Source: Candidatus Latescibacterota bacterium
GTDB lineage: Bacteria; Krumholzibacteriota; Krumholzibacteriia; LZORAL124-64-63
Direction: 5' to 3'
DNA length: 64,000 nt
Assembly (NCBI GenBank): GCA_030658975.1
Contig: JAUSBL010000112.1
Coordinates: 14,248-78,247 of the forward strand
The notes under the pieces were generated by a model. It saw nothing but the letters and a program-made list of their open reading frames with translations, did no database searches and had not been told where the DNA came from. The position numbers and the translations under genes are program-made. The first letter of the stretch is position 1. Each line of letters begins with the position of its first letter. Positions 1 through 64,000 of this stretch are shown piece after piece.

Positions 1-7
1 GATCGAG

Positions 8-319
8 ATGGGCGTCGGCTTCGTGCTGCCGTTCCTGATGTTCTTCAGTTCGCGTGTGCGCCGCTCGCCCCGGCTGCTGTTCACCGCCGCGACGCTGGTG
101 ATCTTCGGCGTGGTCATGAACCGCATCGACGTGTTCCTGGTCGCTTACAAGCCCGTCTACCAGGTGAAACACTACTTCCCGGCCATCGGCGAGCTGGCGA
201 TCACCGCCGGTCTGGTCGCGTTTCTGATCTTCGCCTACCGCTTCGTCGTCCTGAACTTCCCGGTGATGCACGTCGAGGCGACGGCGTCACGGCAGGGGAA
301 GGAGGCTCCCCATGCGTAA
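8..319 (+). CDS. NrfD/PsrC-family integral membrane subunit, C-terminal fragment (gene starts upstream of window)
   Basis: ORF runs in from the window edge. Hydrophobic helices and C-terminal pattern typical of polysulfide-reductase NrfD-like quinone-interacting subunits. It overlaps the start of the downstream cytochrome gene, which suggests an operon. Confidence 0.4.
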   Translation: MGVGFVLPFLMFFSSRVRRSPRLLFTAATLVIFGVVMNRIDVFLVAYKPVYQVKHYFPAIGELAITAGLVAFLIFAYRFVVLNFPVMHVEATASRQGKEAPHA

Positions 320-1409
320 CGCGTTGCTCGTGTTGGTCGCCCTGGTGGCCCTGTCGGCGCCGGCCCTGGCGAGCCAGGAGCAGGGCCTCGACTGCACGCA
401 GTGCCACGCCTGCGCGCAGCCGAGCAAGGCCAATCCCTGCCTGAAGCAGGCGCACTGCCCGCGGCACGTCGAGACCGCCAAGCTGAAGGCCGACGAGGGC
501 CCCGACGTGATCATCCTGGACGACCTCGAGGACCTCTATGTCCCGGTCCGCTTCCAGCACCGCGCCCATGCGCGGATGGTGGCCATGGACAAGGGCTGCG
601 AGACCTGCCACCACTACACGCCGCCCAACTCGCCCCACCCTGCCTGCCGCGAGTGCCACCCCGCGGGCGCCCACGCCGAATCCCTGAAGCAGACCGGCCT
701 GAAGGGCGCCTACCACCGCCAGTGCCTGGGCTGCCACAACGACTGGGACGGCGACACCAAGTGCGCGAACTGCCACGAGAAGAAGCAGGGCGGGCGGCTC
801 GGCGGCGAGGCGACGGGCGTCTGCGAGCACAGCAACTACGAGCCCATCGAGATGAAGGAGCTCATCGAATTCTCGACCTCGTACGCCGAGGGCGACATCG
901 TCCCCTTCCACCACCGCAACCACGCCGAGAAGTACGAGCTCAACTGCTCCAGCTGCCACAAGGAGCAGAGCTGCGCCCGCTGCCACACCCACGGCGCCGA
1001 GTCGCACCCCATGGGCGAGCTGCAGAAGGTCGACCTCCACGACACCTGCTATCAGTGCCACGGCAAGCAGAACTGCGGGGAGTGCCACGGCCGCAAGGCA
1101 GACGACCTGTTCGACCACGCGTCGACGGGCTGGGCCCTGCAGTCGTACCACAGCAAGCTCCACTGCCGGGCCTGCCACGGCGACGCCAACATCTACGTGG
1201 CCCAGGACCGCACCTGCTCGTCCTGCCACGCGCAGGGCTGGGGAGCCGGCTTCGACCACGCGAAGGCGGGCGCTCCCCTGGACGACGTCCACGGCGAACT
1301 GTCCTGCGAGGATTGCCACACGGCGGGGATGGGCCAGAAGCCCGACTGCGCCGGCTGCCACGACGACGGCCGCGTCTACGACCGCCGCCGCGGGTTCGGG
1401 CAGGGATAA
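312..1409 (+). CDS. multihaem c-type cytochrome, 13 CxxCH haem-binding motifs, Sec signal peptide
   Basis: ATG at 312 preceded by AAGGAGG. N-terminal signal peptide MRNALLVLVALVALSAPALA. I count 13 CxxCH motifs (CTQCH, CETCH, CRECH, CLGCH, CANCH, CSSCH, CARCH, CYQCH, CGECH, CRACH, CSSCH, CEDCH, CAGCH) in 365 aa. Confidence 0.85.
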   Translation: MRNALLVLVALVALSAPALASQEQGLDCTQCHACAQPSKANPCLKQAHCPRHVETAKLKADEGPDVIILDDLEDLYVPVRFQHRAHARMVAMDKGCETCHHYTPPNSPHPACRECHPAGAHAESLKQTGLKGAYHRQCLGCHNDWDGDTKCANCHEKKQGGRLGGEATGVCEHSNYEPIEMKELIEFSTSYAEGDIVPFHHRNHAEKYELNCSSCHKEQSCARCHTHGAESHPMGELQKVDLHDTCYQCHGKQNCGECHGRKADDLFDHASTGWALQSYHSKLHCRACHGDANIYVAQDRTCSSCHAQGWGAGFDHAKAGAPLDDVHGELSCEDCHTAGMGQKPDCAGCHDDGRVYDRRRGFGQG

Positions 1410-1446
1410 GCGTGCCAGGGCCGCCGTTTGGTCAGGGGCCGCCCCC

Positions 1447-1476
1447 TTGACAGGGGGCGGTCCACCGTTCATTCTG
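1447..1476 (+). promoter_or_regulatory. putative sigma-70-type promoter (TTGACA at 1447-1452, CATTCT-like -10) within a GC hairpin, upstream of tRNA-Cys
   Basis: TTGACA sits in the loop of the inverted repeat GGCCGCCCCC/GGGGGCGGTC directly after the cytochrome stop. A weak -10 lies 17 nt downstream. Confidence 0.25.
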
Positions 1477-1492
1477 TGAGGCAGCCTTCCGG

Positions 1493-1567
1493 GGCGGCAT
1501 AGCCAAGTGGTAAGGCAACGGTCTGCAAAACCGTTAGTCCCCGGTTCAAGTCCGGGTGCCGCCTCCA
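1493..1567 (+). tRNA. tRNA-Cys (anticodon GCA)
   Basis: Cloverleaf readable: acceptor GGCGGCA/TGCCGCC, anticodon loop cuGCAaa, T-loop GGTTCAAGTCC, CCA encoded. Confidence 0.8.
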
Positions 1568-1663
1568 TCTCCGACGACCGGCCTGCGGGCCGGTCGTTCT
1601 CTTTTTCATCCCTCGGGCGCGGCGTTGACAGGATGCGGGCCGTGGCCGATGATCCGCGACGGT

Positions 1664-1751
1664 GCCGGGGTGGCGAAATTGGTAGACGCAAGGGACTTAA
1701 AATCCCTCGGAGCGTTGCTCCGTGCCGGTTCGAGTCCGGCCCTCGGCACCA
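1664..1751 (+). tRNA. tRNA-Leu (anticodon TAA), long variable arm
   Basis: GCCGGGGTGGCGAAATTGGTAGACGC D-arm, anticodon loop cuTAAaa, long variable arm, GGTTCGAGTCC T-loop, CCA encoded. Confidence 0.8.
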
Positions 1752-1786
1752 GACCTATCGGCACCAGACTTTCAGGGAGGATCGAT

Positions 1787-2932
1787 TTGCGCCTGGCCTT
1801 CCTGTCCATCGGCCGCCACATCCACACCGAGCGCTGGATCACCTGGTTCGTCGAACGCGGTCACGACTGCCACCTGCTGACCGTCCAGCCGGGGGAGGTG
1901 CCCGGCGTCACGGTCCACGACATCCGCGCGGGCGCCGGCCCGAAACCCCTGCGCTACGCCGCCTCGCTGCGGGTCGTACGCCGCGTGCTGGCCGACCTGC
2001 AGCCCGACCTGCTGAACACGCACTTTTTGACCGGCTACGGCTACTGGGGCCACTTCAGCGGCCGACATCCGAACCTGCTGACCGTCTGGGGCGACGACGT
2101 CTACGTGACGCCGCACGAATCGCCCCTGAAGCGCTGGCTGGCCTCGGCCGCGCTGCGCTCCTGCGACGCCCTGACCGGCGACTCCCGCGACATCCTGGAA
2201 GCCGCCGTGCGGCTCGGCGCGCGCCCGGACCGCGCCTTCCGGGTGCTCTGGGGCGTGGACTTCGAACGCTTCCGGCCGCAGGCGGCGCCGCAGTGGCGGC
2301 GCGCGCAGGGCTTCGCCGACGACGACTTCCTGGTCTTCTCGCCGCGCTCGTTCACGCAGCCCTACTACAACATCGACGTGGTGATCGAGGCCGCGGCGGC
2401 CGTCATGCGCCGCGAGCCGCGGGCCCGCTTCCTGTTCTCGGGCTACGAGGGCGACCCGGCCCCGTTCTGGGCGCTGGCCGAGCGGGCCGGCATCGGCGGC
2501 GTCACGCGTTTCCTCGGGCGCATCCCGCACGACGAGTTCGCCACGGCCCTGAACGCCTGCGACGCCTTCGTCTCGGTGCCGTCGGTCGACGCCACGGCGG
2601 TCAGCCTGCTGGAGGCCATGAGCTGCGGCCGCGCCATCGTGGTCTCGAGCCTGCCGTCCTCCACCGAGTGGATCCGCGACGGCGTCACCGGCCTGGTCGT
2701 GCCGCCGCGCGGCGCCGCGGAACTGGCCGACGCGCTGCTGCGCTTGGCCGCCGACCCGCAGCTGCGCCTGCGCTGTGGCGATGCGGCCCTGGCCCTGGCG
2801 CGGCGCGAGGCCGGCTTCGCCCAGAACATGGCCCACGTCGAGGCGATCGTGCAGGCCCTGGTCGCCGGCAGCGACGGCTGGCCCCGCGAGGTCGGCCTGC
2901 CGCAGCTGCGGAAAGCGGCGGGCCCGACATGA
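1787..2932 (+). CDS. glycosyltransferase family 4 (GT-B fold, Glycos_transf_1)
   Basis: Likely TTG start at 1787, 6 nt after GGGAGG. The ORF track start at 1556 would run through both tRNA genes. C-terminal GT1-type motifs present. Confidence 0.7.
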   Translation: MRLAFLSIGRHIHTERWITWFVERGHDCHLLTVQPGEVPGVTVHDIRAGAGPKPLRYAASLRVVRRVLADLQPDLLNTHFLTGYGYWGHFSGRHPNLLTVWGDDVYVTPHESPLKRWLASAALRSCDALTGDSRDILEAAVRLGARPDRAFRVLWGVDFERFRPQAAPQWRRAQGFADDDFLVFSPRSFTQPYYNIDVVIEAAAAVMRREPRARFLFSGYEGDPAPFWALAERAGIGGVTRFLGRIPHDEFATALNACDAFVSVPSVDATAVSLLEAMSCGRAIVVSSLPSSTEWIRDGVTGLVVPPRGAAELADALLRLAADPQLRLRCGDAALALARREAGFAQNMAHVEAIVQALVAGSDGWPREVGLPQLRKAAGPT

Positions 2933-3891
2933 AGCTGACCGTCGTCATCCCCAGCCGCGACAAGCTCCCGCTGCTGCAGCGCACGCTGGCGGCGCTCTGG
3001 AGCCAGGACCTGCCGGCGGAAGCCTGGAACGTCGTCGTGGTCGACGACGATTCCCACGACGGCACCGGGGCCTGGCTGGCCGCGGAGAGCGCGCGCCGGC
3101 AGGGGAGGCTCACCGTCGTGGCGCCCCCGCGCAACGTCGGCCGGGCCGCGGCCCGCAACCTCGGCGCGCTCGCGGCGACCGCCGATGCGGTGCTGTTCCT
3201 GGACGACGACATCGTGGCGCCGCCGGGTCTGCTGTCGGCCCACCTCGCGATCCTCGCGCGGCACCCCGGCGACGGGACCATCGGTCTGGTCCGCACCGCG
3301 CCGGACGTGATCGACGCGCCCCACTTCCACTACCTCGACACGCGGGGCGTGGCCAAATCGCGGCAGGCGACGGTGCCCGCGCGCTACCTCGTCACCCAGA
3401 ACACAGCGGTACCTCGGGCCGCCTTCCTGGCGGTCGGCGGCTTCGACGAGTCGTTCCGGGCCTACGGGTTCGAAGACATGGACCTGGGTTTCCGGCTGGA
3501 GGACGCGGGAGTCGAATTCCGGCCGCTGCTCGCGCCCGTGCCCGAACACGTCCATCACCACACGCTCGACCAGTGGCTGGCCAAGAAGCGGGAGTGCGGC
3601 CACGGCCCCCTGCAGCACCTGGCCCGGCGCCATCCCCACCGCCTGCGGGAGATGCGCCTCGATCTGCTGTTCGCACCCGGCGGCCAGCGGCCGGAGACGG
3701 CCTGCCTTCTGGCGCGTGGGCCCGTCACGGTGCTCGCCGCCGCACTGCGGGCGTTGGCCCTGCGCTGGCCCTGCGGTGACGGGTACCGGCCCCGGACCTT
3801 CCCGATGTACGCGCGCTGCCTGGATTTTCTGGTCCTGACAACCTACTGCCAGGGCCTGACAGATAAGGTGGCAGACCCCAATAGAGTCTGA
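2929..3891 (+). CDS. glycosyltransferase family 2
   Basis: ATG at 2929 overlaps the upstream stop (ATGA). Motifs VVIPSRD...VVVVDDDSHDGT...LFLDDD and DxD match a GT2 catalytic domain. Confidence 0.75.
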   Translation: MKLTVVIPSRDKLPLLQRTLAALWSQDLPAEAWNVVVVDDDSHDGTGAWLAAESARRQGRLTVVAPPRNVGRAAARNLGALAATADAVLFLDDDIVAPPGLLSAHLAILARHPGDGTIGLVRTAPDVIDAPHFHYLDTRGVAKSRQATVPARYLVTQNTAVPRAAFLAVGGFDESFRAYGFEDMDLGFRLEDAGVEFRPLLAPVPEHVHHHTLDQWLAKKRECGHGPLQHLARRHPHRLREMRLDLLFAPGGQRPETACLLARGPVTVLAAALRALALRWPCGDGYRPRTFPMYARCLDFLVLTTYCQGLTDKVADPNRV

Positions 3892-4080
3892 CGAGGCGTG
3901 ACGCGGGTACGCCAAAATGACGTAGTTGGAACTGCCTGAAATCTGACCGCCCGGCGACCTCCGCCATATCTCCATTGATAACAACATGATACCCGTCGTC
4001 CCGCGGGGCCGGCGCGTGGCACGCCCCTTGATGGGCTCTCTGCGGCTACGTAAATCCAACGCTGCGGAAGGAAGGCGATC

Positions 4081-6000
<1,920 letters not shown>

Positions 6001-6094
6001 ACAGCTTCGATCGAAAATAAGTGACGGCCGGGCAGGCAGTTAGCCTCCCGGCCCCAGTCGGCCGGAAAAGTGGAGTAAAAAGGGAAGATTAGTC

Positions 6095-6123
6095 TTGACA
6101 GTTCGTGACCAGCGCCTTAAAAT
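6095..6123 (+). promoter_or_regulatory. consensus sigma-70 promoter TTGACA-N17-TAAAAT upstream of the sigma factor gene
   Basis: TTGACA at 6095-6100, 17-nt spacer, TAAAAT at 6118-6123, about 125 nt upstream of the ATG at 6249. Confidence 0.45.
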
Positions 6124-6248
6124 CCCTGCGGTCGTGAGAATGAATTCAAGATTCAGAGTCGTGAAAGTTGGAACCCGGGACCGACGGGCCGCGTTAGCAG
6201 GACCATCGCATTGAAGACGGTAGGACGGGCGGAACCAGGAGGACGGCC

Positions 6249-7106
6249 ATGTACGAGATCGAGCTGAGCAGCGACCGTCGCGAAGATTCCAGCCTGCAGC
6301 ACTATCTGCAGACCATCGGACAATACAAGCTGTTGACCAAGGAAGAGGAATTCGAGCTGGCCCGCAAGATCCGCGCCGGCAGCAAGGAGGCGCTCGACCA
6401 CCTGGTCAACGCCAACCTGCGCTTCGTGGTCAGCGTGGCCAAGAAGTTCCTCAACCAGGGCCTCAGCTACATGGACCTGATCGCCGAGGGCAACATCGGC
6501 CTGATCACGGCCGCGAAGCGCTTCGACGAGCGCCGCGACTTCCGGTTCATTTCCTACGCCGTGTGGTGGATCCGCCAGGCCATCCAGAAGGCCATCGCGG
6601 AGCAGACCAACACCGTGCGGCTGCCCATCAACCGGACGCAGCAGGCCCAGCGCATGAAGAAGGCCGCCCAGCGCCTCGAGCAGAAGCACCACCGCAAGGC
6701 CGACGAGGAAGAGATCGCCACCGAGCTCGGCCTCACGACGCGCAAGATGAACCAGATCCGCAACGCCAGCCGCCCGCTGGCCAGCCTCGACGAGAGCGTC
6801 TACGAGGAGGAGGGCGTGACCCTCGCCGACACGCTCACCGACCCCGACGCCATGTCCCCGGAGTCGAACTTCGTCGAGAGCGAGATGCTCAAGGAGATGG
6901 AGGCCGCCCTGGGCCTGCTCTCGAAGCGGGAGCGCAGCATCATCGTGCGCTACTACGGGATCGGGGAGGACGAGCCGCAGTCCCTCGAGGTCATCGGGCA
7001 GGACATCGACCTCAGCCGCGAGCGGGTCCGGCAGATCCGCAACCAGGCCCTCGGCAAGATCCGCCAGGCCGTGGCCGGCGGCCGGCTGGTCGACTATCTG
7101 TCCTAA
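6249..7106 (+). CDS. RNA polymerase sigma factor, sigma-70 family (group-2-like; regions 1.2, 2, 3, 4; no region 1.1)
   Basis: Region 2 DLIAEGNIGLITAAKRFDERRDFRFISYAVWWIRQAI and region 4 HTH SLEVIGQDIDLSRERVRQIRNQALGKIR. No RpoH box (QRKLFFNLR) seen. SD CAGGAGGA. Confidence 0.85.
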   Translation: MYEIELSSDRREDSSLQHYLQTIGQYKLLTKEEEFELARKIRAGSKEALDHLVNANLRFVVSVAKKFLNQGLSYMDLIAEGNIGLITAAKRFDERRDFRFISYAVWWIRQAIQKAIAEQTNTVRLPINRTQQAQRMKKAAQRLEQKHHRKADEEEIATELGLTTRKMNQIRNASRPLASLDESVYEEEGVTLADTLTDPDAMSPESNFVESEMLKEMEAALGLLSKRERSIIVRYYGIGEDEPQSLEVIGQDIDLSRERVRQIRNQALGKIRQAVAGGRLVDYLS

Positions 7107-7111
7107 AGGGG

Positions 7112-7140
7112 TTGACAGGCCCGTCGCCGGGGCCTAATTT
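7112..7140 (+). promoter_or_regulatory. putative promoter TTGACA-N17-TAATTT for tRNA-Val
   Basis: TTGACA at 7112-7117, 17-nt GC-rich spacer that is itself an inverted repeat, TAATTT at 7135-7140, about 50 nt before the tRNA. Confidence 0.35.
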
Positions 7141-7190
7141 CGGCGGCGCGCAGGCATGTCCTGCACGACCCCATGTTCTGAACGACCCGT

Positions 7191-7267
7191 GGGCGATTAG
7201 CTCAGTTGGCTAGAGTACTTGCTCGACACGCAAGGGGTCACTGGTTCGAATCCAGTATCGCCCACCA
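7191..7267 (+). tRNA. tRNA-Val (anticodon GAC)
   Basis: GGGCGATTAGCTCAGTTGGCTAGAGT..., anticodon loop tcGACac, GGTTCGAATCC, CCA encoded. Confidence 0.85.
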
Positions 7268-7280
7268 ATCAGTTGCCAAG

Positions 7281-7314
7281 GATGAGGTGGCCCCAGGGAT
7301 CACCTCATCTTTTT
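7281..7314 (+). terminator. rho-independent terminator (9-bp stem GATGAGGTG/CACCTCATC followed by TTTTT) between tRNA-Val and the thrS RBS
   Basis: Perfect 9-bp inverted repeat with an 11-nt loop, then a T5 run. The thrS SD AGGAG begins 3 nt after it. Confidence 0.6.
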
Positions 7315-7330
7315 AAGTAGGAGCACAGCC

Positions 7331-9250
7331 ATGGCCCAGTACTCCCTGACCCTGCCCGACGGTTCCGTCCAGAGCGCCGAGGCCGGCGCCTCGTTCCGCG
7401 ACGTGGTGGGCGGGATCGGCGCGGGGCTGCTGCGCAACGCGCTGGCCGTGACCCACGCCGGGCGCCACTACGCCCTGGACGACGCGGTGCCGGGAGACGG
7501 GTCCCTGGCCGTGATCACGCGCGAATCCCCCGCCGGCCTGGACGCCCTGCGCCATTCGGCCGCGCACCTGCTGGCCTGGGCCGTGCAGGACCTGTTCCCG
7601 GAGACGAAGTTCGCCTTCGGCCCCCCGGTGGAGAACGGCTTCTACTACGACTTCGACCGCGAGCAGAACTTCACCGACGAGGACCTCGCGCGCATCGAGG
7701 CGCGGATGATCGAACTCGCCGCGACCAGGACGCCCGTGGTGCGCCGGGAGATCGACGCGGCGCAGGCCCGCGCGCTGTTCGCGGCCCAGCCCTACAAGCT
7801 CGAGCAGATCGAGAGCCTCGGCGACGCGCGTCTGTCGGCCTACGTCATGGGCGGTTTCACGGACCTCTGCGAAGGGCCGCACGTCCCGGACACCTCCGAC
7901 CTCAAGGCCGTCAAGCTGCTGAACATGGCCGGCGCCTACTGGCGCGGCGACAGCTCCAACCGCCAGCTGCAGCGGATCTACGGCACGGCCTTCTTCAAGA
8001 AGAAGGACCTCGACGCCCACCTGCAGATGCTCGAGGAGGCCCGCCGCCGCGACCACCGCCGCCTCGGTCGCGAGCTGGACCTCTACGGCATCATGGACGA
8101 GGCCGGGCCCGGCCTGTCGTTCTGGTTCCCGCGCGGCGACATCCTGCGCGACGAGATCATCACCTACTGGAAGCAGGTCCACCGCCGCGACGGCTACGTC
8201 ACGGTGACGACCCCGCACATCTCCCAGGCCGATCTCTGGGACACCTCCGGCCACATGCAGTTCTACCGCGAGAACATGTACGTGTTCGAGCAGGACGGCC
8301 GCCCGCACGTGGTCAAGCCGATGAACTGCCCCGGCCACATCCTGATCTACAAGCGCAAGAAGCGCAGCTACCGGAACCTGCCGGTGCGCTACGCCGAGCT
8401 GGGCACCGTCTACCGCGCCGAGCTGAAGGGGACCCTGCACGGGCTGATGCGCGTGCGCGGCTTCACCCAGGACGACGCCCACATCTTCTGCACCCCCGAC
8501 CAGCTCGAGCACGAGGTGAACAACGTCCTGGTGCTGACCCGCGAGATCCTCGGCGCCTTCGGCTTCAAGGAGTTCAAGGTCGAGCTGTCGGTCCGCGACC
8601 CCCTGAACAAGGACAAGTACGCCGGCACGGACGAGGAGTGGGAGATGGCCGAGCGCGCCCTGGTGCGCGCCATCGACGCGCACGGGTTCGCCTACACGCG
8701 CGAGGAGGGCGAGGCGGTCTTCTACGGCCCCAAGATCGACATCAAGCTCATCGACGCCCTGGGCCGCAAGTGGCAGGCCACGACCGTCCAGTTCGACTTC
8801 AACCTGCCCCGTCGCTTCGAGGTCAACTACGTGGACCAGGACGGCCAGGAGAAGTACGTCTACATGGTGCACCGGGCGATCATGGGCTCCCTGGAGCGCT
8901 TCATCGGGATCCTGACCGAGCACTACGCCGGCGACTTCCCGCTGTGGCTGGCGCCCGAGCAGTGCCGGATCCTGTCCGTCAGCCGCGACCAACACGCCTA
9001 CGCCGTCGAGGTCGCCGCCCGTCTGACCGCCGCCGGCCTGCGGGCCCACGCGGACGTCCGCGAGGAGAAGATCGGCCACAAGATCCGCGACGCCGAGACC
9101 ATGCGCGTGCCCTACATGCTGGTGGTGGGGGGCAAGGAGCAGCTGGCCGGGTCGGTGGCCGTCCGCACCCGCCACGGGGGGGACCAGGGGGTCCAGGAAG
9201 TGGGGGCCTTCGCCGCCGCCAGGCTTGACGAAGTGGCCCGCAAGCTGTAG
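7331..9250 (+). CDS. thrS: threonine--tRNA ligase
   Basis: TGS/second additional domain, class II core and anticodon-binding domain. N-terminus MAQYSLTLPDGSV. Confidence 0.95.
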   Translation: MAQYSLTLPDGSVQSAEAGASFRDVVGGIGAGLLRNALAVTHAGRHYALDDAVPGDGSLAVITRESPAGLDALRHSAAHLLAWAVQDLFPETKFAFGPPVENGFYYDFDREQNFTDEDLARIEARMIELAATRTPVVRREIDAAQARALFAAQPYKLEQIESLGDARLSAYVMGGFTDLCEGPHVPDTSDLKAVKLLNMAGAYWRGDSSNRQLQRIYGTAFFKKKDLDAHLQMLEEARRRDHRRLGRELDLYGIMDEAGPGLSFWFPRGDILRDEIITYWKQVHRRDGYVTVTTPHISQADLWDTSGHMQFYRENMYVFEQDGRPHVVKPMNCPGHILIYKRKKRSYRNLPVRYAELGTVYRAELKGTLHGLMRVRGFTQDDAHIFCTPDQLEHEVNNVLVLTREILGAFGFKEFKVELSVRDPLNKDKYAGTDEEWEMAERALVRAIDAHGFAYTREEGEAVFYGPKIDIKLIDALGRKWQATTVQFDFNLPRRFEVNYVDQDGQEKYVYMVHRAIMGSLERFIGILTEHYAGDFPLWLAPEQCRILSVSRDQHAYAVEVAARLTAAGLRAHADVREEKIGHKIRDAETMRVPYMLVVGGKEQLAGSVAVRTRHGGDQGVQEVGAFAAARLDEVARKL

Positions 9251-9358
9251 ATTGGTCCCGCGCCCGGAGATCCGGGCGCTACATCGCTAGCCAAGCAGAG
9301 GCCGGTCCTCTCACCGTTTTGCCCCCTTCGCGGCGGGAACGGTTGTGCGTTCTTCGTA

Positions 9359-9383
9359 GCGGACCGTCATGTCCGCTTTTTTT
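9359..9383 (+). terminator. rho-independent terminator or attenuator in the infC leader (GCGGAC-N6-GTCCGC followed by T7)
   Basis: 6-bp GC stem with a 6-nt loop followed by TTTTTTT. It lies between the thrS stop (9250) and the infC SD (9412). Confidence 0.6.
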
Positions 9384-9424
9384 GTGTGGCGCCGCGCCGC
9401 ACGGTCTTTTCAGGAGGTCAGGCG

Positions 9425-9946
<522 letters not shown>

Positions 9947-10029
9947 GGATCAGACAACGCAGCGACGGGAGCGGCGAGGCGCAGCCGCTCCGGTCATGGT
10001 CACGCGCCGCGTCCGAAAGGTGAGACATC

Positions 10030-10233
10030 ATGAAGGGTCCGAAGATGAAGACCAACCGGTCCGCCGCGAAGCGCTTCAAGCGCACCGGCTCCGGCGGCAT
10101 CAAGCGCAGCCACGCCTACGCCGGCCATCTGTTCACGGCCAAGAGCCCGAAGCGCAAGCGCAACCTGCGCAAGACGGCCATGCTCGACTGCGCCGACCAG
10201 GGTCGCGTCGAACGGATGCTGGGCGGCAAGTAG
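10030..10233 (+). CDS. rpmI: 50S ribosomal protein L35
   Basis: [29 protein letters not shown] matches L35. SD AAAGGTGAG. Confidence 0.85.
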
Positions 10234-10293
10234 CCGCGGCGTCGCCGCGCGAGCGGCGGGCAGGACCTCCCAACCCGATCAGGAGACAGAGAC

Positions 10294-10647
10294 ATGTCGA
10301 GAGCGACGAACAACCCCGCGGCGCGCGCGAAGCGCAACAAGGTGATGAAGCAGGCCAGCGGGAACGTGGCCGGCCGCGGCAACCAGTTCCGCATGGCCCG
10401 CCAGCAGGTCGAGCGCGGGCTCGTGTCCGAGTACCGCGACCGCAAGCGGCGCAAGCGGGACTTCCGGCGCCTCTGGATCATCCGCATCAACGCCGCGGCC
10501 CGCATCCACGGCCTGAGCTACAGCCACCTGATCAACGGCCTCAAGAAGGCCAGCATCGAGATCGACCGCAAGCAGTTGGCCGACCTCGCCGTCCGCGACA
10601 TGGACAGCTTCGCCAAGCTGGCCGACGCGGCACGCGCCGCACTGTAG
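10294..10647 (+). CDS. rplT: 50S ribosomal protein L20
   Basis: RDRKRRKRDFRRLWIIRINAAARIHGLSYSHLINGLKKASIEIDRKQLADLAV matches L20. Confidence 0.95.
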   Translation: MSRATNNPAARAKRNKVMKQASGNVAGRGNQFRMARQQVERGLVSEYRDRKRRKRDFRRLWIIRINAAARIHGLSYSHLINGLKKASIEIDRKQLADLAVRDMDSFAKLADAARAAL

Positions 10648-10669
10648 CCGCGCACGACGAGGAGGGACC

Positions 10670-11698
10670 ATGCAGGAGACGCTGGACCGCCTGCGGGCCG
10701 AAGGCCGTGCCCTGATCGAGGGCGCGGACTCGGAACAGGCCATCGAGCAGGTGCGGGTCGCGCTGTTCGGGCGCAAGGGTTCCCTGACCGGGCTCTTGCG
10801 CGGACTGCGCGAAGTGCCCGACGCGGAGCGCCCCGCCGCGGGCGCGGCCCTCAACGAGCTGAAGCAGGAACTCGAGGACGCGCTGACGCGCAAGACCGAG
10901 GGCCTGCGCACGGCCGGCGATTCCGTCGCCGGCGCCGGCGCGGACCTGAGCCTGCCCGGCACGCCGCCCGCGCCCGCGGGCTCGCTGCACCCGCTACCCG
11001 CGATCGTGCGCGAGGTCTGCGACATCTTCCACGGCATGGGGTTCAGCGTGGCCGGCGGCCCGGACGTCGAGCTCGACTGGTACAACTTCACGGCCCTGAA
11101 CTTCCCCGACGACCACCCCGCGCGCGACAGCCAGGACACGTTCTACATCGACGACAAGCTGCTGCTGCGCACGCAGACCTCGCCGGTGCAGGTGCGCTAC
11201 ATGGAGCAGCACCGCCCGCCGCTGGCGATCGTCGCGCCGGGCCGGGTGTACCGCAACGAGGCGGTCGACGCCTCGCACGCCGCCGAGTTCTTCCAGATCG
11301 AGGGCCTCTGCGTGGACAAGGACGTCACGCTGGCCGACCTCAAGACGACCGTGCGCGAGTTCCTGCGCCTGCTCTACGGCGCCGACTGCGCCATCCGCTT
11401 CCGGCCGCACTTCTTCCCCTTCACCGAGCCTTCGGTGGAGGTGGACATGCGCTGCTTCGCCTGCGGCGGCGCCGGCTGCGGCGTCTGCGGCCGCACGGGC
11501 TGGATCGAGATCATGGGCGCCGGCATGGTGCACCCCAACGTGTTCGCCGCCGCGGGCTACGAGCGCGACGCGTACACGGGCTTCGCCTTCGGCCTGGGGA
11601 TCGACCGCATCGCCATGCTGCGCTACGGCATCGACGACATCCGCCTGCTCTACGAGAACGACCTGCGCTTCCTCCATCAGTTCCGGGGTGTGCGGTGA
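10670..11698 (+). CDS. pheS: phenylalanine--tRNA ligase alpha subunit
   Basis: Class II motifs, [12 protein letters not shown], zinc-ribbon [24 protein letters not shown]. Confidence 0.95.
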
Positions 11699-14154
11699 AG
11701 ATCAGTCTGAACTGGCTGCGCGACTTCGTGACGTGGGACTGGACCCCCGAGGAGCTGGCCCACCGCCTGACCATGGCCGGGCTCAACGTCGAGTCCGTGA
11801 CACCGTACGTGAGGGAGTTCCCCGGCGTCGTCACCGCGCGGGTGACCGACTGCCGCCGCCATCCCGACGCCGACAAGCTCAGCCTCTGCACGGTCGACGA
11901 CGGCACCGGCGAGCCGCTGCAGGTCGTCTGCGGCGCCGCCAACGTGCAGGCGGGGCAGGACGTGTTCCTGGCCCGCGTCGGGGCCGTCCTGCCGGGCGAC
12001 CTGCGCATCCGCAAGTCGAAGATCCGCGGCGTGGAGTCGCAGGGCATGATCTGCTCGGCCTCCGAGCTGCAGCTCGCTGCCGAGAGCGAGGGCATCCTGG
12101 TCCTGGAGGGCTCCCCGGCGCCGGGCACGCCCGCAGATGGGCTGATCGGCTGCCGCGACACCGTGCTGGACATCGAGGTGACCCCGAACCGTCCCGACTG
12201 GCTCAGCCACTTCGGCGTCGCCCGCGAGGTGGCGGCCATCAGCGGACACCTGCTGGACGGGCCCGCCCTGTGGTCGCCGCCCAAGACGGGCGGGGACCGC
12301 CCCGACTTCCCGGTGGAGATCGCCGACTTCGCCGACTGCCCGCGGTACACCGCCCACGTGGCGCGCGGCGTCAAGATCGGTCCGTCGCCGCGCTGGCTCC
12401 AGGACCGCCTGCTCGCGGTCGGGTCGCGCCCCATCAACAACGTGGTGGACGTCACCAACTACGTCCTGCTCGAGCTCGGGCAGCCCCTGCACGCCTTCGA
12501 CCTGAAGAAGCTGTCCGGCAACCGCCTGTCGGTGAGGCGCGGCAAGGCCGGCACCAGGCTCATCACCCTCGACGGGATCGAGCGCGCGCTGGCTCCCGAG
12601 GATCTGGTGATCGCCGACGCCGCTGGGCCGGTCGCGCTGGCCGGCGTGATGGGCGGCGCGGACTCCCAGGTCGACATCAACACGGTGGAGATCCTGCTCG
12701 AGAGCGCCTACTTCGATCCCGGCGCCGTGCGCCGCGGCGCCCGTCGGCACCAGCTGTCCACCGAGGCCTCCTACCGCTTCGAGCGCGGCGCCGACTGGGA
12801 CGCGGTCGAGGACGCCGCGCACCGCGCCCTGCACCTGCTGCAGGAGCTGGCCGCCGCGCGCATCGATCCCACCGTCGTGGACCGCCAGAACCCCGACCGG
12901 CGCGAAGAGGCGCCGCTGACCATCCGCGTCGCCCAGGCCAACCGCCTGCTGGGCACGGAACTCTCGATGTCCGAGATGCTCGCGCTGCTGCAGTCGATCG
13001 GCCTGAAGTCGCAGCCCGTGGGCCGCAGCGGGGGCCGCCAGGGCGGCGACGGCAAGTTCATGGTCACGATCCCCAGCTTCCGGCGGGACCTGCACGAGGA
13101 GGTCGATCTCATCGAGGAGATCGCCCGCATGCACGGTTTCGACAACATCGCCGACGGCGCGGCCTTCCGCGGCGGCGCCGGCGTCCGGCGGCGTCGGGAA
13201 GATGAACTGGCCGAGACCGTGCGCGGCTACCTGGCCGCGGTCGGCTACAGCGAGATCGTCACCAGTTCGTTCATGGAGCGCGCCGACCTCGACCGCCTCG
13301 GCCTGACCGCCGACGACCCCCGCCGCGAGATGCTGGCCGTCCGCAACCCGCATTCCGGGGCCGAGACCCTGCTGCGCACGACGCTGGTGCCGTCGCTGCT
13401 GCGCATCGCCCGGCACAACGTGAACGCGGACCGCGATCTGCCCTTCCGGCTCTTCCAGCTGAACAAGGCCTTCCTGCCCGGCGGCCGCCGGGCGCAGGAG
13501 GTGCGCCACGAGGACGAACGACGCCTGCCGCAGGAGACCTGGACGCTGCAGGCCGCCGTGGTCGGCCGCACCGACCGCGTCCTGGGCGACGCCGACGCCG
13601 GGCTGCTGGAGATCAAGGGCCTGCTGGAGGCCCTCGCCTCCCAGATGCGCATGCCGCTGACGCTGACGCCCGCCGACGCCGAGCCCTACCTGCAGCCGGG
13701 TTGCCAGTGGGCGATCCGCGACGCCCGGGGGAGGGCCGCCGGCTCCGCCGGGCTCCTGGCACGCAAGGTGCTGCGGGAAATGGATCTGGACGCCCCGGTC
13801 GCCCTCTGCGAGATCGAGCTCGGGGAACTGGAGCTGGAGACCTCGGCGCCGCGCTTCACGGCCTTCCCGCGCTTCCCGGCCGCCAAGCGGGACCTTTCGC
13901 TGATCGTGCCCGACGGCGTCGGCTACGACCGCGTGGAAGAGGTCGTCCGGGGCGCCGCGGGACCCCTGCTGCAGTCCTGCGCGCTGTTCGACGTCTACCG
14001 GGGCCCCGGGGTGGGCGAGGGGCGCGCAGCCTGTGGAATTCGCTTGAAGTTCCAGAGCGCCAAGGGTAGTTTGCAGGGACAGGCGGTCGAGACGGCGCTC
14101 GCGGCCGTGACCGAGGCCCTGGCCCGGACCTTGAATGTTGAGTTGAGGGGATAG
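11695..14154 (+). CDS. pheT: phenylalanine--tRNA ligase beta subunit
   Basis: GTG start overlaps the pheS stop (GTGA). [12 protein letters not shown]..., tRNA-binding, B3/B4, B5 and FDX-ACB domains. Confidence 0.95.
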
Positions 14155-14210
14155 CCGCATCTTCGGGTGATCGGCGAATCTATCCCCGCAACTGGAAGGC
14201 GATCAAAGAG

Positions 14211-14483
14211 ATGCAGGATAACAGCTTCGAGCTGTTGGAAGCGAAGGTCATGACCGCCATCAGGCGGATCCAGGAACTCAAGTCCGAGAACGAGGACCTG
14301 GTCAGCCGGCGGGACGCACTTGAGAGGCAGGTCGAAGCCCTCAAGTTAGAAGTGAGCCGGGCGGAGGGGGAACTCTCCGTTGCCCGGCAACAGGCTGCGG
14401 TTGTCGTCCAGTGGGAGGACAAGCGCAGACTCATCGAGGAGAAGGTGGGAGGCCTCCTGGAATCGCTCGGGTCCCTCGACTGA
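14211..14483 (+). CDS. zapB: ZapB-like coiled-coil cell-division protein
   Basis: 90-aa all-coiled-coil protein with FELLEAKV..AI..I..L pattern resembling ZapB, directly upstream of zapA. SD GGAAGG. Confidence 0.55.
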   Translation: MQDNSFELLEAKVMTAIRRIQELKSENEDLVSRRDALERQVEALKLEVSRAEGELSVARQQAAVVVQWEDKRRLIEEKVGGLLESLGSLD

Positions 14484-14548
14484 CGATCGCGTCGGACGTG
14501 GGTCGCGGACGGGCGCCAGGTCGCCGGAGCCGTCGGGAAGTGCATAGG

Positions 14549-14842
14549 ATGACCGATCCCCGAAGCGTGACGGTGTCCATCTACGGCCGCGACTACACCC
14601 TCAAGGGTGAGGCCGAACCGGCTTACGTCCAGAAGGTCGCGGCCCTGGTCGACCAGAAGATGCGCGAGATCGCGGACCAATCCGCCCTGGCCTCCACCAG
14701 CAAGGTGGCGATCCTGGTGGCGGTGAATCTGGCCGACGAGTTGCTGCGGGAACGTCAGAAGCATCAGCAGGCCCTCTCTCTGCTGGACGAGCGGACGGGG
14801 CAGATCACCGCGTTCCTGGACAAGGAGATGGAGAAGCTCTGA
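14549..14842 (+). CDS. zapA: cell division protein ZapA
   Basis: VTVSIYGRDYTLKGEAEPAYVQKVAALVDQKMREI matches the ZapA fold. Internal ATG chosen because the upstream part of the ORF is RG-rich junk. Confidence 0.75.
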   Translation: MTDPRSVTVSIYGRDYTLKGEAEPAYVQKVAALVDQKMREIADQSALASTSKVAILVAVNLADELLRERQKHQQALSLLDERTGQITAFLDKEMEKL

Positions 14843-15104
14843 GGATCGACCGGAAAGGATTCCCTGCCTGGCCCGTGATGTGTCGCGTTCATTGAGCCAA
14901 CAATTTCGTGATGGGATTCCGGAGTTCCGTCCCCGAGGCCAGACCCGCGAGGGCAGGCCGAAGAGGCGGGCAGGAGACCCGACCTGAAGCAATGGTTCAA
15001 TTGCTTCCGGCCACACGACCCGGCGGGGAATCTCGATCCACAGCTGCGTCGACGGCGTCCGGTCCCCCCCTCTTTTTCCTTCCGTTCCCGGAAGGAGATA
15101 CATC

Positions 15105-16667
15105 ATGACGACGATCTACGTCGCGGTCGGGGGAGTGCTCCTCGCGGGAGCCTGCCTCTTCGGCGGCTGGTTCCTGCACAAGTCGCGCTACGACCGCATC
15201 AGCGGCGACGCGGAGCAGCGCAGCGAGCGCGTCCTGGACGACGCCCGCCGCGAGGCGCAGAGCGTCCTGAAGTCCGCCGAGCTGAGCGCCCGCGAAGAGC
15301 TCTTCCAGTCCCGCCGCCGCTTCGAGACCGAGACCGAGGACACCCGCCGCGAACTGGCCAAGCGCACCGAGTTCCTGGACCAGCGCGACGCCGGCCTCGA
15401 CAAGAAGGTCGCCTACATCGACCAGAAGGAAGCCAAGCTCGAGAAGCGCGACCTCGAGCTCAAGGCCGGCCTGGACGAACTGGCGGGCATGCGCGAGGAA
15501 GCCGTCCTGCTGAAGCAGGAGCAGCGCCAGCGCCTCGAGCAGATCGCCGGCCTGAGCGCCGAGAAGGCCCGCCAGCAGCTCGAGGAGAAGATGATCGCCG
15601 AGGCCCGCATGAACGCGGCCCGGACGGTCAAGGAGGTCCGGGAGGACGCGGAGCGCCGGGCCCGCCGCGAATCGCAGCGCATCATCGGCATGGCCGTGCA
15701 GCGCTACGCCTCCGAACACATCGCCGAGATGTCGGTCTCGGTCGTCGACCTGCCCAACGACGACATGAAGGGCCGGATCATCGGGCGCGAGGGCCGCAAC
15801 ATCCGCGCCTTCGAGCTGGCCACGGGCGTCGACGTCATCATCGACGACACCCCCGAGGCGGTCATCATCTCCGGCTTCGATCCCGTCCGCCGGGAGATCG
15901 CCTGCCAGTCGCTGCAGCAGCTCATCCGCGACGGCCGCATCCACCCGGGCCGCATCGAGGAGGTCGTCCAGAAGACCACCGCCGAGATGCAGGAGCGCGT
16001 GCGCGAGATCGGCGAGCAGGCCTGCCTCGAGCTCGGCCTGGCCAACGTCAACCCCCAGCTGCACCCCTACATCGGACGGCTGCACTACCGCACCAGTTAC
16101 GGCCAGAACCTCCTGCTGCACAGCAAGGAGGTGGCCGCGATCTCCGCGATGATCGCCGGGGAGCTCGGTCTCGATCCGAAGCTCGCCCGCCGCTGCGGCT
16201 TCCTGCACGACATCGGCAAGGCCGCCGACCACGAGGTCGACGGCCCCCACGCCCTGATCGGCGGCAAGCTGCTGCGCAAGCTGGGGGAGGCCACCGCGGT
16301 CATCAACGCCGTCGAGGGCCACCACCAGGACGTCGAGGCCGAGTCGGTCTACACTTTCCTGACCTCGGCCGCCGACGCGGTGTCGGCGTCGCGCCCCGGC
16401 GCCCGCCGCGAGAGCCTGGACAACTACGTCAAGCGCCTGGAGAGCCTCGAGAGGATCGCCGACAGCTTCGAGGGCGTCGAGAAGTCCTACGCGATCCAGG
16501 CCGGGCGCGAGGTGCGCATCCTGGTCAACCACAGCCTGGTCTCGGACGCCGAGGCGGTCGTGCTGGCCGAGGAGATCAGCCGCCGCGTCGAGGGCGAGCT
16601 GGAGTACCCCGGCCAGATCAAGATCATGGTGCTGCGGGAGACGCGCGCCGTCGCCTTCGCCCGCTGA
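15105..16667 (+). CDS. rny: ribonuclease Y
   Basis: N-terminal TM helix, coiled coil, KH domain (GRIIGREGRNIRAFE) and HD domain (HSKEVAAISAMIAGELG...FLHDIGKA). Confidence 0.9.
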   Translation: MTTIYVAVGGVLLAGACLFGGWFLHKSRYDRISGDAEQRSERVLDDARREAQSVLKSAELSAREELFQSRRRFETETEDTRRELAKRTEFLDQRDAGLDKKVAYIDQKEAKLEKRDLELKAGLDELAGMREEAVLLKQEQRQRLEQIAGLSAEKARQQLEEKMIAEARMNAARTVKEVREDAERRARRESQRIIGMAVQRYASEHIAEMSVSVVDLPNDDMKGRIIGREGRNIRAFELATGVDVIIDDTPEAVIISGFDPVRREIACQSLQQLIRDGRIHPGRIEEVVQKTTAEMQERVREIGEQACLELGLANVNPQLHPYIGRLHYRTSYGQNLLLHSKEVAAISAMIAGELGLDPKLARRCGFLHDIGKAADHEVDGPHALIGGKLLRKLGEATAVINAVEGHHQDVEAESVYTFLTSAADAVSASRPGARRESLDNYVKRLESLERIADSFEGVEKSYAIQAGREVRILVNHSLVSDAEAVVLAEEISRRVEGELEYPGQIKIMVLRETRAVAFAR

Positions 16668-16681
16668 CGGAGGTCCGCCGA

Positions 16682-17560
16682 ATGTCGAGCCTGTGCCTCG
16701 CCGGCGCCGCGGTCCGCGACGCCGTGTTCGAAGACCTGCGCGCCCGGACCGCCGCCTCGGGGCTGCGGCCCGGGCTGGCCGTGATCCTGGTCGGCGACGA
16801 TCCCGCCTCTCAGGCCTACGTGCGCAGCAAAGGCAAGGCCTGCGAGACCCTCGGCTTCCACCACGCGACCCACCGCCTGCCGGCCGACACCTCCGAGGCG
16901 GACCTGCTCGCGCTCGTCGGGCGCCTCAACCGGGATCCGGAGATCCACGGCATCCTGGTGCAGATCCCGCTGCCGCCGCACCTCTCGGCCGAGCGCGTCC
17001 AGCGCGCCGTCGCGCCCGCGAAGGACGTCGACGGCCTGCATCCCGAGAACCTCGGCCGGCTGCTCGCCGGCGTGACCGGCATCGTGCCCTGCACGCCTTT
17101 GGGCGTGACGGCGATGCTCGACCACTACGGCATCGGCGTCGCCGGCCGCCGCGTCGCGGTCGTCGGCCGCAGCGTGATCGTGGGCCGACCGCTGGCCATG
17201 CTCCTGTCGCGCAAGGGCGCCGGGGGAGACGCCACCGTCACCCTGTGCCACTCGCGCACGCCGGACCTGCCGCAGATCACCTCGCAGTGCGGGATCATCA
17301 TCGCCGCGCTGGGCGTGCCGGGATGCCTCGACCGCCGCCACGTCGCGCGCGGCGCCGTCGTCGTGGACGTCGGCATCAACCGGGTCGACGACCCGGAGTC
17401 CCCCAAGGGCCACCGCCTCGTCGGCGACGTGGCGCCCGAGGCCCTGGACGGCTGGGCCTCGGCCTACACGCCGGTGCCCGGCGGGGTCGGCCTGATGACG
17501 ATCGCCATGCTGATGCGCAACACCTACGAAGCTGCGGCCCTTCAGGCGGCCACGGCGTGA
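16682..17560 (+). CDS. folD: bifunctional methylenetetrahydrofolate dehydrogenase/cyclohydrolase
   Basis: PGLAVILVGDDPASQAYVRSKGKACETLGF...HGILVQIPLP...GVPGCL matches FolD. Confidence 0.95.
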   Translation: MSSLCLAGAAVRDAVFEDLRARTAASGLRPGLAVILVGDDPASQAYVRSKGKACETLGFHHATHRLPADTSEADLLALVGRLNRDPEIHGILVQIPLPPHLSAERVQRAVAPAKDVDGLHPENLGRLLAGVTGIVPCTPLGVTAMLDHYGIGVAGRRVAVVGRSVIVGRPLAMLLSRKGAGGDATVTLCHSRTPDLPQITSQCGIIIAALGVPGCLDRRHVARGAVVVDVGINRVDDPESPKGHRLVGDVAPEALDGWASAYTPVPGGVGLMTIAMLMRNTYEAAALQAATA

Positions 17561-18480
17561 CCGCCGTCGCCATATCCGCGGCGGAGCGCGTCGCACTGGA
17601 CGCGGCGCTGGCCGCCGACCGCCGCCTGGTCGAGGCCGCGCTGCGCCGCAGCCTGGCGCCGGCGCCCGGCTTCCCGCCGCGCCTGCGCCGGGCCATGGCG
17701 TACGCGGTGCTCGGCAGCGGCAAGCGGCTGCGCCCGCTGCTGCTGCTCTGGAGCTTCGACGCCCTGCGCACGCGCAGCGCCGCCCCGCGCGACGAGGCCC
17801 TGACGGCGGCCGTCGCCCTCGAGATGATCCACACGTACTCTCTCGTCCACGACGACCTGCCGGCGATGGACGACGACGTGCTGCGCCGCGGTCGGCCGAC
17901 CTGCCACGTCGCCTTCGACGAGGCGACCGCCATCCTGGCCGGGGACGGTCTGCAGGCCCTGGCTTTCGAACTCCTGGCCGGGATCCCGCGCCGCGGCGCC
18001 GACCTCGTGCGCATCGCGGCCGCGGCGGCCGGACCGGCCGGCATGGTGGGCGGCCAGCAGGAAGATCTCGACGCGGCGGACAAGCCGTTGACCGGCTCCC
18101 TGGTGCGGCGCATCCACGCCGGCAAGACGGCGCGGCTCATCGGCGCCCCGCTGGCCATGGGCGCCCTGCTGGCCGGCCGCGACGCCGGCACCGCGGCGGC
18201 CGCCGACCGAGCCGGTCGCGAGCTGGGCCTGGCTTTCCAGGCGGCGGACGATCTGCTCGACGTCGAGGGCGCGACCGCGGTCCTGGGCAAGACCGCGGGC
18301 AAGGACGCGGCCCAGGACAAGGCCACCTGGGTCCGACTGGAAGGCGCCGCCGCGGCGCGGGCCCGGACCGCCCGCCTCGGCCGGCGCGGCACCCTGTTGT
18401 TGCAGAAACAGCTGCCGTCCGGCCCGGAAAGCGCGCGCCTGCTGGCGCTGGTCCGCCTGCTCTGGGATCGCGACCGCTGA
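17557..18480 (+). CDS. ispA: polyprenyl diphosphate synthase (FPP/GGPP synthase, IspA-like)
   Basis: GTG overlaps the folD stop (GTGA). First Asp-rich motif LVHDDLPAMDDDVLRRG and second motif FQAADDLLDV. Classic ispA-dxs adjacency. Confidence 0.8.
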   Translation: MTAVAISAAERVALDAALAADRRLVEAALRRSLAPAPGFPPRLRRAMAYAVLGSGKRLRPLLLLWSFDALRTRSAAPRDEALTAAVALEMIHTYSLVHDDLPAMDDDVLRRGRPTCHVAFDEATAILAGDGLQALAFELLAGIPRRGADLVRIAAAAAGPAGMVGGQQEDLDAADKPLTGSLVRRIHAGKTARLIGAPLAMGALLAGRDAGTAAAADRAGRELGLAFQAADDLLDVEGATAVLGKTAGKDAAQDKATWVRLEGAAAARARTARLGRRGTLLLQKQLPSGPESARLLALVRLLWDRDR

Positions 18481-18596
18481 CCAAGCTGAAGTTGCGGCCC
18501 GTACCCGGGCCGGGTATGTTCTGTCCCTCTTCGGCCCCGGGCCCCCGCCCGGTCGCCTCACCCCAGCCTGGGCCGCTCCGCCGGCCGACGGGACCG

Positions 18597-20495
18597 ATGA
18601 AACGGATCCTCGACAAGCTCCAGCTCCCCGACGCCCTGGCCGGCCTGACGCCCGCCCAGCTGGAAGACGTGTGCGCCGAGCTGCGCGACGAGATCATCAC
18701 CACCGTGGCCTCGACCGGGGGGCACCTCGGGGCCAGCCTCGGGGTGGTCGAGCTGACCGTGGCGCTGCACCACGTCTTCCGCTCGCCCCGCGACAAGATC
18801 GTCTGGGACGTCGGCCACCAGGCCTACGGGCACAAGCTGCTGACGGGGCGGCGGACCAACTTCGGGACCCTGCGCCAGGAGTCGGGGATCAGCGGCTTCC
18901 CCAAGCGCTGCGAGAGCGTGCACGACCAGTTCGGCGTCGGCCACGCCAGCACCTCGATCAGCGCGGCCCTGGGCTTCGCCAAGGCCCGGGACCTGCGCGG
19001 CGGCGACGAATCCGTCATCGCCGTCATCGGCGACGGCGCCCTGACCGGCGGCCTGGCCTACGAGGGGCTCAACAACGCGGGCCAGCTGCAGTCGGACCTG
19101 ATCGTCGTTTTGAACGACAACGCGATGAGCATCTCGCCGAACGTGGGCGCCATCGCCAAGTACCTGACCACGATCACGTCCGGCCAGGTCTACACGCGCT
19201 TCGAAGCCGATCTCTGGAACATGCTCGGCATGCTGCCGCGCGGCCAGCTCGCACAGAAGCTGGCGAGCCGGATCAAGGAGGGCCTCAAGCAGGTCGTCGT
19301 CCCGACCATCCTGTTCGAGGAGCTGGGCTTCACCTACTTCGGTCCCATCGACGGGCACGACCTGCCGCTGCTGGTGCGGACCCTGCAGGCGGTGCGCAAG
19401 CTCAAGGGACCCGTGCTGATCCACGTCGTCACCCAGAAGGGCAAGGGCTACGCCTTCGCGGAAGAGGACTGCGCCCGCTACCACGGCGTGGGCAAGTTCG
19501 ACAAGGCCGAGGGAGTCAAGCCGGCGGCGCCGTCGGCCCCGAGCTACACCGACATCTTCAGCCGCGCGATGCTGGAGGCGGCGGCCGCCGATCCCCGGGT
19601 CGTGGCCATCACCGCGGCGATGCCCGACGGCACGGGCCTCAAGGCGTTCCGCGACCGCTACCCCGAACGTTTCTTCGACGTGGGCATCGCCGAGCAGCAC
19701 GCCGTCACCTTCGCCGCCGGCCTGGCCTGCGCCGGCATGCGCCCCGTGGTCGCGATCTACTCCACGTTCCTGCAGCGGGCCTACGACCAGGTGATCCACG
19801 ACGTGGCGCTGCAGAAGCTGCCGGTGGTGTTCGCCGTCGACCGCGGCGGCGTCGTGGGGGAGGACGGCCCGACCCACCACGGCGCCTTCGACCTCAGCTA
19901 CCTGCGCGCGGTGCCGAACCTCGTGCTCATGGCGCCGTCCGACGAGCAGGAACTGCGGCGCATGCTCGCCACCGGCCTGGCCCGCGAAGACGGGCCGAGC
20001 GCGCTGCGCTACCCGCGCGGCGCCGGTCTCGGCCGCGCGCTGCCGGACGCGGCGCCCCCGCTCGAGATCGGCCGCGCCGAGGTCCTGCGCGAGGGCCGCG
20101 ACGTCTGGCTGCTCGCCGCCGGCAGCATGGTGGCGCCCAGCCTCGGGGCGGCCGCGCTGCTGGAGGCCGAGGGCCTGTCCGTCGGCACGGTCAACATGCG
20201 CTTCATCAAGCCGCTGGACGCCGAGCTGCTGCGCCGCATCCTGGTCCCCGGCGTCCTCGCGGTCACCGTGGAGGAGAACTCCGTGGTGGGCGGCCTGGGC
20301 GCCGCCGTGCTCGAGTGGGCGGCCGCCCGCGGCGGCGAGCCCATGCCCGACGTGCTGACGCTCGGGCTGCCCGACCGGTTCCTCGAACAGGCCGCGCGGG
20401 ACGTGATCCTGCACGGCGTCGGACTCGACGCGGCAGCCATCGCGGACCGCGTCCGTCTGCGCTGCCGCGCGGGACGGGCCCGCGCAGCCACTTGA
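18597..20495 (+). CDS. dxs: 1-deoxy-D-xylulose-5-phosphate synthase
   Basis: MKRILDKLQLPDAL...GGHLGASLGVVELTVALHHVF...DVGHQAYGHKLLTGRR, TPP-binding and transketolase-like domains. Confidence 0.95.
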   Translation: MKRILDKLQLPDALAGLTPAQLEDVCAELRDEIITTVASTGGHLGASLGVVELTVALHHVFRSPRDKIVWDVGHQAYGHKLLTGRRTNFGTLRQESGISGFPKRCESVHDQFGVGHASTSISAALGFAKARDLRGGDESVIAVIGDGALTGGLAYEGLNNAGQLQSDLIVVLNDNAMSISPNVGAIAKYLTTITSGQVYTRFEADLWNMLGMLPRGQLAQKLASRIKEGLKQVVVPTILFEELGFTYFGPIDGHDLPLLVRTLQAVRKLKGPVLIHVVTQKGKGYAFAEEDCARYHGVGKFDKAEGVKPAAPSAPSYTDIFSRAMLEAAAADPRVVAITAAMPDGTGLKAFRDRYPERFFDVGIAEQHAVTFAAGLACAGMRPVVAIYSTFLQRAYDQVIHDVALQKLPVVFAVDRGGVVGEDGPTHHGAFDLSYLRAVPNLVLMAPSDEQELRRMLATGLAREDGPSALRYPRGAGLGRALPDAAPPLEIGRAEVLREGRDVWLLAAGSMVAPSLGAAALLEAEGLSVGTVNMRFIKPLDAELLRRILVPGVLAVTVEENSVVGGLGAAVLEWAAARGGEPMPDVLTLGLPDRFLEQAARDVILHGVGLDAAAIADRVRLRCRAGRARAAT

Positions 20496-20512
20496 TCAGA
20501 CAGGCGGCCGCC

Positions 20513-21394
20513 ATGCCGATCCGCAGACTGGGACTGTTCGGCAATCCGTCCAAGCCGGAGATAGCGGCGGCCGTCGCCGATGCCGCAGCCTGTTGCCGCC
20601 GCGCCGGCGTGCCCCTGCTGGCAGCCTCCGACCTCGCGCACATCGCCCCGGGCGTCGCGGCCGTCAGCGAAGAGGAACTGCCCGACCGCTGCGACGTCGT
20701 CGTCGCCTTCGGCGGCGACGGGACCATGCTGCGCGCGGCCCGCACGATCGGCCACCGCCCGACGCCTCTGCTCGGCATCAACCTGGGATCGCTGGGCTAC
20801 CTCACCGACGTTCCGCTCGCCGAACTCGTCACGAGCCTGGAACAGCTGTTCACCGGCGCCTACACGGTGGCCGAGCGCACGCGGATCCGCTGCCGGGTCC
20901 GGCGCGACGGCGGGGACGTCGTCCAGCTGGAGGCCCTCAACGATCTCGTGGTCAACATGGGCCCGCTGCCGCGCGCCCTGCTGATGGAGCTGCGCATCGA
21001 CCAGGTGACCCTGGGCCGCTTCCTGGGCGACGGCCTGATCGTCAGCACGCCGACGGGCTCCACCGCCTACAACCTGTCGGCCGGCGGGCCGATCGTGCAC
21101 CCGGGCGTGCACGGCTTCGTCGTGACGCCCATCTGTCCCCACAGCCTGGCGATCCGGCCCCTGCTGATCCCCGAGGACCGGACCGTCGAGCTGCGCTTCG
21201 CCGACGTGGGCCAGGGCGCGACCCTGACGGCGGACGGCCAGGCCGCCTGCTCGGTGGCCAGCGGCGACGTCATCCACTACAGCCGCGGCGAGCATCCCGT
21301 GCGGCTGGTCAAGTTCCCCCACAGCGACTTCTTCCTCGCCCTGCGCCACAAGCTCCAGTGGGGAGCGATCCAGCGCCGGCTGTCCGAGGAATGA
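20513..21394 (+). CDS. nadK: NAD kinase
   Basis: GGDGTMLRAAR, NLGSLGYL and STPTGSTAYNLSAGGPIV motifs. Confidence 0.9.
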   Translation: MPIRRLGLFGNPSKPEIAAAVADAAACCRRAGVPLLAASDLAHIAPGVAAVSEEELPDRCDVVVAFGGDGTMLRAARTIGHRPTPLLGINLGSLGYLTDVPLAELVTSLEQLFTGAYTVAERTRIRCRVRRDGGDVVQLEALNDLVVNMGPLPRALLMELRIDQVTLGRFLGDGLIVSTPTGSTAYNLSAGGPIVHPGVHGFVVTPICPHSLAIRPLLIPEDRTVELRFADVGQGATLTADGQAACSVASGDVIHYSRGEHPVRLVKFPHSDFFLALRHKLQWGAIQRRLSEE

Positions 21395-21395
21395 G

Positions 21396-23156
21396 ATGCT
21401 GGTCTCCCTGCGCATCTCCCAGTTCGGTCTGGTCGACGACCTGGTCCTGGCGGTCGCGCCGGGCCTGACCATGCTGACGGGCGAAACGGGCGCCGGCAAG
21501 TCGATGATCGCCGGCGCGCTGTCCGTGCTGACGGGCGCCCCGGTGCCCAAGGACCTCGTGCGCGAGGGCGAGGACGAGGCCTACGTCGAAGGCGTCTTCG
21601 ATCTCGCCGAACGGCCCCGGACCCTGAGCCGGCTGCGCGAGGCCGGCGTGCTGCCGGGCGCCGACGGCATCCTGGTGATCCGCCGCGAGCTGCGCCGCGC
21701 CGGGCGCAACCGCGTGCTCATCAACGGCATCCTCTCCTCGCTCCAGGTGCTGGATCAGATCGGGCCGTTGCTGATCTCGGTGCAGAGCCAGGACCAGCAG
21801 CGGGATCTGGAACGCTCCGGCCACGCCCGGGATCTGCTGGACGAGCTCGGCGGCGGCCTGGCCCAGCGCGCCGCCGTCCGGTCGGCCTGGGCGGCGTGGC
21901 AGCAGGCCGCCACGGAACTCGCCGACCGGCGCCGCGACGTCGCGGCGGGCCGCGAGCAGCTCGTCCTGTGGCGGTACCAGCGCGACGAACTCGAGGCGGC
22001 GGGCCTGCGGGAAGGGGAAGAGGCGGAGATCGCCGAGTCCCTGACCGTCGCCCGACACGCCGCGGAACTCCAGTCGGCGGCGGCCGCCGCCCACGAGGCG
22101 GTGACCGACGAGGAGCGCGGCGCCGTCGCGCGACTGGCCCGCGCCGCCCGCGAACTCGAGCGGCAGTCCGGCCGCAGCAGCCGCCTGGCGGGAGCCCTGG
22201 AGAATCTGCGCGACGCCGAGGACCTGGCCGGCGAAGCGGCCCGGGTCCTCGAGCGCTTCCTGGACGGCTTCGACGCCGGCCCCGAGGACCTCGAAGCGCT
22301 GGAGAGCCGGGCCCAGCTCTACCAGGATCTCCAGCGCAAGTACCGCTGCGACGTCGCGGAACTGAACGACCTTCTGGTGCGCCTGCGCGAGCGCGTGAGC
22401 CGCCAGGAAGCCGCAGACGACGATCTGGCCGGTCTGGAGAACGCCCTGGACGAGGCCGGCCGGACGCTGGCGCGGGCCTGCTCCGAACTGCGGCGGCTGC
22501 GCCGGGGCGCCGCCCCGGGGTTGGCGAGGGCCGCGGAGGATCTGATCCGTCCCCTGGCCCTGCCCGATCTCGCGCTCGAGTTCCGCGTGACGCCGCGGCT
22601 CGATCCCGACGGTCCCCTGCAGATCGACGGCGCGTCCTGCCGCCTGCAGACCGACGGCGCCGACGACGTGGACCTTTTCGCCCGCACGAATCCCGGCGAG
22701 AAGGCGGCGCCGGTGGCGGCGATCGCCTCGGGGGGCGAGAAGTCGCGCATCCACCTCGGTCTGACGGTCCTGCGCCGGCGCGACGAGGAGCCGCCCCTGC
22801 TGCTCTTCGACGAGGTCGACGCCGGCCTCGGCATGGACAACGCCCTGCCGGTGGCGGGGCTGCTGCGGCGGCTCGCGGCGGGGGCGCAGGTGGTCTGCAT
22901 CACCCACCTGCCGACGATGGCGGTCCACGGCGGCGTCCACTGGCTGGCGAACAAGGGCCTGGTGGGCGGTCGCACCCTGCTGGACGTCGCGGTCCTGGAT
23001 CCGGCCAACCGGGTGGACGAGATCGCCCGGCTGCTCGGCGGCGCCGGGATCAAGGGGGGCGCCGAGACCCAGCGGTCGTACGCCCGCGACCTGCTGCGCG
23101 AAGCCGGGCACGAGGTCCCCGCCGGCGGCCAACGCGGCCGGGTAAAAGCCGGTTGA
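21396..23156 (+). CDS. recN: DNA repair protein RecN
   Basis: MLVSLRISQFGLVDDL...LTGETGAGKSMI Walker A, SMC-like coiled coil, C-terminal LLLFDEVDAGLG. nadK-recN adjacency. Confidence 0.9.
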   Translation: MLVSLRISQFGLVDDLVLAVAPGLTMLTGETGAGKSMIAGALSVLTGAPVPKDLVREGEDEAYVEGVFDLAERPRTLSRLREAGVLPGADGILVIRRELRRAGRNRVLINGILSSLQVLDQIGPLLISVQSQDQQRDLERSGHARDLLDELGGGLAQRAAVRSAWAAWQQAATELADRRRDVAAGREQLVLWRYQRDELEAAGLREGEEAEIAESLTVARHAAELQSAAAAAHEAVTDEERGAVARLARAARELERQSGRSSRLAGALENLRDAEDLAGEAARVLERFLDGFDAGPEDLEALESRAQLYQDLQRKYRCDVAELNDLLVRLRERVSRQEAADDDLAGLENALDEAGRTLARACSELRRLRRGAAPGLARAAEDLIRPLALPDLALEFRVTPRLDPDGPLQIDGASCRLQTDGADDVDLFARTNPGEKAAPVAAIASGGEKSRIHLGLTVLRRRDEEPPLLLFDEVDAGLGMDNALPVAGLLRRLAAGAQVVCITHLPTMAVHGGVHWLANKGLVGGRTLLDVAVLDPANRVDEIARLLGGAGIKGGAETQRSYARDLLREAGHEVPAGGQRGRVKAG

Positions 23157-23197
23157 CCCCCGAAGTTCCAGCGGCGATACTAGCTGCCGCTCATCGT

Positions 23198-23274
23198 GCG
23201 CCCGTAGCTCAGCTGGATAGAGCGCTTGCCTCCGGAGCAAGAGGTCGTGGGTTCGAATCCCGCCGGGCGTACCA
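23198..23274 (+). tRNA. tRNA-Arg (anticodon CCG)
   Basis: GCGCCCGTAGCTCAGCTGGATAGAGCGCTTGCCTCCGGAGCAAGAGGTCGTGGGTTCGAATCCCGCCGGGCGTACCA. Confidence 0.85.
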
Positions 23275-23379
23275 GAACTCGAATCAGGGCTTGGGGTTTC
23301 TGGATGGACCGGAGCCCCTAGTCTTCTATGGCCGGGAACTGCCGGCCGGCCTTGTGCACGGAGCGCGCAGGAGGGCAGC

Positions 23380-23733
23380 GTGAGCGACCACGGTCGTCCC
23401 AACCACTCGCGCTTCGCCGAGAATTCCGACGCGTTCCCGCTGCGACAGGCGTTGCGCTGCCGCGACGAGTTGATCCAGACCGTCATCAAAACCGCCCTTT
23501 CGGCCGTCCTGGCCTGCCTACTGGTCAGTTTCGGGCTTTCGGCCCACCGCCTTTTCGATCACCACCGCGCCAAGGCGGGTGTCTGGGGCGAGGTCCTGCT
23601 GCTGGGCGTGGTCGGTTTCGTCCTGTTGTTGACGGTCCGCGGCGTCGTACTTAATTTGTTAAGTTTCAAGGGGTTGATAGGGGAGTGGCGCCTGTGGAGC
23701 GCCCGTGCGCGTACGGGTTGGGACGGTTCCTAG
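23380..23733 (+). CDS. hypothetical small membrane protein (two predicted TM helices)
   Basis: GTG start 7 nt after GCAGGAGGG. Two hydrophobic helices. No recognisable family. Confidence 0.4.
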   Translation: MSDHGRPNHSRFAENSDAFPLRQALRCRDELIQTVIKTALSAVLACLLVSFGLSAHRLFDHHRAKAGVWGEVLLLGVVGFVLLLTVRGVVLNLLSFKGLIGEWRLWSARARTGWDGS

Positions 23734-23747
23734 AGCGCCGGGGCTTG

Positions 23748-23763
23748 TGGCATTCTCCTTGCT
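23748..23763 (+). promoter_or_regulatory. sigma-54-type (-24/-12) promoter TGGCAT-N5-TTGCT upstream of the EPS gene cluster
   Basis: Matches the TGGCAC-N5-TTGCW consensus (GG and GC spaced correctly), about 80 nt upstream of the UDP-sugar dehydrogenase start. An NtrC-family activator is encoded in the same cluster (28220). Confidence 0.45.
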
Positions 23764-23844
23764 TTTCGCGATCGGTTGCGCCGGTATGCCAGTCGCGGAC
23801 GCCGTCCGCCGCTTCCCGGCGCCAGAAAACAGAAGAGGATGGGG

Positions 23845-25140
23845 ATGATGATCCAGGAGAAGTTCCAGAATCGCTCCGCGCACCTCGCGGTCATCGGTCT
23901 CGGCTACGTGGGCCTGCCGCTGGCGATCGAGTACTGCAAGGCGGGCTTCAAGGTCACGGGCATCGAACTGGATGAGGGCAAGGTCGCGGCCCTGAACCGC
24001 GGCGACAGCTACATCATCGACGTGCCCGCGGCCGACGTGAAGGCCGCCGTCGACGCCGGCCTGCTGCGCGCGACGACCTCGCCCGACGTCCTGTCGCACT
24101 GCGACAGCGTGAACATCTGCGTGCCGACTCCCCTGAGCAAGACGCACGACCCCGACATGAGCTTCATCCAGTCGGCCGTCGACGTCATCGCGCCGCGCCT
24201 GCACCCCGGGATGCTGGTGATCCTGGAGAGCACGACCTACCCCGGGACCTGCGAAGAGGTCATCCTGCCGCGCCTGCACGAGGGCGGTCTGGTCGTCGGC
24301 AAGGACTTCCACCTCGCGTTCTCGCCGGAGCGCGTCGATCCGGGCAACCCGGTCTACCAGACCCGCAACATCCCGAAGGTCGTCGGCGGCGTGACGCCCG
24401 CCTGCACCGCGGCGGCCGCGGCCCTTTACGGCCAGGTCATGGACCGGGTGGTCCCGGTCAGCAACGCGCGCGTCGCCGAGACGGTGAAGCTGCTCGAGAA
24501 CACCTTCCGCAGCGTGAACATCGGGATGGTCAACGAGATCGCCCTGATGTGCGACTCGATGGACATCGACGTCTGGGAGGTCATCGACGCCGCGTCCACG
24601 AAGCCCTTCGGCTTCATGCCCTTCTACCCCGGCCCCGGTCTGGGCGGCCACTGCATCCCCATCGATCCGTTCTACTTCTCGTGGAAGGCCCGCCAGTTCG
24701 GCATGGAGGCGCGCTTCATCGAGCTGGCCGGCCAGGTCAACGGCGCCATGCCCCGCCACGTGGCCGGACTGGTGGCCGAGGCGCTCAACAGCGTCGAGCG
24801 CTCCGTCAAGGGCAGCCGCGTGCTGTGCGTCGGGGTGGCCTACAAGCCCGACATCGACGACGTGCGGGAATCGCCGGCCCTGGATATCATGGAGCTGCTC
24901 CACAAGCGCGGGGCCGTGGTGACGTGGTTCGACCCGCACGTGTCGTCCCTCCACGGCTTCGAGTCGATGCCGCGGCTGGAGTCCTGGGACGCGGCCTCCC
25001 TGAAGAAGTTCGACGCGGCGGTGATCGTCACCCCGCACCGGAACGTCGACCACACGCTGCTGCTGAAGACCGGCAAGCCGGTCATCGACACGCGCAATGC
25101 GCTGAAGGGCCACCGGAGCGAGCATTTGTTCAAACTGTAG
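23845..25140 (+). CDS. nucleotide-sugar 6-dehydrogenase (UDP-N-acetyl-D-glucosamine/mannosamine dehydrogenase, WbpA/WecC-like)
   Basis: N-terminal Rossmann VIGLGYVGLPLA, central and C-terminal UDPG_MGDP_dh domains. Start chosen 5 nt after AAGAGGA; ATG 23839 is an alternative. Confidence 0.85.
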   Translation: MMIQEKFQNRSAHLAVIGLGYVGLPLAIEYCKAGFKVTGIELDEGKVAALNRGDSYIIDVPAADVKAAVDAGLLRATTSPDVLSHCDSVNICVPTPLSKTHDPDMSFIQSAVDVIAPRLHPGMLVILESTTYPGTCEEVILPRLHEGGLVVGKDFHLAFSPERVDPGNPVYQTRNIPKVVGGVTPACTAAAAALYGQVMDRVVPVSNARVAETVKLLENTFRSVNIGMVNEIALMCDSMDIDVWEVIDAASTKPFGFMPFYPGPGLGGHCIPIDPFYFSWKARQFGMEARFIELAGQVNGAMPRHVAGLVAEALNSVERSVKGSRVLCVGVAYKPDIDDVRESPALDIMELLHKRGAVVTWFDPHVSSLHGFESMPRLESWDAASLKKFDAAVIVTPHRNVDHTLLLKTGKPVIDTRNALKGHRSEHLFKL

Positions 25141-25162
25141 TTCGGGGAACACGGAGGGTCGA

Positions 25163-26101
25163 ATGAAGCATTGCCTGGTGACCGGCGGCGCCGGTTTCAT
25201 CGGATCGCATCTCACGGCGGCCCTGGTCGCGCGCGGCGACCGGGTCACGGTCCTGGACAACCTGTCCACCGGCAAGCTCGCCAACCTGGCGGCCGTCCGG
25301 GACGGGATCACGTTCGTGGAGGGATCGATCACCGATCCGGAAACCGCCCGGCGCTGCTGCGAGGGCGTCGACGTCGTCTTCCACCAGGCCGCCCTGGCCT
25401 CGGTGCCGCGCAGCGTCGACGACCCGCTCACCTCGCACCTGCACAACGTCGACGGCACGCTGAACCTGCTGGTCGCCGCCCGCGACGCCGGCGTCAAGCG
25501 GCTGGTCTACGCGGCCAGCAGCTCGGCCTACGGCGATTCGCCCAGCCTGCCCAAGCGCGAGGACATGCGGTACGACCCGATGTCCCCGTACGCGGTGCAG
25601 AAGTACGTGGGCGAGCTCTACCTCGCGGTGTTCGCGCGCCTGTACGGGTTGAGCTGCGTCGGCCTGCGCTACTTCAACGTGTTCGGGCCGCGGCAGGACC
25701 CCCAGAGCCAGTACGCGGCCGTCGTGCCCATCTTCATCACGCGCCTGCTGGCGGGGGAGGCGCCCGTCATCAACGGCGACGGCACCTTCTCGCGCGATTT
25801 CACGTACATCGACAACGTGGTGCACGCCAACCTCTGCGCGGCCGAGGCGCCGGATCCGGGCGGCCGCACCGTGAACGTGGCCTGCGGGGACCGCTTCTCG
25901 CTCAACGAGCTGTACGCGCTGATCCAGCGCCACGCCGGTTCGGACCTGCCGGCGATCCACGGGCCCGCGCGCGCGGGCGACGTGCCGCACTCGCAGGCCG
26001 ACATCTCGCTGGCCCGCGAAGTGATCGGTTACGAGCCCCAGGTCGCCTTCACCACCGGCCTGGCGCGCACCGTGGCCTGGTCTCGGGAACAGAAGGTCTG
26101 A
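25163..26101 (+). CDS. NAD-dependent nucleotide-sugar epimerase (WbpP-like UDP-GlcNAc C4-epimerase family)
   Basis: VTGGAGFIGSHL, YAASSSAYGDS, YAVQKYVGE catalytic YxxxK. SD ACGGAGGG. Confidence 0.85.
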   Translation: MKHCLVTGGAGFIGSHLTAALVARGDRVTVLDNLSTGKLANLAAVRDGITFVEGSITDPETARRCCEGVDVVFHQAALASVPRSVDDPLTSHLHNVDGTLNLLVAARDAGVKRLVYAASSSAYGDSPSLPKREDMRYDPMSPYAVQKYVGELYLAVFARLYGLSCVGLRYFNVFGPRQDPQSQYAAVVPIFITRLLAGEAPVINGDGTFSRDFTYIDNVVHANLCAAEAPDPGGRTVNVACGDRFSLNELYALIQRHAGSDLPAIHGPARAGDVPHSQADISLAREVIGYEPQVAFTTGLARTVAWSREQKV

Positions 26102-26135
26102 TCCGTCCGGCGCCGCCGGAACCGGGAGGAAACCC

Positions 26136-27116
26136 ATGAATCGCCGCACGCTCTGCCTGCTCGCTGTGCTGCTGCTCGCCATCGCGACCATGGCCACGGC
26201 CCAGGCGCCCGCCGGTACGGAGGAACCCCTCGTCACTCCGGTCCAGCCGCCCGCCGCCTACCGTCTCGGCAGCGGCGACGTGGTCCAGCTGAACGTCCTG
26301 CAGCAGCCGACGCTCGACCGCAGCCTCACGGTCCGTCCCGACGGCACCGCGGTGGTGCCGCTGGTCGGCGAGGTGCAGATTGCGGGACTGACCATGCGCG
26401 AGGCCGAGCAGCTCGTGCGGGAGAAGTTGCGCCTCTTCAACCGCGAGATCTCCGACGTCTCGTTGACCGTGATGCAGTACAACGCCCTGCGCGTCTACAT
26501 CCTGGGATCGGTCGCGAATCCCGGCAGCTACACGTTCCAGACGGCGCCGACGCTCTGGGACGTCCTGCGCGCCGCGGGCGGTCCCGCGCCCGACGCCAAC
26601 CTCACGCAGGTGCGCGTGGTGGCCGAAGGGACGGGCGAGACCATGTCCTCGGTCCACGACGTCAGCGGCATCATCACCGGCAGCGGAACCGCGTCGCCGG
26701 TGGCACTGAACGCCGGAGACACGGTGATCGTGCCGGGGAGCGCGATGGCGCAGGTGGCGCCGGCGCGGGGCGTCCAGGTGTTCGGCGGCGTGGCCGCGCC
26801 CGGGACGTACCTCATCAACGAACCGACGCGCCTGATGACCGTGCTGATGCTCGCCGGCGCGCCCATCGAGACCGGCGACCTCAAGAAGGTCTGGTGGGTC
26901 CATTCCGATGAGCAGGGCCGCTACACGTCGCGGCCCGTTGATCTCGTCGCCTTCCTGCAGCGCGGCGATCTGGCCGGCAATCCCCGGGTCTACCCCGGGG
27001 ACACGGTCCAGGTCCCCCAGCACTCGCCCGGATTCTTCCGGACGTACTTCCCGATCCTCCTGGGCACCATCTCGACGGCGGCAGCCGTCTCGATCGCCCT
27101 GACCCGCCTCAACTGA
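26136..27116 (+). CDS. polysaccharide export protein (Wza/EpsA-like: Poly_export plus SLBB domains), signal peptide
   Basis: Signal peptide, YRLGSGDVVQLNV...PDGTAVVPLVGEVQIAGLT, SLBB-like repeats. SD GGGAGGAA. Confidence 0.75.
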   Translation: MNRRTLCLLAVLLLAIATMATAQAPAGTEEPLVTPVQPPAAYRLGSGDVVQLNVLQQPTLDRSLTVRPDGTAVVPLVGEVQIAGLTMREAEQLVREKLRLFNREISDVSLTVMQYNALRVYILGSVANPGSYTFQTAPTLWDVLRAAGGPAPDANLTQVRVVAEGTGETMSSVHDVSGIITGSGTASPVALNAGDTVIVPGSAMAQVAPARGVQVFGGVAAPGTYLINEPTRLMTVLMLAGAPIETGDLKKVWWVHSDEQGRYTSRPVDLVAFLQRGDLAGNPRVYPGDTVQVPQHSPGFFRTYFPILLGTISTAAAVSIALTRLN

Positions 27117-27127
27117 CGTCCGAACGG

Positions 27128-27163
27128 AAGCCCCTATCCAACAAGGGGATAGGGGCTTCCTTC
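27128..27163 (+). terminator. strong hairpin (14-bp perfect stem GGAAGCCCCTATCC/GGATAGGGGCTTCC) after the export gene; weak U-tract
   Basis: Perfect 14-bp inverted repeat 12 nt after the stop. It is followed by TTCTCC rather than a T-run, so it may be rho-dependent or an RNA-stabilising element. Confidence 0.4.
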
Positions 27164-27207
27164 TCCGCCGATCACCGCTCAAGAAATTCGACCGCCGGCC
27201 GATAATC

Positions 27208-27236
27208 TTGAAGGCCGGCCCGGAATCCTGTATGAT
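27208..27236 (+). promoter_or_regulatory. putative sigma-70 promoter TTGAAG-N17-TATGAT upstream of the priming sugar transferase
   Basis: TTGAAG at 27208-27213, 17-nt spacer, TATGAT at 27231-27236, about 100 nt before the GTG at 27339. Confidence 0.35.
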
Positions 27237-27338
27237 CGTGGCATCCTCGCCCGAGGGATGTGATGTCGCCGGACCCGGCTGACGTGCGCCACCACGGCGC
27301 CGGCCGCGCGTCACTTGTAGGGGAAGCGAGGTCATCGC

Positions 27339-28121
27339 GTGCGCGTCGAGAACGATCCGTTCCGTGCAGAAGTACGGCACGACCGGCAACCTCTGCGGAC
27401 CTCCCTGGTCGGCGACGGTCTGCTCGAGCCGCTGCACGGTCTTGACGACCAGCTCGTCGCCGAGCGGGCGGTGGCTTACGCCCGGGGGATCAAACGCGGG
27501 ATCGACGTGGGTCTGGCGATCGTGGCCCTGGCGGTCTTCGCGGTGTTCCTGCCGCTGATCGCGCTGGCCATCAAGCTCGACTCGCGCGGCCCGATCTTCT
27601 TCCTGCAGTCCCGCATCGGCATCGACCGCCGCCAGCGGCGTTCGCCCTGCCCTTCCTGCCCCGAGCGTCGCCGCGTCGTCTATCCAGGTCGCCCTTTCCG
27701 GATCTACAAGCTGCGCACCATGCGCCAGGACGCCGAGGCGCACGGGCCGCAGTGGGCGGCGAAATGCGACGACCGCGTCACCCGCGTCGGCCGCGTCCTG
27801 CGCAAGACGCGCCTCGACGAGTTCCCGCAGTTCGTCAACGTGCTGCGCGGCGAGATGAGCGTCATCGGGCCGCGCCCCGAACGGCTCTGCTTCATCCGCC
27901 AGCTGGAAAACGACGTGCCCTGCTACCACGACCGGCTGATCGTGCTGCCCGGCATCACCGGTCTCGCCCAGGTCATCAACGGCTACGACACGGACGTCGA
28001 ATCGGTCCGCCGCAAGGTCGCCCTCGACCGCCAGTACATCAGCACGCTCAGCCTGCGGACCGACCTGCGGATCCTGGCCCTGACCTTCCGGGTCCTGCTC
28101 CAGGGCGAAGGCGCCCACTGA
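27339..28121 (+). CDS. polyprenyl-phosphate sugar-1-phosphate transferase (bacterial sugar transferase, WbaP/EpsZ C-terminal-domain type)
   Basis: GTG start after GGGGAAGCGAGG. Conserved [32 protein letters not shown] and GITGLAQV motifs. Carries a roughly 20-aa Arg/Cys-rich insertion ([20 protein letters not shown]). Confidence 0.8.
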
Positions 28122-28219
28122 CCGACCCCGCCCGTTCCACCGCGACAACTCGGCCTTGCCAGGAACGTGCCGCCCCTCGATAATCGCGCCGGAGTCCGCC
28201 GCAAACCGCCGGAGGTGAG

Positions 28220-29656
28220 ATGTCCGCCCAGCTGCTCGTGGTCGATGACCAGGCCTCCATCCTGCAGTTCCTGCGTCAGACCCTCGCCCACGAGGGGCAT
28301 GTCGTCCACACGGCGGCCAACGGCGAAGAGGCCCTGGCGGCCGTCCACGAGCAGATCCCCGACCTGGTCCTGCTGGACATGGTCCTGCCCGATCGCCACG
28401 GCCTGGAAGTCCTGCGCGAGATCCACGCCCGGTTCCCGCGGATGTGCGTGATCCTCATGAGCGCCCACATCGACCTCGAGACGGCGGTCGACGCCATGCG
28501 CGGCGGCGCCTTCGACGTGATCCGCAAACCGTTCAAGATCGATCAGCTGCATCTGGCCATCCGGCGCGGCCTCGCCGCGACGCGCGACGCCGCCGAACTC
28601 GCCGCCCTGCGCCGGCGGGACCAGGGCTTCGCCAGGACGCCGGGCATGGTGCTGAGCACGGCCCCTGCGATGCAGGAAATCTACGCCACGGTCCGCAAGA
28701 TCGCGCAGGGGGAGAAGACCTCCATCCTGATCGAGGGCGAGTCCGGCGTGGGGAAGGACGTGCTGGCCAACCTGATCCACGCCAGTTCGCCGCGCAGCGA
28801 CAAGGCCTTCCTGGAGATCAACTGCGCCGCCCTGCCCGAGAAGCTGCTCGAGAGCGAGCTGTTCGGCCACGAGCAGGGCGCCTTCACCGACGCCGGACAG
28901 CTCAAGCAGGGGCTGCTGGAACTCGCCCACCACGGCACGGTGTTCCTGGACGAGATCGGCGAGATGTCCGTGACCCTGCAGGTGAAGCTGCTGCGCGTCC
29001 TGGAGCGTCAGGTCTTCCGCCGCGTGGGCGGGCTCAAGGACATCACGGTGGACGTGCGCCTCATTTCCGCGACGAACCGCGACCTGTCGGCCATGGTGCG
29101 CGCCGGGACGTTCCGGGAGGACCTCTACTACCGGCTCAAGGTGGTCCCTTTGCGTATGCCGTCGCTGCGGGAGCGGCCCGAGGACATCCTGCCCCTCGCG
29201 GATCACTTCCTGCGGATCTACGCGCTGCAGTTCCACAAGCGCCTGACCGGTCTGACCCCGGACGCCGTCGGCGCCCTGCTGGCCTACCCCTGGCCCGGGA
29301 ACATCCGCGAACTGCGCAACGTGATCGAGCGCGCCGTGCTGCTGGGGGAGGGGGAGGCCCTCGACGCCGTCCAGTTGAATTTGCCCGACGCCCATTTGCC
29401 CGATGCACAGGGGGTGTCGCCCGTTCCGAGCCAGGATCTCTCCGCCCTGCTGGGCGGACCCCTGCCGGCGGCCGGGTTGCGGTTGGAGGAGACGCTCGCC
29501 GCGGCCGAGGAGCGCTGCGTGCGCCAGGCGTTGGTCCAGGCGAGCGGCAATCAGACCCGCGCGGCCGAACTGCTGGGCATGAATCGCGATAAGTTGCGAT
29601 ACAGATTGAAGATGTATAAAATCAGTGAGGATGTGCGTGAACCTGCGGACAATTGA
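28220..29656 (+). CDS. sigma-54-dependent response regulator, NtrC family (REC, AAA+ and Fis-type HTH)
   Basis: REC domain (LLVVDDQ...DLVLLDMVLPD), Walker A GESGVGKDVLA, GAFTDA, C-terminal HTH AAELLGMNRDKLRYRLKMY. Confidence 0.9.
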   Translation: MSAQLLVVDDQASILQFLRQTLAHEGHVVHTAANGEEALAAVHEQIPDLVLLDMVLPDRHGLEVLREIHARFPRMCVILMSAHIDLETAVDAMRGGAFDVIRKPFKIDQLHLAIRRGLAATRDAAELAALRRRDQGFARTPGMVLSTAPAMQEIYATVRKIAQGEKTSILIEGESGVGKDVLANLIHASSPRSDKAFLEINCAALPEKLLESELFGHEQGAFTDAGQLKQGLLELAHHGTVFLDEIGEMSVTLQVKLLRVLERQVFRRVGGLKDITVDVRLISATNRDLSAMVRAGTFREDLYYRLKVVPLRMPSLRERPEDILPLADHFLRIYALQFHKRLTGLTPDAVGALLAYPWPGNIRELRNVIERAVLLGEGEALDAVQLNLPDAHLPDAQGVSPVPSQDLSALLGGPLPAAGLRLEETLAAAEERCVRQALVQASGNQTRAAELLGMNRDKLRYRLKMYKISEDVREPADN

Positions 29657-30182
29657 ACGGCGGCGTCGCGTGGCGTCGGTTCCGGTCGTGGCCGGCCTGG
29701 CGGTTCTGGTCGCCCTGGCCGGTGGTTGCGGCGTCTATTCCACGAGCAGCGGGCGCGTCGACGAGTCGCTGCGCTGGGTGAACGTGCCGTACCTGGAGAA
29801 CGCCACCGCCGAGCCCAACATCGAGATCGAGCTGACCGAGGCCATCATCACCGCGCTGCAGGACGACAACACCCTGAAGGTGGTGGGTCTCGAGGCGGCC
29901 CGCACCGAGCTGGCCGGCCGCGTGGTCGGCTACACGCTGCGCGAGGCGTTCACCACGGCCACCGGCGGCAACATGCAGGTCGACGAATACCAGGTGCAGA
30001 TCGCCGTCGAGTTGACCATGCGGCGCCTGGACGGCGGCGAGAACGTTTTCACCCGCAAACGGATCAACGGCAGCGGCAACTTCATCCTCGGCGACGGCGC
30101 CACCAGCGAACTGACGGCCCGCTCGGAAGCGGCCGCCGAGATCGTGCGCGAGGTCCTGGGCCTGATCGTGGAGGATTGGTGA
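29631..30182 (+). CDS. LptE-like lipoprotein (LPS-assembly lipoprotein family)
   Basis: Lipobox LAGGC and a roughly 180-aa size. Sits immediately upstream of holA as lptE does in many proteobacteria. Start ATG 29631 (alt GTG 29625) overlaps the 3' end of the regulator gene. Confidence 0.5.
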   Translation: MCVNLRTIERRRRVASVPVVAGLAVLVALAGGCGVYSTSSGRVDESLRWVNVPYLENATAEPNIEIELTEAIITALQDDNTLKVVGLEAARTELAGRVVGYTLREAFTTATGGNMQVDEYQVQIAVELTMRRLDGGENVFTRKRINGSGNFILGDGATSELTARSEAAAEIVREVLGLIVEDW

Positions 30183-31213
30183 TGGCGAACTGGGGCGGCC
30201 GCAGCGAAGGCCCCGATTTTGCGACCTTGAGGCGCGAACTGGCGGCCGGCAACTACCGCAGTATCTACCTGCTGGCGGGCGAAGATACGCACCGCGCTTC
30301 GAGCATTGTCGAGTACCTCGTGAATAAGCTGCTCGGCGCTTCGGGCTCCGCTTTCAATTCCCATGTATTCGACGGCGAGCAAACGGGTTGCGACCGCATC
30401 CTCCAGCAGGCTCGCAGCTATCCGATGTTCGGCGACCGCCAGGTGATCTGGGTGAAGCGGGCCGAACAGATGGTCGGCGACGCGGCCTCCGAGCAGGCTC
30501 TGCAGCGTTACCTGGCCGATCCCGTCGCGGCCACGACCCTCATCCTGATGTCCGAGAAGGTGGACGGGCGGAAATCCTGGGTCAAGGCCTGCAAGGCCGC
30601 CGGATTCTACTTCGAGATGGCGCCACCGAGCGGGCGCGATCTCGTGGACTGGACCGTGAGACGGGCCAAGGACAAGAAGCTGCCGCTGGCGTTGGAACTG
30701 GCCGAGATGCTGGTGGAACTCGTCGGCGACGATCTGCACGCCCTGGACGGCGAACTGGACAAGCTGGCCCTGATCGCCGCCGAAGCCAAGGACGGTCTGG
30801 ACGAGGAATCTCTGCGGGCCGTCATCCTGGAGCAGCGGGCGATCGATCCCTTCGAACTGGTCAAGCAGCTCGGACCCGGGCGCGAACGCGAAGGGCTGGC
30901 GGCGTTCCACCGGTTCCTGGCCGAGGGCCGTTCGGCGTTCGAACTGGCGCCGCTGCTGATCTGGCGGATCAAGCAGGTGGTCCAGGTGGCGGCGCTGCGC
31001 GCCGAGGGGCAATCGGAGAAAGCGGTGCCGGGGCTGCTGGGCATCACGCCGTTCGCCGCGCGGCAATCGCTCGAAACCGCGCGGCTGTGGGGCGACGCCA
31101 CGGTGGAGCGGGCGCTGCGGGCCTGCCACCGTTGCGAGGCGGCCATGAAGAGCAGCCCGCTGGAGCCCGAGATCATCCTCGAGAGGGCCATCCTGGATAT
31201 CTGCGCCTCCTGA
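30182..31213 (+). CDS. holA: DNA polymerase III delta subunit
   Basis: ATG overlaps the upstream stop (ATGA). DNA_pol3_delta N-domain with 'IYLLAGED' motif ('AGNYRSIYLLAGED...'). Length 343 aa. Confidence 0.8.
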   Translation: MANWGGRSEGPDFATLRRELAAGNYRSIYLLAGEDTHRASSIVEYLVNKLLGASGSAFNSHVFDGEQTGCDRILQQARSYPMFGDRQVIWVKRAEQMVGDAASEQALQRYLADPVAATTLILMSEKVDGRKSWVKACKAAGFYFEMAPPSGRDLVDWTVRRAKDKKLPLALELAEMLVELVGDDLHALDGELDKLALIAAEAKDGLDEESLRAVILEQRAIDPFELVKQLGPGREREGLAAFHRFLAEGRSAFELAPLLIWRIKQVVQVAALRAEGQSEKAVPGLLGITPFAARQSLETARLWGDATVERALRACHRCEAAMKSSPLEPEIILERAILDICAS

Positions 31214-31329
31214 TCCGGATTCGTATCAGCTTAACATAATATACATTATGCGCAATTAATGAAGCGGGAGCCGCAAGGCGCGGCAGGGCTTGAGATTGGC
31301 GCCCCCCTCGTGATGGCGGGTCGGTGTTC

Positions 31330-31683
31330 CTAGTGGATGGGCACCCGCGCGGCGAATTCATCGAGGAACGGCAGGTGCCAGGATTCGCCGGTCAACGCCT
31401 TGGCGAAGCCCAGCGCGGAGATTCCCAGGCAGGTCAGCAATCCGACCAGGTGCAGGACCACCGAGAGCAGCATGCCGAGCAGCGGGATGCGGCCGAGACT
31501 GTGGTCCACGATCCCCAGCACGAGCAGCAGCACGACCTCGGCCGCGAGCAGGGTGAATCCCTGCCGGCAGTGACGGGCCAGGAACTCCCCCTTGTTCTCC
31601 ACCATCAGGATGGGCAGCACGACCAGCGCGCTGACGTAGCAAGAGGCTCCCCACCAACGTTCCGTGACGGTCGGTTCGTTCAT
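31330..31683 (-). CDS. DUF4870-family small membrane protein
   Basis: WWGASCYVSALVVLPILMV...FHCRQGF-like pattern, three TM helices. Confidence 0.55.
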   Translation of the reverse strand: MNEPTVTERWWGASCYVSALVVLPILMVENKGEFLARHCRQGFTLLAAEVVLLLVLGIVDHSLGRIPLLGMLLSVVLHLVGLLTCLGISALGFAKALTGESWHLPFLDEFAARVPIH

Positions 31684-31845
31684 GGCGTTCCTTTCGGGGC
31701 ATTCGGCGACGTCGGTAATGTAGCGGATCGACGCGCCGAAGAAAAGCGCGGAACGCGCCGTGGCTTGTGACCCGACAGGAATGATGCTAGCCTGCGCCGA
31801 TGCCGTTTGTAGCGGGTTCCGGGTGACCAGGAGGCGTCAGTCCGC

Positions 31846-32244
31846 ATGGGGAATCGATGGTGGGCTCAACGTAAGGCGATCGAGGCTGACCGGATCCTGG
31901 AAATGGTGCCGCAGACCCTGGTCGACTCGCGCGTCGACGGCGTCTCGCAGGTCGTCCTGCTGGAACCGCGCTTCCGCAGCGGTCCGCTCGCGCGCTGGCT
32001 GCAATCCCGCCTGCCGCCCGAACGCGCTTACATCGAAGTGCGCCTCGAGGCCTTCGGCAGCACGATCTGGCGCCTGCTGGACGGCCGCCGCAGCGTCGCC
32101 GACATCATGCGCGGGTTCGTGGCCGCGCATCCGGATCAGGCCGACAGCGCCAGCGAGCGCGTCTGGCTCTACCTGCAGGGATTGGAGCGGCACGGATTCG
32201 TGAATTTCCCGCAGGCGGCCACTCCCCCGGCCCACGTTGAATAA
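31846..32244 (+). CDS. PqqD-family / RiPP-recognition-element (RRE)-like protein, orphan
   Basis: SD CAGGAGG 8 nt upstream. C-terminal 80 aa (LEAFGSTIWRLLDGRRSVADIMRGFVAAHPDQADSASERVWLYLQGLERHGFV) fits the PqqD/RRE winged-helix pattern. Confidence 0.55.
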   Translation: MGNRWWAQRKAIEADRILEMVPQTLVDSRVDGVSQVVLLEPRFRSGPLARWLQSRLPPERAYIEVRLEAFGSTIWRLLDGRRSVADIMRGFVAAHPDQADSASERVWLYLQGLERHGFVNFPQAATPPAHVE

Positions 32245-32307
32245 TTGTCAGAAAACCCGGTGACGTCATGGTGTGGGCGATATCATCGTTCAAAAACGTC
32301 GGAGCGG

Positions 32308-32384
32308 TGGTACCCCAGACAGGGCTCGAACCTGCGACCCCCGGTTTAGGAAACCGGTGCTCTATCCAGCTGAGCTACTGGGGC
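32308..32384 (-). tRNA. tRNA-Arg (anticodon CCT)
   Basis: Reverse complement reads GCCCCAGTAGCTCAGCTGGATAGAGCACCGGTTTCCTAAACCGG...GGTTCGAGCCC...CCA. Confidence 0.8.
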
Positions 32385-32476
32385 ACCCGAGCGGATCGAG
32401 TCGAGTGCAGTGGATCAGGACTCGGTCCCGACGGCCGGGACCGTCCCATGGCACCGGTGAAGGCCGGAAACGCAAA

Positions 32477-33001
32477 CTAGCCGGGCTCCCGAAATTTGAC
32501 AAGTGAAAACACGGGGTCGCCGGCCAGGCGCTCGCGCCCTCCCAGACCTTCCAGTTCGACCAGGAACAGGTGCCCCGCCACCGCACCGCCCAGGCGCCGC
32601 ACCAGGGCGGCGGCGGCCGCGGCGGTGCCGCCGGTGGCCAGCAGGTCGTCGACGATCAGCACGCGTTCGCCGGGCGCGATCGCGTCGCGGTGGACTTCCA
32701 GCGTGGCGGTGCCGTACTCCAGCGCGTAGCTCTCCGACACCGTGTCCGCAGGCAGTTTGCCGGGCTTGCGCATCACGACCAGACCCATCCCCCACTGCCG
32801 GGCCAGCGGCGCGGCGAACAGGAACCCGCGCGACTCGAGCGCGGCCAGGCGGTCGCAGGGCACGTCGCGCACCAGGGCGGCCATGCCGTCCAGGGCGGCG
32901 CGGAAGGCCGCGGGTTCGTTCAGGAGCGGCGTGATGTCGCGGAACAGGATGCCCGGCTTGGGGAAGTCGGGCACGGCGCGGATGACGGTGCTGAGATCCA
33001 C
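32477..33001 (-). CDS. apt: adenine phosphoribosyltransferase
   Basis: FPKPGILFRDITPLL...RGFLFAAPLA...VLIVDDLLATGGTAAA PRTase motif. GTG start 7 nt after GGAGG. Confidence 0.9.
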   Translation of the reverse strand: MDLSTVIRAVPDFPKPGILFRDITPLLNEPAAFRAALDGMAALVRDVPCDRLAALESRGFLFAAPLARQWGMGLVVMRKPGKLPADTVSESYALEYGTATLEVHRDAIAPGERVLIVDDLLATGGTAAAAAALVRRLGGAVAGHLFLVELEGLGGRERLAGDPVFSLVKFREPG

Positions 33002-33026
33002 GGCAGGCCTCCGGTGCGCTCGGGGA

Positions 33027-33692
33027 TCAGCGCAGCAGTCGCGACGGGTCCACCGCCTCGCTCTGCACCCGCAGTTCGACGTGAAGGTAGGGTTCCTTGC
33101 CCTCGGCCGGCTGACCGGTGCGGCCCAGCGGTTCGCCCTTCAGGACGATCTTTCCGGCTTCGATCTCCAGGTCCGCGGGATCCAGGGGCGAGAGGACCGT
33201 CGCGAAACCGCCGCCGTGGTCGATGATGGCGAGGGTCCCGTAGCCGGCCTGCTCCCCCACGTAGCGCACCAGACCGTTCGCGGGCGCCACGACCTCTCCC
33301 CCGGCCGGATAGGCGATGTCCGATCCCGTGCGTCGCGCCACGATCGAACCCGCCTGGGCGCCGAAGGAGCGCAGCACGCGGCCGGATTTGCCCGTGTAGG
33401 GGTGGCGCCAGGAGATCTTGTCCGGTTGGACCTTCTGGAAGGGGGCGGCGATCCTCAGGACCTGACCGACGTGGACGATGTCGCCGGGCAACTTGTTGTG
33501 GCGGCTGATCTCGGCCACCGAGGTGCCGCAGCGCGTCGCGATCCGGCCCAGCGAGTCGCCGTTGCGCACGACGTAGCTGGCTTCGGGCGCCGCGGCCAGG
33601 GCGCCGGCCGACAGCATGACGATCAGGGCAGCGAGCGGAAAGCGGAACTTCGGGCGCCGTCGGGGCGACGGGCGCGGTGTGGGCTTGGGCAT
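33027..33692 (-). CDS. LysM-domain M23-family metallopeptidase, signal peptide
   Basis: LysM (YVVRNGDSLGRIATRCGTSVAEISRHNKL) and M23 (HxxxD...HLHVE). ATG at 33692 preceded by GGAGGA. The longer ORF-track start was rejected. Confidence 0.8.
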   Translation of the reverse strand: MPKPTPRPSPRRRPKFRFPLAALIVMLSAGALAAAPEASYVVRNGDSLGRIATRCGTSVAEISRHNKLPGDIVHVGQVLRIAAPFQKVQPDKISWRHPYTGKSGRVLRSFGAQAGSIVARRTGSDIAYPAGGEVVAPANGLVRYVGEQAGYGTLAIIDHGGGFATVLSPLDPADLEIEAGKIVLKGEPLGRTGQPAEGKEPYLHVELRVQSEAVDPSRLLR

Positions 33693-33847
33693 GGGCGGCA
33701 GTCCTCCGTGGCTGGTCGTCCTGTGCGGATGATGGCCGTGAACACCCCGCGGGGCAAGAGGTTTCCGCAGGCGTCGGCGTGGGAACGACCCGCCTGCTCG
33801 AGCCGGACAGGGGAAAATTTCACAATTCGCAGTCTCGTCGAATTCAT

Positions 33848-33863
33848 TGTGTAATATTTCACA
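33848..33863 (+). promoter_or_regulatory. CRP-family-like binding site TGTGT-N6-TCACA upstream of the DUF485-actP operon
   Basis: AT-rich 16-nt dyad TGTGTAATATTTCACA (one mismatch to TGTGA-N6-TCACA) in an otherwise GC-rich divergent intergenic region, about 95 nt upstream of the DUF485 start. Confidence 0.4.
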
Positions 33864-33958
33864 GCATGCTAGGTTTCCACGCATTGCGCTCCCCAGGGCG
33901 GCGCCCGGCGGCTTCCGGCGCTCCCCCCCTGTCGTCCGCCTGCACCCTAGGAGGGAAG

Positions 33959-34258
33959 ATGCTCCACGGACCCGCCCGCTCTTCCGGTCCGGATCCCGCC
34001 AGCGGCTACAAGACCCGGCTGGGCGTCGTGATGTTCATCATCTACTGCGTCGTCTACGCCGGGTTCGTCATGACGAACGTCGTCAACGAAGGCCGCGCGA
34101 TGCAGACCATCGTGTTCGCCGGGCTCAACCTCGCCGTGGTCTACGGCTTCGGGCTGATCATCTTCGCCCTGGTCCTGGCGCTCATCTACAACCATCTCTG
34201 CACGCGCAAGGAGCGCGAGCTGAACGTTACCCGCAGCGAGAAAGGGGCCGGCGCATGA
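33959..34258 (+). CDS. DUF485 (YjcH-family) small membrane protein, actP partner
   Basis: Two TM helices, roughly 100 aa. SD AGGAGGGAAG. Stop overlaps the actP start (ATGA). Confidence 0.8.
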   Translation: MLHGPARSSGPDPASGYKTRLGVVMFIIYCVVYAGFVMTNVVNEGRAMQTIVFAGLNLAVVYGFGLIIFALVLALIYNHLCTRKERELNVTRSEKGAGA

Positions 34259-36129
34259 ACCTGCACGGAACGCCCCTCTCCATCGTCATCTTCGCGCTGT
34301 TCGTCGCGGCGGTGCTGTTCCTGAGCTTCTTCTTCGCGCGCAAGGCGAAGTCGGCTGCGGGCTACTACGCCGCCGGCGGGCAGATCCACTGGGCGGTCAA
34401 CGGGATCAGCTTCGCCGGGGACTACCTGTCGGCCGCGTCGTTTCTGGGCATCTGCGGCATGATCGCGACGCTCGGCTACGACGGCTTCCTGTATTCCATC
34501 GGCTACCTGGCCGGTTGGGTCGTGGCGCTGTTCGTGGTGGCCGAGCCCATGAAGCGCATGGGCAAGTTCACCTTCACCGACGCCCTGGACGCCAAGTTCG
34601 ACAGTCGCGGCATCAAGCTGGCCGCGGCCATCTCCACGCTGGTGGTGTCGATCTGCTACCTCATCCCGCAGATGAACGGCGCCGGGTCGCTGGTGGAACC
34701 GCTGCTCGGCCTGCCCCACTGGGTGGGCGTGATCCTGGTGGGCGCCATCGTGATCGTCATCGTGTCGGCCGCAGGCATGACCTCCACGACCTACGTGCAG
34801 TTCCTCAAGGGCGGCCTGCTGCTGATCTTCTCCACCATCCTGGTGGGCTTCGTGCTCTCGCGCGGCCTGAGCACCGAGCCCGTGGGGCTCGAGAGCGGCG
34901 CCCCCCGCGGCGAGATGACCGTGCAGGCCACCGATAGCCAGCTCCTGGAGCAGGGGTACGCGCTGTTGCACACGACCGGCAGCCTGCAGAAGTACGTCCG
35001 CGACGGGACGACCACCTGGTGGAAGCGCGAGGCCGACGGCACGCTCTGGCGGGCGCAGTGGACCAGCGACGGGGTGGTCAACGGCGTGGCCGGCGGCGTG
35101 CTGGAGCCCGTCGGCCGTCTGCGGCAAATCGGCGGCATGAGCGAAGCGGAAGCCGCCGCCGGCACCGGCTCGGTGGGCCCGCTGGATTTCCTGGCCCATC
35201 TGACCCATCCCGAGACCCGCATCGAACAGTGGCAGAAGCAGGCCGTGACCGACGAGAAGGGCGCGAAGTACGCCGTCTACACGCCCAAGATGGTCTCGGG
35301 CACCGACCAGATGAAGCCGGGCGTGAAGTTCAAGGTGCACACCACGACCGAGAAGCTCAACTTCGTGTCGCTGATGATGGCCCTGTTCTTCGGGACCGCG
35401 GCGCTGCCGCATATCCTGATCCGCTACTACACCGTGCCGAGCCCGGCCTGCGCCCGCAAGTCGACGATCGTGGCCATCGCCTCGATCGGGTTCTTCTACG
35501 TCCTGACCCTGTTCATGGGTCTCGGCGCGGCGGTCAACGGCACGGTGAACCCGGCCGACAACAACATGTCGGCGCCGCTGCTGGCGATGTCCTTCGGCGG
35601 CGTGCTGTTCGCCATCATCTCGGCCATCGCGTTCGCGACCGTGCTGGGCACCGTCGCCGGCCTGATCGTGGCCGCCTCGGGCGCGGTGGCCCACGACCTG
35701 ATGGACCGCTTCGGCCGCATGGACCTGAGCGACCGGCAGAAGGTGCGCGCCGGCAAGATCGCCGCCTTCGCCGTGGGCATCGTGGCGATCGTGCTGGGCA
35801 TCGTCTTCCGCGGGGTCAACGTGAGCTTCCTGGTCGGCTGGGCCTTCGCCGTGGCGGCGTCGGCCAACCTGCCGGCCATCCTGATGCTCCTGTTCTGGCC
35901 GCGCACCACCGCGGCGGGCATCGTGGCCTCGATCATCGTGGGCATCGTCTCCTCGCTCGGGATCATCCTGACCGGGCCGGAGATGTTCGCGGGACCGTAC
36001 GGGCTGACCGCCGAACAGGCGTGGCACCCCCTGGGGCAGCCGGGGATCATCTCGATCCCGCTGAGCTTCCTGGCGCTGATCGTGGTGTCGCTGGTGACGA
36101 AGAACCGGCGGGTCGCCGTCGAGGCCTGA
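34255..36129 (+). CDS. actP: cation/acetate symporter ActP (sodium:solute symporter family)
   Basis: SSF motifs (GGQIHWAVNGISFAGDYLSAASFLG...). 624 aa with a roughly 165-aa hydrophilic loop. Confidence 0.88.
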   Translation: MNLHGTPLSIVIFALFVAAVLFLSFFFARKAKSAAGYYAAGGQIHWAVNGISFAGDYLSAASFLGICGMIATLGYDGFLYSIGYLAGWVVALFVVAEPMKRMGKFTFTDALDAKFDSRGIKLAAAISTLVVSICYLIPQMNGAGSLVEPLLGLPHWVGVILVGAIVIVIVSAAGMTSTTYVQFLKGGLLLIFSTILVGFVLSRGLSTEPVGLESGAPRGEMTVQATDSQLLEQGYALLHTTGSLQKYVRDGTTTWWKREADGTLWRAQWTSDGVVNGVAGGVLEPVGRLRQIGGMSEAEAAAGTGSVGPLDFLAHLTHPETRIEQWQKQAVTDEKGAKYAVYTPKMVSGTDQMKPGVKFKVHTTTEKLNFVSLMMALFFGTAALPHILIRYYTVPSPACARKSTIVAIASIGFFYVLTLFMGLGAAVNGTVNPADNNMSAPLLAMSFGGVLFAIISAIAFATVLGTVAGLIVAASGAVAHDLMDRFGRMDLSDRQKVRAGKIAAFAVGIVAIVLGIVFRGVNVSFLVGWAFAVAASANLPAILMLLFWPRTTAAGIVASIIVGIVSSLGIILTGPEMFAGPYGLTAEQAWHPLGQPGIISIPLSFLALIVVSLVTKNRRVAVEA

Positions 36130-36132
36130 AAG

Positions 36133-36165
36133 CGCGGGCCGGTCGGCCGGCCCGCCTCCCTTTCC
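36133..36165 (+). terminator. hairpin GCGGGCCGG-TCGG-CCGGCCCGC followed by a pyrimidine/T-rich tract; possible partial terminator after actP
   Basis: 9-bp GC stem immediately after the actP stop, then CTCCCTTTCCTTCCC. Confidence 0.35.
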
Positions 36166-36186
36166 TTCCCGACAAGGAGTTGAACG

Positions 36187-37245
36187 ATGACCAGGACGGA
36201 CTTGCTGTTGCGGGCGGCGCTGGTGGTGTTGACGGTCACGGCCGTTCCCGCGCTGGCCGGTCCCCGCTGGGACTTCGACGACGGGGGCAACCTGCAGTTC
36301 GGTCTGCTGGGTCAGTTCCACGCCGTGACGGTGGCGGACGCCGCGGCCGACCACGACGTTTACCTGCGCCGGGGGCGCCTGATCTTCAGCGGCCAGATCG
36401 CCGACGGCGTGAAGGTCTTCGCCGAGACGGACAACGACAACGCCGGGCACAGCGCCGCGAGCGGCGTCGCCACCGACCTGCAGGACCTCTTCGTCGACCT
36501 GCGCCTGCACGGGGACCACTGGCTGGAGGTGGGGCTGATCCTGCTGCCGCTGTCCTTCGAGAGCACGTCATCGGCCGCGAGCCTGCTGGGGCTGGACTAC
36601 AACGCCGAGGTGATCAAGCTGGCCAACACCTTCGTCTGGCGCGACCAGGGCCTGATGCTGCACGGCGCTAGCGGCGGGAAGTTCGCCTACCGAGCAGGCG
36701 TCTTCGACGGCTACGAAGTCGGGACCACTAAGAATCCCGAGGCGGCGCCGCGCTTCACCGGGCACCTGGAGTACGCGGTGGTGGGCGACGCGCCCACGGC
36801 CTGGTTCCACGGGCAGGAGCGCCTGGGCGGGGATCCCTACCTGCTGCTGGGCACGGGGATCGACTACCAGAGACGGGCCAACCGCGCCGGCTACGTGTCG
36901 GCCGCCGATCCGGGCTGGACGATCGACAGCCGGGCCTTCGTGCTCGACCTGCAGTCCGGCTTCGTCGTGGGCGGGCTGTTCGGCACGCTCAACGCCGGCT
37001 GGTATGACTGGGACAATATCAATTTCCACGGCAGCACCTGGTTCGTCGAGTCGGGGTTGCGCCGCGACCGCGTGCAGGCGACGGGCAAGTTCGCCGTCGT
37101 GGATCACGACTCGGGAGTGCAGACCTCGAACGTGACGGCGGGATTGCACTACTACCGGCTGAAGCACAAGCTGCGCTACGGTCTGGAATTCAGCACCGGC
37201 GACAGCCCCAACCAGCTGTTGGCGGGCGTGCAGTTCCTGCTGTAG
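36187..37245 (+). CDS. putative outer-membrane beta-barrel porin, signal peptide
   Basis: Signal peptide ending ALAGP. Alternating amphipathic beta-strand pattern with Gly/aromatic girdle residues. SD AAGGAG. Family not resolved. Confidence 0.45.
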   Translation: MTRTDLLLRAALVVLTVTAVPALAGPRWDFDDGGNLQFGLLGQFHAVTVADAAADHDVYLRRGRLIFSGQIADGVKVFAETDNDNAGHSAASGVATDLQDLFVDLRLHGDHWLEVGLILLPLSFESTSSAASLLGLDYNAEVIKLANTFVWRDQGLMLHGASGGKFAYRAGVFDGYEVGTTKNPEAAPRFTGHLEYAVVGDAPTAWFHGQERLGGDPYLLLGTGIDYQRRANRAGYVSAADPGWTIDSRAFVLDLQSGFVVGGLFGTLNAGWYDWDNINFHGSTWFVESGLRRDRVQATGKFAVVDHDSGVQTSNVTAGLHYYRLKHKLRYGLEFSTGDSPNQLLAGVQFLL

Positions 37246-37293
37246 GCTCCGGCGTGGAGGCATCGGCATGAAATCGGCGGGCAGGTTACCACG

Positions 37294-39360
37294 ATGAAGC
37301 GTCTTGCGCTGCGCGCGGGCCTGCCCGCCCTGCTGGCCATCAGCCTCTTCTCCGGCGTGGTCTTCTTCCACTTCCTGCCCACCCTGAGCCGCGCGGTGAT
37401 GGACCAGAAGCGGCTCATGATCCGCGAGCTGACCGAGTCGTCGTGGAACATCCTGGCCCGCTACGAGGCCGAGGAGCGCGCGGGCCACCTCACGCGCGAG
37501 CAGGCCCAGGCCGCCGCCATCCTGCAGGTCCGCAGCCTCCACTACGGCCAGGAGGGCAAGGACTACTTCTGGATCAACGACCTGCAGCCGCGGATGATCG
37601 TCCACCCCTACCGGCCCGACCTCGAGGGCGAGGACCTGTCCGCCTTCGCCGACCCGCACGGCAAGCTGATCTTCGTCGCGATGGCCGACGTGGTGCGCCG
37701 CGAGGGCGCCGGGTACGTCGACTACATGTGGCAGTGGAAGGACGACCCCGCGCGCGTCGTGCCGAAGCTGTCGTACGTCATGGGTTTCGCGCCCTGGGGC
37801 TGGATCATCGGCACCGGCGTCTACACCGACGACGTCGACCGCGAGGTGGCGGCGGTGACCGGGCGGCTGCAGGCGGCGGCCCTGCTGATCCTCGCGGCCG
37901 TGACGCTGCTGCTGGTCTTCCTGCTGCGCACGAGCTACCAGGCCGAGCGCGGCCGTCTGCTCACGGCCGCCGCCCTGAAGACTTCCGAGGAGAAGTACCG
38001 CTCGCTGGTGGAATCGGCCGGCGAATCGATCTTCATGTCCGTGGGCGACGAGGGGCTCTTCGCCAACGCGAGCATGCTGAAGCTGGCGGGCTACGATCGC
38101 GAGGAGTTCGCGCGCCTGGATGCCGGGAAGCTGGTGCTCCCGACAACCGCCGAGCTGGAGAGCGGGCGCCGGCACTGGCAGGCGGTGGCCGACGGGGACC
38201 ACGCGCCGATCCGCTACGAGGCCGAGCTGGTCACGCGCGACGGCGGCGCCGTGCGGGTCATGCTGTCGTTGTCGCGCGTGGTGCTGCAGGGCAGGCCCGG
38301 GTGCATGGCCGTGGCCACCCGCCTGGCGCAGCCGCGCGTGCTCGACCTGGGCGCGGCGCGCAGCAGCGAGGACCTGGCGGCGGCGAACCGGCGCCTGGCG
38401 ACCATGGCCAGCCTGATGATGAGCCACGGGGCCGACGCGCTGCAGGTCAGCCGCATGCTCTCGCAGAACGCGGACACGGCCGTGCGCAAAGGCATCGAAC
38501 TGGCGATCGCCGAACTGGGCCCGCCGCCGTCGGACTTCGACGTCATGCTCATGGGGAGTCTCGGGCGCGCCGAGGTGAGCCTGCTGGCGGACCAGGACCA
38601 CGCCATCATCTACCCGGACCTGGAGGCCGGCGCGGAAGCGGCGGCGCGCGCCTACTTCCTGAGCCTGGGGACGCGGCTCTCCGAAATCCTGGACGCCGCG
38701 GGCTACCCCTACTGCCGGGGCGGCATCATGTCCGGGGAGCCCCGCTGCTGCCAGTCGCTCTCCGGCTGGCGGCGGACGTTCGCGGGCTGGATCCACACCC
38801 TGGAGGCCGAGGACCTGCTGCAGGTGAAGATCTTTTTCGATTTCCGGGGCGCCCTCGCGCGGGACGGGCTCGTCGCCGAACTGCGCGCCAGCCTGGCGGA
38901 CGAGATCGCGAGCGAGCCCCGCTTCCTGCACCTGCTCGCGCGCAGCGTGCTGCAGTACGAGCCGCCGCTGCGGTTGTTCGGCGGCTTCGCGCTGGAGAAG
39001 GGCGAGGCGGACCGCGCCACCTTCGACGTCAAGGGCGTCATGGCGCAGATCGTCGACTACGCGCGACTGCGCGCCCTGCAGCACGGGGTCGACGCCACCG
39101 CCACGGCGGACCGCCTGGCCGTCCTCGCGGCGGCCGGCAAGCTGCACGCCGAAACCGCGGCCGAACTCGCCGAGTCGTACCGCTTCCTGATGGACCTGCG
39201 GCTGCAGCACCAGTCCCGCCGGATCCTCGACCGCCTCGAACCCGACAACCGGCTCGAACCCGACGCCCTCGGCCCCGCGACGCGCAAGACCCTGAAGACC
39301 GTGTTCGCCCACATCAAGACGCTGCAGACCGCGCTGGACCACGAGTTCAGGGGGAGCTGA
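37294..39360 (+). CDS. membrane sensor: periplasmic sCache_2 domain, TM, PAS, and DUF294/GlnE-like nucleotidyltransferase output (DUF294 plus DUF294_C)
   Basis: Signal/TM helix. sCache_2 hallmarks (YFWINDLQPRMIVHPYRPDLEG...GYVDYMWQWKDDP...PWGWIIGTGVYTDDV). Second TM. PAS. NTase motif GSLGRAEVSLLADQDHAI (hG[GS]-x10-DxD) and C-terminal substrate-binding helical domain. Confidence 0.7.
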   Translation: MKRLALRAGLPALLAISLFSGVVFFHFLPTLSRAVMDQKRLMIRELTESSWNILARYEAEERAGHLTREQAQAAAILQVRSLHYGQEGKDYFWINDLQPRMIVHPYRPDLEGEDLSAFADPHGKLIFVAMADVVRREGAGYVDYMWQWKDDPARVVPKLSYVMGFAPWGWIIGTGVYTDDVDREVAAVTGRLQAAALLILAAVTLLLVFLLRTSYQAERGRLLTAAALKTSEEKYRSLVESAGESIFMSVGDEGLFANASMLKLAGYDREEFARLDAGKLVLPTTAELESGRRHWQAVADGDHAPIRYEAELVTRDGGAVRVMLSLSRVVLQGRPGCMAVATRLAQPRVLDLGAARSSEDLAAANRRLATMASLMMSHGADALQVSRMLSQNADTAVRKGIELAIAELGPPPSDFDVMLMGSLGRAEVSLLADQDHAIIYPDLEAGAEAAARAYFLSLGTRLSEILDAAGYPYCRGGIMSGEPRCCQSLSGWRRTFAGWIHTLEAEDLLQVKIFFDFRGALARDGLVAELRASLADEIASEPRFLHLLARSVLQYEPPLRLFGGFALEKGEADRATFDVKGVMAQIVDYARLRALQHGVDATATADRLAVLAAAGKLHAETAAELAESYRFLMDLRLQHQSRRILDRLEPDNRLEPDALGPATRKTLKTVFAHIKTLQTALDHEFRGS

Positions 39361-39365
39361 ACGCG

Positions 39366-40103
39366 ATGACGACGGGCGAAGGTTCGGTCCTGCTGCTCAG
39401 CGACGTCCACGCGCACTACGGGGTCGTCGACGCGCAGGCGGCCCACGCGCAGGAGACCTGGGGCCGTCCCGTCGAACGGGTGCTGGTGCTGGGAGACTTC
39501 GGCCTGTTCGGCGCCGAACTGCACCGCCACTTCCGGCGCGGCGGGCGACGATTCTCTCACCCGACGGCCTTCATCGAGGGCAACCACGAGGACTTCGCGG
39601 CGTTCGAGCGGCTGGTGCGCGACTACGCGGACGTCGTCACCCACCTGCCCCGCGCCTCCCGCCAACGCCTGGGCGAGTGGAACTGTCTGTGCGTCGGCGG
39701 CGCGCGCTACATGGACGCCTGGTCGACCCCGTGCGGCAGCGAGATCCGCGAGCGGGACATCGACGCCTGCCTGGCGCACGCTCCCGGCAGCATCGACTTC
39801 GTGCTGAGCCACGATTGCCCCACGGGCATCGGGGTGACCAGCGAGGTCGCGCTCGCCCACCTGGGTCCGCCCGGCGTGGCCGGCCTGGCGCGCGTGGCGG
39901 CGCACCTGCGGCCGCGCTGGTGGTTCTTCGGGCACCATCACCGCTGGCACGAGTGCGAGCACGACGGCGTTCGCTACCTGGGGCTGCCCCAGAGCTGGCA
40001 GGGGTACGCGCTGTTGGAACCGGGGGGCGAGGTGCGGCGCGTGGAGCACGAGGTCCCGTTGCCGGGCCGGGGGGTCTGGCGACGGTTGATCGGGTTGAGA
40101 TAG
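39366..40103 (+). CDS. calcineurin-like metallophosphoesterase
   Basis: Motifs LLLSDVHAHY (DxH), VLGDFG (GDxxD), EGNHED (GNH[DE]), LSHDCP and FFGHHH. Start 5 nt after the sensor gene stop. Confidence 0.75.
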   Translation: MTTGEGSVLLLSDVHAHYGVVDAQAAHAQETWGRPVERVLVLGDFGLFGAELHRHFRRGGRRFSHPTAFIEGNHEDFAAFERLVRDYADVVTHLPRASRQRLGEWNCLCVGGARYMDAWSTPCGSEIRERDIDACLAHAPGSIDFVLSHDCPTGIGVTSEVALAHLGPPGVAGLARVAAHLRPRWWFFGHHHRWHECEHDGVRYLGLPQSWQGYALLEPGGEVRRVEHEVPLPGRGVWRRLIGLR

Positions 40104-40169
40104 GAGCGGTGACATCGAACGCCGAAGAAACAGGAAAGGCCGCCCTGAGGCGGCCCGTTCCTTATCGTG

Positions 40170-40246
<77 letters not shown>

Positions 40247-40356
40247 ACCTGAACTGCGGTCCACGGCCCCCCCCGACCTCGGCCGGGGATCCGCGAAACA
40301 GACGCACAAGATGCACCTGCGGGGCGGGAAACGCAAGGACTGCTTCCGGGCCAGCG

Positions 40357-41007
40357 TCACTCCCCGGCGAGCTTCTGCACCCCGTCCAGCATCGGCACGA
40401 ACCGGCAGGCCACCGACCGCTCCACGACCGGCTCCCCCCCCACCTTGCGGTAGCGGTAGAGGATCTGATCGTCGTCGTCCCCGATCGGCAGGACCAGGAC
40501 CCCTCCCTCCCGCAGGACGTGGAAGAGCAGGGACGGCAGGCGCGGGGGGCAGGCCGTCACCACGACGGCGTCGAAGGGGCCGGCTGCGGGCTGGCCGTCG
40601 GCGCCGTCGGCCGCCCGGATCACGACGTTCGCGCAGCCCAGCTCCTCGAGCGTCCGGGCGGCGCGCAGGGCCAGCGCCTCGATGCGCTCGACGCTGACCA
40701 CTTCGCGGGCCAGCCGGGACAGGATGGCCGCCTGGTAGCCCGACCCGGTGCCCACCTCCAGGACGCGCTCGTCGCCCTTGAGCTCCAGCAGCGCGGTCAT
40801 CAGGCCCACGATGAAGGGCTGGCTGATGGTCTGGCCGTGGCCGATGGGCAGGGCGCAGCCCTGGTAGGCGCGGTGGTGCAGCAGCCGGGGCACGAAACGG
40901 TGGCGGGGCACCTCGCGCATCGCGCAGAGGACGGCCGGGTCGGTGACGCCGGCGTCGCGGATCTGCTCGTCGACCATGCGGCGGCGGGCGACGGCGTAGT
41001 CCCGCAT
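40357..41007 (-). CDS. pcm: protein-L-isoaspartate O-methyltransferase
   Basis: VLEVGTGSGYQAAILSRL SAM motif, QTISQPFIV. Start overlaps the surE stop. Confidence 0.9.
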   Translation of the reverse strand: MRDYAVARRRMVDEQIRDAGVTDPAVLCAMREVPRHRFVPRLLHHRAYQGCALPIGHGQTISQPFIVGLMTALLELKGDERVLEVGTGSGYQAAILSRLAREVVSVERIEALALRAARTLEELGCANVVIRAADGADGQPAAGPFDAVVVTACPPRLPSLLFHVLREGGVLVLPIGDDDDQILYRYRKVGGEPVVERSVACRFVPMLDGVQKLAGE

Positions 41008-41792
41008 CACGCCCCCGCCGCCGGCCGCAGCGGCCCGGCGAGGTCCAGCCCGCCCATGCCGGCCAGCACTTCGGAGTGCGTCAGATCGACGCGCAGCGGG
41101 GTGACCACCACGAAACCCTGCTGCAGCAGCACGGCGTCGGTGTCCGGGATCTGCTCCCAGGTCGGGCCGCGCCCGCCGATCCAGAGGTAGGGGCGGCCGC
41201 GCGGGTCGGTCTGTTCGGTGATGACGTCCTTGTAGCGGCGGCTCCCCAGCGGGCAGGTGCGGATGCCGCGCACCTCGGCGGCCGGGATGTCCGGGATGTT
41301 CACGTTCAGCAGTGCATTGCCCGGCAGCGGGACCGCCAGCAGGTCGTCCAGGTGGTGGCGCACGAAAGCCTCCGCCGCGCCCCAGTCGCGCGGGTGCCAC
41401 GAGGCGCAGGACAGGGCGTAGCTGGGGAAGCCCAGGATCGCGCCTTCGAGCGCGGCGGCCACCGTGCCGGAGTAGGTGACGTCCTCCCCCATGTTGGCGC
41501 CGTGGTTGATGCCGCTGATGATCAGGTCGGGCGGGTCGTCGCGCAGGATGTGTTCGACCGCGATCAGCACGCTGTCGGTGGGCGTACCGGTGACCGCCCA
41601 GCGGCCGGGCCCGCAGTCGAGCACGCGGATCGGGTTGCGGATGGTCAGCGAGTGGCTCGTGGCGCTCTGCTGCTCCGAGGGCGCCACGACGCTGACCCGG
41701 ACGTCGCCGCGATCGGCCAGGGCGCGGGCCAGCAGGTTCAGGCCGTGGGCTTCGATGCCGTCGTCGTTGCTCAGCAGGATGTGGCGGGTCAT
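41007..41792 (-). CDS. surE: 5'/3'-nucleotidase SurE
   Basis: ILLSNDDGIEAHGL...SGINHGANMGEDVTYSGTVAAA matches SurE. surE-pcm adjacency conserved. Confidence 0.9.
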   Translation of the reverse strand: MTRHILLSNDDGIEAHGLNLLARALADRGDVRVSVVAPSEQQSATSHSLTIRNPIRVLDCGPGRWAVTGTPTDSVLIAVEHILRDDPPDLIISGINHGANMGEDVTYSGTVAAALEGAILGFPSYALSCASWHPRDWGAAEAFVRHHLDDLLAVPLPGNALLNVNIPDIPAAEVRGIRTCPLGSRRYKDVITEQTDPRGRPYLWIGGRGPTWEQIPDTDAVLLQQGFVVVTPLRVDLTHSEVLAGMGGLDLAGPLRPAAGA

Positions 41793-42478
41793 GGACGCTC
41801 CTCGTCGCGGGTGCGGCTCAGGCGACGCACGAGGCGGAAGAACCGCACGGTGTCGCGCAGAGGGTGGATGGCGCTGCGTTCCTCGCCGTAGACCGTGGTG
41901 GTCGGGACCGAACCGATGCGGGCGCCGCGGCGGGCCAGACGCACCAGCACCTCGCTCTCGAAGTCGTAGCGGCTGGTCGTGACGCGCAGACCTGCGAGCG
42001 CCGCGACGCGGAAGAGCCGGTAGCCGTTCTGCGAGTCGGGGATGTGCACGCCCGCGAGGCGGCTCACGACCCGGCTGGTGAACACGTTCGTCGCCTTGCG
42101 GATCCAGGGCATGTCCGCGGTGCGGTCCATGCGCGTGCCGACCACGACGTCCAGATCCCCGGCCAGCGCCGCGTCGAGGAAGGCCTGCATCTCGCGCGGC
42201 AGGTGCTGGCCGTCGGCGTCCATCGTGAAGGCCCACTGCCAGCCGTGGTCCCGGGCCCAGGCGAAGCCGGTCTGCAGGGCGGCGCCCTTGCCGCGGTTCC
42301 CGGGGTGGACCGCGACCTCGGCGCCGGCGTCGCGCGCGACCTGCGCGGTGCCGTCGTCACTGCCGTCGTCGACCACGAGCACGCGCAGTTCCGGGTGCAG
42401 GCCGCGGATCTCCGCGATCAGCGGGGGCAGGAAGCGCGCCGCGTTCAGGGCGGGCAGGATCACGCCGACGTCGTTCAA
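41789..42478 (-). CDS. glycosyltransferase family 2 (polyprenyl-phosphate hexosyltransferase-like, DPM1/ArnC fold)
   Basis: TTG start after GGGAGG. VVDDGSDDGT, DADGQH and catalytic-core motifs. Stop overlaps the surE start. Confidence 0.7.
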   Translation of the reverse strand: MNDVGVILPALNAARFLPPLIAEIRGLHPELRVLVVDDGSDDGTAQVARDAGAEVAVHPGNRGKGAALQTGFAWARDHGWQWAFTMDADGQHLPREMQAFLDAALAGDLDVVVGTRMDRTADMPWIRKATNVFTSRVVSRLAGVHIPDSQNGYRLFRVAALAGLRVTTSRYDFESEVLVRLARRGARIGSVPTTTVYGEERSAIHPLRDTVRFFRLVRRLSRTRDEERP

Positions 42479-43380
42479 TGCGGTGGGCCTCCCAGCAGCA
42501 CGGGGTCGAAGACGGTCCAGGCGCCGGGATCCTCGCGGATCAACTCCTCGAGGAACGCAGAGCCGCGGGCGAAGGCCTCGGCGGCGCCCGCCTCGCCGGG
42601 CGCGACGCGCCACGGCTCCCGGAATTCCAGGCGCGAGACGCGGCGCCCGTCCTCGACCAGCCGATGGTGGCAGCCCGGCAGGACCCAGGCGCCGGTCGTC
42701 TGGGCGAGCCGGACCCACCCCTGCGGCAGCCGCGTGCGGGCGCCCAGGAAGGCGACCTCGGCGCCGTGCCCGGTGAAGTCGCGATCGCCGACGATGGCGA
42801 CCACGCCCCCGCTCTGCAGGTGCTCGGCGAGCAGGCGGGGATCTGCGCCCAGGGGGAACACCGCCAGGCCGAAGCGGCGGCGGGCCGCGTTGAAGAACTC
42901 GTCCACGCGCGGGTTCGGGTGCGGGCGCGCCACGCCCAGCACGCGCAGGCCCCGCGACGCGCCCCAGGCCCCGATCGCTTCCCAGTTGCCCATGTGGGCG
43001 CTGAGGAACAGGATGCCTTCGCCGCTCTGCTGGCAGCGTTGCAGGTGATCGAGCCCGGACACCTCGATCTCCGCCACGATCTGATCGCCGCGGCCGCCGG
43101 CCAACCGCAGGAAGTCCGCGACCGTCTCGCTGAACTCACGGAAGGGACGCTGCACCGGCGTGCGCCGCCCGTCGCCACGGGCCCGGTCCGCCAGCGACAG
43201 CTGCCGCGCCACGGTCCGCCATACGCCGGGATGGGTCCAGCCGTACCAGTCCCCCACCCGCCGCGCCGCCCAGCGCACGACGCCGCGCGGCGCGCCGACG
43301 GCGATGCGCGCCCCGAGCGCGTACCAGAAGGCGCTGGTGCGGTAGCCGAAGGGGATGGGCGGCGTCCGCGTCAGGCTCAA
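42475..43380 (-). CDS. LpxL/HtrB-family (lysophospholipid/lipid A-type) acyltransferase
   Basis: PF03279-like: PFGYRTSAFWYALGARIA...ILFLSAHMGNWEAIGAW (HxxxxD-type acyltransferase region). Start uncertain (TTG 43380 after GGAG, or GTG 43425). Confidence 0.65.
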   Translation of the reverse strand: MSLTRTPPIPFGYRTSAFWYALGARIAVGAPRGVVRWAARRVGDWYGWTHPGVWRTVARQLSLADRARGDGRRTPVQRPFREFSETVADFLRLAGGRGDQIVAEIEVSGLDHLQRCQQSGEGILFLSAHMGNWEAIGAWGASRGLRVLGVARPHPNPRVDEFFNAARRRFGLAVFPLGADPRLLAEHLQSGGVVAIVGDRDFTGHGAEVAFLGARTRLPQGWVRLAQTTGAWVLPGCHHRLVEDGRRVSRLEFREPWRVAPGEAGAAEAFARGSAFLEELIREDPGAWTVFDPVLLGGPPH

Positions 43381-43661
43381 GTGCGATCTCCGGGTCAGGG
43401 TGCGGTACCGCGCACATGATCGCACCGGGTGCGCGACGTGAAAAGGACAGGATTAAAGAAGTGCGGGCTTCCGGGTACGGCGAGAATGTCGGCATGATCC
43501 CGATCTTCGTCAGTGACGGCGGGTGGAACGACGACTGCCCGTACTGTCACATGGCGGGCTGTGTGATCGAATAGGGCGGGCACAATGTCGCCACCGCTTG
43601 CCCCGACGATCCGTGGATACCGACGGAGGGTGCCCCCAGGGTGCCCCGAAGATTTTCAGGC

Positions 43662-43703
43662 AAAAAGAAACGGGTTGCCTTGCCGGCAACCCGTTGTCTT
43701 TTC
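43662..43703. terminator. bidirectional rho-independent terminator (11-bp stem AACGGGTTGCC/GGCAACCCGTT flanked by A- and T-runs) just 3' of tRNA-Pro(GGG)
   Basis: Perfect 11-bp stem, 5-nt loop, T-runs on both strands (GTCTTTT on plus, TTTCTTTTT on minus). Confidence 0.6.
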
Positions 43704-43712
43704 GGGAGTTGG

Positions 43713-43789
43713 TGGTCGGGCCGGGCGGATTTGAACCGCCGACCCCTTGCCCCCCATGCAAGTGCGCTACCGGGCTGCGCTACGGCCCG
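43713..43789 (-). tRNA. tRNA-Pro (anticodon GGG)
   Basis: Reverse complement CGGGCCGTAGCGCAGCCCGGTAGCGCACTTGCATGGGGGGCAAGG...GGTTCAAATCC...CCA. Confidence 0.85.
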
Positions 43790-43879
43790 ACCCTTCAAAA
43801 CGTGCCCGGGCAGGGCCCGGGCGAACGGACAATCTAATACGCGACCCCGTTCGGGACAAGGGGGATCGCACCGGCCGAC

Positions 43880-44275
43880 TCAGCCCTTGCCCGGCGTCTT
43901 CATGGCGGCCAGCAGGTCGAGCACTTCGCGCAGGCCCGCGCGCACGGCCTGCAGGCGGGCGGTGCGGTCCTGAGCGGTGAACATGTCGTCGCGCGTCGCT
44001 TCCGGCGCCGGCGTTTCCTGGGTCTGGCGGCGCTCGCGCAGGAACTTGCGCGCGCCCTCGATGCGGTAGCCCTCCTCGTGCAGGAGGCGGCGGATCAGCT
44101 GGATTTCCTCGACGTCGCGGCGGCGGTAGGTGCGCGCGCCGGAGCGGGCGCGCTTGGGTCGCAGCGTGGGGAACTCGGTCTCCCAGTAGCGCAGCACGTG
44201 CGGCTCCACTCCGGTGTGCTCGGCGATCTCGCGGATCGAGTAGTAGAGTTTGTCGGGCAGATCGGCCACGATCAT
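43880..44275 (-). CDS. MerR-family transcriptional regulator (short, no obvious effector domain)
   Basis: HTH YYSIREIAEHTGVEPHVLRYWETEF...RSGARTYRRRDVEEIQLIRRLLHEEGYRIEGARK. Confidence 0.8.
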   Translation of the reverse strand: MIVADLPDKLYYSIREIAEHTGVEPHVLRYWETEFPTLRPKRARSGARTYRRRDVEEIQLIRRLLHEEGYRIEGARKFLRERRQTQETPAPEATRDDMFTAQDRTARLQAVRAGLREVLDLLAAMKTPGKG

Positions 44276-44288
44276 CCCTCCCGCGAAG

Positions 44289-45302
44289 TCACTCCAGCTC
44301 GGATCGCAACGTCCGCTCCATCAGGTCCTGCATGGCCCTGGCGGCCGACTTGCCGGAATATAGCACATGGTGAACTTCCTGTGTGATAGGAAGTTCTATC
44401 TGATGCTTCGCACTCAACTTCAAGGCGGCCTGCGTCATCACGGCCCCTTCGACCACCTGCTTGGCGTCGCGCAGGATCTCCTGCGGATCGTGGTCGCCGC
44501 GGGCCACCGCCTCGCCGAAGTTGCGGTTGCGCGAGTGGCGGCTCGTGCAGGTGGTGATCAGGTCGCCGATCCCGGACAGGCCGTAGAAGGTGTCGAAGCG
44601 GCCGCCCAGCGCGATGCCCAGGCGCGCCAGTTCCTTCAGGCCGCGGGTCATCACCGCGCCGCGCGTGTTGTCGCCGTAGCCCAGCCCGTCGCACATGCCC
44701 ACCGCGATGGCGATGACGTTCTTGAACGCGGCGGCGATCTCCACCCCGAGCAGGTCGTCGTTCGTGTAGACGCGCAGCGTGGGGCCGGCCAGGCGGCCCT
44801 GCAGGGCGTGCCAGCCGTCGCCGTAGCCCGCCAGCACCAGGGCCGTGGGCATGCCCAGCACGACCTCCTCGGCGTGGCTGGGGCCGAGCAGCACGCCGAT
44901 CGGGTGGGACCCGCCGGCGGCATCCTGGCACAGCTCCTCTTCCAGGACGGTGCTGAGCCGCTTGAGCGTGTCGAGCTCGAGCCCCTTGCTCAGGCAGACG
45001 ATCGGGCAGCCCGGGCGCAGGTCGCAGGTGCGCAGGCGGATGGCGACGTCGCGCACCGCCTGGCTGGGCAGCACGACGAAGACGGCGTCGGCGCCGCCGA
45101 CGGCCGCGGCGAGGTCCAGGGTGGCGGTCAGGTTCGGCGGCAGCAGCAGGCCGGGGAAGTACTCGGGGTTGGCGTGCGTCGTCGCGATGGCGTCGACCTG
45201 GGAGGGTTCGACGCCCCACATGACCACCTCGCTCCACAGCGAGGCCAGGTGGCGGCCGAAGCCCGTCCCCCAGCTGCCGGTGCCCAGGACGGCGGCCTTC
45301 AC
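44289..45302 (-). CDS. gpsA: NAD(P)H-dependent glycerol-3-phosphate dehydrogenase
   Basis: GTG start. AVLGTGSWGT Rossmann, NAD_Gly3P_dh N and C domains. Confidence 0.9.
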   Translation of the reverse strand: MKAAVLGTGSWGTGFGRHLASLWSEVVMWGVEPSQVDAIATTHANPEYFPGLLLPPNLTATLDLAAAVGGADAVFVVLPSQAVRDVAIRLRTCDLRPGCPIVCLSKGLELDTLKRLSTVLEEELCQDAAGGSHPIGVLLGPSHAEEVVLGMPTALVLAGYGDGWHALQGRLAGPTLRVYTNDDLLGVEIAAAFKNVIAIAVGMCDGLGYGDNTRGAVMTRGLKELARLGIALGGRFDTFYGLSGIGDLITTCTSRHSRNRNFGEAVARGDHDPQEILRDAKQVVEGAVMTQAALKLSAKHQIELPITQEVHHVLYSGKSAARAMQDLMERTLRSELE

Positions 45303-45982
45303 GAGCGCTCCCGCGGCCCGTCCGGGGCCTTCGACCGGTTGTTCCCGGCGCCGATGGCCGCCTCGGTGCCGGCGCGCAGGCGGCGGATGTTCGCGCGGTG
45401 CCGGAACACCACCCAGCCGCAGATCACGATGGCGAAGACGGTGATCGTGCGCGAGAACTGCGCGGAGCGCCACTCGAAGAAGGCGACGGTGACGGGCAGG
45501 ATCACCGCCGCGCAGATGCTGGCCAGCGAGATGATCCGGCGCCACGCCAGCACCAGGAAGAACACGCCCAGGGCGATGAGCGTGGGGTACGGCGCCAGCA
45601 CGAAGAAGGCGCCGCAGGTCGTGGCCACGCCCTTGCCGCCGTGCCAGCTGACGAAGGGCGACAGGGTGTGGCCGAGCGAAGCGACGAAGCCGGCGAAGAT
45701 GCGCCAGAGGTCGGGCGGCAGGTGCAGCGGCGTCGGCTGTCCCGGCGGCCAGCTGTTCGCCACCGCCGACATGATCAGCACCGCGCCGGCGCCCTTGGCC
45801 ATGTCCAGCAGCAGCACCAGGACGCCCCAGCGCGGCCCCACGGCGCGGAACACGTTCGTGGCGCCGAGGTTGCCGCTGCCGTGATGCCGCAGGTCGATCC
45901 CGCGCACCGCGCGCGCCACGATGAAGCTGAAGGGCACCGCGCCCAGCAGATAGGCCAGTATCAGGCTCAACAGCAGGAGCAT
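45299..45982 (-). CDS. plsY: glycerol-3-phosphate acyltransferase PlsY
   Basis: GSGNLGATNVFR...GGKGVAT motifs, multi-TM. Confidence 0.9.
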   Translation of the reverse strand: MLLLLSLILAYLLGAVPFSFIVARAVRGIDLRHHGSGNLGATNVFRAVGPRWGVLVLLLDMAKGAGAVLIMSAVANSWPPGQPTPLHLPPDLWRIFAGFVASLGHTLSPFVSWHGGKGVATTCGAFFVLAPYPTLIALGVFFLVLAWRRIISLASICAAVILPVTVAFFEWRSAQFSRTITVFAIVICGWVVFRHRANIRRLRAGTEAAIGAGNNRSKAPDGPRERS

Positions 45983-45995
45983 GGGCGCCTTCCGC

Positions 45996-47345
45996 TCAGT
46001 GACGCTTGGTCTTGATGAAGATCCGGTTGCCCTTGAACCCGTAGGCTTCGCGGATCTGGTTGTTCAGGAACCGCAGATAGCTGCGGTCGAAGAACTTCGG
46101 GTTGTTCACCGACAGCACGATGGCCGGCGGCGAGGACTCCGCCTGCGTCGCGAAGTAGACCTTGCCGGTCCCGCCGCCGTGGAAGTGCGGCGGCTGCTTG
46201 TGGATGATGGCCTCGAGGAAGGTGTTCAACTCGCTGGTGTCGATGCGCAGGGAGCGCTGCTCGAACACTTCCCACACCAGCTCCAGCACCTTGCCCGAGC
46301 GCTGCTTGGTCAGGGACGACAGCGTGAACCAGGGCGCGTAGGTCAGGAAGGGCACCTCGCGGCAGAACTCCTCCCAGACCTTCAGGTGCGTGGCCTGGTC
46401 CTTCTCGACCAGGTCCCACTTGTTGAAGGCGACCACGACGCCCTTGGCCGCGTCGTGGATCAGGCCGGCGATCTTGGCGTCCTGGGTGACGGTGCCCTCG
46501 GTGGCGTCGACCATGAGCACCGCGACGTCGCACTCCTCCAGCGCGCGCACGGTGCGCATGTTGCTGAAGACCTCGATGGCCTCCTCGACGCGCGCCTTGC
46601 GGCGCAGGCCGGCGGTGTCGATCAGGCGCAGGGTGCGGCCGTGCCAGTGCAGGTCGGTGTGGATGGCGTCGCGCGTGGTGCCGGCGATCTCGCTGACCAG
46701 CGCCTCCTTGCGGCCGACCAGCAGGTTCAGCAGGCTGGACTTGCCCACGTTCGGGCGGCCGAGGATCGCGATCTTCATGTCGCAGGGCTCGGGCTCGGGG
46801 CCGACCGGGAAGTCCGCCACGACCGTGTCGAGCAGATCCCCCACGCCCAGGCCGTGCAGGGCGCTGATGCAGTGCGGTTCGCCCAGGCCGAGGCGGTAGA
46901 AATCCGCGGCGCCGTAGCGCTGGTGCTCCTTCTCGACCTTGTTGACGGTCAGCACCACGGGCTTGCCGCTGCGCCGCAGGTGCACGGCGATGCTGTCGTC
47001 CCAGGTGGAGAGTCCGCCGGAGCCGTCGACCATGAAGATGACCACGTCGGCCTCGGCGATGGCGAGGTGGGCGATCTCGGTGACCAGGCTGTCGAAGCGC
47101 GTGGCTTCCTCGCCGAACGGGATGATGCCGCCGGTGTCCAGCAGCTGGAAGGAGTGCCCCGCCCAGTCGGTGAGCTCGGCGATGCGGTCGCGCGTGACGC
47201 CCGGCGTCTCGTGGACGACCGAGCGCCGCTCGCCGATCACGCGGTTGAACAGGGTCGACTTGCCCACGTTCGGGCGGCCGACGATGACCACGGTCCTGGT
47301 CGCCACGTCCCATCCTTCCGCACTTGAAGCAATGCCTGCAATCAC
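45996..47345 (-). CDS. der: ribosome-associated GTPase Der (EngA), tandem GTPase domains plus KH-like domain
   Basis: Two G-domains (GRPNVGKSTLFN and GRPNVGKSSLLN). Start GTG 47345, or GTG 47306. Confidence 0.9.
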   Translation of the reverse strand: MIAGIASSAEGWDVATRTVVIVGRPNVGKSTLFNRVIGERRSVVHETPGVTRDRIAELTDWAGHSFQLLDTGGIIPFGEEATRFDSLVTEIAHLAIAEADVVIFMVDGSGGLSTWDDSIAVHLRRSGKPVVLTVNKVEKEHQRYGAADFYRLGLGEPHCISALHGLGVGDLLDTVVADFPVGPEPEPCDMKIAILGRPNVGKSSLLNLLVGRKEALVSEIAGTTRDAIHTDLHWHGRTLRLIDTAGLRRKARVEEAIEVFSNMRTVRALEECDVAVLMVDATEGTVTQDAKIAGLIHDAAKGVVVAFNKWDLVEKDQATHLKVWEEFCREVPFLTYAPWFTLSSLTKQRSGKVLELVWEVFEQRSLRIDTSELNTFLEAIIHKQPPHFHGGGTGKVYFATQAESSPPAIVLSVNNPKFFDRSYLRFLNNQIREAYGFKGNRIFIKTKRH

Positions 47346-47402
47346 TATTGAAACAACAAGATGGCGCGTATCCGAATAGGGGGCGCGTCATTGCGCGGGA
47401 CG

Positions 47403-48704
47403 TTAATCCATCGCCGACCAGAAGTCAATGAGACCTTCCTCGTCGGGGATGTGGAGGCGGTGGGGCTGGTCGGCCGCGATGGCGGCGAGGTCGAGTCCGT
47501 CGAGCGTGAGGTTGTCGCTGTTGAACATCCGCGGCGGCAGCAGGACGTCGCGCACGGGCGCGGCCGGCAGTTCGGTCAGGGCGCGCCGGATGTCGCTGCC
47601 GGAGAGGAGTCCGGCCACGGTCACGCTCGCCCCGTAGAAGCGGTTCTCCACCCCCACCAGCTCGATCCTGGGCAGACCGGGGCGGTCCAGCGCCGGCAGC
47701 AGGCGTTGCGCGAAGGCCAGCTCGCCGAGCTTGCCGGTCATCACCGTCACCGGGCGGGTCGGCAGCTTGCCGTGCGCGGCGCGCTCCTGCAGGGCCTCGC
47801 GCCAGGCCTGCTCCAGGCCGCGGGTCAGGCCGATGCCGTTGTCGAGCTGGGCGAAGTCCCCGTACTGGTCCTGCGGCGGGAAGGGTCGCCCGGTCAGCAG
47901 GTAGAACTCGTCGCTGAGGTGGACGAACGTCGTGCCGGCCTGCGCGCGGCAGCGCTGCTGCCAGACGCCGACCAGGTCGATGGTGGCCTCGGCGATCGCG
48001 GGGGTGACCGGGTCGAGCTTCGTCAGGCCCTCGCGGTGGGCCGACAGGCCGACCGGCACCACGGCCAGCGTCTCCACACCCGGATGCAGGGCGAACAGGT
48101 CGGCGATGGACTGGTCCAGCACGGGCCCGTCGTTCCAGCCCGGGCACAGCACGACCTGGGCGTGCACGGTGATGCCGCCCTCGACGAGCTGCCGCAGGAT
48201 CGCCAGCACGTCGATGCGCCGCTTGATGCCCAGCATGCGCGTGCGCACGTCGATGTCGGTGGCGTGCACCGAGACGAACAGCGGCGTCATCTTCTGGCGG
48301 ATGACGCGTTCGAGGCCGCGACGCCCCAGCGAGGTCAGGGTGATGTAGTTGCCGTACAGGAAGCTGAGCCGGTAGTCCTCGTCCTTGACGTAGATGCTCG
48401 GGCGCATGCCCTGGGGGTTCTGGTCGATGAAGCAGAAGACGCAGTCGCAGGCGCAGGTCTTGAACTCCATGGCGGCGAAGCAGCTCATGACCTTGTCCAG
48501 CGCGTAGGGCTCGAAGGCCACGCTGTTCACGGCGCCGTCGCGGCTGGCGATGGTCAGGGTCATCTTCACGCCGTGGGGCATGTAGTAGTAGAGGTCGAGC
48601 ATGTCCTCGACGGGCTGGCCGTCGACCGCGGTCACGGCGTCGCCCTCGCGCCAGGCGTGGGCGCGGTCCAGGGGCGACGGGAAGGGCTGGATCAGCTGGA
48701 TCAT
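47403..48704 (-). CDS. DUF512 / TIGR03279-type radical-SAM-like Fe-S protein with N-terminal PDZ-like domain
   Basis: CxxxCxxC cluster motif (CACDCVFC) in a DUF512-like context, N-terminal PDZ-like region. Conserved neighbour of der in several phyla. Confidence 0.65.
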   Translation of the reverse strand: MIQLIQPFPSPLDRAHAWREGDAVTAVDGQPVEDMLDLYYYMPHGVKMTLTIASRDGAVNSVAFEPYALDKVMSCFAAMEFKTCACDCVFCFIDQNPQGMRPSIYVKDEDYRLSFLYGNYITLTSLGRRGLERVIRQKMTPLFVSVHATDIDVRTRMLGIKRRIDVLAILRQLVEGGITVHAQVVLCPGWNDGPVLDQSIADLFALHPGVETLAVVPVGLSAHREGLTKLDPVTPAIAEATIDLVGVWQQRCRAQAGTTFVHLSDEFYLLTGRPFPPQDQYGDFAQLDNGIGLTRGLEQAWREALQERAAHGKLPTRPVTVMTGKLGELAFAQRLLPALDRPGLPRIELVGVENRFYGASVTVAGLLSGSDIRRALTELPAAPVRDVLLPPRMFNSDNLTLDGLDLAAIAADQPHRLHIPDEEGLIDFWSAMD

Positions 48705-48795
48705 GGGGTCCGTCCGGCTCGGGTGGCGGCCAGTTCGCCAAGGCAGGATAGGAAAACGGGCCGCGTCGCCGCAACCCGTTCCCCGTCGATCTGGT

Positions 48796-48871
48796 TGGAG
48801 CGGGCTACCGGGTTCGAACCGGCGACCGCCAGTATGGGAAACTGGAGCTCTACCAACTGAGCTAAGCCCGC
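48796..48871 (-). tRNA. tRNA-Gly (anticodon CCC)
   Basis: Reverse complement GCGGGCTTAGCTCAGTTGGTAGAGCTCCAGTTTCCCATACTGG...GGTTCGAACCC...CCA. Confidence 0.85.
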
Positions 48872-48927
48872 CCCAGACTTGGCAAGATAGTCCGGCTTCA
48901 CGGGCGCTGTCAAGCGCGCTGCGGCGG

Positions 48928-49872
48928 TCATGCGGCGCCCGCACAGGCACGTGCCAGGAGCCGCGCCGCCTCGTCCCGCAGGGCCGGGTCGTCCGGCGTG
49001 CCGCAGAGCAGCCGGGGCTGGGCCCGGAACCAGGTCTGCTGCCGCTTGGCGTACTGGCCGGTGCGCAGTTCCACCGTTGCCAGCGCCGCCGCGAGGTCCG
49101 ACTCGCCGGCGAGGTGGGCGGCGAGTTCGCGGTAGCCCAGCGTGCGCAGGCCCGGGCAGTCCGCGCCGTGCCGCGCCACCAGACCGGCCGTTTCCTCCAG
49201 CCAACCCGCCGCGAGCATGGCCTGCAGACGCGCGGCGATGCGCGCGCGCAGGTCCTTGCGGTCGCGGTCGAGCACCACGAGCGGGTACTCCCAGCCCAGC
49301 GCGGGGTCCGGTCGACGGGCGGCCATCAGGTCGCTCATGGACTCCCCCGCCAGCCGGCGGATCTCCAGGGCGCGCTGGCTGCGGTAGCGGTCGCGCGCGT
49401 GGATGCGCGCCCAGCTCGCGGGATCCTCGGCGAGCAGGCGCGCGCGGATCTCGTCGTCGGGCAGCGCGTCCAGCTCGTGACGGACCTGGGCCAGGGCGGC
49501 GGGATCGGCCGGCAGCGTGAACAGCCCGTCGCGCACCGCGGAAAGGTAGAGGCCCGCGCCGCCGACGAGCACGGGGAAGCGGCCGCGCGCGCGGATCCCG
49601 GTCGCGACGCGCTGGAAATCGTCGCGGAAGCGGCGGGCGGAATAGCGCTCCTGCGGCGGCAGGAAATCCACGAGGTGGTGCGGGCAGGCGGCGAGCTCGA
49701 CGGCGTCGGGCTGCGCGGTGCCGAGCCGCAGGCCGTGGTAGATCTGACGGCTGTCGAGCGAGACGATCTCGATCGGGAAGCGCGCGGCCAGCGCGACCAC
49801 CAGGGCGGTCTTGCCGACGGCGGTCGGGCCGGCGATCACCGGGCAGATGTCGTGGGCCGCGGCGTCGCCCAC
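48928..49872 (-). CDS. miaA: tRNA dimethylallyltransferase
   Basis: P-loop GPTAVGKT, IPT domain. miaA adjacent to mutL as in many bacteria. Confidence 0.9.
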   Translation of the reverse strand: MGDAAAHDICPVIAGPTAVGKTALVVALAARFPIEIVSLDSRQIYHGLRLGTAQPDAVELAACPHHLVDFLPPQERYSARRFRDDFQRVATGIRARGRFPVLVGGAGLYLSAVRDGLFTLPADPAALAQVRHELDALPDDEIRARLLAEDPASWARIHARDRYRSQRALEIRRLAGESMSDLMAARRPDPALGWEYPLVVLDRDRKDLRARIAARLQAMLAAGWLEETAGLVARHGADCPGLRTLGYRELAAHLAGESDLAAALATVELRTGQYAKRQQTWFRAQPRLLCGTPDDPALRDEAARLLARACAGAA

Positions 49873-49873
49873 C

Positions 49874-51700
49874 TCAGCGTCTCCCGAAACGCTTCTCGAG
49901 CTCCTCGATCGGGTACTGGATCATCGTGGGGCGTCCGTGGGGGCAGCTCAGCGGCGTGTCGGTGGCGAACAGCAGGTCCAGCAGGTTCTGCATCTCCGGG
50001 ATCGTCAGCAACGCGCCGGCGCGCACCGCGCCGTGGCAGGCGAAGCTGGCCAGCAGGTCGTCGTGCGCCGCGTGGCCGGTGCGGGAGGCGCCGACGAGGT
50101 CGTCCAGGATGTCCAGCAGGAGCTGGCCCTCGTTCCAGTTCTTGAGCGAGGACGGGATGCCCTGCACGAGCACCGAGCGGCCGCCGAAAGGCTGGATCAG
50201 GAAGCCGAGTTTCTCGAGGTCGGCGCTCGCCGACTGGTAGCTCTGCAGCTGCAGCGGCGTCAGGTCCAGCGTGACGGGGAAGAGCAGCTGCTGGACGGGC
50301 ACGCGCAGCTGTCCGGCGGCCAGGGCCTTCCGGGCCTCGTTGTAGAGGATGCGCTCGTGGCTGTTGTGCTGGTCGATGAGCAGCAAGCCGCCCTTGGTCT
50401 GCGTGCAGATGTAGGTGCGGTGCAGCTGCCAGAAGGGGGCCTGACGCGGCGCGATCGCGGAGCTCTCGTCCTGCTCCGTCGCGGCGGCCGCCGGATCGCT
50501 TGAGAGGGTCGCGGGCGCCTCGCGCGTCGCGTCGAAGAGGCCGGGCTGTCCGGACGCGGCCGCAGCGGTGGACGCCGAGCCGGAGAAGTGCCGGCGCAGG
50601 TAGTCCTCCTGCGCCTCGGCGACGCTCTGCAGGGGGCCGCGGGCCCCGCCGGGGGCGGGCAGTTCGTCGCCGGAAACGGGGCGGAACGCGGGATCGGCCC
50701 GCAGGTCCAGCGCCTCGCGCAGCGCGTGCACCACCATCCCGAAGATGTGGCGCTCGAGCATCAGGCGCACCTCGGTCTTGGCGGGATGGACGTTGACGTC
50801 GACGTCTCCCGGAGGCACCTGCAGGAAGAGCAGCACGGACGGGAAGCGGCCCGGCGGGAGCACGTCCTTGAAGGCCACGCGGATGGCCTGGTACAGCGGC
50901 GCGCTCTCCACGGGGCGGCGGTTGACGAAGACGTACTGGTCGGCGCGCGTGGGACGCGTCCAGGTCGGGCGCGAGGCGAGGCCGCCGACCACGACGCCCC
51001 CCTCCTGCGCCTCGAAGCGGGCCATGTGCTCGAGGCAGGCCGGGCCCAGGATCTCCCGCGCGCGGGCCGGCAGCGAGTCGGCCGGCAGCAGGTCCAGCAG
51101 CGCGACGCCGTCGGCCGTCAACCGCCAGCGCACCTCGGGGTAGGCCAGCGCCAGCGACTGCACGGTCTGCAGGACGGCGCGCTTCTCGGCCTGGGGCAGC
51201 TTGAGGTACTTGCGGCGGGCGGGCGTGTTGTAGAAGAGGTCCTCGACCGTGATCGTGGTGCCGCGGTTGCGCGGCGCCGGCTCGCGGCGCTCGATCGCGC
51301 CGCCGATGATGCGGATCATCCCGCCGACTTCCTCTTCCTCGGTGCGGGACAGGACGGTCGTGCGGCTGACCGAGGCGATGCTGGCCATCGCCTCGCCGCG
51401 GAAGCCGAAGGAGGCGACCTGCACGATGTCCGCCGAAGAGACGATCTTGCTCGTGGCGTGGCGTTCGCAGACCAGGGGAAGTTCGCGGAACGGGATGCCG
51501 GCGCCGTCGTCGTCGACGGTGATGGAGGCCAGGCCCCCGTCTTCCACGTTGATCCGGATGATGCGCGCGCCCGCGTCCAGCGCGTTCTCGACAAGCTCCT
51601 TGACCACCGAGGCCGGTCGCTCGATCACCTCGCCGGCGGCGATGCGGTCGACCGACGCACTGTCGAGCACGCGGATGGGCTTGCGCTGCATGACGGCCAT
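49874..51700 (-). CDS. mutL: DNA mismatch repair protein MutL
   Basis: GHKL ATPase (ELVENALDAG...DDGAGI), transducer domain, C-terminal dimerisation domain. Start MAVMQ at 51700 by codon count (608 aa). The longer ORF-track frame was rejected. Confidence 0.9.
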   Translation of the reverse strand: MAVMQRKPIRVLDSASVDRIAAGEVIERPASVVKELVENALDAGARIIRINVEDGGLASITVDDDGAGIPFRELPLVCERHATSKIVSSADIVQVASFGFRGEAMASIASVSRTTVLSRTEEEEVGGMIRIIGGAIERREPAPRNRGTTITVEDLFYNTPARRKYLKLPQAEKRAVLQTVQSLALAYPEVRWRLTADGVALLDLLPADSLPARAREILGPACLEHMARFEAQEGGVVVGGLASRPTWTRPTRADQYVFVNRRPVESAPLYQAIRVAFKDVLPPGRFPSVLLFLQVPPGDVDVNVHPAKTEVRLMLERHIFGMVVHALREALDLRADPAFRPVSGDELPAPGGARGPLQSVAEAQEDYLRRHFSGSASTAAAASGQPGLFDATREAPATLSSDPAAAATEQDESSAIAPRQAPFWQLHRTYICTQTKGGLLLIDQHNSHERILYNEARKALAAGQLRVPVQQLLFPVTLDLTPLQLQSYQSASADLEKLGFLIQPFGGRSVLVQGIPSSLKNWNEGQLLLDILDDLVGASRTGHAAHDDLLASFACHGAVRAGALLTIPEMQNLLDLLFATDTPLSCPHGRPTMIQYPIEELEKRFGRR

Positions 51701-51768
51701 GGCGTCCTGTCGGGTTGCGGGCCTCGCGGGGTGCGGCAGGACAAGATAACGGGGGCGACGCCGCAGCG

Positions 51769-53505
51769 TCAATCGCCGTGAGCGTCGGCGCCGAGAGCGG
51801 CCAGGGCGGCCGCCACCAGATCGGAAGGCGAGGTGAAGCGGCCCGGGTAGAGCGCACGCCCGGATCTCACGCGCAGACCCGCGCTTGCGGCCAGATCCGG
51901 CAGCGCCTCGCGAACCCGCTGTTCGAGCTGGGCGACGGCGTGGTTCTCGTCGGGCGCGAAGACCAGCAGCGTGCCGGGGTCGTGGCAGAACACGCGGTCG
52001 GAGGAGCGCAGCCTGGCGGCGAGGCGGCTCAGATGGGGAGCCAGGTTCGCCGCCGCCCGGAAGGCCGACAGCGAGAAGGCGCCGTGGTAGCGGTCGGCGC
52101 GGTCCATCTCCCGCGCCAGCAGGTCCAGGAGCGCTTCCGGAACGGCGGGCGCGTCGGCCGCAGGAATGCCCGTGGCGGCTGCAGGAGGCTGGGCGTTCCT
52201 GAGATCCGGCGGGACATCCGGATGAGGATCGGGCTCGGAGCGGATCGGCGGCGACGCCACCGGACCGCGGTTCGTCGCGGCCAGCAACAATCCCGCCGCG
52301 GCGGCATCGTCGCCGGTGAAATGGGCGGCGTCCCAGGCATGGAGACGCTGCTTGCCGTGCAGATCCCAGCAGAAATCCCCGGCGCGCAGCAGCAGTCGCG
52401 GCAGTTGGCCGGGTGTCGCGAAGGACAGCCACTGCCCGGGCGCGATCCCGGCGCAGAGGGGATCGGCGCCCGCCGGTCGGCGCTCGACCTGGATCGCGCC
52501 GCAACAGCGGCGCACCGCAACTGCCAGATCGTGGACCGCGTCGCCCGGCGAGGCGGCCACCGCCGTTGCTGCCGCCGCCACCACTTCGAAGCGGGCGGCC
52601 AGTGCGGCGTGTTCCGTCTGCCGGCGCAGCAACTCGCAGCGCAGCCCGAGCGCGGGCGCCAGGATCGCGCCGAGCGCCTGGAAACGGGCGGCCGCCGCGG
52701 CGCCCGCGTGGCCGACGGCGAGGGCGGCGCGGGGTGCCGACGCCTGCGGTCCCTCGTCCAGGGACGTCAGCGGCCAGGCGGTCAGGTGCCAACCGTCTTC
52801 GACTCCCTGCTCGACGGCCACCAGTTGGCGCGCCCCCGCGAAGACTTCGCGCCAGGGTGTCGCGCCGGTGTCCGCATCCTCGATCCTGGTCTCCCCTACC
52901 GGTGTGCCTTCGGCCAGCAGGAGGGATCCGTCCTCGCGCAGCAGAGCCAGCGTCGCGTGGCGCGCGTCGAGGCGCAGGGCCAGCGTCGCGGTCCAGGCCG
53001 CCAGGATCCCCGGCAGGTCCTGCGCGCCGCCGGCGAGATCGGCGAGGTCGCGATCCAGGGAGCGGACGAACGCCTCGGCCTCGGACCGCCGGTCCGGGAG
53101 CGGGTCCGGTGCGGCGGCGTCGGTCGGCAGCGATTCCGCGGTCGCGGGGCGCAGCAGGCCGCGGAAGTCGTCGCCGCCCAGCCGCCGCCAGCCGCGGGCC
53201 GCGGCCGTATCCGACAGGCCCTGCCCGAGCGGGCCGTCGGCGGCGACGGCGTCCGCCAATTCGACCAGCAGGGTGTCGCGGGGGAAGGGGGCTTCCGCCA
53301 GGTCCGACCAGACCGCCATCCCCATGACTTCGGCCAGGGCGGCGGCGGGCGCGGCGCGGTCGGGAGCGACCACGCCGAGCACGCGGACGTCGTCGCGCTG
53401 CGTCGCCTCGACGAGCAACGGCACGTCCCGCTGCGCGGGCATGAAGAAGGCGACGTTCCACATGGCGGGCCGTCCGGTTGGGGTGATGATGGGCGGATTA
53501 TACAT
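51769..53505 (-). CDS. hypothetical Ala/Leu-rich protein, possibly regulatory (GAF-like repeats and a degenerate GGDEF-like C-terminus)
   Basis: 578-aa ORF filling the 1.8-kb gap between mutS and mutL. No canonical motifs. Weak resemblance of the C-terminus (DRADRYHGAFSL...RVFCHDPGTLLVFAPD) to a degenerate nucleotide-cyclase fold. Start uncertain (ATG 53505 has no SD; ATG 53463 alternative). Confidence 0.4.
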   Translation of the reverse strand: MYNPPIITPTGRPAMWNVAFFMPAQRDVPLLVEATQRDDVRVLGVVAPDRAAPAAALAEVMGMAVWSDLAEAPFPRDTLLVELADAVAADGPLGQGLSDTAAARGWRRLGGDDFRGLLRPATAESLPTDAAAPDPLPDRRSEAEAFVRSLDRDLADLAGGAQDLPGILAAWTATLALRLDARHATLALLREDGSLLLAEGTPVGETRIEDADTGATPWREVFAGARQLVAVEQGVEDGWHLTAWPLTSLDEGPQASAPRAALAVGHAGAAAAARFQALGAILAPALGLRCELLRRQTEHAALAARFEVVAAAATAVAASPGDAVHDLAVAVRRCCGAIQVERRPAGADPLCAGIAPGQWLSFATPGQLPRLLLRAGDFCWDLHGKQRLHAWDAAHFTGDDAAAAGLLLAATNRGPVASPPIRSEPDPHPDVPPDLRNAQPPAAATGIPAADAPAVPEALLDLLAREMDRADRYHGAFSLSAFRAAANLAPHLSRLAARLRSSDRVFCHDPGTLLVFAPDENHAVAQLEQRVREALPDLAASAGLRVRSGRALYPGRFTSPSDLVAAALAALGADAHGD

Positions 53506-53535
53506 CGGCGGCGCGACGCAACGCTGAAATACTTC

Positions 53536-56208
53536 TTAAAGTTGCTTTTTGATGCGGGCGAGCCAGAGGAAAGCGTCCATGGGACTGATCCCCTCGAGAT
53601 CCAGGTCGCGCAGCGCGTCCAGTGCGTCGCGTTCGCCGTCGGAAAACAGGGAGAGCTGCCGCGAGGCCGCGGCCGGGCGGTCCGCCGCCAGGGAGAAGCC
53701 GGGCGCACCGGGCAGGCGCTCGGGCGCCAGGGTGCGCGCGTCTTCGCTGCTGAACAGCGCCAGCAGTTCCTCGGCGCGGCGCAGCACCGGCTCGGGCACG
53801 CCGGCCAGGCGGGCGACGTGGATCCCGTAGCTCTTGTCGCTGCAGCCGGGCTTGACCGCGTGCAGGAAGATGATGCTCCCCTGCCACTCCCGCACCTCGA
53901 GGCGCAGGTTGACCAGGCGCGGCAACGACCGTTCCAGGGCGGTCAGCTCGTGGTAGTGGGTCGCGAAGATCGTGCGCGGGCGCGGGCCCTCGTCGTGGTG
54001 GAGGAATTCGGTGATGGCCCAGGCCAGGGACAGGCCGTCGTAGGTGGAGGTGCCGCGCCCGACCTCGTCCAGGACGACCAGGCTGCGGCGGGACATCTGG
54101 TGCAGGATGCGCGCCGTCTCGCTCATCTCCGCGTAGAAGGTCGACTGGCCCCGGGCCACGTTGTCGCCGGCGCCGACACGCGTGAAGATGCGGTCGGCGA
54201 CGCCGATGCGGGCGCGGGCGGCCGGCACGAAGCTGCCCGCCTGCGCCATCAGCACCAGCAGCGCGACCTGGCGCAGGTAGGTGCTCTTGCCGCCCATGTT
54301 GGGGCCGGTCAGCAGCAGCACCTGGCGCGCGTCGCCGTCCAGCAGGGCGTCGTTGGGGATGAACTCCCCTTCCAGCAGCTGCTCCACGACCGGGTGGCGG
54401 CCCTCGACGATGTCCAGGATCAGCGAGTCGTCGCAGACAGGCCGCGCGTAACGGCGCCGCTCGGCCAGCTCGGCGAAGGCGAACAGCAGGTCGATCTCGC
54501 CCACGCGCGCGGACAGCTCGCGGATCGCCTCCAGGCTGGCCGTCACGTCGGCGAGCAGGGAGGCGAAGATCTCGGCCTCGAGGCGCCCCATGCACTCTTC
54601 CGCGTCCAGGATCGTCTGCTCGGCGGCTGTCAGCTCCTCGGTGCGGAAGCGCGCGGCGTTGACGAGCGTCTGCTTCTGGGAGAAGTCGGCCGGCACCTTG
54701 TCGAGGTGCTTGTTGGAGATCTCGTAGTAGTAACCGAAGACCCGGTTGTAGCCGATCTTGAGCGTCGCGATGCCGGTGCGCTCGCGTTCGCGGGCCTGCA
54801 GCGCCGCCAGGAAACCGCGCGTGTCGCTGGCGACGGCCGCGGCGGCGTCGAGCTGCGCCGAGACGCCGGGGCGGACGACTTCGCCGGGGCGCATCGCCGC
54901 CGGCGGCTGCTCGGCGAGCGTCGCCAGCAGGCGTGTCGCCAGAGGGGACGGATCGGGCGTGTCGCGCACCCAGGCGGCGGCCGGATGGGCCTCGTGGCCG
55001 CCGCCGCGGACCGCGGCCACGGCCTCCCCCGCCGCGCGCAGGGATTCGCCGAGCTGACGCAGCGCGGCCGGGCCGATGCGGCCCGACGCGGCGCGCACGG
55101 CCCCGCGGTCGAGATCGCCGACGCCCTTCAGGAGGCGCCGGACCAGTTCGCGCCAGTCGCGGTCGTCCAGCGCGCCGGCGACGCCGAGGTGCCAGGAGGC
55201 GAGCGCGTCCAGGTCGGTCAGGGGCTCGGCCAGGCGCCGTTCCAGCAGGCGCCGGCCGGCCGGGGTGGCGGTGCGGTCGAGGTGGTGGACGAGCGTCCCC
55301 TCCCCGCGCTCGCCGCGCAGGGTGCGGAAGACCTCCAGGTTGCGCAGCGTCTCCTCGTCCAGCAGCATGCGGTCGCCGCGCGCCGCGAACTGCAGGGTGA
55401 CGACCTGGACGGGGCGCTTCAGATTCAGCGAGGTCAGGTAGCGCAGCAGCGCGCCCGCGGCGCTGACGGCAAGGGACGTGCGCTCGTCCGAGAGGCCGAA
55501 CGCGTCCAGGTCGCGCACGCCGAAATGGTCGCGCAGGGTGTCGGCGGCCAGCGCGGGGTGGAACCAGGCGGCGCTGACGGCGCTCAGGACGGTTTCGGGC
55601 AGCCCCGCGCGCCAGCGGCGGAACTCCTCGCCGTCGACGGTCTCGGCCAGGATCACCTCGCGCGCGGCGCAGCGCTCGCAGAGCGAGGGGAGCGTGACGT
55701 CCTCCTGGCCGCAGCGGAATTCGCCCGTGGAGGCGTCCAGGGTCGCCCAGCCCGCTTCGCCGGCGGCGCCGCGGTGGTAGGCCAGGCAGACCATGCCGCC
55801 GGGACCGGGCAGCAGTTCGGGGGCCGTGGCGGTGCCCGGGCTGATCACCTCGACGACCTCGCGCCGGACCAGCCCCTTGGCCTGGGAAGGATCCTCGGTC
55901 TGCTCGCAGATCGCGACCGTGAGGCCGGCGGCGAGCAGGCGCGCCAGGTAGACGTCCAGGGCGTGGTGCGGCACGCCGGCCAGGGGGACCGGGTGGTCGC
56001 TGTTGCGGTCGCGGGTCGTGAGGGTGACGTTGCAGACCTCGGCCAGTGTCTTGGCGTCGTCGAAGAACGTCTCGAAGAAGTCTCCCATGCGGAACAGCAG
56101 CAGGGCGCCGGGATGGGCGGCCTTGATGTCCAGGTACTGGGCCAGCATCGGCGTCAACTTGGTCGTCGACTTGGCCACAGTCTTGGCCGGGGTGGCCTTG
56201 CCGGTCAC
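53536..56208 (-). CDS. mutS: DNA mismatch repair protein MutS
   Basis: Mismatch-binding domain (LTPMLAQYLDIKAAHPGALLLFRMGDFFE), Walker A GPNMGGKST, C-terminal HTH. Confidence 0.95.
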   Translation of the reverse strand: MTGKATPAKTVAKSTTKLTPMLAQYLDIKAAHPGALLLFRMGDFFETFFDDAKTLAEVCNVTLTTRDRNSDHPVPLAGVPHHALDVYLARLLAAGLTVAICEQTEDPSQAKGLVRREVVEVISPGTATAPELLPGPGGMVCLAYHRGAAGEAGWATLDASTGEFRCGQEDVTLPSLCERCAAREVILAETVDGEEFRRWRAGLPETVLSAVSAAWFHPALAADTLRDHFGVRDLDAFGLSDERTSLAVSAAGALLRYLTSLNLKRPVQVVTLQFAARGDRMLLDEETLRNLEVFRTLRGERGEGTLVHHLDRTATPAGRRLLERRLAEPLTDLDALASWHLGVAGALDDRDWRELVRRLLKGVGDLDRGAVRAASGRIGPAALRQLGESLRAAGEAVAAVRGGGHEAHPAAAWVRDTPDPSPLATRLLATLAEQPPAAMRPGEVVRPGVSAQLDAAAAVASDTRGFLAALQARERERTGIATLKIGYNRVFGYYYEISNKHLDKVPADFSQKQTLVNAARFRTEELTAAEQTILDAEECMGRLEAEIFASLLADVTASLEAIRELSARVGEIDLLFAFAELAERRRYARPVCDDSLILDIVEGRHPVVEQLLEGEFIPNDALLDGDARQVLLLTGPNMGGKSTYLRQVALLVLMAQAGSFVPAARARIGVADRIFTRVGAGDNVARGQSTFYAEMSETARILHQMSRRSLVVLDEVGRGTSTYDGLSLAWAITEFLHHDEGPRPRTIFATHYHELTALERSLPRLVNLRLEVREWQGSIIFLHAVKPGCSDKSYGIHVARLAGVPEPVLRRAEELLALFSSEDARTLAPERLPGAPGFSLAADRPAAASRQLSLFSDGERDALDALRDLDLEGISPMDAFLWLARIKKQL

Positions 56209-57248
56209 GGCGACTCCGCGGTATCGACCACGATGGCCGCCAGCCCGAGCGAGGCGCTCAGAGCGGCGGCGCTCGCGGCGGCTTCGGACTGGTCGCTGTA
56301 GGATTCCGCGCGCACCTTGTGCAGGAGCTGGCCACGGGCGTCGTGCGATTGCACCAGGTGCAGGCCGGGCACCGAGGCTCGCCAGCGGTCCACGAAGGCC
56401 AGGGCGCGGCCGCGGTCACCGAAGGCGCCGAGTTGCAGGACGTAGCGGGCGGTCGGCGTGTCGTCGGTCGCGTGCGGCGACGGCGGCGGCGGTTCCGGAC
56501 CCGAGGACGCCGCGTCCATCAACGCCAGCTCGAGACGCCGCTGCTGCAGGCCGCGCACCAGATCGAGGGCCGGCGATCGCGGGTGCGCGCGCTCCAGCTC
56601 GCCGGCGATCCGGTCGGCGAGGCGGGCATCCTGGTCGCGCTCGAGCTGCCAGCGGGCGGCCAGCACGTCGGCGTCGGTCGGCGAGCGGCCGCCGATCTCA
56701 TCGGTGCCGAGGCAGCTGCGGGCCAGACCCGGATCGCCGAAGGCCGCCGCCTTGCGCCCCCGCAGCAGCATGATCCAGGGCAACTCGGGGTCATCGTCGG
56801 GCGCCTGCTCGAGGGTCGCCCCGGCCATCGCCTCGTCCTTCGCCGCACGGTGCAGCAGTCCCGCCAGCAGGCGCGACGCGGGCTGGGGGCGCTTGGCGTC
56901 CGGGTCCTGCGGAGGCAGGTAAGCGAAGCCCTGACTGGGCTCGCCCTGGGCGTAGGAGGTCCAGGCGGCGTCGAGCAGCAGGGCGCGCCGCACCGACGGG
57001 TCCAGCCCGCCCTGTTCCAGCAGCTTTTCCCGCAGCATGGCCGCCTGCACCGGATCGGTGGCCAGACGGTAGTTCCAGAGCAGGCCTTCGAGGGAACGCG
57101 GGGCGCCCGCGGCGAGCGCGACGGCCTGCGTGCGCGCCGTCGCGTAGTCGCCTTCGCGGAACAGTCGCTCGACGGCCGTCCAATCCTCGGCCCAGGCGTG
57201 CGGAACCGCGACGAGCAGCAGCAGGAGCGCGCCGACGAGCCGGATCAT
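56205..57248 (-). CDS. SPOR-domain protein (periplasmic, septal peptidoglycan-binding type), signal peptide
   Basis: Signal peptide MIRLVGALLLLLVAVPHAWA, TPR-like helical region, C-terminal SPOR domain (YVLQLGAFGDRGRALAFV...). Start chosen at the internal ATG 57248. Confidence 0.6.
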   Translation of the reverse strand: MIRLVGALLLLLVAVPHAWAEDWTAVERLFREGDYATARTQAVALAAGAPRSLEGLLWNYRLATDPVQAAMLREKLLEQGGLDPSVRRALLLDAAWTSYAQGEPSQGFAYLPPQDPDAKRPQPASRLLAGLLHRAAKDEAMAGATLEQAPDDDPELPWIMLLRGRKAAAFGDPGLARSCLGTDEIGGRSPTDADVLAARWQLERDQDARLADRIAGELERAHPRSPALDLVRGLQQRRLELALMDAASSGPEPPPPSPHATDDTPTARYVLQLGAFGDRGRALAFVDRWRASVPGLHLVQSHDARGQLLHKVRAESYSDQSEAAASAAALSASLGLAAIVVDTAESP

Positions 57249-58477
57249 GGCGCGGCGGCCTCCGGGGCTTCGATCAGCTGCCGCGGCGAGCGCTGCCGGG
57301 GCTGGGCGGGCTCGTGCGGCCGTGGCGCGGCCGGCTCGATGGAATCGAAGGCTCCGCACTCGGGGCAGTACCAGCGCATGCCGTCGTGGGCGGCGCCGCA
57401 GTTGCGGCAGGCCCAGGCCGAAGCGGCTTCGGGCTTGGCCAGCGTCAGCCAGATGCGCGTGAAATCGCTGTCCGGCAGGTCGTTGACCAGGGCGCGCAGC
57501 AGCGGCGAGGCGACCGCCGGCGTCAGACGGGGATCGCCCGCCTTCTCCTCGAAGACCTGCACGGCCATCTCGCGGTCGCCCATCTTCTCGTGCAGCAGGG
57601 CCAGGGCGATCCACAGTTCCGGCGGCGCGTTGGGATTGCGGCAGGCCGACTCCAGGATGGGCACGACGCGGCTGTACTGGCCCGTGGCCAGCAGGGAGCG
57701 CTGCAGCACCGGCAGGAACAGGTGCACCAGTTCGGGCGCCTTCAGGAGGCCCTCGGTGGCGACCTCGGCCGCGCGCTCGTGCTCTTCCTCACCCAGCCGC
57801 GAGAGGGCCTGGACGAACATCGCGGCCGGGGCGCGGGGGCTGTCGTCGGCGATGTAGCGGGCGTACCGCCGGGCGTCGTTGAAGTCGCCGCGCAGGGCGG
57901 CGCGCACGCCGCGGTCGAGTTGGAAGGACTCGTAGTGGTCGAGGAACAGCTTGCGCTCGTTCGGGGCGGTGCGGCGCGCGGCCTCGCGCAGGGTGCGGGC
58001 CGCGGTCGATTCGTCGCCCCGGCCCAGGGCCTGGCGGAAGCGGGCCGACCAGTAGCGCGCCGACGTCAGGTTGTGGCGCTGCAGTTCGTCCAGGAGCTCG
58101 CCGGCCTCCTGCCAGCGCTTCAGCACGAGCAGGTCCTCGACCAGGGCGAGCGTGACCGAGATGCGTTTCTGCGGCGTCAGGGAGGGGCGCGCCGCGAGGC
58201 CGCGGTGCAGGGCCATGGCCCGCTGGGCCTCCCCGCGCTTGCGCAGCAGGTTGCCGAGCTGCAGGTAGGGGTCGACCGCGTCGGGGTCGCGCGCGATGGC
58301 GTCGCGCAGGGCTTCGGTGGCAGCCGGCAGGTCCCCGGCCAGCCACAGCTCGAGCCCGCGGGTGTAGCTGTCCTCCTGCTCCGGCTTGGCGCGGCGTCCG
58401 CGCCAGATCAGGCCGAGCGCTGCGGCCACCAGGGCCAGCAGCGCGATGCCCAGCAGCAGGGGTTCGGCGTTGCCCAT
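57245..58477 (-). CDS. lapB: lipopolysaccharide assembly protein LapB (YciM): N-terminal TM, TPR repeats, C-terminal rubredoxin-like zinc ribbon
   Basis: TM anchor, multiple TPRs, C-terminal CRNCGAAHDGMRWYCPECG. Confidence 0.8.
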   Translation of the reverse strand: MGNAEPLLLGIALLALVAAALGLIWRGRRAKPEQEDSYTRGLELWLAGDLPAATEALRDAIARDPDAVDPYLQLGNLLRKRGEAQRAMALHRGLAARPSLTPQKRISVTLALVEDLLVLKRWQEAGELLDELQRHNLTSARYWSARFRQALGRGDESTAARTLREAARRTAPNERKLFLDHYESFQLDRGVRAALRGDFNDARRYARYIADDSPRAPAAMFVQALSRLGEEEHERAAEVATEGLLKAPELVHLFLPVLQRSLLATGQYSRVVPILESACRNPNAPPELWIALALLHEKMGDREMAVQVFEEKAGDPRLTPAVASPLLRALVNDLPDSDFTRIWLTLAKPEAASAWACRNCGAAHDGMRWYCPECGAFDSIEPAAPRPHEPAQPRQRSPRQLIEAPEAAAP

Positions 58478-58478
58478 G

Positions 58479-58799
58479 TCAGTCCTCCTCCTTGAACAGA
58501 TCCATGTCCTGCAGGGGCATCGTGCGCAGCTCGGCGATCTCGCGATCGCGGTTCTTCAGTTCGCGGCCCAGCCGGTGCATGCGCGTGCGCAGTCCCAGTT
58601 CGCGCAGGCCGCCGACGACCAGGCTCACCAGGATCCCCGCCAGGAAGGAGCCGACCAGCACCATGTACAGGGGGATCTGCAGCCACTGCCAGTGCAGCAG
58701 GCGCAGGTCCACGCTCTGGGAGCTGTTCTGCGCGAAGAAGACGGCCAGCGTGATCACGGCCAGCAGGATGATGATCCCCTTGAAGATCCACACGGCCAC
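58479..58799 (-). CDS. lapA: lipopolysaccharide assembly protein LapA (YciS)
   Basis: 106 aa, two TM helices plus a coiled-coil tail. Located immediately upstream of lapB. Confidence 0.7.
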   Translation of the reverse strand: MAVWIFKGIIILLAVITLAVFFAQNSSQSVDLRLLHWQWLQIPLYMVLVGSFLAGILVSLVVGGLRELGLRTRMHRLGRELKNRDREIAELRTMPLQDMDLFKEED

Positions 58800-58805
58800 A
58801 CCTCG

Positions 58806-60140
58806 TCAGTTGATGGGTTCCGCCTCGAATGTCGACGCCTCGCAGCCGGTCACCCGGACCCGGACCAGATCGCCGGGCCGGTGGTCGCCGCCGTGCAGCA
58901 GCACCTTGCGGTTGTTCGGGGTCCGCGCCCGCCAGCTGCCGGCGGGACGGCGCGCCTCCGCCTCCACGGCGACCTCCCAGACGGCGCCCGTCTGGGCCGC
59001 GGCCAGATCATCCCAGATCGCGTCCTGGACCGCCATCAATTCGGCCAGACGCTCTTTCTTGGCTTCGGGCGGCACGTCGTCGGCGAGCTTGGCCGCGGGC
59101 GTGCCCGGCCGCTCGGAGTACTTGAAGCTGAAGAGCAGATCGTAGCGGACCTCCCGCACCAACTCAAGCGTCCGTCGGAAGTCCGCGTCGGTTTCTCCGG
59201 GGAAGCCCACGATGATGTCGCCGCTGAAGGTCACGTCCGGGATCCAGCGCCGGGCGGCGGCGACCATCGCCAGGTAGCGGTCCCGGGTGTAGAGGCGCTT
59301 CATCCGGCGCAGGACGGCGTCGCTGCCGCTCTGGGCCGGCACGTGGAGCCAGGGGCAGGTCTTGTCCAGGGCGGCGATGGTGCGGATCAGGTCGTCGGTC
59401 ATGTCGCAGGGGTGGCCGGTCAGGAAGCGGATCCGCTCCAGGCCGTCGATCTCCTCGAGCCGGCGCAGCAGGCCGGCGAAATCCAGGTCGCCGCTGCGGT
59501 AGGCCGTGACGTTCTGGCCCAGCAGGGTGACCTCCCGGCCGCCGCGTTCGACGATCCGGCGGATCTCCGCCTCGATGAGCAGGGGCGCCTTCTCGCGCTG
59601 CGGGCCGCGGGTCTCCGGCACGATGCAGTACGTGCAGCGGTAGTCGCACCCCTTGTGGATCGTGACCAGGTGGGAGTTGTTGGTCGGGTACGCCTCCGGC
59701 GGCGCGACGTAGTGGACGTCGTCGCGGTGGCCGACCGCTACCGGCGTCGGGGCCGGCTCGCCCTGCAGGAGGCCGTCCAGCAGGTCGGGCAGACGGTCGT
59801 ACTGGTCGACGCCGGCGACCAGGTCGGGGCCCCGGCCGCCCGCGACGAAGCCGCCCTTGAGCCGCTCGGCCATGCAGCCGCACACCCCGACGATGTCGGC
59901 GTTGGCCAGACCGCGCCGGCGCAGGCTGCGCAGTTCGCCGATGCGGCTGAGGATCTTGTGCTCGGCCAGGTCGCGCACCGAGCAGGTGTTCAGCAGGACG
60001 ACTTCGGCCTCCAGCGGCGAGTCCGAGCGGGCGTAGCCGCGCGCGGCCAGGATGCCGTGGATGGCCGAGCTGTCGTAGGCGTTCATCTGGCAGCCGTAGG
60101 TCTCGATGTGGACCCGGACGCTGCCGCGCTCGGCGCTCAT
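58806..60140 (-). CDS. miaB: tRNA-2-methylthio-N6-dimethylallyladenosine synthase MiaB
   Basis: UPF0004 (VHIETYGCQMNAYDS), radical SAM CDYRCTYC, TRAM domain. Confidence 0.85.
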   Translation of the reverse strand: MSAERGSVRVHIETYGCQMNAYDSSAIHGILAARGYARSDSPLEAEVVLLNTCSVRDLAEHKILSRIGELRSLRRRGLANADIVGVCGCMAERLKGGFVAGGRGPDLVAGVDQYDRLPDLLDGLLQGEPAPTPVAVGHRDDVHYVAPPEAYPTNNSHLVTIHKGCDYRCTYCIVPETRGPQREKAPLLIEAEIRRIVERGGREVTLLGQNVTAYRSGDLDFAGLLRRLEEIDGLERIRFLTGHPCDMTDDLIRTIAALDKTCPWLHVPAQSGSDAVLRRMKRLYTRDRYLAMVAAARRWIPDVTFSGDIIVGFPGETDADFRRTLELVREVRYDLLFSFKYSERPGTPAAKLADDVPPEAKKERLAELMAVQDAIWDDLAAAQTGAVWEVAVEAEARRPAGSWRARTPNNRKVLLHGGDHRPGDLVRVRVTGCEASTFEAEPIN

Positions 60141-61543
60141 CGGCCACCCCCTCTCCCTGAAGCCGCCACGGCGGCCGGGGACGGCACGAGCCCCCTGCTG
60201 CGCTGGACCACGGTGGCGCACAGCAACCCCCCGCGCCGGCCGTCCGGACGCGCCAGGACGAGGTCCCCCGGCACCCAGCCGTCGGGCACCAGGACCGTGG
60301 CGAAATTGCCCGTCGTGGCGGGCAGCCAGCCGTCGGCGCGCCGGGGGGATTCCACGACCGCCTCCTGCCAGGCGCCGAGCAGGCCGTCCTCGAAGCGCCG
60401 CTGCAGGTCCCGACCGGCAGCGGTCAGTCTGGCGGCCCGCTCGCGCACGACAACCGGCGGCACCGGCGTCATCGCGGCGGCCGGCGTCCCCGGACGGGGC
60501 GAGAACGGGAACACGTGCAGGTAAGCCAGGGGCAGGGAAACCGCCAGGTCCAGGGTCGCCCGGAAATCCGCCTCGGTCTCCCCCGGGAAGCCGGCGATCA
60601 CGTCGGCCCCGATGCCGATCCCCGGCCGGGCGGCGGCCGCGGCCTCGACCGCGCCGACGACGGCGGCGGCGGTGTAGGGGCGCCGCATCCGGGCCAGGAC
60701 GCCGTCGGCGCCGCTCTGCAGGGAGACGTGCAGGTAGGGCTGCAGGTGCGGACGCTCCGCGTAGAGCTTCAGCAGGGGCTCCCCCAGGTCGTCGGGATGC
60801 AGGCTGCCCAGGCGCACCCGCAGGTCCGGGAAGCGCTCCAGGATCGCCGTCAGCAAGGCGGGCAGGCCGGCTGCGGGCCCGACGTCGCGGCCGTAGGCGC
60901 CGAGGTGGACGCCCGTGAGCACGATCTCGGGCACGCCGCGCGCCTGCAAATCGGCGATCTCCGCCAGGATCTCCTGCGCCGCCCGGGAACGCGAGCGCCC
61001 CCGGGCGCGCCAGACGAGGCAGAAGGCGCAGCGCAGGTCACAGCCGTCCTGGATCTTGACGTGGGCGCGGGTGCGGTCGGCGCCCGAGAGGCGCGTTTGC
61101 GGGCCGGGCAGTGGCCGCGCGCGTTCGGGCCGGCCGACCTCGAGCAGCGGGGCGTCGGCGGCCAGCACGCGGGGCAGCCAGTCCGCGATGGCGTCGCGTT
61201 CGCCGACGCCGAACACGCCGTCGACGCCCGCGAGCGCGGACAGGGCCGCGGGCTGGGCCTGGGCGTAGCAGCCGGTGACCACGACCTTGGCCGCGGGGTT
61301 GCGGCGGCGCGCCTCGCGCAGGGTCTGGCGGGCCTTCTGGTCGGCGCGGGCGGTGACGGTGCAGCTGTTCAGGACGTAGACGTCGGCGGCGGCGTCCCAG
61401 TCGACGATCTCGCAGGCGAGACCATCCGCGGGGCCGCCGGACAGGCGGGCCATCATCGTTTCGGTGTCGTAGCGGTTGAGCCGGCAGCCGAGCGTGTGGA
61501 AGGCCACACGCACGGGCCGACGCCGTCCGTCCTGCCCGTCCAT
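60137..61543 (-). CDS. MiaB-family methylthiotransferase, MtaB/YqeV-like
   Basis: VAFHTLGCRLNRYDTE, radical SAM CDLRCAFC, C-terminal TRAM. Start overlaps the miaB stop. Confidence 0.8.
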   Translation of the reverse strand: MDGQDGRRRPVRVAFHTLGCRLNRYDTETMMARLSGGPADGLACEIVDWDAAADVYVLNSCTVTARADQKARQTLREARRRNPAAKVVVTGCYAQAQPAALSALAGVDGVFGVGERDAIADWLPRVLAADAPLLEVGRPERARPLPGPQTRLSGADRTRAHVKIQDGCDLRCAFCLVWRARGRSRSRAAQEILAEIADLQARGVPEIVLTGVHLGAYGRDVGPAAGLPALLTAILERFPDLRVRLGSLHPDDLGEPLLKLYAERPHLQPYLHVSLQSGADGVLARMRRPYTAAAVVGAVEAAAAARPGIGIGADVIAGFPGETEADFRATLDLAVSLPLAYLHVFPFSPRPGTPAAAMTPVPPVVVRERAARLTAAGRDLQRRFEDGLLGAWQEAVVESPRRADGWLPATTGNFATVLVPDGWVPGDLVLARPDGRRGGLLCATVVQRSRGLVPSPAAVAASGRGGGR

Positions 61544-61657
61544 GTCGCGAGTCGCTCCTTCGGTCGGATCCGGCGCGCACGGGCCGCCCGGATGGGAGAA
61601 GGGGGTGGCTCGACGCCACCCCCATCGCTCGTCTGCGCCGGATCGGTGCGGGTCGGG

Positions 61658-63592
61658 CTAGGAGCCTTCGCCCACGCCGTCCAGGTCGCCGATCGGCGAC
61701 GCCGGGATGTCCACGGCGGCGTCGGCGTACTCGTCGGCGCCCTCGGGGTCGATCTCGGTCTCCACCACGTCGTCACGACGCGGGTGGGCCGCGATGTAGG
61801 CCTCGAGGGTGTCGCGCGGCTGGTCCTTGTAGAACTCGGCCACCGACAGGACGATGCGCCGGTTCTCGGCGTCCATCTTGATGACGTGCATCGGCAGCGT
61901 CTCTTCCTCGTGGAAGAAGAACTGCGGCTTGTCCAGCTTCGGGATGGCCAGGTGGCCGACCGGAACGAATCCCTCGATGTCGTTGCCGATCTCCACCACC
62001 ATGCCGTGGTCCAGCATGCGGATGACCTTGCCCTCGACCTGGCGGCCCACCGGGTAGTCCTCGGCGAGCGTCGGCCAGGGGTTGTCCTGGAGCTGCTTGA
62101 TGCCCAGGCTGATCCGGCGCTTCTCGGCGTCGATGTCCAGGATCTGCACCTGGACCAGGTCGCCCTTGCGCACGATCTCCTTCGGGTGGCGGACCCGCTT
62201 GGTCCACGACATGTCGGAGATGTGGACCAGACCGTCGATGCCTTCCTCGACCTCGACGAAGGCGCCGAAGTCGGTCAGGTTGCGCACGCGGCCCTCGATG
62301 ATCGTGCCCACCGGGTAGCGCTCGTTGAGCGACAGCCAGGGATCCTGCTCGGTCTGCTTCAGGCCGAGGGAGATCTTCTCGTTGCCCTTGTCGATCTTCA
62401 GGACCATGACCTCGACGTCGTCGCCGATGGACAGGATCTTGCTCGGGTGCTTGATGTGCCGGGTCCAGGACATCTCGCTGATGTGGATCAGGCCCTCGAT
62501 GCCCTCTTCCAGCTCCACGAAGGCGCCGTAGTTGGTGATCGAGACGACCTTGCCCTGGACGATGGCCTTCTCGGGGTACTTGGCCTCGACGTTCTCCCAC
62601 GGGTAGTTCTGCAGCTGCTTGAGGCCCAGGGAGATGCGCTCGCGGTCGCGGTCGAAGTCCAGGATCTTGACCTGGATCTCGTCACCGATGTTGACGACCT
62701 CGCTGGGGTGCTTGACGCGGCCCCAGGACAGGTCGGTGATGTGCAGCAGTCCGTCGATCCCGCCGAGGTCCACGAAGGCGCCGAAATCCGTGATGTTCTT
62801 CACGATGCCCTTGCGGACCTGGTCCTTGTCGAGCTCGGACATCAGGTTCTTCTTCTTCTCCTCGCGCTCGCGCTCGAGCACGATGCGGCGGCTGACCACG
62901 ACGTTGCGGCGCCGCTTGTTCTTCTTGATGATCTGGCAGTCGATCTCCTTGCCGATCAGCTGGTCCAGATCCGGCACCTGCCGCAGGGCCACCTGGGAGC
63001 CGGGCAGGAACGTGTCGACGTCCCAGAGCTTCACCACGAGGCCGCCCTTGATGCGGCGGTCCACGATGCCCTTGACGACCTCGCCGTTCTCGTGCGCCTG
63101 CTTGATCTTGTCCCAAACCTTCAGGAAGTCCGCCCGCTCCTTCGACAGCACGACCAGGCCGTCCTGGTCCTCGAGGTGCTCCAGGAACACGTCGAAGGTG
63201 TCGCCGACCTTGATCTGCGTGGCGCCGAATTCCTCGATCGGGATGACGCCCTCGCTCTTGAAGCCGATGTTGAGCAGGACCTCGTTCTCGCGCACCTCGA
63301 CCACGGTGCCCTGGAGGATCTGTCCCTCCTGGATCTCGTTGAGCGTCTGCTCGTACTGGTTCAGCAGCGCCAGCATGTCGAAGTTGGCCGCGTCGCCGTC
63401 GTCGTCATAGTCGCGGTTGACGATGCTCGAGGCGTCGAATTCGGTGGTCAGCTTCGGCGTGGTCGGGACCCGGGCGGCCGGGTAGTCGTCGTCCTGCTCC
63501 TCGCGCCACTTGCGGGACGGCAGGGGACGGTCGGATCCGGAAGAGTTCGAATGGCGTGCAAACGAACCCCCCGAGTTGGGGTTGGGACTCAT
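61658..63592 (-). CDS. rpsA: 30S ribosomal protein S1 with roughly 75-aa N-terminal and roughly 55-aa acidic C-terminal extensions
   Basis: Six S1 repeats. ATG 63592 is preceded by a perfect AGGAGG SD at 9-nt spacing. Confidence 0.93.
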   Translation of the reverse strand: MSPNPNSGGSFARHSNSSGSDRPLPSRKWREEQDDDYPAARVPTTPKLTTEFDASSIVNRDYDDDGDAANFDMLALLNQYEQTLNEIQEGQILQGTVVEVRENEVLLNIGFKSEGVIPIEEFGATQIKVGDTFDVFLEHLEDQDGLVVLSKERADFLKVWDKIKQAHENGEVVKGIVDRRIKGGLVVKLWDVDTFLPGSQVALRQVPDLDQLIGKEIDCQIIKKNKRRRNVVVSRRIVLEREREEKKKNLMSELDKDQVRKGIVKNITDFGAFVDLGGIDGLLHITDLSWGRVKHPSEVVNIGDEIQVKILDFDRDRERISLGLKQLQNYPWENVEAKYPEKAIVQGKVVSITNYGAFVELEEGIEGLIHISEMSWTRHIKHPSKILSIGDDVEVMVLKIDKGNEKISLGLKQTEQDPWLSLNERYPVGTIIEGRVRNLTDFGAFVEVEEGIDGLVHISDMSWTKRVRHPKEIVRKGDLVQVQILDIDAEKRRISLGIKQLQDNPWPTLAEDYPVGRQVEGKVIRMLDHGMVVEIGNDIEGFVPVGHLAIPKLDKPQFFFHEEETLPMHVIKMDAENRRIVLSVAEFYKDQPRDTLEAYIAAHPRRDDVVETEIDPEGADEYADAAVDIPASPIGDLDGVGEGS

Positions 63593-63718
63593 TGTGTGGT
63601 TCCTCCTAAAAGACGGATTTACCCGACGATCGGCCGGGCATGTCGCGGAATATACACGCATTCGGCAGCGTTGGCAAGGATTTCGGCGGGTTGCGGCGTC
63701 CCGGCCCAGGACGGGGGG

Positions 63719-64000
63719 TCACAGGGGGGGACGGCTGCGGAAGGTGCGGGCTTCCTTGCTCATAATGGCGGCGCGGACCCGTTCGGCGGCTTCCCGCTCC
63801 CAATCGGTGAAGGGGTGGCGCTCGGCGGATCGTTCCTGGAGCTCGCGGTAGATCGCCTCGAAGAGCCGTCCGATCTCCCGGCTGAGCGCCCGCGGTTCCA
63901 GCCGGCGTCCCAGCACCGGCAGGGCGTGCAGCCTGATGGCGGGGGCGAACGAGACCTCCAGGGGCGCGCGGGGGCCGCCGCCCGGCTGGGGGGCCAGGGT
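63719..64000 (-). CDS. C-terminal fragment of an unidentified protein (gene continues beyond window end)
   Basis: The reading frame stays open to the window edge in the antisense direction. No family recognised. Confidence 0.2.
   Translation of the reverse strand, partial: TLAPQPGGGPRAPLEVSFAPAIRLHALPVLGRRLEPRALSREIGRLFEAIYRELQERSAERHPFTDWEREAAERVRAAIMSKEARTFRSRPPL

Follow-up and report, generated by a model that had tools for sequence, protein, structure and literature searches.

Matches to PqqD or to the RiPP recognition element (RRE) are widely used as class-independent markers of RiPP gene clusters, and in its functional definition an RRE belongs to a cluster with a precursor and a modifying enzyme and takes up the leader peptide as a further β-strand along β3/α3. 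A likeness of another kind to the locus described here is offered by GLMP, a glycosylated lysosomal membrane protein that sits on the luminal side and is unrelated to the PqqD-like family. GLMP is an accessory subunit of the peptide transporter MFSD1, a lysosomal dipeptide uniporter (PMC11252000, PMC10990142).

We analysed a 64,000-nt stretch of DNA from a Candidatus Latescibacterota bacterium (GCA_030658975.1, JAUSBL010000112.1:14248-78247), hereafter the window, which encodes a PqqD-like protein of 132 residues. This protein is only 16-22% identical to the lasso B1 RREs TbiB1 (PDB 5v1u) and TfuB1 (PDB 6jx3), from which it further differs in an extra N-terminal helix, in an insert of ~20 residues between β2 and β3, and in belonging to a basic family; it scores 13.5 bits against the lasso B1 model (NF033536; cutoff 80), and no B2, C or precursor gene lies nearby. 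Against PqqD proper (TIGR03859; PDB 3g2b, 5sxy) it reaches 21.8 bits, below the cutoff of 46; none of pqqA, B, C or E is among the 50 window ORFs scanned, and the family is set apart from PqqD by its own insert and by its transporter context. Specific chaperone models in NCBIfam (ScmD, PqqD, GeoRSP, ApyI, lasso) give at most 22 bits against cutoffs of 46-200, and no RiPP-type enzyme was found in the 50 window ORFs or adjoining the family gene in ~20 lineages. The point in common with GLMP is a genetic tie between a peptide transporter and a small protein that is no transporter itself, and in Bacteroides the partner is an MFSD1 homologue; the PqqD-like protein differs from GLMP in its predicted RRE fold and in lacking any predicted transmembrane segment and signal peptide, and the family's tie to transport is one of gene linkage. 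What would be new is the genomic role, undescribed and non-biosynthetic, of a fold already known, with the window copy as an atypical, transporter-less member.

Fold of the protein and setting of the locus

The 132-residue protein matches the Pfam PqqD family (PF05402) with 27.8 bits against a gathering cutoff of 23.4 (E 3.2e-6, residues 65-119), and the PqqD/RRE winged helix proposed in the first-pass annotation is upheld by this profile match. AF2 gave a poor model from 15 close homologues (pLDDT 53), and 100 diverse family members were used instead, with a pLDDT of 89.1 and a pTM of 0.76. The resulting model has a three-stranded antiparallel sheet followed by three helices and superposes on solved RREs (Foldseek target-normalised TM-score of 0.74-0.79 for TbiB1); as modelled, the protein is a complete RRE fold (Table 1). 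Pfam misses β1-β2 because the insert of ~20 residues parts these strands from β3, and the Pfam and PDB sequence alignments start only at, or just before, β3. The single protein compared with PDB sequences by phmmer returned noise only, and the family profile reached the lasso PqqD chaperone 9x90_B (E 6e-6), TbiB1 (E 7e-5) and PqqD 3g2b (E 5e-4). An N-terminal extension had also been assigned to the protein; most of it is predicted to be β1-β2 of the RRE fold itself, and the true additions are the basic N-terminal helix, a region that is Arg/Trp-rich in most family members, and the β2/β3 insert.

Table 1. Coordinates of the PqqD-like locus, of the predicted elements of its 132-residue protein and of other features in the window
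Feature	Nucleotides	Residues	Strand	Remarks
One-mismatch sigma-54-like site	4017-4031			Upstream of dnaK
Sigma-54-like site, TGGCATTCTCCTTGC	23748-23762		+	-24/-12 consensus with one mismatch; 14 nt upstream of UDP-glucose dehydrogenase ORF
NtrC-type sigma-54 activator	28220-29656			Closes the polysaccharide cluster
Gene for 117-aa polytopic membrane protein, DUF4870-like (sub-threshold)	31330-31683		-	GC3 0.89; invariant HCRQGF motif; divergent neighbour
Divergent intergenic region	31684-31845			162 bp; conserved blocks, inverted repeat, tentative -35/-10, AGGAGG box
Inverted repeat GCGCG-GAA-CGCGC	31745-31759			Hairpin scan; largely kept in L001-L005
Tentative -35/-10 pair	31765-31770 / 31788-31793			Inferred promoter
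AGGAGG box	31829-31834			11 nt before ATG of the 132-aa ORF
Gene for 132-aa PqqD/RRE-fold protein	31846-32244		+	GC3 0.84, coding-type; member of transporter-linked family
N-terminal basic helix	31855-31899	4-18	+	AF2, lower pLDDT 60-83; addition to RRE core
Strands β1-β2 (VP… / VVLLEPRF)	31924-31968	27-41	+	RRE fold
β1		27-31		AF2
β2		35-41		AF2
Family-specific helical insert between β2 and β3 (PRF…RWLQSRLPPERA)	31969-32028	42-61	+	~20 residues; AF2 helices H47-55, H58-61
Canonical PqqD/RRE core, β3-α1-α2-α3	32029-32190	62-115	+	
β3		62-66		AF2
α1		69-77		AF2
α2		84-94		AF2
α3		96-115		AF2
tRNA-Arg(CCT)	32308-32384		-	3' of the PqqD-like gene, opposite strand
Radical_SAM_2 + DUF512 gene	47403-48950		-	Pfam; next to der
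UPF0004 + Radical_SAM + TRAM gene	58806-60221		-	Pfam
UPF0004 + Radical_SAM gene	60137-61543		-	Pfam

The window is a housekeeping chromosomal region of ~70% GC. Its content was read from 50 ORFs compared with Pfam, comprising GC3-supported ORFs and a few alternative frames, and includes dnaK, thrS, infC, pheST, RNase Y, folD, dxs and recN, together with a polysaccharide cluster (UDP-glucose dehydrogenase, epimerase, Wza-like exporter, sugar transferase). A sigma-54 response regulator, LptE and holA precede the DUF4870-like/PqqD-like pair, and other genes are apt, those for a LysM-M23 peptidase, an SSF-family (sodium:solute) symporter and PCMT, gpsA and plsY, as well as der, miaA, mutL, mutS, LapA/B and rpsA. 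Rfam returned a tRNA only at the locus, and no Rfam family in the spacer. The earlier reading of this DNA had found no RiPP machinery nearby, and indeed no YcaO, lasso B/C, lanthipeptide dehydratase or HPr-kinase-like family occurs in the 50 scanned ORFs; it was mistaken, however, in denying the window any radical SAM gene, as three rSAM-type genes lie 15-29 kb from the PqqD-like gene. By domain architecture these look like housekeeping methylthiotransferase or DUF512 types. A search for HPr-rel-A systems had also been suggested; no PqqD model of that system is among the NCBIfam matches at E≤1, and no HPr-kinase-type family is among the 50 scanned window ORFs.

Two sigma-54-like sites, each with one mismatch to the consensus, were noted elsewhere in the window (Table 1), one of them at the polysaccharide cluster that the NtrC-type activator closes. 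Matches to this consensus over the whole window are not above chance, and it is by its position alone that the site at the polysaccharide cluster is suggestive.

The family and its gene neighbourhoods

With a profile seeded by the window protein, 1.84 billion cluster representatives (50% identity) were searched, giving 569 at E≤1e-3, of which 70 reach E≤1e-10. Almost all of the 569 are 110-140 residues long and match end to end (profile positions ~8-128), and PF05402 is matched at E≤0.01 by 97 of 100 sampled members. Common to the family are VP before β1, LLxPRF in β2, (R)WLQPRL in the insert, RVxLDxxGSxxWxxxDGxR over β3 and α1, and an invariant arginine, R105, in α3; L67 and W75 are likewise invariant and G71 nearly so, and the insert motif PRF…WLQPRL is kept across diverse family alignments. 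The window protein has the end-to-end match, the PRF…WLQPRL insert and L67, W75 and R105, and its pI is 8.3 against a family median of 9.4. Besides the generic PqqD model, neither Pfam nor NCBIfam holds a more specific model for these proteins. Cultured members from Lachnospira eligens and Bacteroides (WP_186926822) match the family profile end to end (E 7e-34 and 8e-27), and the orthologues of each are found on at least 1000 contigs, which suggests that they are common in these taxa.

Loci carrying the family gene (L numbers below) represent ~20 lineages; their sources were annotated records, look-ups of exact proteins and a scan of metagenomes for which the RWLQPRL motif was the sole key. 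In 14 of these lineages the gene directly upstream, on the same strand, encodes an OPT-family transporter (L012-14, L017, L018, L020, L021/L026, L023-25, L027, L028, L031, L032-34, L036, L037, L038 and the read-through protein P0025). Genomic OPT genes are uncommon, and an adjacency found in 14 of ~20 lineages is not due to chance. Five of the linked OPTs score 322-379 bits against the equivalog model TIGR00733 (cutoff 182.5). In L017, L018 and L028 the stop of the OPT gene and the start of the PqqD-like gene overlap as ATGA, and in L020, L021, L026, L032/33 and L037 the PqqD-like gene starts out of frame within the OPT gene, with an overlap of 32 nt; both arrangements suggest that the two genes are co-translated. 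At the 32-nt overlaps, the ATG is supplied by Asp-Glu codons (GATGAA) of the OPT tail. We also considered whether P0025 (524 aa) is a true OPT::PqqD fusion and rejected this, as its Arg/Gly/Pro-rich linker of ~70 residues looks like out-of-frame read-through from the 3' end of the OPT gene. The apparent fusion is probably an artefact of assembly or gene calling, and it still shows OPT and PqqD genes adjacent.

A PepD-type dipeptidase gene lies directly downstream of the PqqD-like gene in three lineages, namely L031 (TIGR01893, 597 bits), L030 and the cultured strain Lachnospira eligens ATCC 27750, where the annotation reads OPT (WP_012740333), PqqD family protein (WP_012740332), aminoacyl-histidine dipeptidase (WP_012740331). 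In Bacteroides finegoldii the upstream gene encodes an MFS transporter homologous to human MFSD1 (PDB 8r8q, E 3e-37), with the PqqD-like gene 6 nt on; an MFS protein 38% identical to it is encoded in L030, 2 kb from the PqqD-PepD pair. The B. finegoldii record (L035; NZ_OY725907, locus 3504-8345) is labelled 'plasmid 5', yet carries rlmN, pdxA, LptE and SecG; its gene order is sigma-54 regulator, LptE, hypothetical, SecG, MFSD1-like MFS, PqqD, with the regulator-LptE neighbourhood as in the window, and a POT-family peptide transporter follows 3 kb further on.

Many of the PqqD-linked OPTs share an acidic C-terminal tail, …P[LVI][KG]N[AS]G.PDE[PA]APP.AM (L012, L020, L021, L026, L027, L028, L031, L032/33 and L037). 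The tail is also kept where the OPT and PqqD-like genes do not overlap (L012, L027, L031) and is missing from the OPT paralogues without PqqD that L021 and L026 encode on the opposite strand. L. eligens, L017/18, L023-25 and L038 have PqqD-linked OPTs that lack the tail as well, and the idea that it serves as a universal docking peptide (…NAG.PDEPAPP.AM) was rejected on that ground.

Four lineages, those of the window, L008-11, L015/16 and L022, have no OPT, MFSD1-like or PepD neighbour, and show that the PqqD-like protein can persist without an adjacent transporter. A full-text search of the literature returned no paper in which PqqD or RRE proteins are connected with OPT or oligopeptide transporters, and two RRE-census papers make no mention of such a context.

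A possible accessory role in peptide uptake

We propose that the 132-residue protein is a cytoplasmic, peptide-binding accessory of peptide uptake and catabolism, and not an orphan RiPP chaperone, a proposal whose chances of being right or wrong we judge to be evenly balanced. The fold, the family and its tight linkage in relatives to a dipeptidase and to peptide transporters of two unrelated classes are what was observed, and it is from these that we infer peptide binding, the identity of the ligand and an effect on transport. The first-pass annotation had left a choice between a chaperone for a distal RiPP cluster and a role outside RiPP biosynthesis; the latter is favoured here over the former, the conserved neighbours across ~20 lineages being OPT or MFSD1-like transporters and PepD.

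As we envisage it, a basic, cytoplasmic, stand-alone RRE-fold protein would normally be co-transcribed with a peptide-uptake transporter, usually of the OPT family and in Bacteroides an MFSD1-like MFS protein, with a PepD-type dipeptidase then following in three lineages. The canonical groove between β3 and α3 would hold an extended peptide, as in RREs. This peptide could be an imported oligopeptide, bound for retention, for hand-off to peptidases or for sensing; alternatively, the groove could dock on a cytoplasmic segment of the transporter itself, with a function in docking or gating, for which the conserved acidic tail of many PqqD-linked OPTs would be a hint, though not a general one. In the window lineage, which no longer has the transporter gene alongside, the protein would serve in trans a transporter whose gene lies at another locus. 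Against the proposed role, a dipeptide of the type carried by MFSD1 is too short for canonical RRE β-strand binding.

A wider formulation is more tentative still, and we consider it possible but rather unlikely to hold as a whole. The RRE fold would have a second, non-biosynthetic role, in which a widespread PqqD-like clade acts as a cytoplasmic accessory subunit or peptide receiver of secondary peptide transporters (OPT and MFSD1-like), coupling import to PepD-type hydrolysis, or gating the transporter through one of its cytoplasmic segments; in the window lineage the protein would have become uncoupled from the transporter gene and may instead work with the conserved DUF4870-like protein. 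If true, false 'orphan RRE' calls would arise systematically from a large PqqD-positive clade whose genes go with peptide-uptake operons, and an undescribed component would be added to bacterial OPT and MFSD1-type peptide transport, about which, to our knowledge, little is known. Members in cultured gut bacteria, with the arrangement OPT-PqqD-PepD in Lachnospira eligens and MFSD1-like-PqqD in Bacteroides, make the proposal testable by genetics and binding assays. For the window, the prediction is that a cognate peptide transporter is encoded elsewhere in the genome; the interest lies mainly in the family-level association and not in the window copy.

The window copy, its divergent neighbour and alternative readings

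No OPT, MFSD1-like or PepD homologue was found by tblastn in the 64-kb window, and where a peptide transporter gene would lie immediately upstream on the same strand, the neighbour is the divergent DUF4870-like gene. A transporter role for the window copy would thus follow solely from homology. Close relatives (L001-L007) have the same arrangement, with PqqD-like proteins 64-76% identical in global alignment; one source labels a member of this group Gemmatimonas. Loci L008-L011, labelled Krumholzibacteriia, have PqqD-like proteins only 27-28% identical globally (32% by local tblastn) and keep the divergent DUF4870-like/PqqD pair within the same larger synteny, sigma-54 regulator - LptE - holA … apt. 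In an NJ tree the nearest relatives of the window clade are OPT-linked, first P0025 and then L017/L018, and the window copy is 41-50% identical to these. The gene order of L018, which reads holA, DUF4870-like (-), TPR protein (-), OPT (+), PqqD-like (+), looks like an intermediate arrangement. The simplest history would be an ancestral OPT-PqqD operon divergent from a DUF4870-like gene, from which OPT was later lost or moved, an event that, judging from the NJ tree, may have taken place separately in the window clade and in L008-11.

The divergent arrangement of the two ORFs described in the first-pass annotation stands, both being of coding type and separated by a 162-bp spacer. Its naming of the 117-residue neighbour as a DUF4870 protein survives as a weak resemblance below the Pfam cutoff: the protein has the typical size of the DUF4870, or MamF/MmsF-like, small membrane proteins (PF09685) and is weakly similar to them over its full length (profile positions 11-103 of 107), at 13.3 bits against a cutoff of 25 (E 0.087). 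Five of ten homologues match PF09685 at E≤0.1 (best 0.0045), and the precomputed DUF4870 matches of homologues are marked weak.

A functional partnership of the two proteins, as a membrane-associated two-gene module independent of OPT, is the alternative that fares best, and even so we think it improbable. The genes are adjacent and divergent in L001-L007, L008-L011 and L019, lie 3.4 kb apart in L018, and share conserved intergenic blocks; L019 is a short contig in which the PqqD-like gene (protein 34% identical) adjoins only a fragment of a DUF4870-like gene. The lineages concerned also share the larger synteny block, however, and because of this the adjacency is explicable by descent; the pairing is seen in three or four related lineages and may reflect common inheritance, not function. 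Moreover, no DUF4870-like gene lies within 8 kb of the family gene at the other loci with enough flanking DNA, and in L018 OPT and the TPR gene come between the two.

The spacer itself holds conserved blocks, the ribosome-binding site included, when aligned with six related loci. A scan for a consensus sigma-70 promoter gave no match in its 162 bp, and no sigma-54 promoter that would tie the pair to the nearby NtrC-type regulator was found there. The inverted repeat in the spacer (Table 1) could be an operator or a hairpin; read on the minus strand, it resembles a terminator hairpin, placed shortly upstream of the gene for the membrane protein. The conserved repeat, together with the basic charge of the protein, would suit a DNA-binding role, in which a small winged-helix protein regulates the transporter operon or the divergent gene; this reading agrees poorly with the structural and sequence ranking, and we regard it as distinctly unlikely.

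We think it very unlikely that the protein is an orphan RRE that binds, in trans, the leader of a precursor modified by enzymes from another part of the genome. Such a role would accord with a true RRE fold and PF05402 match and with a weak resemblance to chaperone models (ScmD, PqqD, GeoRSP), and a MiaB-type radical SAM gene does come after OPT-PqqD in L021, L026 and L037, and further downstream in L020. Yet all NCBIfam RiPP-chaperone models fall far below their cutoffs; no RiPP-type maturase adjoins the gene in any of the ~20 lineages examined, the conserved partners being transporters and a peptidase; and the MiaB-type genes have the housekeeping UPF0004 + rSAM + TRAM architecture and belong to one related group only. 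The abundance of the Bacteroides and L. eligens orthologues and the housekeeping character of the window count against it as well. In that related group (L020, L021, L026, L037), the MiaB-type methylthiotransferase gene lies directly after OPT-PqqD at 8395-9723 in L021, at ~8276-9601 in L026 and at 1003-2334 in L037, each time followed by a BFN-domain nuclease, and ~1.9 kb downstream of the pair in L020 (2988-3686).

With NG86, which probably overestimates dN/dS at this GC3, the window copy gives 0.31 against L006 and 0.55-0.64 against the other four of five clade members, in a clade whose pairwise values range over 0.23-0.64. These values, above those of the membrane-protein neighbour, and the lack of a partner gene in 64 kb are what a decaying remnant left by loss of the adjacent OPT gene would show, but we hold this to be the least likely alternative, given that the ORF is intact with coding GC3 in every clade member, that 51 of its 132 positions are invariant with every family motif among them, that its ribosome-binding site is conserved, and that the gene persists with no transporter beside it in L008-11 and L015/16, and next to only a DUF4870-like fragment in L019.

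The loci without an adjacent transporter have neighbours of their own. Directly downstream of the PqqD-like gene, L008-L011 encode a 564-residue polytopic membrane protein (e.g. L010 3646-5340, minus strand), with no Pfam or NCBIfam match and no homologue in the window. At L015 and L016 the family gene sits between a divergent ClpB gene (L015) and a multihaem cytochrome / cytochrome b cluster.

What the first reader, a model, noticed from the sequence alone, without database searches (positions are those of the whole stretch)
37294..40103. Candidate undescribed carboxylate-responsive nucleotidylation switch: sCache_2-PAS-DUF294 nucleotidyltransferase sensor plus metallophosphoesterase in the DUF485-actP operon
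This protein combines a periplasmic sCache_2 domain, a PAS domain and a cytoplasmic DUF294/GlnE-like nucleotidyltransferase with the GS-x10-DxD motif and a DUF294_C substrate-binding domain. sCache_2 in chemoreceptors typically binds C2-C3 carboxylates such as acetate, lactate and pyruvate. A calcineurin-like phosphoesterase gene follows 5 nt downstream. DUF294 NTases are normally cytoplasmic cNMP/CBS fusions of unknown function. As far as I recall they are often encoded next to actP and DnaQ-like exonuclease genes, and that should be verified. Here the input is replaced by a transmembrane ligand sensor and the partner by a phosphoesterase. The coherent reading is a one-component system in which extracellular acetate triggers nucleotidylation of a target, reversed by the phosphoesterase. 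Candidate targets are ActP, the DUF485 protein or a regulator. The target and chemistry are unknown.
Basis: partly seen in the sequence, partly recalled or inferred. Interest (0 to 1): 0.75.

Follow-up and report, generated by a model that had tools for sequence, protein, structure and literature searches.

The report
Carboxylate receptor with nucleotidyltransferase output
A membrane protein predicted to sense acetate-like acids outside the cell carries a protein-AMPylase-type enzyme inside it, is always partnered with a phosphodiesterase and sits beside an acetate-type transporter; this gives an uncharacterised signalling enzyme family a predicted ligand and a testable operon.

Summary
Gene 37294-39360 encodes TM-sCache_2-TM-PAS-DUF294-DUF294_C with an intact GS-x10-DxD motif. 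A calcineurin-like phosphoesterase (39366-40103) starts 5 nt downstream. Both close a five-gene unit: DUF485, ActP-like symporter, porin, sensor, phosphoesterase.

New evidence:
- All seven residues that hold propionate in the PscD chemoreceptor are identical here and invariant in 57 relatives.
- The predicted cytoplasmic module best matches the protein AMPylases DrrA and GlnE.
- In 60 related loci from many phyla, 55 of 59 assessable sensors have a phosphoesterase fused or adjacent. It is this metallophosphoesterase, a TrpH/RNase AM-like PHP domain, or an AP-endonuclease-2 barrel.
- 50 of 54 assessable loci lie within 5 kb of a two-part SSF transporter.

The published cytoplasmic cousins (Pseudomonas PP_0354/PP_0353) pair the same enzyme with an RNase T-like exonuclease in the acetate regulon. 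Their mechanism is unknown.

Most likely this is a C2/C3-carboxylate receptor that nucleotidylates a protein tied to monocarboxylate uptake, with the phosphodiesterase as eraser. Target and chemistry remain untested, and an RNA or nucleotide product is a serious rival. The architecture is common in metagenomes, so I rate it a new variant of a known but uncharacterised kind.

The parts
33693..33958 (.). Intergenic region between the divergent M23/LysM peptidase gene and DUF485; presumed promoter/leader of the operon
   Evidence: Gene map. No sigma-70 consensus match and no Rfam family. Its role as a promoter is inferred only.
33959..34258 (+). DUF485 (YjcH-like) small membrane subunit, 99 aa; its stop overlaps the ActP start (ATGA)
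   Evidence: PF04341 E 6.8e-9. Adjacent to ActP in 40+ related loci. Y29, Y33, Y77 and C81 are invariant in 45 sequences.
34255..36129 (+). ActP/MctC-like sodium:solute symporter, 624 aa, with a ~169-aa insertion (res 202-370) predicted to be periplasmic
   Evidence: PF00474 E 3.9e-67. NCBIfam MctC 447 bits and ActP 391 bits, both below equivalog cut-offs. TM and charge count. The insertion matches no Pfam family.
36187..37245 (+). Outer-membrane porin (Porin_O_P / ExtI-like), 352 aa
   Evidence: PF07396 E 3.4e-5 and NF040900 E 5e-13, below cut-off. Present at this position only in the closest relatives L001-L004 and L039; other loci carry a DcaP-like porin nearby.
37294..39360 (+). Transmembrane sensor-nucleotidyltransferase, 688 aa: TM1-sCache_2-TM2-PAS-DUF294-DUF294_C
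   Evidence: AlphaFold2 model with mean pLDDT 89.
37399..37854 (+). Periplasmic sCache_2 ligand-binding domain (res 36-187) with a C2/C3-carboxylate pocket: Y91, W93, H104, F127, Y144, W146, K158
   Evidence: phmmer against 4K08 E 4e-39 and 5G4Y E 8e-37. Pocket residues defined in PMC5062169. All seven are invariant in alignment A2. Foldseek TM 0.94 and 0.93.
37981..38316 (+). Cytoplasmic PAS domain (res 230-341), the link between TM2 and the enzyme module
   Evidence: TIGR00229 35.2 bits against a 22.9 cut-off. The Pfam PAS models are sub-threshold. Modelled with a PAS fold.
38392..38805 (+). DUF294 Pol-beta-type nucleotidyltransferase domain (res 367-504); catalytic G421-S422-x10-D433-x-D435 encoded at 38554-38598
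   Evidence: PF03445 129.7 bits. The motif is invariant in 57 sequences. Together with the C-terminal domain it matches DrrA (E 2e-9) and GlnE (5.6e-9, 1.3e-7).
38917..39348 (+). DUF294_C helical substrate-binding domain (res 542-685), KNTase_C/GlnD-GlnE class
   Evidence: PF10335 128.5 bits and a weak GlnD_UR_UTase hit. Clan assignment and absence of the HEPN RNase motif from PMC3710099.
39366..40103 (+). Cytoplasmic calcineurin-like metallophosphoesterase, 245 aa, translationally coupled (5-nt gap; GGGGGAG inside the sensor's last codons)
   Evidence: PF00149 E 2e-9. Motifs D13-x-H15, G43-D44, G72-N73-H74-E75, H149-D150 and G189-H190-x-H192 are conserved in 32 sequences. Model pLDDT 87.8. 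Nearest folds are Dbr1, aq_1956, Rv0805 and GpdQ. Always directly after the sensor.
40137..40156 (.). GC-rich hairpin 34 nt after the phosphoesterase stop; likely end of the transcription unit
   Evidence: Terminator-like on both strands. It is followed by a minus-strand tRNA at 40173-40246.

Best explanation
This is a one-component transmembrane receptor for short (C2/C3) monocarboxylates such as acetate, propionate and pyruvate. Its output is an enzyme rather than a DNA-binding or kinase domain. Ligand binding to the periplasmic sCache_2 domain would be relayed through TM2 and the PAS domain to a GlnE/DrrA-class nucleotidyltransferase. That enzyme would covalently attach an NMP to a protein involved in monocarboxylate uptake or assimilation. 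The most economical candidate is the co-encoded two-part transporter (DUF485-ActP). The co-translated metallophosphoesterase would hydrolyse the protein-NMP phosphodiester and reset the switch, in the same way as the HD domain of GlnD or SidD acting against DrrA. SHOWN: domain order and topology; catalytic motifs of both enzymes; identity of the carboxylate pocket; operon structure; conserved linkage to a phosphoesterase and to a two-part SSF transporter across phyla; AMPylase-class fold. INFERRED: that the substrate is a protein, which protein it is, which nucleotide is used, the direction of regulation by ligand, and that the phosphoesterase reverses the modification.
For: Architecture and motifs.
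Ligand: 7/7 pocket residues identical to PscD-SD, which binds glycolate, acetate, propionate and pyruvate; McpP and Adeh_3718 share the pocket. All seven are invariant in 57 homologues, and the model superposes on 4K08/5G4Y at TM 0.94/0.93.
Enzyme class: the best structural matches of the cytoplasmic module over 337-378 columns are DrrA-Rab8a (E 2e-9), GlnE-N (5.6e-9) and GlnE-C (1.3e-7). No polymerase, CCA-adding enzyme or cGAS-type enzyme appears in the top 50.
Eraser logic: 55/59 assessable loci have a phosphoesterase fused or adjacent. It is an MPE in 42, a PHP domain (fused in one polypeptide or as the upstream gene) in 11, and an AP_endonuc_2 barrel in 2. 40 of 150 cluster representatives carry the PHP fusion. 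In Pseudomonas the homologous NTase is in an operon with an RNase T-like exonuclease.
The MPE subfamily has only 223 hits. In every one of the four places looked up (two via the sensor, two via the MPE) the MPE directly follows the sensor gene. Its fold is of the phosphodiesterase class and includes PptH, which cleaves a protein-linked phosphodiester.
Transporter link: 50/54 assessable loci have DUF485+ActP or DUF4212+SSF within 5 kb, co-directional or divergent.
Against: No nucleotidyl transfer, target or reversal has been shown for any DUF294 protein.
Deletion of the Pseudomonas homologues gives only mild propionate and pyruvate phenotypes.
All four partner phosphoesterase kinds come from families rich in nucleases or nucleotide hydrolases: RNase T-like DEDD; PHP closest to the pAp phosphatase/RNase AM group; MPE closest to the RNA-debranching enzyme Dbr1; and the endonuclease IV superfamily. 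This fits an RNA or nucleotide product as well as a protein-NMP.
Three Puniceicoccales loci (L045-L047) and one truncated Elusimicrobia locus (L053) show no recognisable phosphoesterase. Four loci with ample flanks (L028, L030, L050, L051) have no transporter nearby.
The Pfam GlnE and GlnD models score below their cut-offs.
Confidence: 0.45

Rival explanations
1. Nucleic-acid or nucleotide output. The carboxylate-gated NTase adds nucleotides to an RNA 3' end (for example a transcript or tRNA tied to acetate metabolism), or it makes a small nucleotide messenger. The partner phosphoesterase is the nuclease or phosphodiesterase that trims or degrades that product.
For: The partners are RNase T-like DEDD in Pseudomonas and PHP domains that match 3',5'-nucleoside bisphosphate phosphatase, RNase RNM and a 5'-3' exoribonuclease structure. 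The MPE has Dbr1, Rv0805 and Mre11 among its nearest folds. An AP_endonuc_2 barrel follows the sensor in two loci. The Pseudomonas authors themselves speculate about mRNA degradation.
Against: The whole two-domain enzyme module matches protein AMPylases (DrrA, GlnE), not polymerases, CCA-adding enzymes or cGAS/OAS. DUF294_C belongs with the GlnD/GlnE substrate-binding domains and lacks the HEPN RNase motif. No RNA-binding domain is present.
Confidence: 0.27
2. Small-molecule nucleotidylation. Like kanamycin nucleotidyltransferase, the enzyme adenylylates a metabolite (for instance a hydroxy-acid or another imported compound), and the phosphoesterase recycles the adduct.
For: DUF294_C lies in the same clan as the substrate-binding domain of aminoglycoside NTases. 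The system is tied to a small-molecule transporter.
Against: No KNTase-type structure ranks among the top structural matches. A periplasmic sensor plus PAS domain is signalling architecture, not what a detoxifying enzyme needs.
Confidence: 0.07
3. Non-catalytic or self-modifying switch. The NTase module acts mainly as a nucleotide-binding or auto-nucleotidylating regulatory domain that controls the transporter by direct contact. The phosphoesterase has a separate housekeeping role.
For: No trans-target is encoded in a conserved position beyond the transporter. Phenotypes in Pseudomonas are mild.
Against: The catalytic G-S and both Asp residues are invariant across 57 sequences down to 30% identity. 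Phosphoesterases of unrelated folds are repeatedly recruited and even fused, which argues for a shared chemical step rather than coincidence.
Confidence: 0.08

Closest known systems
Cytoplasmic cNMP-CBS-DUF294 signal-transduction proteins with an RNase T/DnaQ-like exonuclease partner (P. putida PP_0354/PP_0353, P. fluorescens Pflu5625, P. aeruginosa PA3233/PA3232; COG2905 by my recollection)
   Same: Same DUF294 + DUF294_C enzyme module. Same partnership with a metal-dependent phosphodiesterase in one operon. Same physiological context: the Pseudomonas genes are direct CrbR/ErdR targets alongside yjcH-actP and acs, and PA3232-PA3235 are co-induced on propionate. 115 of 150 relatives of the window protein still carry the CBS pair.
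   Different: The window protein has no cNMP-binding or CBS domains and is membrane-anchored with an extracytoplasmic ligand sensor. Its partner is a calcineurin-like metallophosphoesterase, not a DEDD exonuclease. The biochemical function of the known family is itself unknown.
GlnD (PII uridylyltransferase/uridylyl-removing enzyme) and GlnE (glutamine synthetase adenylyltransferase)
   Same: Pol-beta NTase plus a helical substrate-binding domain. Structural match to GlnE at E 5.6e-9 and 1.3e-7. The writer-plus-metal-hydrolase logic is that of GlnD's NTase and HD domains (established knowledge). The output is post-translational control of nutrient assimilation.
   Different: The Pfam GlnE and GlnD_UR_UTase models score below cut-off. 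There are no HD or ACT domains. Input is a periplasmic carboxylate sensor rather than cytoplasmic glutamine/2-oxoglutarate. No PII-like target is encoded nearby.
Legionella DrrA/SidM AMPylase with the SidD de-AMPylase
   Same: Best structural match of the enzyme module (6YX5_B, E 2e-9, 337 columns). A GlnE-like NTase writes Tyr-AMP and a separate metal-dependent phosphatase-fold enzyme erases it (established knowledge).
   Different: DrrA is a secreted effector acting on host Rab GTPases. It has no sensor domains and no sequence-level family membership with this protein.
sCache_2 chemoreceptor sensor domains PscD-SD (5G4Y/5G4Z), McpP and Adeh_3718 (4K08); also the MctS sensor kinase of the MctSR-MctP monocarboxylate system
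   Same: 38-43% identity in the Foldseek structural alignment, phmmer E 4e-39 and 8e-37, TM 0.93-0.94, and 7/7 ligand-contact residues identical. The NCBIfam MctS model hits the same region at E 8.6e-23.
   Different: Those sensors feed methyl-accepting or histidine-kinase outputs. Here the output is a nucleotidyltransferase.

Membership tests
DUF294 putative nucleotidyltransferases (PF03445 + PF10335) | Both Pfam models above their gathering scores | tested here: met
   129.7 bits against 21 and 128.5 bits against 22.5.
DUF294 putative nucleotidyltransferases (PF03445 + PF10335) | Pol-beta motif G[SG]-x9-13-D-x-[DE] plus a downstream third carboxylate | tested here: met
   G421-S422-x10-D433-Q434-D435 is invariant in 57 sequences. 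D516 (FFDFR) is also invariant and is my candidate for the third carboxylate; its role is inferred.
Canonical cNMP-CBS-DUF294 + DEDD exonuclease pair (PP_0354/PP_0353 type) | N-terminal cNMP-binding domain and CBS pair | tested here: not met
   No cNMP_binding or CBS hit; only 25 residues separate PAS from DUF294. CBS is present in 115/150 relatives.
Canonical cNMP-CBS-DUF294 + DEDD exonuclease pair (PP_0354/PP_0353 type) | RNase T/DnaQ-like exonuclease gene in the same operon | tested here: not met
   The downstream gene is PF00149 Metallophos. No DEDD gene was noticed among the neighbours examined.
Canonical cNMP-CBS-DUF294 + DEDD exonuclease pair (PP_0354/PP_0353 type) | Genomic or regulatory linkage to yjcH(DUF485)-actP | tested here: met
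   Same operon in the window; 50/54 assessable related loci.
GlnE / GlnD protein nucleotidyltransferases | Family HMMs (PF03710 GlnE, PF08335 GlnD_UR_UTase) above cut-off | tested here: not met
   19.0 bits against 24 and 18.4 bits against 21; NF008292 gives 14 bits against 487.
GlnE / GlnD protein nucleotidyltransferases | Two-domain NTase + helical substrate-binding fold | tested here: met
   Foldseek: 1V4A E 5.6e-9 (378 columns), 3K7D E 1.3e-7, DrrA 6YX5_B E 2e-9.
GlnE / GlnD protein nucleotidyltransferases | Transfer of AMP/UMP to a tyrosine of a target protein | not testable with these tools
   Needs in vitro labelling and mass spectrometry.
C2/C3-carboxylate-binding sCache_2 sensors (PscD/McpP/Adeh_3718 type) | sCache_2 model above cut-off, flanked by two TM helices | tested here: met
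   133.3 bits against 25; TM segments at ~10-30 and ~192-212.
C2/C3-carboxylate-binding sCache_2 sensors (PscD/McpP/Adeh_3718 type) | Seven pocket residues (PscD Tyr90, Trp92, His103, Phe126, Tyr143, Trp145, Lys156) | tested here: met
   Y91, W93, H104, F127, Y144, W146 and K158 are all identical and invariant in A2.
C2/C3-carboxylate-binding sCache_2 sensors (PscD/McpP/Adeh_3718 type) | Measured binding of acetate, propionate or pyruvate | not testable with these tools
   Needs ITC or thermal shift on residues ~33-190.
Calcineurin-like metallophosphoesterases (PF00149) | Family model above cut-off and the five metal-binding motifs | tested here: met
   38.6 bits against 21.5. DxH, GD, GNHE, HD and GHxH are conserved in 32 sequences. 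Fold matches Dbr1, Rv0805 and GpdQ.
ActP / MctC monocarboxylate symporters | Equivalog-level score to the ActP or MctC models | tested here: not met
   MctC 447.5 bits against 670; ActP 390.9 against 750 and 312 against 1099. The match is split by a 169-aa insertion. Membership in the SSF superfamily is met.
Two-component sensor kinases (MctS type) | HisKA/HATPase_c transmitter | tested here: not met
   Only the sensor region (res 30-206) matches MctS; there are no kinase domains.

The most novel reading that the evidence does not exclude
DUF294 proteins are a widespread class of signal-gated protein nucleotidyltransferases. Each would be paired with a dedicated de-nucleotidylase recruited from at least four unrelated phosphoesterase folds (DEDD, PHP, calcineurin-like, endonuclease IV-like). 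The transmembrane sCache_2 forms, including this one, would then be the first receptor AMPylases/UMPylases: they read external acetate, propionate or pyruvate and gate the adjacent two-subunit SSF carboxylate transporter post-translationally. This would be a carbon-side analogue of the GlnD-PII-AmtB circuit.
Probability: 0.3. Interest if true: 0.85.

Novelty: new variant of a known kind. Interest (0 to 1): 0.6.

Why it matters
DUF294 (the cNMP-CBS-nucleotidyltransferase family) is among the most strongly acetate-regulated genes in Pseudomonas, yet it still has no known chemistry or target. The transmembrane variants supply what the cytoplasmic ones lack.

- They have a confidently predicted ligand.
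- They form a compact operon with the transporter.
- They show a natural experiment in which unrelated phosphoesterases replace one another or are fused to the enzyme. That points to a write/erase cycle on a phosphodiester.

This makes the family's function directly testable. If confirmed, nucleotidylation would join the known outputs of bacterial transmembrane receptors, and post-translational control would join the regulation of short-chain fatty-acid uptake.

Tried and rejected
- Literature search for 'DUF294': most hits were DUF2946. The whole-word search gave three papers and none reports a function. A search for Cache + nucleotidyltransferase + AMPylation gave nothing.
- PDB sequence search found no solved DUF294 relative and only faint Dbr1 hits for the phosphoesterase. 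Fold search was needed for both.
- No sigma-70-like promoter was found in 33500-40500. No Rfam family other than tRNAs was found in the window, so no known riboswitch lies in the leader.
- Unbiased clustering of neighbouring ORFs was noisy, because stop-to-stop ORFs in 70% GC DNA create spurious families. Beyond sensor, transporter, phosphoesterase, porin and occasional two-component genes it revealed no further conserved neighbour, so no separate target gene emerged.
- The ~150-aa N-terminal domain of the Puniceicoccales sensors and the ActP insertion match no Pfam family; the former also matches no NCBIfam family.
- I considered the sensor as a histidine-kinase or chemoreceptor fragment and rejected this, because it has no transmitter or MCP domains.
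- I considered the phosphoesterase as a chance neighbour and rejected this on conservation and on the PHP fusions.
- I looked for a conserved cytoplasmic tyrosine in DUF485 as a candidate site. Y77 is invariant but sits at the membrane interface and may simply be a family feature, so I draw no conclusion from it.


Full report
**1. What is in the sequence**

The window is ~70% GC, so raw ORF lists are crowded. A GC3-based filter plus profile searches gives a clear map.
- M23/LysM peptidase, 33027-33692 (-), divergent from the operon.
- DUF485, 33959-34258 (+).
- ActP/MctC-like SSF symporter, 34255-36129 (+); its start overlaps the DUF485 stop.
- Porin, 36187-37245 (+).
- Sensor, 37294-39360 (+).
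- Metallophosphoesterase (MPE), 39366-40103 (+).
- GC-rich hairpin at 40137-40156, a minus-strand tRNA at 40173-40246, and convergent pcm and surE.

The rest of the window encodes housekeeping genes: DnaK, ThrRS, RNase Y, RecN, MutS, S1 and Der. The locus is therefore chromosomal. A 100% identical protein is deposited from a MAG labelled Candidatus Latescibacteria, and the nearest relatives are labelled Krumholzibacteriia.

**2.

The 688-aa protein has these domains:
- sCache_2, residues 36-187, E 8.9e-39.
- PAS, residues 230-341. TIGR00229 is above its cut-off; the Pfam PAS models are below theirs.
- DUF294, residues 367-504, E 8.9e-38.
- DUF294_C, residues 542-685, E 2.3e-37.

Two hydrophobic segments (~10-30 and ~192-212) bracket the Cache domain. 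That places the Cache domain in the periplasm and everything after residue ~213 in the cytoplasm.

The motif G421-S422-x10-D433-Q434-D435 is present. It is invariant in a 57-sequence alignment that reaches down to 30% identity.

The MPE starts 5 nt after the sensor stop, with a GGGGGAG stretch inside the sensor's last codons. It has no signal peptide and keeps all metal-binding motifs.

**3. What the sensor domain recognises**

By sequence, the Cache domain matches the solved sensor domains of two chemoreceptors: Adeh_3718 (4K08, E 4e-39) and PscD (5G4Y, E 8e-37).

The PscD paper defines seven residues that contact propionate. It shows that PscD binds glycolate, acetate, propionate and pyruvate, that McpP shares the pocket, and that Adeh_3718 crystallised with acetate (PMC5062169).

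Mapping through the HMMER alignment gives Y91, W93, H104, F127, Y144, W146 and K158 in the window protein. All seven are identical to PscD, and all are invariant columns in alignment A2. The AlphaFold2 model (pLDDT 89) superposes on 4K08 and 5G4Y with TM 0.94 and 0.93.

I regard C2/C3-carboxylate binding as strongly predicted. It has not been measured.

**4. What kind of enzyme the output is**

No solved structure is detectable for the DUF294 part by sequence.

By fold, the whole cytoplasmic module (NTase plus helical domain, 337-378 aligned columns) is closest to three structures:
- DrrA in complex with Rab8a (E 2e-9).
- The N-terminal domain of GlnE (5.6e-9).
- The C-terminal adenylylation domain of GlnE (1.3e-7).

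All three add or remove AMP on protein tyrosines. No nucleic-acid polymerase or cyclic-nucleotide synthase ranks among the top 50. DUF294_C is classed with the GlnD/GlnE C-terminal domains and lacks the HEPN RNase motif (PMC3710099). At the sequence-family level the protein is not GlnE or GlnD, because both models score below cut-off.

**5. The phosphoesterase**

The model is confident (pLDDT 87.8). Its nearest solved folds are all phosphodiesterases:
- RNA lariat debranching enzyme Dbr1 (E 5e-10).
- aq_1956.
- The cyclic-nucleotide phosphodiesterase Rv0805.
- Glycerophosphodiesterase GpdQ.
- Further down: LpxH, Mre11 and PptH, which removes phosphopantetheine from a protein serine.

The subfamily is small, with 223 hits. 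In all four places looked up, two found through the sensor protein and two through the MPE, the MPE directly follows a sensor gene.

**6. Comparative genomics**

A scan of species-representative genomes returned 80 loci. Of these, 60 contain a full-length sensor with the enzyme module. Results come from tblastn and HMM searches with the window's proteins and with domains found in relatives.

Close family:
- All 38 Krumholzibacteriia-type loci have the MPE directly downstream of the sensor.
- DUF485-ActP is adjacent in most of them. It is co-directional with a porin in the closest relatives and divergent in the others.

More distant relatives:
- Victivallales, Lentisphaeria and Verrucomicrobiia sensors keep an MPE.
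- An Elusimicrobia locus has the order sensor, DUF485, ActP, then a divergent MPE.
- Eleven loci from Sumerlaeota, Anaerolineae, Spirochaetota, Gemmatimonadota, Eisenbacteria, Kiritimatiellia and others have no MPE but carry a PHP phosphoesterase. It is either fused N-terminally in one polypeptide or encoded by the gene immediately upstream.
- Two loci have an AP_endonuc_2 TIM-barrel gene convergent on the sensor.

Overall tallies:
- 55 of 59 assessable loci have a phosphoesterase.
- 50 of 54 have a two-part SSF transporter within 5 kb, either DUF485+ActP or DUF4212+VC_2705-type SSF, often with a porin.

Among the 150 best cluster representatives at 50% identity, all have the Cache-to-DUF294 arrangement. 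Of these, 40 carry the PHP fusion and 115 a CBS pair. The window's CBS-less, PHP-less 688-aa protein is therefore a minimal form of a large family.

**7. Relation to what is published**

The cytoplasmic cNMP-CBS-DUF294 proteins of Pseudomonas are direct targets of the acetate two-component system CrbS/R (MxtR/ErdR), together with yjcH-actP and acs.
- PP_0354 forms an operon with PP_0353, an RNase T-like exonuclease.
- Deletions give no acetate phenotype and only moderate defects on propionate and pyruvate.
- The authors state that the mechanism is unknown and suggest protein modification or mRNA degradation (PMC5715377, PMC9927547, bioRxiv 10.64898/2026.09.07.749794).
- In P. aeruginosa the PA3232-PA3235 cluster, which includes actP, is induced 16-fold on propionate.
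- In Bacilli a DUF294 gene sits beside dnaQ.

I found no paper on Cache-linked DUF294 proteins.

**8. Mechanism**

The recurrent recruitment of unrelated metal-dependent phosphodiesterases, including fusion into the same polypeptide with a topology that keeps PHP and NTase both cytoplasmic, argues for a shared chemical step. The NTase would make a phosphodiester that the partner breaks.

Combined with the AMPylase-class fold, my preferred reading is this:
- Periplasmic carboxylate binding is relayed through PAS to the nucleotidyltransferase.
- The enzyme NMPylates a protein; the adjacent transporter complex is the most parsimonious target.
- The MPE erases the mark, as the HD domain does in GlnD and SidD does against DrrA.

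I put this at about 0.45.

The main rival, at about 0.27, is that the product is an RNA 3' tail or a nucleotide messenger. Every partner family is nuclease-rich:
- The fused PHP domains match pAp phosphatase, RNase RNM and a 5'-3' exoribonuclease structure.
- The MPE is closest to Dbr1.
- The Pseudomonas partner is RNase T-like.

Chemically, releasing 5'-NMP from Tyr-NMP resembles exonuclease action, so the partner identities do not decide between the two models.

Minor rivals are small-molecule nucleotidylation and a non-catalytic switch. The first has no structural support. The second is contradicted by the invariant catalytic residues.

**9. Verdict**

The system is a transmembrane, MPE-partnered variant of the known but mechanistically uncharacterised DUF294 signalling nucleotidyltransferases. 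It is not a rarity, but it offers a tractable entry point into that family.

Interest is 0.6. It would rise to about 0.85 if receptor-controlled protein nucleotidylation of a transporter were demonstrated.

Noticed in passing
window 34858-35364 (ActP residues 202-370): The ActP-like symporter carries a ~169-aa hydrophilic insertion between TM6 and TM7 that splits every ActP/MctC/SSF model match. TM counting and the positive-inside rule place it in the periplasm. It matches no Pfam family. Sensor-linked ActP genes in other phyla are also long (about 630-700 aa, against the 527-552-position ActP/MctC models).
   Followed up: partly
window 37268-37297: A 9-codon mini-ORF (MKSAGRLPR) lies between porin and sensor. 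It is preceded by GGAGG, and its TGA stop overlaps the sensor ATG (ATGA). The arrangement is kept in L001, L003, L004 and L039, but these loci are too close to tell selection from shared ancestry.
   Followed up: partly
P0134, P0140, P0165; loci L041, L043, L050-L052, L055, L056, L058, L059, L062, L068, L076: Distant relatives of the sensor have a PHP phosphoesterase domain fused N-terminally or encoded by the gene directly upstream. The domain is most similar to 3',5'-nucleoside bisphosphate phosphatase, RNase RNM and PDB entries 2YB1 and 7UG9. These loci lack the metallophosphoesterase.
   Followed up: yes
L069:12856-13692 (-) and L072:8419-9234 (-): An AP_endonuc_2 / xylose-isomerase-like TIM-barrel gene lies convergent immediately after the sensor in an Ectothiorhodospiraceae MAG and a KSB1 MAG. 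Neither locus has an MPE or PHP. It may be a fourth alternative phosphoesterase partner, or it may be an unrelated sugar enzyme.
   Followed up: partly
L046:9539-10000, L045:774-1250, L047: Puniceicoccales sensors begin with a ~150-aa His/Asp-rich cytoplasmic domain (e.g. ...YGHRKYRHC...KYHEHEDD...) that matches no Pfam or NCBIfam family. These are the only well-covered loci without a recognisable phosphoesterase, so this domain could be a divergent one.
   Followed up: partly
L044-L046 (HK + LuxR-type RR upstream); RR-like hits in L011, L012, L079; HK in L041: Two-component system genes often sit next to the sensor-transporter cluster. Transcriptional control may therefore run in parallel with the proposed post-translational switch.
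   Followed up: no
L045-L047, L069, L072: In these loci the sensor is linked to a DUF4212 small subunit plus a VC_2705-type SSF transporter and a DcaP-like porin, not to DUF485-ActP. The association is thus with two-part SSF carboxylate transporters in general.
   Followed up: yes
record titles of L002, L015-L017, L019-L023, L028, L037, L039: Loci 58-95% identical to the window (best aligned segment), and with the same gene order, are labelled Fibrobacter, Polyangiaceae, Gemmatimonas, Burkholderiales, Bdellovibrionales or Planctomycetota. These are most likely MAG mislabelling or mis-binning of Krumholzibacteriota contigs rather than horizontal transfer.
   Followed up: no
window 40137-40246: A GC-rich hairpin that reads as terminator-like on both strands lies between the MPE stop and a minus-strand tRNA gene. 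It may terminate both convergent units. The window holds eight tRNA genes in all.
   Followed up: no
window 31846-32244 (+): A small PqqD-like protein (PF05402, E 3e-6) is encoded upstream, near apt. No obvious RiPP or PQQ partner genes were seen among the neighbours examined.
   Followed up: no
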